From the NCBI GenBank assembly GCA_003614675.1, contig ML002420.1:1-32567 (forward strand): 32,567 bases of DNA, given 5' to 3'. Positions 1 to 32,567 of this stretch are shown here, piece after piece (the first letter of the stretch is position 1; every line of letters starts with the position of its first letter). Position numbers and translations under genes: made by a program. Origin of the DNA: Dimargaris cristalligena. Lineage: Eukaryota. Under the pieces are notes generated by a model that did not search any database, had not been told where the DNA came from, and saw nothing but the letters and a program-made list of their open reading frames with translations.

Positions 1-1157
1 CTGCACGGATTGTCCCAATGCCTAGCTGTTACTACCCCTGACATGTTTGCCGTACCCGGCATGTTAACGGAGGCTACGCTGAGTCTGGGCATATTTACCT
101 TGCACCAAGTGCTGCTTACCACCTCCTTTCGTAAACACCAATCTGCCCGCGTTTATCCCATAGACCGTCCCATCCAACTCCCGCGGCCACTGTACCTTGG
201 TGTAGGAAAAGACCTGCTGGTGGATGTACCGACCATTCAAAATGAATTTCTACGGGAATACTACCGGGTGACGTGGTGGACCTTCTTCCACACCGATGTA
301 CTCGCTGCTCTGCTGTTTGGCCATAAACCACTAGTGGATCTTAACGACTGTTTTGTCAATTTACCTCAGGCAGGCGAGGATTTGGAAACCCGGTTCGATG
401 CCGAGCTGTTAAGCACTCCATCGCTGGATATCCATCATGATCGAATGTACCCCACGGTTTTAAGTAACAGTCACATCAAATACAATAGACTGGTGGCCAA
501 GGTAGAAATAGCTATTCTGGGCCATCGCATCGCTCAGCTGCGATCCCGATAGGCAACTGATCCGGCGGCCTGGGTCTGGGCCTTACCAGGTCTAAGCAAC
601 GAACCGGACCGCTGGTGGAGCCGAGCCACCGGGCTAAAGACACCACTACCGCCACCACCTCATTCCAAGCGCAGGTTATGTGTATCGTTCTCGCGCTGTT
701 CCTTAACCATTTCGACGGCCACTCCCATACCACGAGCGTTTAACCTTTCCCAGACTCGGCTCTGCGGGAGGCGCTCCGGGCGACGAGGGGGGATATCGCC
801 GACCGTACGCTAGCGGAATGCCATGAGCGATGCTGGCTATACGCTGTCCGTCTCCGCGCGCTCGTCATTGAATCAGTTTTCCCGCCAGCCATTATCTTTA
901 AAACACTATTCCTGGCGGCCCTGTACCCGGCCGCCGTCACCTGTCACGAACGCGCCCACGGTATGGGCGTGCTATACCCCACCCCAGTTGAACTCGCCGA
1001 CCGCCAATTGGCGAACCGCTTTATGGACGAAATCGTACACGCCTTGGGAACGTTCGGGGATTTGTGGCAAGCTAACCTTAAAATCGTGGATGAAATTCGG
1101 CAGAAGCGCAACTCTCCCTTCACCAGGCGGGTCTTAAGTATCGGGCATCTTCTTTAA
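1..1157 (+). pseudogene. 3' portion of a fungal-specific transcription factor (Fungal_trans / middle-homology-region, Zn2Cys6-associated type), apparently disrupted
   Basis: Frame 1 is open from the window edge and encodes 'FLREYYRVTWWTFFHTDVLAALLFGHKPLVDLNDCFVNLP', matching the Fungal_trans pattern E..R..WW..f..D...s...G.P..i...d....LP. After TAG 550-552 it continues 'ATDPAAWVWALPGLSNEPDRWW'. Frame 3 from about 621 gives '...QVMCIVLALFLNHF...' then TAA 741-743, then 'AECHERCWLYAVRLRALV...LGTFGDLWQANLKIVDEI...' to TAA 1157, which resembles the helical C-terminus of these proteins. An alternative intact model has an intron 464(GTAACA)-753(CCCAG). Confidence 0.6.
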
Positions 1158-1646
1158 CGTCGGTGGCATCCCGCCGAACCAATATTTGATATAGATTACT
1201 GTAATATTTAGATTTTTAATGTTTCTACCCTCTTTATAGCCGGCTGTATCGGTCAACTAGAGTATCACACTATATTCCCTGAGGGCTTCAATGTATATAT
1301 ATATTTATATAAAAAACAGCCACTGCCTAGTAATGAATAAATCCGCCTACGGCCTTGAATATGCCTGCCCCCCATCTGTAGTCTCCAAGCAACATTTGGT
1401 AGTGCACCGATTGGTCGCGTTGTTTGTGGCCCAGCCATCAGCATAGAACTACGTACTGGCCCTGCAGGTTTTATTTTATTAACTATGGGGAGGAAAGACC
1501 GTGTCCAAGGAATATTTCCAGCATCGATTGGGTCTGGGCCAGATGAGTATGGGGCGTGGCCAAAGCCATGGGGCATTATGTGACAGATGGAGAGATTCTA
1601 TATCTATTACCTGTATAATTATTATCATTCCACGGGGGAAAGTCGC

Positions 1647-1664
1647 CACACACACACACACACA
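1647..1664. repeat. (CA)n microsatellite
   Basis: cacacacacacacacaca read directly. Confidence 0.85.
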
Positions 1665-2255
1665 TATACATGTGGGCGGATACTCAGCTATTAGTGGTGA
1701 ACCCGGCTTCCTTCTTCCTCCCCATCCGTTGCTGTGGCCCAAGAATTGCAGCGCTTATTTAATAGAACCCGCCGGTAGGGTTGTTAAACCCTCAAACACT
1801 GTCGAGTTGGCTTGGGGGCTCTTCGAAGTAATAAACCATTGGACTGTGAGGATCAAGGAAAGTGTTTACCCAAATATTAGGCCAGGGTTGTGGTGGGCTG
1901 TCCGCCGGTCAGCTGGTAAGGCACGGTGTTACTCAGTAGCAAGAATCGGCTTAACTAAACCCCTATGACCAGCCCTCACTCTACATACTTCTTCACATAG
2001 GGGCGGGGAAGGAATAGATAAGCCAGGGAAGCTCATTCCTCCGCGTGGTAAAAAGGGAAGGGGGGGCTGCTGAACTCCCCCCATTTGCCTCAACTATTCT
2101 ATACTTTTCCCAAGGGTCGAGAGAAAGGCACTCTCTACTTACAACTACTGTCAACCTCCCCAACTAACCCTCTTACACACTCTCTCTTCCTTTCCCACTC
2201 ATCTTTTACTTACTCCGTCTACATTGGGTCTTGTTTCCCCTTTTCGATTGCCGCC

Positions 2256-3920
2256 ATGAGCCGGGCCAATGTGTTGCTCAACTGCCTGGGGTTTGCCGCC
2301 CTCACCGGCTACCTAGTCCACCTCGTTAACCAGTTCGTGCCTGAACCATACATGGTAAGTTTGTCATACGCGAGGAATAGTAGTAGTGGCAAAGGGTTAG
2401 GGTAACAACAATGCCCCTACCGAATACCATTCCCCCGCCTAGTCCCAGAGACTGGCCGACCGACTGGGTTGGCCTGGTTGTATACACACCTCATGTGCAA
2501 GTCCTTCACTCTAAACGCAACCCCCCCCACTTACATACGCGCATATATACACAATATCTCCCTACTTTTCTAACCCCAGGACGAAAAGTTCCATGTTGCC
2601 CAGGCCCAAGCCTACTGCCGCGGCGACTTTGCCTACTGGGACCCGAAGTTGACCACCCCTCCGGGCCTTTATATTTTATCGAACTTCCTCCTATACCCCC
2701 TCCGGTGGCTCCCAGCGACTCTGGGCGGCGTCAACAATGCCTGGTGGTGCTCGTCCACCGCCGCGCTGCGCTACACCAACTGGTTTATTCTGGTTCTCTT
2801 ATACGGAGTGATCGTGGCCGTTCTCCGGGAACGCCATCCCGGCCAACCGTCCTCCCGACTGTTCCTGGAAGCCTGGTCGGTCACCAGTTTCCCCGTCCTC
2901 TACTTTGTATCGTTGCTGTATTACACTGATGCGGGATCGACGCTCTTCATTGTACTGGGCTATTACGGGGCACTCCGGCGCCGGCACGGGTGGGCGGCCC
3001 TGAGTTGTTTAGTATCGCTCACGTTCCGCCAAACCAACGCCGTCTGGACGGCCCTGGTGGCCGTGACCGCCCTACTCCAGGAATTCAATCAGCTGGCGGG
3101 CGTGGAACCCGCCGCCCGGAAGGAGGTGTGCCTGGTCCGGGCCAGCCAGTTGAACATTTACTACGAAGGAATCCGCCATGTGCGGTCAGTCGGGGCCGCG
3201 CTCTGGCGCCACCGCGTGAACCTGTGGGCCCCCCTGGTCCCTTATTTGCTGGTTGAAACAGCGTTCGGCGCCTTCCTGGTGGCCAACGACGGGATTGTCC
3301 TCGGGGACCGGGCCCACCACGTTGCCGGCCTGCACTTCCCCCAAATCTACTACTGCGCGGCGTTCCTATCCACCATCGCCGCCCCGCTGCTCTTCCGCCT
3401 GAACCACCCGGTGGGCTTCCTCACCTACACGGCCAAGTACCTGCGGAGCGTTCGGTTTATCCTCCTCAGTCTCCTGCTAATTATCGGCACCGCCTACTCG
3501 ATCTACCGGTTCACTTACGAGCACCCCTTTATTCTGAGCGACAATCGGCATTACTCATTCTACGTGTGGAAGAACATCTACCGGGCCCACCCAACCGTGC
3601 GCTACGCCCTGGTGCCCTGTTATTTTTTCGGATTCTGGCTGCTCTCGGGCATCCTGGCCACCCAGCAAACCCTCCTCTGGTGCCTGACTTACCTGGGGTG
3701 TACCGCCCTTACCCTGATCCCGTCCCCCCTCTTCGAATTCCGCTACTTTATCCTGCCCTTCTACTTCTTCCGGCTCGGCATTCCTCTGCCCAAACCCCAC
3801 CGGACCTGGTACGAACTGGTGTGGTATACGTTGATCAATTACGCCACCCTGTATATCTTTTGCATGCGGCCTTTTGAATGGCCCCAAGAACCCGGGGTCT
3901 GGCAACGCTTCATGTGGTAG
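2256..3920 (+). CDS. ALG10: Dol-P-Glc:Glc2Man9GlcNAc2-PP-Dol alpha-1,2-glucosyltransferase (ALG10/DIE2); exons 2256-2354 and 2580-3920, 479 aa
   Basis: The intron 2355(GTAAGT)-2579(CTAACCCCAG) joins 'VPEPYM|DEKFHVAQAQAYCRGDFAYWDPKLTTPPGLY', the ALG10 N-terminal signature. Other family motifs: 'LLYYTD', 'FRQTNAVW', 'NDGIVLGDRAHH', 'HPFILSDNRHYSFY', 'PSPLFEFRYFILP', C-terminal 'RPFEW...QRFMW'. Many hydrophobic transmembrane segments. Confidence 0.97.
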
Positions 3921-4291
3921 GCGGGGTAGTTGGAACTCCCCCTCAAACCCTACTCTCTTGGCCGATTTTTTGGGGAGGGGGAGCAGTCAGCGCCTCTATT
4001 TTTATTCCGTACTGCAATTCAATTCGGAGGTGGGCTGGGACGGCCTTAGACATAGTATACTTTTACATTTACAACCCTATTCATTGATACATGATCCCAG
4101 TTTGCTACTTTTGGCTAATGTTATATATCGTTAATAATACAGGCATTTTGTATATGGCTGGACATCAAATGTATGCTAATATAACTCTTCTCGTGGCATT
4201 CGGGAGATCCGAGTCAATGATACCACCAGTCGCCACTGGTAGAGTCCTGTTTCAGATAATGGAATGAAGTTTCCGCAAAAACGTCCCTGGC

Positions 4292-4309
4292 ATATATATA
4301 TATATATAT
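4292..4309. repeat. (AT)n microsatellite
   Basis: atatatatatatatatat read directly. Confidence 0.85.
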
Positions 4310-5007
4310 CTTCTGGGGGAGGGGGCAGGAGCAGCGGGCACCAACGATGGTGGTTAGGCCAAGGGATAATTAAATGTTAATGGAGACTGACATCGGCTCT
4401 TGTTAAGCGCCATCCTCTTATTATGGTGTAGAGAGCCCAAAGAGGATAGGTACCTTTTTCATTCGGCCAAAACAATGCAATGGAATTGAATATATTGTGC
4501 GACACAATTGAGCTGGCGGCGGTGCCTGGGTTTTCAGCCCACCACCTCAAGGACTATGCACAATGGCATCCATACTACTTCCTCCCCCCTCCCTTTGCCT
4601 CCCTCCCCCCTCATTGCCCGCACCATTCTAATATCACATCAAGGTTCACTCATTGAGGGAGGTGGGACCTTAAATTCTGGGCTGTATTAACTAATGAGCC
4701 ATCCATATGGTGCCCCTCTGTTCCTCAGTCTGCATTCCTTTCTCTTTTATATTTATGTGTTTTCTACTACACCCTCATAGTTCCCTTCAGGTCAAACCAA
4801 GCCTATTCACTACTTTCTTTTTGACCAAAACTCCATTGCTTACGTAACAGTTCTACCTGTAATGGTCTTTTGAAGGCCCTAATACCGTACACCACTACAA
4901 CCAGTCAAACCCTCGCCCCATGCTGGTCACACCGCCTATATTCTCTGTTTATTTATTTATTACACAATAGTCAACCCATTCAACCTACACTCCCTTTACT
5001 ACCCAAC

Positions 5008-6517
5008 ATGTCCAGCATAGATTCGCCCGTTCTCTTGTCCGTACGCGAACTATGCAAGAAGCGGATGCCCAATGGACTACCGTCCAGTCCCATGCCAACC
5101 CGTTCGGTTAGTTCGTCCCGATCCAGCATCCATGCCATCGTCCCACCGCCGCACAGCACAGGCGCCACTTTCCGTAAAACCAAAGTCGCGCCCACCGATT
5201 ACGGCAGTATCGTGGTAGGCAGTGATGGTAACGGTGGAGGCGAAGGAGACACCGAAGGAATCACCACCCCGCCCCCCCTCCGTACTGGGTCTATCGACCA
5301 GTGGTTGTGGCGGTGTCCTTTTGCGAAAAAACCGCCGTTACCCTAGTGGGTCGGGCGTGGCCTCGCCGGCCCCTTCCGATGAAACCGATGGGGTGGCGGG
5401 GGCCGAAGCCGATGCGGAATGCGAGGCCGATGGCGAATCGACCTCTTTACTCCACCGCGACAGCAGCCCGTCGTTGTCTTCGTCATCAGCGAACAGCAGT
5501 CGAATTTCTTTAGCTACCCCCCATGAAGCCGACCCTCCGGTCCAGGACGATTATCTCTGGTACAATGTCCAATTTGCGCTGACCCGGGGGGACACGCTCA
5601 TCATCGAAGGGCCCAGCGGAGTGGGTAAAACCACCCTCCTGCGCGCCATTGCCCAACTCACCGATTATGCGCACGGCCACCTTTTATTACATGACCGCGA
5701 GACCCCGCAGTCCCTGGGGGTCCCCCAGTGGCGGGCCCGCGTGATGTACGTCCCCCAATACCCGGCCATTTTCCCCGGCTCGCCGTTGGATTATTTTTTT
5801 AAAATTAAGGGGTTCGCCGCCCATGCGAACAAGACCGTGTGGGATGATCCCGTGGAAATCGCGAATCGCTGGGGTCTGCCAGAGGAATGCTGGTGCTCGG
5901 AATGGCGTAATTTATCGGGCGGACAGGCCCAGCGGGCCGCCCTGGCCATTGCCGTGGCATGTAAACCCGAGGTGCTGCTTTTGGACGGTAAGGCTTTGGT
6001 ATATCTAGATGTTACCTATATTTAGGAAATGGGGGAAGGAGTAGGGGTATCTACATGACAATTGCCCTTATTGGGTGGATTGATCTATTGGGACATCTGG
6101 GGATAGGAATATATAAAAATAGGGAGGAAAAGAAGAGAGGGGGAATCGGCCTAGTCCATCCCTCCGGACTATCGTATACCCATCCCATCGTACTTTCCTA
6201 TATACATATATAAATATATCCATCCGATCGGCTAATCCTAGATGTTCTCTGATCCAACGTGTCCTTCATCCCTTGTTCATTACACGCGGCGCGTGTTCCG
6301 ACTAACAGAGCCCACCAGTGCCCTAGACCCTAAATCATGCCGCCTGGTTGAGGCTACCCTACTTTCCTACACCTGCATCTGGGTGACCCATGACCCCAAC
6401 CAGGCCCGTCGAGTGGGCACCAAGATTCTGCACCTCTTCCCGGATGCCCGCAGCTCCATAGAGACCACCACCCCCAATCCTGAAGCCGCTTCGTCGTTTT
6501 CCGATTACAGCATATAG
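5008..6517 (+). CDS. Stand-alone ABC ATP-binding protein (single NBD, no TM domain), YbbL/FetA/STAR1-like; the junction between N-terminus and core is unresolved
   Basis: Walker A 'GPSGVGKTT', Q-loop 'MYVPQ', signature 'LSGGQAQR'. Walker B/D-loop 'LLLD|EPTSALD' is completed by splicing intron 5988(GTAAGG)-6308(ACTAACAG). H-loop 'WVTHD'. Stop TAG at 6517. ATG 5008 in another frame gives 'VLLSVRELCKK', the typical first beta-strand of ABC NBDs. Confidence 0.85.
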
Positions 6518-8663
6518 AACCAACCACCTAGTTTCCCTTATTTTGAAATATCTTGCGCCATGGCAAATGTCCCCCCCCCCTCTCACTTCATCCCTTCCAA
6601 TAGTGACCATTTTACTATACTTGAATCTCGGTATGTCTGTGTCGGTGAAGTGGCCTGAGGAGGACCCCATTAAGCGCCTTTCCAAATGAGAGGAAATATA
6701 CCGAGGGAGCTCAAGCTCCACCACAAGTTATTTTTTGCTTATTTGTGTGGCTGTAATTACCCCTCCTTGAATTATATTGCTAAGTTATCCTGATTTATTT
6801 TTATTAGACGACTGTTATGGCGATGGGACTTTCGTAACGTCGCTTATTGTAAGTTGAGTGAGATATTCCTGCGCCCCACTCCACCCTTTTTCTTTATCAC
6901 TACTTCCAATGGTGCTAGGGGAATGCACATTGATCATTTTTATAAGACTGTTGAAGACATTTATTTAATAATACTGATATTTATATATAGTTAATTTAAG
7001 AGACTTTTTATTTGGTTCGTCCCTTGTAGTAAAAGAGCAGCTGAAATATTATAGGACTCTCTCCCCCCCTCTCCATAAACACACGCACACCTATCCCAAC
7101 TGCGTGGGACTTGATGGAGGAATGAGATCCCGTGGAATTCGTTATTTTCTACCCCATTTCCGAAATATATTTTTGCGTATAACGTGTGAGCAATTTGTAT
7201 ACGGTTTCTGGGAAGTAGATTCGTACTAAAGAATGGCGGGTCATATTTTGGCCATTGTGAGTCTTCACAATGCTTCTTTGAACGAGTGAACTGTGTTCGT
7301 GTTTTTTTTTTTGAGGGGGTTCGCGGACGGTGACCGATCATGTAGCAAAACGGAGCTTCATTACACTGCAATGAATCTTAGGATTGACCCAAGTGTATGA
7401 ACTAACATTGTTAAATAAAATTGTGCCCCAATTTTTAGTAGTATTATTACTCTTGCTGTAGAAGAACGAATAGGTTTTGGTGTCTTGAGTAACAGACTTT
7501 TTTGTAGTGTACTATTCCTCAGAATAATATTAAAAACCCGGCGAAGTTTGAGACCGGCTAAGGTAATCTCCACCTTCCGGTTTTGACATTGAAGTCGATG
7601 GCATGGCCCGTGAACTAGGCTCGAATTTATTATTTCTTAGTGAACTCTATTCGTTTAATCGGAAGATATATCGGATGGCTTCAAAGGATGTTCTTATTAT
7701 AATAACTACCCCATTATCTTTATATATTGGGAATATTCGACTATAAAATGCGGGACTCGGGGGCTTTTGGGGTGAGACAAAAATAGGTATGCTCCGACCT
7801 GATGGAAGCCCGTTCTCGATACAGATAATTATACATTCTCTTTTAATTTCCCGCTAATCTAATAATCATCACTGTGCAGCGACCGTTGGATGCCCCAACT
7901 GTACTTCTTGGTAGGACACCGATTCGGCATCTGGAGACTTCCCTATTTGAATATTTCCAGAGTCTAGGTATTTTTCCTGAAGAGGAGGTGGGCTCAGTTA
8001 GTTTTAGCACTTAAGACCATAGAATCTCAAATTTACTTTGACATTGGCCCCTATCCCTATCTTTTTTTTTTTGGAGTTCCAGTACACTACTTTACATGCC
8101 TATCTGGGCTATATGGTGGAAATAAGATTCGCTATATAGGGAAGGAGATAATAATTTATCTAATCGCATAGTAGGAAGATGGGTGAGTAAATAAGCAGTG
8201 ATTATGCACCAAGGGGAATACAGTTGGAGGGGGGGGTTATACCAATATAAATAAAATAGAATATAAAACGATTCCGTTTTTGATTTCTAAAGTGTAATGA
8301 CGATGGATGGAGGGTGTGTTTAACATAGTTTAGGTGGTGTGTAGGAGATATAAAAATAAAAATAATAAAGTGAATTTACCAAATCAATGTACATCCGGTT
8401 AGGGTGAATGGAGGGGGGAGTATTGGATATAATAAGTATAAAAAAATGCAGGCGATATAAAAATGGTATTAAAAAGTCTAAGATTGGGGAAAAGACAACA
8501 GCAATATTAATAAATCGGGTTGAAATATTACGAAGTGAGAAGGACGAGTACACGAGTTGGTCTTATTAAGCACTAGTTACATAAATCCAAAATGAAACAA
8601 ACACAAACCGACCACATGCCGCTTTCCCAAAGTCGCCCAGGCGTGCCCACGACATAGGGGAGG

Positions 8664-8690
<27 letters not shown>
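8664..8690. repeat. (TA)n microsatellite immediately 3' of the Myb-like gene stop codon
   Basis: About 13 TA units read directly from the sequence. Confidence 0.9.
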
Positions 8691-8694
<4 letters not shown>

Positions 8695-10748
8695 GACATT
8701 TCCGAATTCGTATCCGCATCGGCACCCGCCTCAGCCTCAGCAGCAGCAGCAACAATAGCTTCATCTTTATCAAGCTCGGATTCAACCTCAATCTCGACCT
8801 TGACTCTCTTGGTTGGTGGTTCATGGTGAAGCCGTTCCACGACTTTACCCATCTGGGCGAGGAAATCCTTCTGCTGGTTTAACAGGTGTTCCTGGAAGGC
8901 GCGGTTACTCGCTTGTTGTTCCTGGATTAATTCGAACATCCGTTGGTAGTTGACCTGCATTTGCCGCTGCATGGTTTCCACGGACCCCATCAGTTGCATT
9001 TGCTTGTCATGGTGGGCGAGTAGGGTCGTGGGTGACTGGGGGGAGGTGGAGAGGGAGGCCAGGGTTTCTAAACCGCAGGTTTGCCGGTCGTTGGCGGTGG
9101 CGACTACCCCTGCTACTACTTCTTGGGAGGCCCCTGTGGAAACGGAAGCGGAAGAGGGGGAAGAAGAAGAAATAGAGCTCGCGTTGGCGGGAGTGGGAGT
9201 GCCGGTAGGAGGGGTTGGCATGGTAGTGGTAGCAAGGATGGGTACCGAAGGGGAAGCCGTCAATGAAGAGGACCGGAAGGGGTTGCTCGTCGCATGACCA
9301 CCATTGGCCGTCGAAGGTTCGGGTGTAGCTCCCCGGTAGGACGGAGCGGGACTCTCACGGGGGATGGAGCCAACCGGGGTTTGGCCACGGGAAAAACTGC
9401 CGTTACCGTTACCGTTGGGGTTAGGCTTGGCTGCTACCAGGGGTGAAATCCGGGCCTGGTACGACGCCTGCAGGGAATGTTTAGACTGGTGCTGGTGGTA
9501 GGCTTCGGTCGCAATCGCGGCCATAGCGGCCATGGGAGTAAGGTCGGGCAAGCCAGTAGCGGGTGAAGTACCCGTGTTCCAACCGGCGGTATCGTGCCGA
9601 CTGAGCATGGTTTTGGTGGTGTAGTTGGGGTGGGGACCCGAATGGCTGGAGAGGTGCTGCTGACGGGGGCGGTGGCTATGGCTATGGTTGTGCGGCTGTT
9701 GCTGATGATGGTGATGATGTTGCTGACTGTGGCTGATCGACGGGGGACCTACCGAAGAGGCTCGGGGATTGTCAAGGTGTTGGATGGGCGGGAGGGAAAA
9801 TCCCTGGCTACTACCCGAGCCGCCATTGGAGTGATGGAAAGCCGACGCGGGTTTACCGGCGCCATTGGTAGCGTGGGCCGACGCGGAAGTTTGGACCGGT
9901 AGGCTGGTGGATTTGGTGGCGAAACTGGGCTCCAACGAGTGGAAGCCGTGAGCGGAAGCGGACCCGCGGGGGGCCCGGACTGAACTCATACTCGGACTAA
10001 GGGACTGGGGACGCCGATGGGCCGAGGCGGCCGCTGCCGCCATACCCGACAATCCGTGGTTGTGGTGGTGATGGTGGGAGTTAGGTGGGTTGGTATGGTG
10101 GTGAATGGGTGAATGGTCCATATCCTCAGGGCCCGACCCAGTATGACCTTCCGCTTCGTCATCGGTGACTACCTCGGGGTCATTACCGAAAATATGGTTG
10201 AGCTCATCGAAAAAAGCGCAGGCCTTACGGGCGGCCTCCAGAGGGTCCGGCAGAGATTGGTGCAATCCATTGTGGCCATCCACGCCATAGGCTCCTCCTC
10301 CTCCTCCTCCGTTGGCCATCCGCCGCACCTCGTGTTTCCGCCGGTAGGCCTTCAACACCTGACGGGCCCGTTGGTATTCCCGAATCATGTATTCGAGCTT
10401 GTTGCGGATTTGCTTAGGCCGTTTATTGGGCAGGATTTTCTCGGACAGTTCGCGACAGCAGTTGGCCTTCAAACCGTTGGCGTAGCGCCGGCGGTTCTTA
10501 TGCGGGCGCAGCCATTTCAGCATTAACAGGACCTCTTCTTCGTCCCAGCATTTGGGGGCCACGGATACCAGGGCGCTCGAGGAGGAAGTGCCACTGATGG
10601 AAGGGGTATTGGACGACGAGGAAGAGGGGTTGGACGGAACGGGACTGAAGGAGTGTAGCCGGCCCGTGTCGGAGACGTGGCCAGCGGGTGAGCCGTCTAC
10701 CATAAACATGGGGTCGCGGGAAGGTGTGGAGAACCCAACTTGAGACAT
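8691..10748 (-). CDS. Myb/SANT-like (trihelix/MADF-type) DNA-binding protein with His/Ser/Pro-rich disordered middle and C-terminal coiled coil, 685 aa
   Basis: Long intronless ORF. 'KCWDEEEVLLMLKWL...KANCCRELSEKI..NKRPKQIRNKLEYMIREYQRA...KACAFFDELNHIFG' fits the Myb/SANT-like pattern W..eE...Ll...kQi.nK...l...Y....c.fF.el..if. Gln/Met-rich amphipathic helix 'QMQLMGSVETMQRQMQVNYQRMFELIQEQQASNRAFQEHLLNQQKDFLAQMGKVVERL' followed by NLS-like 'PPTKRVK'. Confidence 0.8.
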
Positions 10749-12153
10749 GGTTTAAAAAGGCTCTGTAGCAATCAGCAGGAGTGTGGATATGGGGCAAAGG
10801 CAAGGGACAGGCGCCGGGGGTAATAGTATTACTTGGGCGAGTATGCAAGTCCAAAGGGTCGTGGAAGAGAGGCTAGCAAATGCAGAAGTGAATACAGTTA
10901 AAGCAGCAAAGATATCAATAACAGTGAGAGAGGGAGCCCAAGCGTGGTGGCCAATAAATCGTAATTTAAATAATGAGAGTGAGCAGAGGAATGATACAAT
11001 CTATGGGAGTAGGGAAATAGATATTTAAGGACAGGTCGTTCAAGACAAGGCAAGATAATGATGCGATTTAGAATACAATTGCGGATATGGCTAAAAATGG
11101 TAAATGGAGAGAGTGAGAGTTAGAGGAAGATACGGAAAAGGGTAAAAAACAGCGGGGCGGGGAGGGGAGAGGGGATAGAGACATTGAAACAGAGAGAGTG
11201 TGAACCTTAAGCTGACCGAACTGGAGGAGGAGGGGCTCGCGGTGTATTTATAGATACGGTCGGAGTCGAAACCCCGCTGGAGTAGCAACCGACAGGCCCC
11301 TATATAAAAAAAGGGGGGCACAAAGGAGGGGGGATCCCTAGAATGAGCGATGAACACCCCATCCGCTTCCTACCGAACGATGCGGCCAATCCTTACCGAA
11401 GCAGCCCAGTGAATTATGGATTTTGGTGCTCTTTAATTTTAGTACTGGGTTCTCTTTCAAACTTTATGAGGGTGGTAGAGGGATTCCAGGTAGCTGAGGC
11501 CATGTCCCTATTTTAGGAGAAATAGTCCGCTGGACAGTAGAACGAGAGTATTCCAATATACTCCCGATTATCAGGAGTTCGCGGGTTCTTACCAATGAGC
11601 AAGCCCATCCATGGCCGGTAGATACTTCACCCCAAAAACCATTATGGTCCTTAAATAAACCGGTGAGGGGGAGGGGGGTGTGGCCATGATTTAGAGACGA
11701 ATTAGAATACGCCAAAAATAACGAGTTTAAACAAAAACATAAAATAAAAAGGGGATAATGAGCGGACATGGACAAGCAGAAAAGGTTCAGATGGAGGAAT
11801 AATTTACCGCTATGGTCACTCGGGTATTGTGAAGCAGTTGTCCGCTTGGAAAAGAGGGTGGCATATTATAGAAGAGAGGGGGGCATATGTACCCTCTTTT
11901 TCCTTGACCATCCATGGCCCTGCCGAACAGCCATCAGCATCAGAGGGGTAGGGAATACAATCCAATCATGGGGTCCATACGAATGATGGTAACCCCGCCT
12001 TAGCCAATGTCTGACTAGCTAAGGTTGATCTTAATATGAACCAGTCAATAGGCTTGAGCAATGCCTCTCTTGGCTGCTGTCCCCCGAGCAACACTCCTTC
12101 GGGGGGTCTATTGGACAGGTACCCGAGTAGCCGATCTTGCTGTGTCCTTGCCA

Positions 12154-12184
12154 AAGAAGAAGAAGAAGGAGAAGAAGAAGAAGA
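12154..12184. repeat. (GAA)n trinucleotide repeat
   Basis: aagaagaagaagaaggagaagaagaagaag read directly. Confidence 0.85.
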
Positions 12185-13166
12185 GGACAATCTTATATAT
12201 ACATATACATGTATATTTAGAAAGGGAGCCAAACCAGAACACACGCAGAACTATGTGGGGAGTTACGATTGGTAAGAAACCAGACCAGGAAGGAATTGAG
12301 GGGAGGACTAGAAAGAAATGATAAATGAGGGTAGGTGGGGTCCATGAACATCCCCTCCCTCCCTGTTTCCATCTTTCTTTCTAATGTTCACTAGTGGCAT
12401 ATCACTGCTTTACATTATATATTTTTTGGCTAATAGGAATAACATCGTCACTGCGGGAAGGATGCTCAGGGTTGAGCAGGATTGGCATTCAGACGATTGA
12501 CAGTCAATGAACCCAGCGCCATTGACTAGGCGGTTCGGTAGGTAAATTGTTCCTGGAGATTGGATGGAAGTAGCAATAAAAACCCCGCAATAAAGAAAGG
12601 GAGCAACAAGGGTAGAGTAGACTATTGGCCTAGTGGGATCCCTGTAGCGCAGAACAGAGGAGATAAAAGTGGATTGGATTGGAGGGAGAGGGTGAATGTT
12701 CACCCCACCGCCCTGCATCTCCTTTTATCCACCAGTCACCTCCGAGCTGGCCTCTCGCTATTCCACCTACAACTCGCCAGTGGGTATCCACCGAATAACC
12801 ATCCCTATCCGCCTTTCTAACCCGTAGGGTCTTTAGGTCAGAGTGCCACATATCAGAGAGGCGGAGAAACTAAACATTGGGGCGGGGTATGGCTCCCATT
12901 TGGCACTCCGACTCGGCAGAATTCAACTTCCCGAATTAACAGGGACTGACAGGTTAGGGTATCTTCCATCTACTGCCCCGCTTGATTTAGGTGCTCGCTT
13001 TCGGGGATAATCGCCCTAACCTTCAGTCCAGACTGTGGTTCATTTTTCAAGAAAAATTACTTACACTGCCTCCCCAATTTGCCCATAGTAAAGTAAATCG
13101 GAGTACACTAATGAATCTTGTCAAGTCCTTCAGGAACTAGTTAGTATACCGCCCTATCTAAAATAC

Positions 13167-13187
13167 AATAATAATAATAATAATAAT
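13167..13187. repeat. (AAT)n trinucleotide repeat
   Basis: caataataataataataataat read directly. Confidence 0.85.
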
Positions 13188-14707
13188 GGCAATAACATAT
13201 ATGGTTCAGGACTTCCTACCAGTCGGGCATGGTGCAGCGGAAGAGGGAAAGAGAGGGGAGCGGAGGGTTTCACATCTAGATACCCTGAATTGGGTAGTAT
13301 GAATGGCCAGAGCTTTGTAACGTTTTCGTCTTAATACCCTATTTGGGAATAAGCGCGGGGTTAAGTAACATAGATTATTGACTGTCAGTTTTTATCCGCT
13401 CATGACTAAAAAGGGGTGATGATAAGCTTCCCTGACTAAGAGCTGGTCGGAGCCCTCCCCCCTTCTGAACCAGCCCAAACAGTGAGGAAGAAAGAGGGGG
13501 TGTTGACGGCCGCTGGGGCCCGGCTGCTTATCTCACCTCTATATTTCACTATTTTAGTACTTTTCGGGGTATTGTTGTTCTGCCATTGCGGGTACTTCAG
13601 GTGCCCCATACACCACATCCGTCGGCGGCATTTTTTGCCCCTTTTGGGAGTGTTGTTTTTGGCTAGGCCCATTTTAGAAAAACGCCCCAGTATTCTACTG
13701 GCAGCCATGGGTGCACAGGTGTTACCTCCGAACATTCAGACAGTAGTAGGCTGAGCGAATGAGAGAGTAATGTATAAACATCGACGACAGAAACCAATGG
13801 CAATCGCACTGGTGGAGGTGAACGAGGAGGGAGAGGGGGGTGTATCTTTTATTTTTTCCCCTGCTGGTTACATTCCTTCCTTCCTTACCTTACCATGTGG
13901 ATCCTGGAGGAGCAGCGCCTGTTCGACCCGAGCCGCTAGGCATTGCCCAGTTCTTCCTAAGAAATACTCCGCCATCCCGGCGGGCCATCAGCTTTTTTAA
14001 ACACGCCAAAAAAAAAGCATAGTAAAGCTATAATACGGCTCTATATACCCAAGGGTTCCCCGGAAGGGTAAGCATTGTTGACTCTCCCAAGATGAACTAG
14101 AAGCAGTCTTATTCTCATACTCCATACACGGCCTCAATCTTCAGGAAATAAGGGAGAACGCTACCACCGCGGACTTTGAAACAGAAGCCGCCGGCTATAT
14201 CTGTCAGTACAGTGTATCTGTGTCTATGTGTGCGTATGTGTAAGTGTGTGTAGGTGGACGGATGGGAGAGCGGCAAACATAGTACAGGCCAGAAGAACGT
14301 CACCCCACTCTGGTATAATCAGCCTTGGGATATATGGGGTGGGAGCGTTTCAGGGTGGGAATATCGTAGCTGGTTACACCAACGAACCAAGACGGGAATG
14401 CCATGGGGGTAGCATTCCACCCTAGCCGACTCTAGGCTATTCCATTCAATGCATTTACACTCCACTTGTTCTTTTTGGTACTTTCCGCGAATATATACTC
14501 ATTACCCATCCATTACCACTCTTCTGAGAATTTACTCACTTTCCTTGTTTTGGACGAATAGCTGGGCTTCCACGCGTAACAACCCCCCCCCCTGGTCTAT
14601 ACTAATTTTACCCGAGTCACTCCTCCTCGCCCCGGCCCACAGTTACCCTCCTATTCAACAGCAGCCCCTTGCGGAATCGTGCAACCGCCCAACTGACCGA
14701 CGACACC

Positions 14708-17700
14708 ATGGCGAGTTTAGTCAGCCTGATTCAAGCCACTCGGTAAGCCAGCTAGCTGCCATACCCCGCGTCCACCGCCCAGCCTGCTACCGTAGACCCA
14801 CTCACTACAGGGAGGCACCAAGCAGCGTAAACTGTCCCGTAATTCTCATATGCCTCAATTTATCGGCCCCTCTATACCACCACCACCATATCCTCCGCTT
14901 TGATACCATTGCAGTGTGAGCTCAGTTCTCAACAAAGATAACCGTAGTTACGGCAAGAAACACTTGTTTGACGGAAACGAAGAGACCTGTTGGAATTCCG
15001 AGCAGGTAAATCTCTTCATTAGTATTCATTGACCCCCATAGCCTGTTTTATTGACGCTGCTCGACGAACTATCCCCTGTATTTTGTTCTTGATTTCACCT
15101 ATTCTACTTATTCGGGAGAATCAATTCATTATTTAATGATGCCCATTAACCGAACAAATGTATTCCCCCGATTGTCCGCATCTGGGAATACCAATCCCCG
15201 CCCCCATCCGGCCCGCGGTTCAATTCTCTTTGCACCAAACTAGGGCTCGCCGCAGTCGATAGTTGTCCAATTCAGCAAACCCGTCCGCCTGGACGAGATT
15301 CGCATCATGTTTCAGGGCGGGTTTGCCGGTAAACATGCCCAAGTATGGGTGGCTTCAGCCGCCGAGGAAACCCTGCGTCACCACAGCAATTTCTACCCCG
15401 ATGACAACAATACTTTACAAATATCCTCCTTTTTGTAACAGCAACCCGCCCCTCCTTCTCACACCTCCATGGTGGAAGAAAGGGGCTGACTAGGTGTGTC
15501 CTGAGAGATACGGAAATATAGAGGATGGCGAGGTGGGACAGTCAGCCCATAGTATGATTCACTTCTTTACTACAATTCCAAACTGCACTAACTCGGGAAT
15601 ACAGTGTGAATTGCCCCCTCTCTACTTACCCGCTGCCGCCGATGGGCGGGTGTAACCATTATGACACACCCGTCTAGTATAGTTAGTAGTGCGTCAGTTC
15701 ACCACTTCCTAAGTTGGGCAATGATTAGAAGTTGGACTATTATTATTTTTTTGCCCACACCTTTTATCTGTCTCAGTCACCGCACACCACACCGGAAGGG
15801 GTAATTTTACCCGCACGCCCCCAAGGTAAGATCTCCCTGTGATTGCCAGTGTTAGATTGACCCCCCAATTCGGTTGCCTCCCCCCCCCCCCCCCCCCAAT
15901 AATGGTGATATCGAACCGAGGCATTTTTGTTTTATTACTACGTTTGAGGGCCTAGATATCCCTGCCTAGTTTGCGCCGTCCATTCCACCCCCCTTTTTCT
16001 CGTTACCATAGCCCAGTAATGCTGACAGTGCGCGCCTTTACCTGAGACGAACCTTTTTACCAATAGCGTCCATTTTTTTTACTTCAGAGGGTGTGGGGGA
16101 TTGGCATGATATCCTTGGGGGGTCGACATGCTAGGTACATCCGCAGGAGAAGTCTGGCGAATTAACGGAGGATTTCCCCCCCAACCCACTGGTTAAACGA
16201 TCGAAATGAAACGACCGGCTGACCTTCTATGGCTAAGAGCTTACTCTGATGGTCCAGGCCAGTTAGTTAGCTGGTTGGTGGAAGGGGTGTGTGTGTATGT
16301 GTGTGTGTGGCATTTACCGGGCTATATCCATTGGCCGGTTGGGAATTATAGACCGCCAATCTAATCCTCGATTAAGGCTGTCATGGCGAAACCCTAAACT
16401 ACATCCTCCGCCCTTTTCATTTCTGCAGCGTCTTAGATACACCACAGCACACACCACGGGGCTTGCTGAATTAGCGGCCTTTGCCAATTAGCGAAATGGA
16501 ATCAAACTCCTATTCCTCCTTATCTGGTCTTAGCCGCAAGGCGAGTGTGCTGATGATAATAATGATGATTCGTGGGCCCAAATGCTGATTCTGAATACCT
16601 TTTCCCTTATTCAGTAGTAATGGCCTGGACTTTTGCTGATTGAGTGGTGTGGTTCCTCCAACATGGCCAATCATTATTTTGGAGGAGGGGTGGAAGTGGG
16701 ATTTCCTCCTAATCATCAGAAGCGCGGCCCGCTCCCAACTCTCCCACCTTTTCAATCTAACTGGCTGACTTCACTCATTCGGACTTTACTAACCTTCTGT
16801 CATCCTCACTTATCCACCCGCCCATCTCTAAATATATATTTACACTGTATTTATTTTTATATAGGCCTATATACTAGTCGAGAGTGCGCCATCTCTCGAT
16901 AGACCTTCACCCCCCTCCTTTCTTCACTCCCCGTTATACACTCACGCCTCGTATATACCTCTTCTATCTACCCACTGTCACTCATTCCTGTGTTTCGGAT
17001 TAGCCACTGACATTAAGGACCATCCTGGATGTCAAGCCAAGTCAAGTGGTCCGGATTTAACTATACTTGGTCCAGCTGGGGTATTTCAAGGCTGACGGAA
17101 GGATGAATGAGGAGGGGGACCCCCAATGGTAACTGTGGTATTTCTTGACTGGTGAGGATGTCTGTGTGCGTGTGTGTATCACACTGAACACAGTGGGGTC
17201 CGCTAGTGTGGATACGTTAAGAATGTAGTGAAGCATTGGCTTCTTCGGTTCCTAATGATGGCGGCCTATTCCAGCGGGTCTCACTTGCTTATCCGGATTC
17301 TGAATTTCCAAAAACAGCCCCTTCTCAGTAGCATTCTGACTGTACGGCAATATACCTATATGTTTAGTAGTTGGAAACCCGTCCCAACACTCTAACTTCA
17401 GTGGATATGTTCGATGTCTAGACCACCGCGCCCTCCCCTCCTCTATATTCCTACTCCCCTCCCCCCCCCCAAAAAAAACATGACCAAGCTCCATATACGG
17501 CTTGATCCCATTGTAAATTTTTACCTCGACGGTACCGCATCTAGCAACCGTGGGGGTATGTGTGTGTGTGTATCCCCTTAACTCTTCCCGCTATACATTG
17601 CCTTATTTTTGCTATATTTTATAATGTATGTTGCCAATTCCATGTAACCCGCGAACCATCCTCAAACCTGCGATTCCGAATCATTACGTCTTTCCCCTGA

Positions 17701-17813
17701 CGACCCTTGAGGCCCCCGTGGTCGAGCGCCTCAAGATTATTTTCCCCGAGAGTACCGACTTTTTCGGCCGCATTACCATTTACCGCCTCGATATTATCGG
17801 CATTGAGGCATGA
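14708..17813 (+). CDS. NR2C2AP: Nuclear receptor 2C2-associated protein (TRA16) homolog, galactose-binding-like fold; exons 14708-14742, 14915-15005, 15244-15420, 17688-17813; 142 aa
   Basis: Spliced translation: MASLVSLIQATR|VSSVLNKDNRSYGKKHLFDGNEETCWNSEQ|GSPQSIVVQFSKPVRLDEIRIMFQGGFAGKHAQVWVASAAEETLRHHSNFYPDDNNTLQ|VFPLTTLEAPVVERLKIIFPESTDFFGRITIYRLDIIGIEA*. This is colinear with the NR2C2AP family motifs VSSVLN, GKKHLFD..EETCWNS.QG, FQGGF, FYP.DNN.LQ.FP and F..STDFFGR..IY.L. Start context is ACCATGG. Introns: 14743 GTAAGC..TGCAG 14914; 15006 GTAAAT..ACTAG 15243; 15421 ATATCCTC..TTAC 17687. Total 429 nt, in frame. Confidence 0.95.
15421..17687 (+). other. U12-type (minor spliceosome) AT-AC intron, 2,267 nt, phase 0
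   Basis: The 5' end ATATCCTCC follows ...TTA CAA (LQ) and fits the U12 donor consensus RTATCCTY. The 3' end ...CATTAC precedes GTC TTT CCC (VFP). Removing it restores the family motif 'NNTLQ|VFP' without a gap. There is no AG between 17545 and 17709, so no GT-AG alternative preserves the motif. Branch-point candidates are TCCTCAAAC (17659-17667) and CCCCTTAAC (17574-17582). Confidence 0.88.
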
Positions 17814-20800
17814 GCGATTCATACGCCGCTCTGTCCCATCCTGGGCTTGGGCATGCGTCTGGCATTGGTGATTTGATACTAAAAGAAGTAGAAGAAAGAA
17901 CTAGCACCATTTCGGCGGTCAATAGTATCTCACTAGTGCCCTACCCTCCACCCCCACCACCTTCCTATTTGATAATAAACCCATATCTGGTCCGACATTT
18001 GGAGGGCCTGGTCACTGTTTACATTCTAGCTACTCTGGGGTTTCTATCACTTGGATTATTGAGCCACTTAAGTTTACCCCCAAATAGTAAATGAATATCA
18101 CCATTTTTAAAAAGGCCGTACACTAAAATGGCCGCGGTATGCTAGGATCTAGGGGTGAAATATAGAGCCCCATACACCTAATGCAATGCATGGAGGTTAG
18201 ATCTGAAGGTTGTCGGACAATCATGGCAAGCAAAATACCTTCATTCTACCTTTATTATGATCACATTACTTATGGCATTCGACCTACCATTTCCTTTCCC
18301 TTCAGAACACTCAAATCAGGAAGCATGCGGGTCTTCTCTATTAGTATGTGTTTTTGTGTATTTCGTCCTCGCGACCTTCGCATTTCTAGTTCAGCCATTT
18401 GGGGATTAGTGTGGGTAACGCGGGTTTGACTAATGATTGACACGTCCAGTAGTAGTAGTGGCCAGCGGAATTAAGGTACATCCATTATTGACAGGTCAAT
18501 GGAATTGGGGGAGAAGGGAGAGAACCCTAAATTATTAGTGCACGATGCCATAATAGTTACTAAAAAGGAGAAGGGGCGAGGAGGAGGGGGGTGGTGGTAT
18601 GCCGACAATGCTGACAATGATAGACGCCCCAAGCCAAGTGTCCATTGGGCCAGAACAGAAGGGGGCCAGGGATACTCTCCTCGCCCCTTGAATTAAGGAA
18701 CTAGCCTTTTCGGGTGGAGAGGACGCTGGGGCTCTGGTGGACGGGGAAACGCCCCCGTGACCTCACTCCATGATTTGTCCTTCTCTTTTACCCTTCCACC
18801 TCTATTAATACCGCCATGCTTCTGGAATGGTTCATTCTCTGCCATTCGTAGAATATACGCGATAGTTACCTGGGATTTTAGCGCGCGCGTGTGTGTGTGC
18901 TTTTCTTTTTAAGATTTCCCTTATCCTTACCCCTGCTCTTTTTTGGTCATGGTTGTTATGGTTTACTTTTGGAGTATCAAGGCCATCGCCATGGCTGCTG
19001 ACTCTCTAGGGTTGTACTACCCATGGCCACCCCCATGTTTACCCATGTCTATTGTTGGCCTCGAGACTAGTTTCAGTGGACCAATACCGGCACCTCCGGT
19101 ATACTACCGGACGGTACACCGTCGTCAGACAATCCTAACATCTGTACCACGATGGCATGTTCTCGTTCCTCAATTATACTTGATTTCAGGTAAGAAGGAT
19201 GCAGGGGAAAATGCAACTAAGTATTATTATTATTCATTTTAAAAAAAGATAAATCGAGAGAAAAGGGGTGGATAAAGGATGTTCAAGGGCTCTAGCGGCT
19301 GACCGCGGACTGTCCAGAGGGGGGGTGACCTTGGGAAACAGGGAGGGGGGGGCAAGACTGTGCGCTCCGGTGGAATGTTTTCTGGTAACGCAGGGATGGT
19401 AACGACCCCTTCTATCGGTGCGGCATGGCTACCTGTATTTAGTTAGAGCAAGCGGCGATTTGACCTTCATTTTGGTTATGGTTGCACACCCAAAGTGAAC
19501 CATCGAAGGCTTGGGGACACGGTGACATTCGCCTGAGCTTTTCAGTCGTTGATGATGGTTGTACCAATATATTTTCTGTGTCGTGGTTTTATATCCCCTC
19601 CCTTTCCCTACCCCATCTCTCTCGCACTCCCTCTTCCCGTATTTCTTTTAGAAAAAAATACGAGAATATCACTTGACTGACGGGGTACTGTATTATGGTT
19701 CTTTTTTAAAATCGCCAGCTTTCATTCTAGATCGCGAGCGTCTATTAAAAGAACTTAGGTCTAATCACCGATATGTTTCATTGCCGAGTATATATCCCCT
19801 TTTCCCTGTTATTTTATTTTTTGTATAAGGGGGTTGGGGCTAGGGTGGGGGGTGATTCATTAGCTACGCGTACTTTAGCCAAAGAGAGTGCGTAAACACC
19901 ACTCATGTTACCGAGTCGGCGCTTTAACAAATGACTGAATTTGAAAGTCAGCCAGGTAGGGGAATTCATCATTTTTTCTACCTCTGATTAAGCCGACCAG
20001 GGGAGGATGGGCCTACAGGGGAGTTAGCTAGATGGGTAGCTAGGGGAGAAGTCTGTTTTTTTGGGGGGCCTAATGCGTCAAGTTGATAAGCCCGTTTAAC
20101 ACCAACGAACCGCCGAGCGACCAATCGGCTTGACGGGGGAAATGTAGGTCAACTTTAGCGCATCCACAGACTATTCGCCGGGCGTGAGTCACATGGGGAT
20201 AATCGATGGTACTACCCCCGAGTCCAGTAATAACTGTTCTCATACCTTCCGGTCCCTTGTCTCGCGTGGGTTGGCTGGGGCGACTCACGAGGGAGGTGCG
20301 AAGTGGACGGTGTTCCCCTCCCCCCACCAAAAAAAACAACAACTGAACTCTTCGCAAGGAACGGTTAACAAGGGGGGGGTTATAACCCATATCACAGGGC
20401 AAGGTCCCTGTTGAGATATACGTCCTATTCAGTAGATCTGGCGGCTAGGCCTAATCCAGCCCTATATTGACATGGCATACGGTCCTGGTTCAAGGGAGGC
20501 GCGTGTATTACTTCAAGGAGATTTCAGGAGCACCACCCGGGTCCAGATAGGCGCCCTGCCGCGGTATATGGTGCGAACTAACTGCCATTCGACCATTTGG
20601 ATAGGAGTGCCGACCTCTCCTCCTGGTCACATAGTACCTGCCGGGTTTAAGTAGCTTACAGGGGCCGCTAATTAGGTATAAGTAAGTATCCGGCGAAGGG
20701 GAGATCTAGTCGCCTACCTATCAATAGGCATGGATTGGCAGCCCATATGACCAGTAATTAGCTAGTCTTGTGGCGCGCACTTGGGTATCCTAGGCCGGTA

Positions 20801-23800
20801 ATTATAAAGACATGGTGGGAGGCTATGTCTCTTCAGTCCAAGGGGTCCCTCTGAACTACATCCTCTCCCCCGGAACGAATCCCTTACGACGATCATAGAA
20901 ATCCCTCAGTATACTCTCAACCAGTTAGCCCCCTACACTATTCCTCGGGATTCTCTTGAGAGAGAGAGGGCATGTCTCGCCTATCAAAACGGAGTATAGG
21001 GCTGCTGGGTAGGTAGGAAGGATATCTCAATATACGGTTATTTATAATAATTCTTATTTTGCCATCATTTGAGGCCATGGTGTTTCGATGGCCAGCTACT
21101 TGGCTTCAGATTAGGCACTACCGGTTACAAAGGTCGAGAGCTTCGGCAGTACTATGTGGTCTCGACTGCGACACTTTATTCCCTTGGTAGGATGTGTACA
21201 GAGGTATCTTCTTCGCACTTTCCGGCTGGAGCCTTGATACCTCAAAACGGGGGTGTAGCAATGGCTAAAGCCATTGGCCCACTAGTGGCGACGACCCACA
21301 CAAGTGGGGGGCATTCGCAAGCAAGGTTAGCCAACCTTAACCGGGAAAATGAGCCATGTGATTTTCGGCATAGTTTGTAATTTTTTTTCAGTGATTAAGC
21401 CTTGTTCATATCCAACTAGAGTCGAATTCCCGAAGAAGATATACCCGAGGATATACCCACTTTTATGATATCTAGTGGATAGAAATGCAAGTCCTTTATC
21501 TTGTTGTTTGGATATAATATATATAGATAGATACAGGGATTTCCATGTGATGATTCCACTGGTCCAATCATACCGATTTTTTAAGCCCTTAGCGTATGTG
21601 TATGTCCATCTAGCCTTTTCGATATCGATCGACCCGGTGTCCTAAAATAATCTCATATCATAGGCTATCGGAGTCGGGCAATGATCATGTATAAATGCGG
21701 TATGGGTTGGTAAAGAGGGGTGTTGAAGGTGGAGGCGCATTGGAGGCGGCTATATAAATGGGGATGATGTGTGTGGGGGGAGGGCGGGGGGTAAATAGAA
21801 TATACATGACTGGATGATTCACCTCAGGAAATCAGCGAGTCCCTCGGTAATCGTTTCATTATTAACGATGGGCGTAAACGTTGTATATAAAATGCAACTC
21901 GGCCAATGGTCACGCCTTAAGTTATAATAGCCCCCCCGTCCATTGGCTGGCTGAGGATGAGAGGGGTGGTGTTAGCGTCTTGTTACCCCGAAATCGGCGC
22001 AAGGACCCCATATCAAGTGAGGCTATGCCGACCCCGCGAGCCTGACGATATTCATAACCGATTTTACACTGCTCCAATTTTAAGTACAATAGCCTGTGCT
22101 GGTTAATAAGAGAGGGGACAGTGAGTCTGTAATAGCATTTGTTTCGGTTTTACCATGGCATAGATTTGGCCGAGTTTTTCTTCTAAATATTACAAACCCT
22201 TGGACCTTTTATATTTTAAATGGCGATTAAATTGACGAAAATAGGACTTTGCAAAAATGGGGATATAAATGACTTGTGGATCGAATGCTGGGAGTCTCTG
22301 GCCGTCAGTCTCTATAGTAGCCGGGGCGGATTTTAAGAATATACCATTGGGGGATAAGTAGGTGTGCATCAGAGGCGATCTTCGGGTAATTCAAATTGGC
22401 CGACGAATCGTTATGATATATGGCAACGGTGCCGATGGCCCTCTAGGATGATCGGGCATGCCATATACCTTTTCCCCCTCGCTTCCGCCACCCCATTGCC
22501 TCTGTGATTAAACGAGAATTTACTTATCCCCCCTTTATAAAAATAAATAAAGGTAAGGATAAAAAAAAACCAAAATTAAGAGACTGTCATCAAATAGCGA
22601 TGCCCCTATTTTGAATCCACCATCAAATGGCCGATTTTTTTGTTAGGACTGACCCGGTCGAATGAGAGATTCGATCATCATCGCCTCGGGTAAATCTCGG
22701 ATCCACTTACTCGAGTTAATGTAGGAAATATTGAAGGTAAAGATTGGCCCTCCGTCGAATTCTGTGAGCGATGCGATCTTAGTTTACTGTAGCTGTCAAG
22801 TTGTTCAAAAGAGGGCGAGGAGGGGGGTTGTCTACAAGCAGTACGTAGTTAGGGTGGCTTGAAATACGGAATTGGATTTGAGGGTGGTTAAACCAGTGTG
22901 ATCGGTCATTTCCGTATCTAGAATCATTGGTTTCGACAGTCAGGTTAGCGATTAGGGCGTCCGGGAATGACAGGCTATGGAAAACACCCTCGTTAAACTG
23001 GCCAAATCACTCCGAATCTTGCCGCATGCGTCCGCTATGAGTAGGCCGTGCCGACCCTTGGGCGCTACTGAGCGGCTCTGGCTTGACGGCGTTAGACCCT
23101 AGGATGCGAGTAGTATGGAGGTGTTGTCGCCCTTCTGGTATAATCCGACGTTTTTGCGGCCGGTGCCCGTCTGATAGTAATGGGGATAGCCATCGGATTG
23201 AGAAAGATGATTGAATTGATGCCCCAACTATAGTGTGGCGGACTGAATACGCGTTGGAATACATAAGAGGATTTCCATTATCGGATAAATAGTAGGTACT
23301 TGCCAAAAGGGGTTATTGAGTATTCCTTTTAAAGAATAAACCCACCCCTTTTTTGACAGCATCCATATACATATATATCCAAATGGTCTATCAAAATTAC
23401 AAGTTGGACTGGCACCTTCGGGGACGAAATAGATCAAGGAAAACGGGGCGCAATTTGATTAATCAATGTCGCCGTATCTTTTTTGAAGTGAGCACCAATT
23501 GCACCCTTTACTGATCATAACGGCTCATCCATAGTGCGCCAGTATGAAAAGCCTGTGGTATACATGGACTTGAGACATGAATCGTCAGTGGAAGTGGATG
23601 GTCACGGTGGGCTAATCGGCTCTACGGAGTGCGGATATCCTTCAGACTGGGCGGAAATTATGATAGATCGAATCGCTCGATGGTCAGTACTGGCATCTCT
23701 ATCTTGTCAAATAAGCTGCCATAAAATCAATTTGGATACGTGAAATTCGGTTTGCTGACGGTCTGCAAGTCGATATATTTAAGACATTATCATTCGACTA

Positions 23801-25485
23801 TTGGTCGGCCAATAATCGACCTCCAACGGAATAGAGAGGCCAGTCATACCGTAGTGGTTGCAACTCAAGTACCTCCGTTATCGACGGATCTTGGGATTCG
23901 TTTAGTTTTGTTTTCGAAGTGGAAAGGGATATGCTTTAACTAAAGTAAGACTCAGTACGAAACGCCAACCATATGGTTGTGATTGGGTAGACAAATCTCG
24001 ACATCACCGTCACAGCCCACCTTCGGTAGAAGTTAGACAGGACAGCCACCCGTAAACGGGTTTCGGAAGAATTGCAGGTATTCCGCTCATCATCGCCTTA
24101 TTTAGTTGGAGGATGAATCATTGAAGGGCCGGGAGGTCAACGGGTCTTTATACTCAAACGCCTTGGTCACTTGGACTTATGGGAGACTCTCTTCTACCTT
24201 GCGTTCATTCTCAGTCTAAGAAATAGCCGAAGACGGCTTTTTCCCACATTCCGTCGTGGTCGATTTTTTCTATTATATACAAAAAAAAACCTGGCCAGTT
24301 GATTAAGGATGTGGGAGAAGTTCATCCAAGCTGTATAACGAAAAATCCATTAGATTCGGCTAATATTACTAGTTAAAAATACATTTCCCACATATTTTCC
24401 CATACACGTATAATGTAAACCTTTATATGGCTGGGCCGAATTTCACCCATGTTGTTTCGAGCGTGTCGCATTCCTGAACCCACTTTTTTTGTTTAGCGTC
24501 ACTTTCGTTTGTTATCTATTCAACTTATTCGGTTTAATTTTTTTGCTTAGGGCTGGGCTAGTAGTACCCACTGACGACAACGAATCGCGGACTTCCGACG
24601 GTCGTCCGCGCTCCACAATGTCCTATTAGTTTTTACCGGACTAGCCAAGGTCGTTTTTGGAACCCGTCCATTGAGATCCATTGTTGGTCTTGGGAGGTCG
24701 TATTTCTGCTTCGTCGAGCCAGCCTTTGCCTTGGTATTGGCTGGTTCAGACTCTCTACTTATCCTGTACCATGGTGAATCAGCTAATCATTTTTATACCC
24801 ATTTTATCAAATTTATATATCCCACACATAAAAACCACTTGAAGAGAACTATACAATCGATAATTTTTAGCCATTTTATCCTATATTAGTTGGCATGTCC
24901 ACTTACTTGATATAGTCAACTATAATTAACGAGTATTTACGGGCTGTCGAATATTTTCATCCCGGCTCAAGTAAATAAGTATTTAAAGATCATTGTGTTG
25001 AATCTTATAATGGTGTTGTAAAGATACAGTAAACTACCTCGTCGCTTATGGTTTATCGCATGGGTCTAGATTTTCCTAGTTTGCCCGCATTTATATCTCT
25101 ATACATAACCACTAGGGTGCAAATTGTTAGGCCATAGTACCAATAGATAATATTTATTAGTAAATATTATTCAATGATTAGATTAGACAGGGCTTGGCCA
25201 GCACGGTATGTCGCATAGTTCTTTGCCCTCGAAATACTATTCAAGTCGCTGGCTGCCAATTAATGACCACCGTCCAACAAGGTGGATTTCCCCTACCTGT
25301 TGCGCACATGGCCGACTGTGAATTCGTCTATGGGAATGTCCTTGCCTTTTCAATACCTTTTCCCTTAGCCCTCGGGCTCCTATATTCTTGAAAACTCTTC
25401 TATTTCGTTTTTATTTATTTTTTACCTTCACCAGTTGTATATAGCTCCGCCACTTTATAGACCCTTCATTCCCGCCTCGTTAATC

Positions 25486-26193
25486 ATGCCTGCCGCTGAA
25501 GATGCAACGAAGCGTAAGGTGCGCCAGAACCTCAAACACATGCTAGCCAACCACTCCAAATGGCAAACCCTCTGCCAAACCGGCCTCACGTTTGCCACCG
25601 CGGCCGTCAATGCCCGAATTGAATCCACCTATCCCCGCATTCCCACCCAATGGCCCCCTAGCCTAGAGGTGTTTCCTGATTTGGCCGCGCAGTACGAGGC
25701 CCAGACGACTGAAGTGGCGTACGCCCAACTCCAGGCCCTCGATCATATCATGGCACGTCTCGAAGGAGTAGTCACCGATTTAAAAGCTAACCTGGCTTCC
25801 ATCGAGTCGGCCGCCCATTCTTTACCACCACCGCCGTCCAGTAGTGGTAGTAATGGCCTTCCCGAAACGCCGAAGCCCATCGCCTCATCTCAGACAACCC
25901 CGGGCGAATATCTCAGCACTCACGCGGCCGTCCCTTTGCTAGCCTATTTTCGGATCATGCCCCTGGAACAATGGATCCCGCATGTCCGCCACTATGTATC
26001 TTTGCATTCGACAGATTTACAAACCCGGAAAGAAATACTCAAAAGTATTAGTCAAGTGGCTACCCGGTCAACCGGAACAACTTTATTGTCGGCTTGGTTA
26101 AATGGCATTGATCTTGACCCCATTATTTTAACTGATTTTCGGGAACTTGTCGAATTTGAATTACAACTGCCATCGAACGGTCGTGTTCCCTGA
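25486..26193 (+). CDS. CINP / C1orf109(AIRIM)-family helical protein (putative SPATA5/AFG2 AAA+ cofactor), 235 aa
   Basis: The first ATG is at 25486. N-terminus 'KRKVRQNLKHMLANHSKWQTLCQTGLTFATAAVN' resembles CINP (RK...N......kW..L...G...A....N). The middle 'PSLEVFPDLAAQY' resembles the C1orf109 'PAL..FPDL' motif. C-terminal 'F..MPLEQW...DLQTRKEILKSI...TLLSAWLN' resembles the CINP 'LF.tW...el..K......yLS.WL' block. Comparison is from memory of the human proteins. Confidence 0.7.
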   Translation: MPAAEDATKRKVRQNLKHMLANHSKWQTLCQTGLTFATAAVNARIESTYPRIPTQWPPSLEVFPDLAAQYEAQTTEVAYAQLQALDHIMARLEGVVTDLKANLASIESAAHSLPPPPSSSGSNGLPETPKPIASSQTTPGEYLSTHAAVPLLAYFRIMPLEQWIPHVRHYVSLHSTDLQTRKEILKSISQVATRSTGTTLLSAWLNGIDLDPIILTDFRELVEFELQLPSNGRVP

Positions 26194-27324
26194 TCACCTA
26201 AACTGACTATTTACTACCAAATTAATAAGAAACCTATATTTGTGCAATAACCTCCCCAGACAGCTCCATACTAGCATTCTACCTGTCGGTATGGCATTTA
26301 TATGGCTTTCTTATATGTCGGAAACTATTCATGGAATGAATGAAACATAAACTTCCATTTATTAAGTTTTCAGACCATTGCCCCGCCGTAAATGAATGCC
26401 ATAACCAACCACCAGCTATCATAATAATCGAGTTGGGCTCTCATTTATATTTTCTATTCCCCCAAATCCCAACCCGGCATTTCCTTTTGTTTCTGATTGT
26501 TAATTTAAAGTATTATCAACTCTTGCTGACGAACGTGTATTATTTTATACCAAACATATGGTGGCATTGGTCCAAAAACCGGAAACCTGGGTTATTTTAA
26601 CCCCAACCAGCACACATGTTGTTACGGTGGACCATTTGAATAATATATCAGAGTCCACCCAGACAGACTTCCTATGAATACAGCATTGGGTATTGCATTA
26701 ACAGGGACATATCAATAGGGATATAAGTTGTATTCTTAATATGTTGGCATTATTGTGTAGGTTACTAATTAGGTTTAGTCATGTACGGGTTTATTGGGTA
26801 GGATGAAAGCTATAATCAAGATAAGAGTGATATCCCAAGTATAGGATGATATAATCAGAGATATGGAGTCAGCGGGGTGTGGGAAATGAATTTCTAACAC
26901 GTTTTACCAATACAGCTTTCATCTAAATCCTTCTACAATTTAATCGAATCCCTTCTATTAAAATCAGTGTTAGTCATACTCAATCCATTGGTTCCGCCCT
27001 ATTTTATCGACGCCATTTAATTTAAATACGCGAGGGTGAGTTGTATCAACCGATTCATACCTTACTTTGAAACTATATGTTCGGAGTAAAGTTGTCGTTG
27101 GAGCATAATCATGAGTTGCCGACTGGAAAATACCAACGGCAATCCCGATGACAAAATATGAGCACCATTTGGGCATTCCATAGTCAATGGGCGATATGGG
27201 ATGTGTGTGAATGGGCAGGGGCGCAAGAATACACAAAGATATAGCCGATTTCTGACCTGGTCTCCACCCGTGGATCCATGAATATTCCCTGGTGACCAAC
27301 TAATTTCTGGCGAGTAGCCTCCAT

Positions 27325-27888
27325 TTACGAGTCTAGGCCCCTACCCATGTAGTTTGGCCCCATATTGGGGCCATTTTCGCCGTCTTCGCTATCGATTTCC
27401 TCATCGCGCGAATAGTTAATAAGGCGAGGTCCGGGTGCTTTAATAGACGGGGCCAGGTGTTTGAGAACATTGAACGTTTTGAGGCCAACTGGCAAACCTT
27501 CGCCCTGGTCGGGTCTCCAGCCTGCCACTTCACCCCGCTCTTTTCGGTCTCCATATCGGTTCTCATTATAAGAAAATAATTGTTGGCGGCGTGAACGGTC
27601 ATCGTACTCAAATCCATTGTTGATTAATTCCTGAGTATAGAGGTCTTTGCCGTGCTGGTAGTCGGCTTGAAACTGACGGAGCATTCGCGGGGGCGAGAGG
27701 GAATGTAGAGTAGAGAAAATTGTGGATAGTGGGGTATTGAAAGAAGACGGGGGCGTAGGGTCTATAGTGGGAGGAGGTAGAACTGTGTTATGAGGGTAAT
27801 GCTGCGTCGGCACTTGCATAAACGCCGCCAGGATCGGCCCTACCAAACTGGCCAAAACGAATATCAACCCGGAAACGGCGATTGTCAT
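27325..27888 (-). CDS. Putative secreted protein of unknown family (187 aa to first stop), possibly truncated or pseudogenising
   Basis: ATG at 27888 with a signal-peptide-like start 'MTIAVSGLIFVLASLVGPILA-AF', a Pro/Thr-rich linker, then a polar domain. Pyrimidine-rich 5' leader and a TATA-like element near 28050 on the minus strand. Protein-like reading continues past TAA 27325-27327. Confidence 0.55.
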   Translation of the reverse strand: MTIAVSGLIFVLASLVGPILAAFMQVPTQHYPHNTVLPPPTIDPTPPSSFNTPLSTIFSTLHSLSPPRMLRQFQADYQHGKDLYTQELINNGFEYDDRSRRQQLFSYNENRYGDRKERGEVAGWRPDQGEGLPVGLKTFNVLKHLAPSIKAPGPRLINYSRDEEIDSEDGENGPNMGPNYMGRGLDS

Positions 27889-30800
27889 TGTGGAATCTTA
27901 AGTGAGTTAGAGAAGAAAAGGACAGCAGAGAAATAGGCGTACGGTTAAAGTCCACCACAGAAAAATTATGCAGTGTCAACGAGTAAAAGCAGTGGACACC
28001 TGGCCTAGTCAAAGAACGGTCGGTTAAGAGTGGCGTGGTAGTAGGGGTTATATAGTAAAAATAACAGATGTGCGGGAGTCACTGAGTGAGGACGAAAAAC
28101 ATAGTTAAAGGGGGGATGCGATTGGAAAGTGATAAATGGGTAAAGTGAGAGGAAGGTGTACTAGTAGATGTTTGATAGTATTCGTCTCTAGTTTCCCCTA
28201 TGTAATGGAGTTCCTATATGCAATATGGTGAACCCGGACTGGACTGGGCCGTGGGCCTGGCTCGGGGATGGGGCAGCATCCTCTAGGGACATTGCAGTTA
28301 GCGGAAGGTATTGCAACCCTCAGAGGGGGCGGACAACCCTGAGTCAGGATGACCCCTCATCTCAACCAATGAGAACGCTCCATCTAACCCCCTCACTATA
28401 GCGGCCCCCTCCGAACAAGCAGCGAACGGCAGTCACTCTACCCAGATACCAGAGATATAGATATAAAAGAAGTAGCGACTCGCATACTCAAAAGATCTTC
28501 ATGTTTCAATAAAATACTTATTTTAAACTTATATATCTTTTCCATAAATAACCCTCCTCGGTATTTACTAGTTCACTTAGTCCCCACTCGGATTTCCGTC
28601 ATAGTATCTCGCCAGCCCGTTTATGGCATACCCCCCTCAAATTTGATTCGCTTGGCTCCTTCCTGTTTTGGTGTTGACCATGCAGGGTATCCCTAATAGG
28701 CACTCTACCGCCTCATTGCCCTTACTTCGCCGTGTGTATCCCCCACTATAACTTGCCGACGGTGGAAGGTTCCATTGAGATATCAGAGAGGGCAGCAGAG
28801 TTACTCAGAGTAATCGAGGCGCATTCTCCTTTACCTACGGTTCCCAATTAGGCAGACTGAGGAACCGAGGCGTATTCTTTTTTGGCAGGGCTATTGCGGT
28901 CCCTCGCCCTGAACCCACACTTGCCTCCCTCCTAGAAACCGGCCTCGCCTCGAGTTACCGAGTCCATTTTTAAACCTCGCCCGTTTACGGGGCCAAAACA
29001 GTATCCAGAGTAGAGGTACGACTGTTAGCCCTATTTTCAAATAATCGGGGTGTTGACTGCATTGGGGCCGACTTGGCCAATTTTATAAAAAATGTATTAT
29101 TAAAGCCCCCCCCCCCAAAAACAGCCGCTTCGGAGATATCTACAAGTCCTAACCCCAATGCCCATTCTGACGTTTCATAGTAGATGACATGGTCCCTGGA
29201 GCTTTGAGTTTTTCTCTTTACTCTGCTGGTCACGTATCCAAAGTGGAGGTACTGTTTCTGACTTGAAACTTACCAACCCACTGTGGCCAACGGTGCCTTG
29301 GCTGAACTGTTTCGATGTAGGCAAACCGCCAACTGCTCAGACAGCAACTAGATTGGATAACATGGTTGTAATAGATTTTAATGGAGTGCTGATCTATATA
29401 CCCTAGTGATGCCAACTAAGCCGGCGTCTTTTACTCAGCATGTCAATATTCACCAAGTGAAAAAGGGGCTGCCAAACCAGAAACTTCAATATATATGTTA
29501 TTTTGTGTGGGATAAATAGGAGATCTATAGCTGAATAGGCCAGCCGCTGATATTGCTCGAAATTGCTAGATTGCAGGAATATCAATGGGGGTGAATTATG
29601 CCCATTTGGTGGAGGCATGTCTTCGGCTTTACAGTCATGCATGCTAAGCCACGTAGTGTAGCAGCGTAACCTCTCTGATTTAACGCTCATCTTTGTAATG
29701 GGACGGGCTATCTTTTGAGATTATGGTAAGTCGGTGTATATTATTCTCTGTAACATTATGTGGTGTTTCTTAGTTGTCCCACAGTCAAATATCTACTGTC
29801 CAGGAGCTTAAACATCCCCCGGTTGTCTTAAGCAGGCCCTAGCAGTGCACCACTTTCTTGGGACAATTGGGATTGGTTGTCATCTGGCCCAGTAACCATA
29901 TTTTGGTCTTTCATTTTGTCGGGAATTTATGTGGGGGCGTAATCCTAGGTGATGTTGGGGGATATCTAGACACCCTGATGTGATCGAGCAACATTCCGCA
30001 ACTATTCCCAGCCCGCAAATTGGGACCACCAAACACAATGTACAGGCCGAAAATAGCACCAAATTGGGGTCATTACCGATTTTATACACTTTTAACTTAT
30101 GCCTACCCTTTCGAGTTCGATTAGAACCCCATTACTCCATTTTTATTCTCCAAACATGCTACAGTCATTCAGACATCAGTTGTTTTGTTAAAACCTCTCA
30201 CTCCTATATGATTCACTCCTACTCTTACAGTTGAATCATAAAATCAAATCTTCTTGTTCCTCAGCCTACTGAATGAGGCTCCATCCAGATTTCATATGAA
30301 CACCTGGGCATCACTCAGATAAAAAAAAATAGCCATAGCTCATGATATTGATAAAGTGATTTCATTTTAACCTGAAAGGCCTCAGCTGACATTAACCTCA
30401 CCAGGGCTCAAAGAACTATACAGGAAGTGGTATACTCAAGTCTTCCAATATATTCTGTTATATGAGAGTGTCCTTCAACCAAACGGGTTATGACAATTAG
30501 CCAGGCCCTCTATTATAAACTTAAGCCATTCATTAACCACCCCACTGCAGCAGGTCTAGCAAGGCAACTGGCTTTGGTGGAATCAAATAAGCCACCAGAG
30601 TCATTCCAAAATGACTGAGAGTCTCAGATAAAATGTCCAGAATATATTACAGTTGCTTATTCAGTAGACAGCCCGCCACCCATGGCCAGCCTCATCAAAA
30701 TGATTAAACCAGCACTGACCACTTGTGAAGTACTGGATTACTATCAAACCTATGTGTAGTGCTGATTAAGGCCACGGAAATGTGACTGTGCTTGGCAGTA

Positions 30801-31102
30801 ATGGTTTAGTCTTTGATTATGTAGGGAAAAGGGCCTTTGAATACCCACATGGGCCTCATCAACAGCAGATGGCACACATTCGTTGTCTTTGAAAGAGGTG
30901 ATTTGCCATTTGTATAAAAACAGCCCTCATCTCTCCTAATAGATTCTTCAGTACAACTTAAAATATTTCATCATTCTACCATTGCATTAGCCCACCTCAT
31001 TCCTTTTAAATACATTTCAATTCCCAATCTTATTACTTTTACTACAACTTCTCACTTCCATTTCCACTTTCACTCTCTACCCACACCCACACCCACACCC
31101 CC

Positions 31103-31438
31103 ATCACCACCACTGCCTTGGCCTGCCTCCACTCAAACAAAATCACCCTCTGTGTCACCTCCTGTAACCAATGGATTGGCTTCAGCTTCTACTACAGAAT
31201 GTTACATGGCAAGGCCCATAACTGCATCAAGAAAATCTACTGTGGTGTGACTAATGAGAACCACAAGTGGGCTAAGATGCTCCACAAGGAGGACCACATG
31301 TAGGACATTAGCAAGTATTTTAAGGAGTCTGATGCCATAATCCTGGGGCCCATTTACCAGCACCTCTCCCAGTTTGGTGAACAGCACATCCCCAAACTAT
31401 GGAAGTACTTCCTGGAGTACACTGTCACAGAGTAGTAG
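31103..31438 (+). pseudogene. Degenerate NAD(P)-binding Rossmann (NmrA-like) gene fragment
   Basis: 'NKITLCVTSCNQWIGFSFYYRMLHGKAHNCIKKIYCGVTNENHKWAKMLHKE...*DISKYFKESDAIILGP' follows the Rossmann/NmrA order beta1(ilVT....iG)-helix-beta2(.I..gv.n)...(f...D.iil.P). Strong bias to C-ending codons. In-frame TAG at 31301-31303 and TAG TAG at 31433-31438. No ATG in the expected position. TATAAAAA at about 30913 and a CT-rich leader upstream. Confidence 0.5.
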
Positions 31439-32224
31439 TGTCAAGCCATAAATAGAATAACAAAATTATATCAAAAGGGCAGGGTGGCTTCTCCAGGCAA
31501 ACTGGTTTATCACCCAAATGAAAAATGTATTAATAAAACCAACTGTATAAAGTTTTTAACTAAAGTAATCTGATATAAAAAATACTTATTTGAAAGCTCA
31601 AAAGTTTGGTCCTTGGCAACCACAACTTAAAGTATATAAACCAAATATCCACAGTAGTTATAGAGGCAGTTTTATTATAAAAGAAAGATGAAAGAAAATT
31701 GATACCCAAAATTTGATACAAAGAAATTGACATACAGAAAAAAAGAGGGGGAAAGGGTATCCCTTATATGCAAAAATATGCATACTAATGTATGTACTGA
31801 TCACCTGCATGTATCACCTGATTGGCTGTATTGATAGTGCATATTTAAGCCAAAAGAATGCCAAGACTTTTGGCTCTATGGCCAAGAGTACCAAGCCATT
31901 CTCTGTATAAGGCAGAGAATCATTAAAATTAATAAAATGAAAGTAAGCATGCATAACCAATAAAAAGAAGAGAGAGAATAAAATCAAATAACCACTAGTA
32001 ATCAAGCATGAATATGTATATCTAATCATAGGGATAGCATGCATCAAATAATAGAAATATAAATAAAATTAAAGGAAAATTTTGTATGGAAGGTATGGGT
32101 TAAAAGGGAAGAGAAAAAAACTGGATATACCAGACAAAAAAGCTGCTTCATACCTTATATATAAATATAATAATTAAATATTAATAGTCTGTACCTGTGG
32201 CAATTAAAGGGACACTCCACCTTG

Positions 32225-32527
32225 CCGCAACACCCCCAGGACCCCCTCCAAGGGCTCCTATGCCCAGATCACCCAATAAGGACACCAAGCTAACCCTAGC
32301 AAGCCCATTCCTGCCCCCCAGCCAAGTCCCAGTGCCACTACATGACTGCCATAAGGATGTTTATTCCAGACTCTGCCCCCCAGGGCTTTGAATATGTGGT
32401 CATCCCCCAAAACTGCCGCCTAACCCATGCCAAAGTATGCAAGAGCCTTTATACCCTTGGGGTAGATGCATCCAGATTACTGGAAGTCACCTCCCCATCC
32501 ACCAGCCATGTGGCTGTAAAGAACTGA
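32225..32527 (+). mobile_element. Relic of a non-LTR retrotransposon ORF1/gag-like protein (type common in Mucorales/early-diverging fungal genomes)
   Basis: Frame 3 has 'PSKGSYAQITQ*' (the SYA motif typical of LINE ORF1 linkers, at 32256). After a frameshift comes 'IRMFIPDSAPQGFEYVVIPQNCRLTHAKVCKSLYTLGVDASRLLEVTSPSTSHVAV', matching the recalled pattern R.F.p.s..qGF.yvylP...Rl....vR..L..LGid.sRildi..P...vval. It lies in the CpG-depleted block and is truncated. Confidence 0.55.
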
Positions 32528-32567
32528 AATCAAATCCTTGAAAACTGAACTTTATTTGAAAAGATAG

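Follow-up and report, generated by a model that had tools for sequence, protein, structure and literature searches.

The NR2C2AP-like gene of Dimargaris cristalligena raises the question of whether an AT-AC intron of the U12 class is hidden between its conserved third exon and its C-terminus, and whether such an intron would be removed by a minor spliceosome. RTATCCTY is the consensus of U12-type 5' splice sites, and the canonical U12-type AT-AC introns of animals and plants are removed by the U11/U12/U4atac/U6atac machinery. We analyzed the whole stretch of 32567 nucleotides (the window), in which this gene is encoded on the + strand. The data obtained indicate that the segment 15421-17687 is very probably a U12-class AT-AC intron in phase 0, and that it probably goes back to an AT-AC intron which occupied this codon boundary before animals and fungi diverged.

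The gene had been described preliminarily as fungal and NR2C2AP-like, and this assignment was borne out by our homologue searches, in which 223 and 134 sequences were found, many of them bearing the name NR2C2AP. A family HMM built from 22 orthologues matched exons 2, 3, and 4, and the ETCWNS, FQGGF-GK, and STDF-GR blocks of the family are present. When Pfam was applied to the single exons, only sub-threshold matches were obtained; the precomputed Pfam domains of the homologues are PF00754 and PF22633. Judged by similarity, the gene is a member of the NR2C2AP family and its predicted product is a small F5/8-type-C, galactose-binding-like protein. If the exons are joined across 15420/17688, the gene consists of four exons with a coding sequence of 429 nt (142 codons). 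Exon 1 (14708..14742, 35 nt) starts with the ATG at 14708 and encodes exactly the residues with which the NCBI protein P0001 begins. It is followed by intron 1 (14743..14914, 172 nt, GTAAGC...TTGCAG), exon 2 (14915..15005, 91 nt, VSSVLNKDNRSYGKKHLFDGNEETCWNSEQ; HMM positions 10-42, E 3e-16), and intron 2 (15006..15243, 238 nt, GTAAAT...AACTAG), and both of these introns are ordinary GT-AG introns. Exon 3 (15244..15420, 177 nt) is in phase 0 at both ends, closes with ...FYPDDNNTLQ, covers HMM positions 43-101 (E 9e-20), and is 100% identical to P0001. Exon 4 (17688..17813, VFPLTTLEAPVVERLKIIFPESTDFFGRITIYRLDIIGIEA) comprises 41 codons and the TGA at 17811-17813 and covers HMM positions 101-137 (E 2e-12). 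It shares 22 of 38 residues (58% identity, E 9e-17) with the D. xerosporica protein P0104.

The NCBI protein P0001 has a length of only 106 aa and ends with ...DNNTLQISSFL. This end results from reading through the boundary of exon 3 up to an in-frame TAA (15436..15438), which terminates the unspliced reading ISSFL*. Truncation of this gene by any gene finder limited to GT-AG introns had been predicted, and this is what the public model looks like: its premature end is due to the AT-AC intron, which is invisible to gene finders.

Intron 3 (15421..17687, 2267 nt) begins with the U12-type 5' splice site ATATCCTCC (15421..15429), in which all 8 positions match RTATCCTY. The matching stretch ATATCCTC (15421-15428) is located right after the last homology-aligned codon of exon 3. 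At the exon 3/intron 3 boundary (15420/15421), ...GATGACAACAATACTTTACAA is followed by ATATCCTCCTTTTTGTAAC, and at the intron 3/exon 4 boundary (17687/17688), ...GATTCCGAATCATTAC with the intron tail CATTAC is followed by GTCTTTCCCCTG. The termini are AT (15421-15422) and AC (17686-17687), as in U12-type AT-AC introns, and this AC is the first AC or AG past the candidate branch site (see below). Between 17450 and 17720, AG dinucleotides start only at 17487, 17543, and 17710, so that there is no AG between 17545 and 17709. Here, the preliminary description proved correct to the base for the donor, the CATTAC end, the start of exon 4 at 17688, and ISSFL with its TAA (15436-15438), and its claim of an AG-free interval agrees with the AG positions. 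The last base of exon 3 (position -1) is A, not G. By eye, no clear polypyrimidine tract was seen before the 3' end of intron 3. The bare RTATCCT motif is not unusual in the window, on both strands of which 8 copies were seen and about 8 are expected (2 x 32567/8192); what is above chance is its placement at the HMM-defined exon edge. None of the remaining 7 sites in the window ends a plausible coding exon.

The junction can also be defined by homology. The family HMM matched the + strand in three pieces whose profile coordinates abut (10-42, 43-101, 101-137), and its alignment to exon 3 stops at the codon right before the RTATCCT donor and picks up at nt 17688, where the third piece begins. 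Joining 15420 to 17688 yields ...DNNTLQ followed by VFPL... and the C-terminus with STDFFGRITIY, and the spliced translation thus confirmed that both elements are restored, as had been claimed. The spliced product aligned with its homologues without gaps across the junction. We scanned 28 candidate donors against 223 candidate acceptors for alternative joins and obtained 36 in-frame joins that retain STDFFGRITIY. Since 24 of them are of the GT/GC-AG type, one might argue that an ordinary GT-AG intron is used, for instance one with the donor GTATGG at 15343 and the AG at 17710-17711, which is in frame. However, in all 24 of these joins the donor lies no further downstream than 15360 and the acceptor no further upstream than 17712, with the result that FYPDDNNTLQ and VFPL are lost, and in the 15343/17710-17711 example the deletion amounts to 34 residues. 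The deleted segment holds residues that are invariant in the 22-sequence alignment (D94, Q99, and F101 of P0014), and none of the 24 joins was chosen by NCBI's gene finder. The use of an ordinary GT-AG intron is, in our judgement, very improbable. Among the 36 in-frame joins, 15420/17688 was the sole one that keeps both conserved flanks without inserted residues. When the AT at 15421 was joined to the AC at 17647-17648, the product was also in frame, but it carried 13 additional residues found in no homologue, and this candidate was rejected. The ATATCCT donor, the AT-AC ends, and the absence of a flank-keeping GT/GC-AG alternative support the original classification of intron 3 as a U12-type AT-AC intron.

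For the orthologue from Basidiobolus, the predicted structural model (mean pLDDT 81) has beta-strands at residues 98-102, 109-116, and 127-137, which are located at or past the junction. According to this model, exon 4 would be needed, since the last 41 residues should complete the beta-sandwich of the 142-aa protein.

The branch site is less clear. The best candidate, TCCTCAAAC (17659..17667), is weak: within the final 45 nt of the intron, the closest match is TCCTCAAA, which agrees with TCCTTAAC at 6/8 positions and the adenosines of which lie 22-24 nt before the 3' end. A U12-type branch site is expected to resemble TTCCTTAAC and to lie roughly 10-20 nt before the 3' splice site. The published optimum of this distance is 11-13 nt (PMC3584512). 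A score of 6/8 was equalled in 14% of random 41-nt windows drawn from this sequence (14-56%, depending on the consensus chosen), and the last 45 nt of intron 3 did not contain any U12-type branch-site match above chance level. The sole exact CCTTAAC in the intron tail (17576-17582) lies 106 nt upstream of the 3' end. We also tried this motif in combination with the AC at 17595-17596 as 3' end, but the 91 extra nt shifted the frame and exon 4 was lost.

A U12-type branch site that is not found is what one would expect of a hybrid, an AT-AC intron with a minor-type 5' end and without a minor-type branch site that is spliced out by the major (U2-type) spliceosome or with a mixed machinery. U2-type AT-AC, hybrid, and minor-like introns share with intron 3 the AT-AC ends and the weak or absent minor-type branch site. 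In contrast to these classes, intron 3 has a full minor-type ATATCCT donor and an A instead of a G at exon position -1. ATATCCT is a donor of the U11/U6atac type and a poor partner for base pairing with U1; the donor of U2-type AT-AC introns is a different one. D. xerosporica, too, seems to have retained the ATATCCT donor, since the model of this species reads ISF after the junction. Moreover, an A in place of G at exon position -1 is tied to dependence on the minor spliceosome in PMC11347168. We consider removal of intron 3 by the major or a mixed machinery quite improbable.

Intron 3 is about 10 times as long as introns 1 and 2. Of the stop-to-stop ORFs that overlap it, the two longest (16621-16902 on the + strand, 17252-17590 on the - strand) had no Pfam match. 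Rfam gave 0 matches in the window at gathering thresholds and 0 matches in 15300-17800 at E<=1, so that no intron-hosted RNA was detected in intron 3, and snRNA genes were not found in the window either. There are no repeats >=40 nt within the window, and thus there is no sign that a repeated element has inflated the intron. Taken together, intron 3 showed no sign of coding potential, of a repeat, or of an RNA family. Its great length and the branch site at chance level would fit a relic intron in a decaying gene, which was retained when minor splicing was lost, so that only the 106-aa product or nothing is made. A pronounced loss of minor introns in the Zoopagomycota ancestor, as reported in PMC10639083, is consistent with such a history. 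However, 2.27 kb downstream of the donor exon 4 is still open for 41 codons (HMM E 2e-12) and 58% identical to the protein of the congener, and the 5' splice site agrees with the consensus throughout. In addition, the beta-sandwich of the predicted model would be three strands short in a 106-aa product. For these reasons, a relic intron appears improbable to us.

Evidence for the age of the preferred U12-class intron comes from other species. We fetched 219 homologues, 214 of which carry Q in the junction column. After this residue, 189 sequences follow the pattern Q-x-[FLYWMI], 16 read IS, one reads VSF, and 8 read otherwise. By inspection of the protein models, each of the 16 IS homologues is either truncated, enlarged by an insert, or divergent in its tail. 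The set consists of fungi (D. cristalligena, D. xerosporica, Syncephalis, Blyttiomyces), vertebrates (Nannospalax isoform X2, Chlamydotis, Podarcis, Polypterus), invertebrates (Argiope, Ixodes, three models of Rotaria, Adineta, Pinctada), and one JGI protein. Thus, the group spans a mammal, a bird, a lizard, a fish, a spider, a tick, rotifers, and a bivalve as well as three early-diverging fungi other than D. cristalligena. In the animal models, the read-through starts with I-S-F (I-S-C in one). What distinguishes two entries of Podarcis muralis from each other is an insert of 32 aa, which starts with ISF, ends with Y (compatible with TAC), and contains F-L-N, which is compatible with TTCCTTAAC. 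Similarly, an insert of 15 aa (ISF...VN) sets two Rotaria models apart. Positional orthology is supported by the 15 other homologues that read I-S after the same glutamine, which are proteins, not DNA. Since I-S-F corresponds to ATA TCC TTY in phase 0, animals and fungi probably inherited one and the same AT-AC intron from their common ancestor, and the protein models suggest one AT-AC intron at the same codon boundary since before the animal/fungus split. That the intron may be ancestral and that animal NR2C2AP carries a minor intron had been proposed before, and the 15 animal and fungal models with I-S(-F) support both ideas.

The animal NR2C2AP intron, as deduced from retained-intron isoforms and faulty protein models, resembles intron 3 of D. 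cristalligena in position and phase, since both directly follow the glutamine of FYP-D-N--Q. The two differ in length, which would be 96 nt in Podarcis and 45 nt in Rotaria compared with 2267 nt in D. cristalligena, and in the F-L-N of the Podarcis insert, which is compatible with a consensus branch site, whereas D. cristalligena lacks such a site. We also scanned metagenome relatives, of which the best 80 of 263 by tblastn score were kept, a selection that favours uninterrupted genes. RTATCC after the Q codon was found in 0 of these best 80 of 263 loci; 78 read through the junction (66 with a contiguous junction motif and 12 of the other 14 by tblastn), one (L040) has a GT-AG intron 2 nt downstream of the junction, and one (L078) ends before it. 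Since these loci mostly read through the junction, the AT-AC intron is absent from many lineages.

Among known minor-intron systems, the canonical U12-type AT-AC introns of animals and plants share with intron 3 the ATATCCT donor, the AT-AC termini, and the lack of a clear polypyrimidine tract, and like them intron 3 is a lone exception among the GT-AG introns of its gene. They differ in that a TTCCTTAAC-type branch site precedes their 3' end by 11-13 nt; none is recognisable in intron 3. Early-diverging fungi with reported minor introns include Basidiobolus meristosporus, Rhizophagus irregularis, and Neocallimastix californiae, which like Dimargaris stand outside Dikarya. Minor introns and genes for U11, U12, and U6atac have been reported from some Zoopagomycota and Mucoromycota but not from Dikarya (PMC10639083; 10.1101/2022.10.12.511939; PMC11347168). 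Surveys of minor introns classify annotated introns, and intron 3 is missing from the NCBI model of D. cristalligena. The main texts searched did not contain Dimargaris or Kickxellomycotina together with U12, or Coemansia together with minor splicing. Dimargaris and the spliceosome were combined only in the main text of a phylogenetic-marker study, which is unrelated. NR2C2AP is not named as a minor-intron gene in the main texts searched, and supplementary gene lists may include both gene and species.

If intron 3 behaves like other U12-type introns, its ATATCCT at the 5' end would base-pair first with U11 and later with U6atac, U12 would pick out a branch adenosine close to the 3' end, for which any single adenosine is a putative choice, and the exons would be joined as TTACAA/GTCTTT to encode the 142-aa protein. 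From the intact and conserved exon 4 we infer a working minor spliceosome in D. cristalligena, and it is this machinery that presumably removes the intron in vivo. A more far-reaching reading, which we regard as rather unlikely, is that Dimargaris splices an AT-AC intron with a consensus U11/U6atac-type donor across 2.3 kb without a canonical U12 branch site, its branch-site recognition being relaxed or rewired (diverged U12 snRNA or help from U2). If this were true, intron 3 would represent a naturally occurring intermediate stage as the minor system decays, and other Kickxellomycotina, the models of which read through the junction, would already have lost or converted the intron.

For the databases, our data mean that the NCBI model of this gene needs mending and that 15 or more further public models from this family seem to be damaged at the same spot. 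A read-through tripeptide I-S-F past a conserved residue is a cheap flag for hidden AT-AC introns in protein databases. For the organism, intron 3 suggests that minor splicing occurs in Dimargaritales, which are an order within Kickxellomycotina, and its missing branch site and unusual length make it a useful test of how strict U12 recognition is in fungi with few minor introns.

The NR2C2AP-family gene is located on the plus strand, and its spliced model involves four exons (14708-14742, 14915-15005, 15244-15420 and 17688-17813; 429 nt, 142 codons plus stop). Introns 1 and 2 (172 and 238 nt) are ordinary GT-AG introns and intron 3 (15421-17687) is of the AT-AC type. Exon 3 ends with ...AAC AAT ACT TTA CAA and right after position 15420 intron 3 opens with ATATCCTCC; it closes with ...GATTCCGAATCATTAC at 17687, followed by GTC TTT CCC CTG of exon 4. 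Read unspliced past exon 3, the frame encodes ISSFL and then stops (TAA, 15436-15438). AG dinucleotides in the region 17450-17720 start only at 17487, 17543 and 17710, and no AG acceptor is present between 17545 and 17709. When we re-read the sequence, the end of exon 3, both intron ends, the stop codon and the AG gap were exactly as in the preliminary description. The length of intron 3 (2267 nt, about ten times that of the neighbouring introns) may be slightly off, since it carries a stretch of over 20 C residues together with several (GT)n microsatellites (15875-15898, 16288-16310, 17161-17178, 17556-17572), and tracts of this type are easily misassembled. No ORF family, RNA family or repeat was detected in intron 3.

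Exon 3 is 100% identical to the D. cristalligena NCBI protein "Nuclear receptor 2C2-associated protein" (P0001, 106 aa), the C-terminus of which reads ...FYPDDNNTLQISSFL. The annotators' gene finder ran into intron 3 and halted at the TAA; P0001 thus ends in intron read-through, as had been predicted for any gene finder restricted to GT-AG introns. The other genes of the window fit a fungus (Fungal_trans domain, ALG10, ABC transporter). Four ordinary fungal ORFs lie beside NR2C2AP, three on the plus strand (1-552, 2574-3920, 5219-6025) and one on the minus strand (8691-10751), and their domain matches were Fungal_trans, DIE2/ALG10 (E 2e-112), ABC_tran and a weak Myb/SANT-like match.

The motif RTATCCT occurs eight times on the two strands of the window together, which is about the expectation for a 7-mer with one two-fold position in 65 kb. 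By itself the motif is not beyond chance; its position is what counts, and none of the remaining seven sites in the window is located at the end of a plausible coding exon. We searched a family HMM, built from an alignment of 22 full-length orthologues, against six-frame pieces of the whole window and obtained three plus-strand matches: exon 2 (profile positions 10-42, E 3e-16), exon 3 (43-101, E 9e-20) and exon 4 (101-137, E 2e-12). The exon 4 alignment opens at nucleotide 17688, residue 22 of the translated piece. It can be seen from these coordinates that the homology-defined break coincides exactly with the ATATCCT start and the AC end. The 9-mer ATATCCTCC occurs once more, without mismatch, in intron 1 (14888-14896, plus strand), 27 nt ahead of the 3' splice site of that intron; about 0.25 copies of a given 9-mer are expected on both strands of the window. 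This copy may be due to chance or may represent a putative U11-binding element. Such elements serve as splicing regulators in some minor-spliceosome genes.

Use of a conventional GT-AG intron was evaluated by combining 28 GT, GC or AT donors (15330-15520) with 223 AG or AC acceptors up to 17790. Here, 36 in-frame joins retained the C-terminal motif. In all 24 GT/GC-AG joins among them the donor lies no further downstream than 15360 and the acceptor no further upstream than 17712, and the segment FYPDDNNTLQ...VFPL, which contains the family-invariant residues D94, Q99 and F101 (numbering of the homologue P0014; 22-orthologue alignment), is deleted. A conventional intron is therefore very improbable. 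For donor 15421, AC 17686-17687 is the sole acceptor that joins the exons without extra residues; AC 17647-17648 would add 13 residues found in no homologue.

A second alternative is that intron 3 is an unspliced relic within a decaying gene. Exon 4 and the D. xerosporica protein agree at 22 of 38 residues (E 9e-17), and exon 4 carries the family's STDFFGR block. When the Basidiobolus orthologue was modelled with AlphaFold2 (mean pLDDT 81, pTM 0.77), strands 98-102, 109-116 and 127-137 were located at or after the exon 3|exon 4 junction. Judged from this model, the annotated 106-aa product would be short of three sandwich strands, which argues that exon 3 must be joined to exon 4 in the cell. 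We consider a relic unlikely.

The last 45 nt of intron 3 contain no demonstrable U12-type branch site. The best match, TCCTCAAA (6/8 to TCCTTAAC), is equalled by 14-56% of random 41-nt windows of the sequence, depending on the consensus used, and its adenosines are 22-24 nt from the 3' end. Those of a second candidate, TTCCGAATC, are only 7-8 nt away; the reported optimum is 11-13 nt (PMC3584512). An exact CCTTAAC (17576-17582, plus strand; 106 nt upstream of the 3' end) has an AC (17595-17596) 15 nt beyond it, a textbook U12 branch-site/3'-end arrangement 91 nt upstream of exon 4. With this AC as 3' end the frame is shifted, and translation would add 16 residues and then terminate; the site may be a decoy or an alternative 3' site that is unproductive. 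Intron 3 has the donor, the termini and, judged from protein models, the positional orthology of a minor intron. We regard its removal by the major spliceosome, or by mixed machinery, as improbable.

Three protein searches (second, best 120 of 223 matches; third, best 120 of 134) yielded 219 distinct proteins among the matches listed, which we aligned with the spliced product. Glutamine occupies the junction column in 214 of the 219. It is followed by the normal form, Q-x-[FLYWMI], in 189 of these 214, by IS in 16, by VSF in one and by other residues in eight. On inspection of the alignments, each of the 16 IS proteins departs from the normal form at the junction (it is shortened, contains an insert or continues into an unrelated tail). 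They come from fungi (D. cristalligena, D. xerosporica, Syncephalis pseudoplumigaleata of the Zoopagomycotina, the chytrid Blyttiomyces helicus), vertebrates (Nannospalax isoform X2, Chlamydotis, Podarcis, Polypterus) and other animals (Argiope, Ixodes, three Rotaria models, Adineta, Pinctada), plus one unnamed JGI protein. Fourteen carry I-S-F, the phase 0 reading of ATA TCC TTY, the consensus U12 donor ATATCCTT; the exceptions are D. cristalligena (ISSF, ATA TCC TCC TTT) and Nannospalax (ISC). Whole retained introns can apparently be seen in two pairs of models. Of two Podarcis muralis entries, one has 32 aa that the other lacks (ISFFPF...VFLNCSSLY), in which F-L-N is compatible with TTCCTTAAC and the final Y with TAC; in a pair of Rotaria models the difference is 15 aa (ISF...VN). 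Outside the window, the donor codons and those of these inserts were deduced by back-translating protein models. From these data, animals likely carry an AT-AC minor intron at the identical boundary, and the Dimargaris intron is hence likely inherited from the opisthokont ancestor. The VSF protein, an unnamed eukprot entry (P0144), ends with ...NQLQVSF; V-S-F (GTA TCC TTY, phase 0) would fit a GT-subtype U12 donor at this position.

Other Kickxellomycotina models (Coemansia, Linderina, Martensiomyces, Dipsacomyces, Kickxella and Smittium, including P0025, P0037, P0050, P0068, P0033 and P0197) read straight through the junction, where the intron has probably been lost or become conventional; the AT-AC intron thus seems confined to Dimargaris within this group. 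In the Mycoemilia protein (P0209) the junction is short and odd, Q-I-N-E. No DNA-level counterpart of intron 3 was found among the best 80 of 263 metagenome relatives, a selection in which the best scorers favour uninterrupted genes: 78 loci run through the junction, one ends before it and one AT-rich orthologue (L040:617-760) has a short GT-AG intron (AA|GTAAGA...TTTTAAG|A). The latter interrupts the codon after the conserved glutamine in phase 2, 2 nt downstream of the Dimargaris position, and could be converted, slid or independent.

Minor introns are established in non-Dikarya fungi, with hundreds in Basidiobolus meristosporus (Zoopagomycota) and Rhizophagus irregularis; zero are reported for Dikarya, and pronounced loss is inferred for the zoopagomycote ancestor (PMC10639083). 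In a number of zoopagomycote and mucoromycote species U11, U12 and U6atac genes have been found, and U4atac often escaped detection (10.1101/2022.10.12.511939; PMC11347168). The main texts searched do not pair Dimargaris or Kickxellomycotina with U12, or Coemansia with minor splicing; the only one of them pairing Dimargaris with the spliceosome is a phylogenetic-marker study. Nor did we find among them one naming NR2C2AP as a minor-intron gene; supplementary tables may list both the gene and the species.

Taken together, the junction homology, the donor and AC ends, the lack of a GT-AG alternative keeping the flanks and the I-S-F signature support the initial proposal of a U12-type AT-AC intron, and intron 3 is probably genuine, spliced and descended from an ancestral intron of that type. 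Introns of this kind are already known and the gene itself is unremarkable; the annotation error at the junction recurs across animals and fungi. We infer that minor splicing extends to the Dimargaritales, and intron 3, being long and without a recognisable branch site, constitutes an unusual test case.
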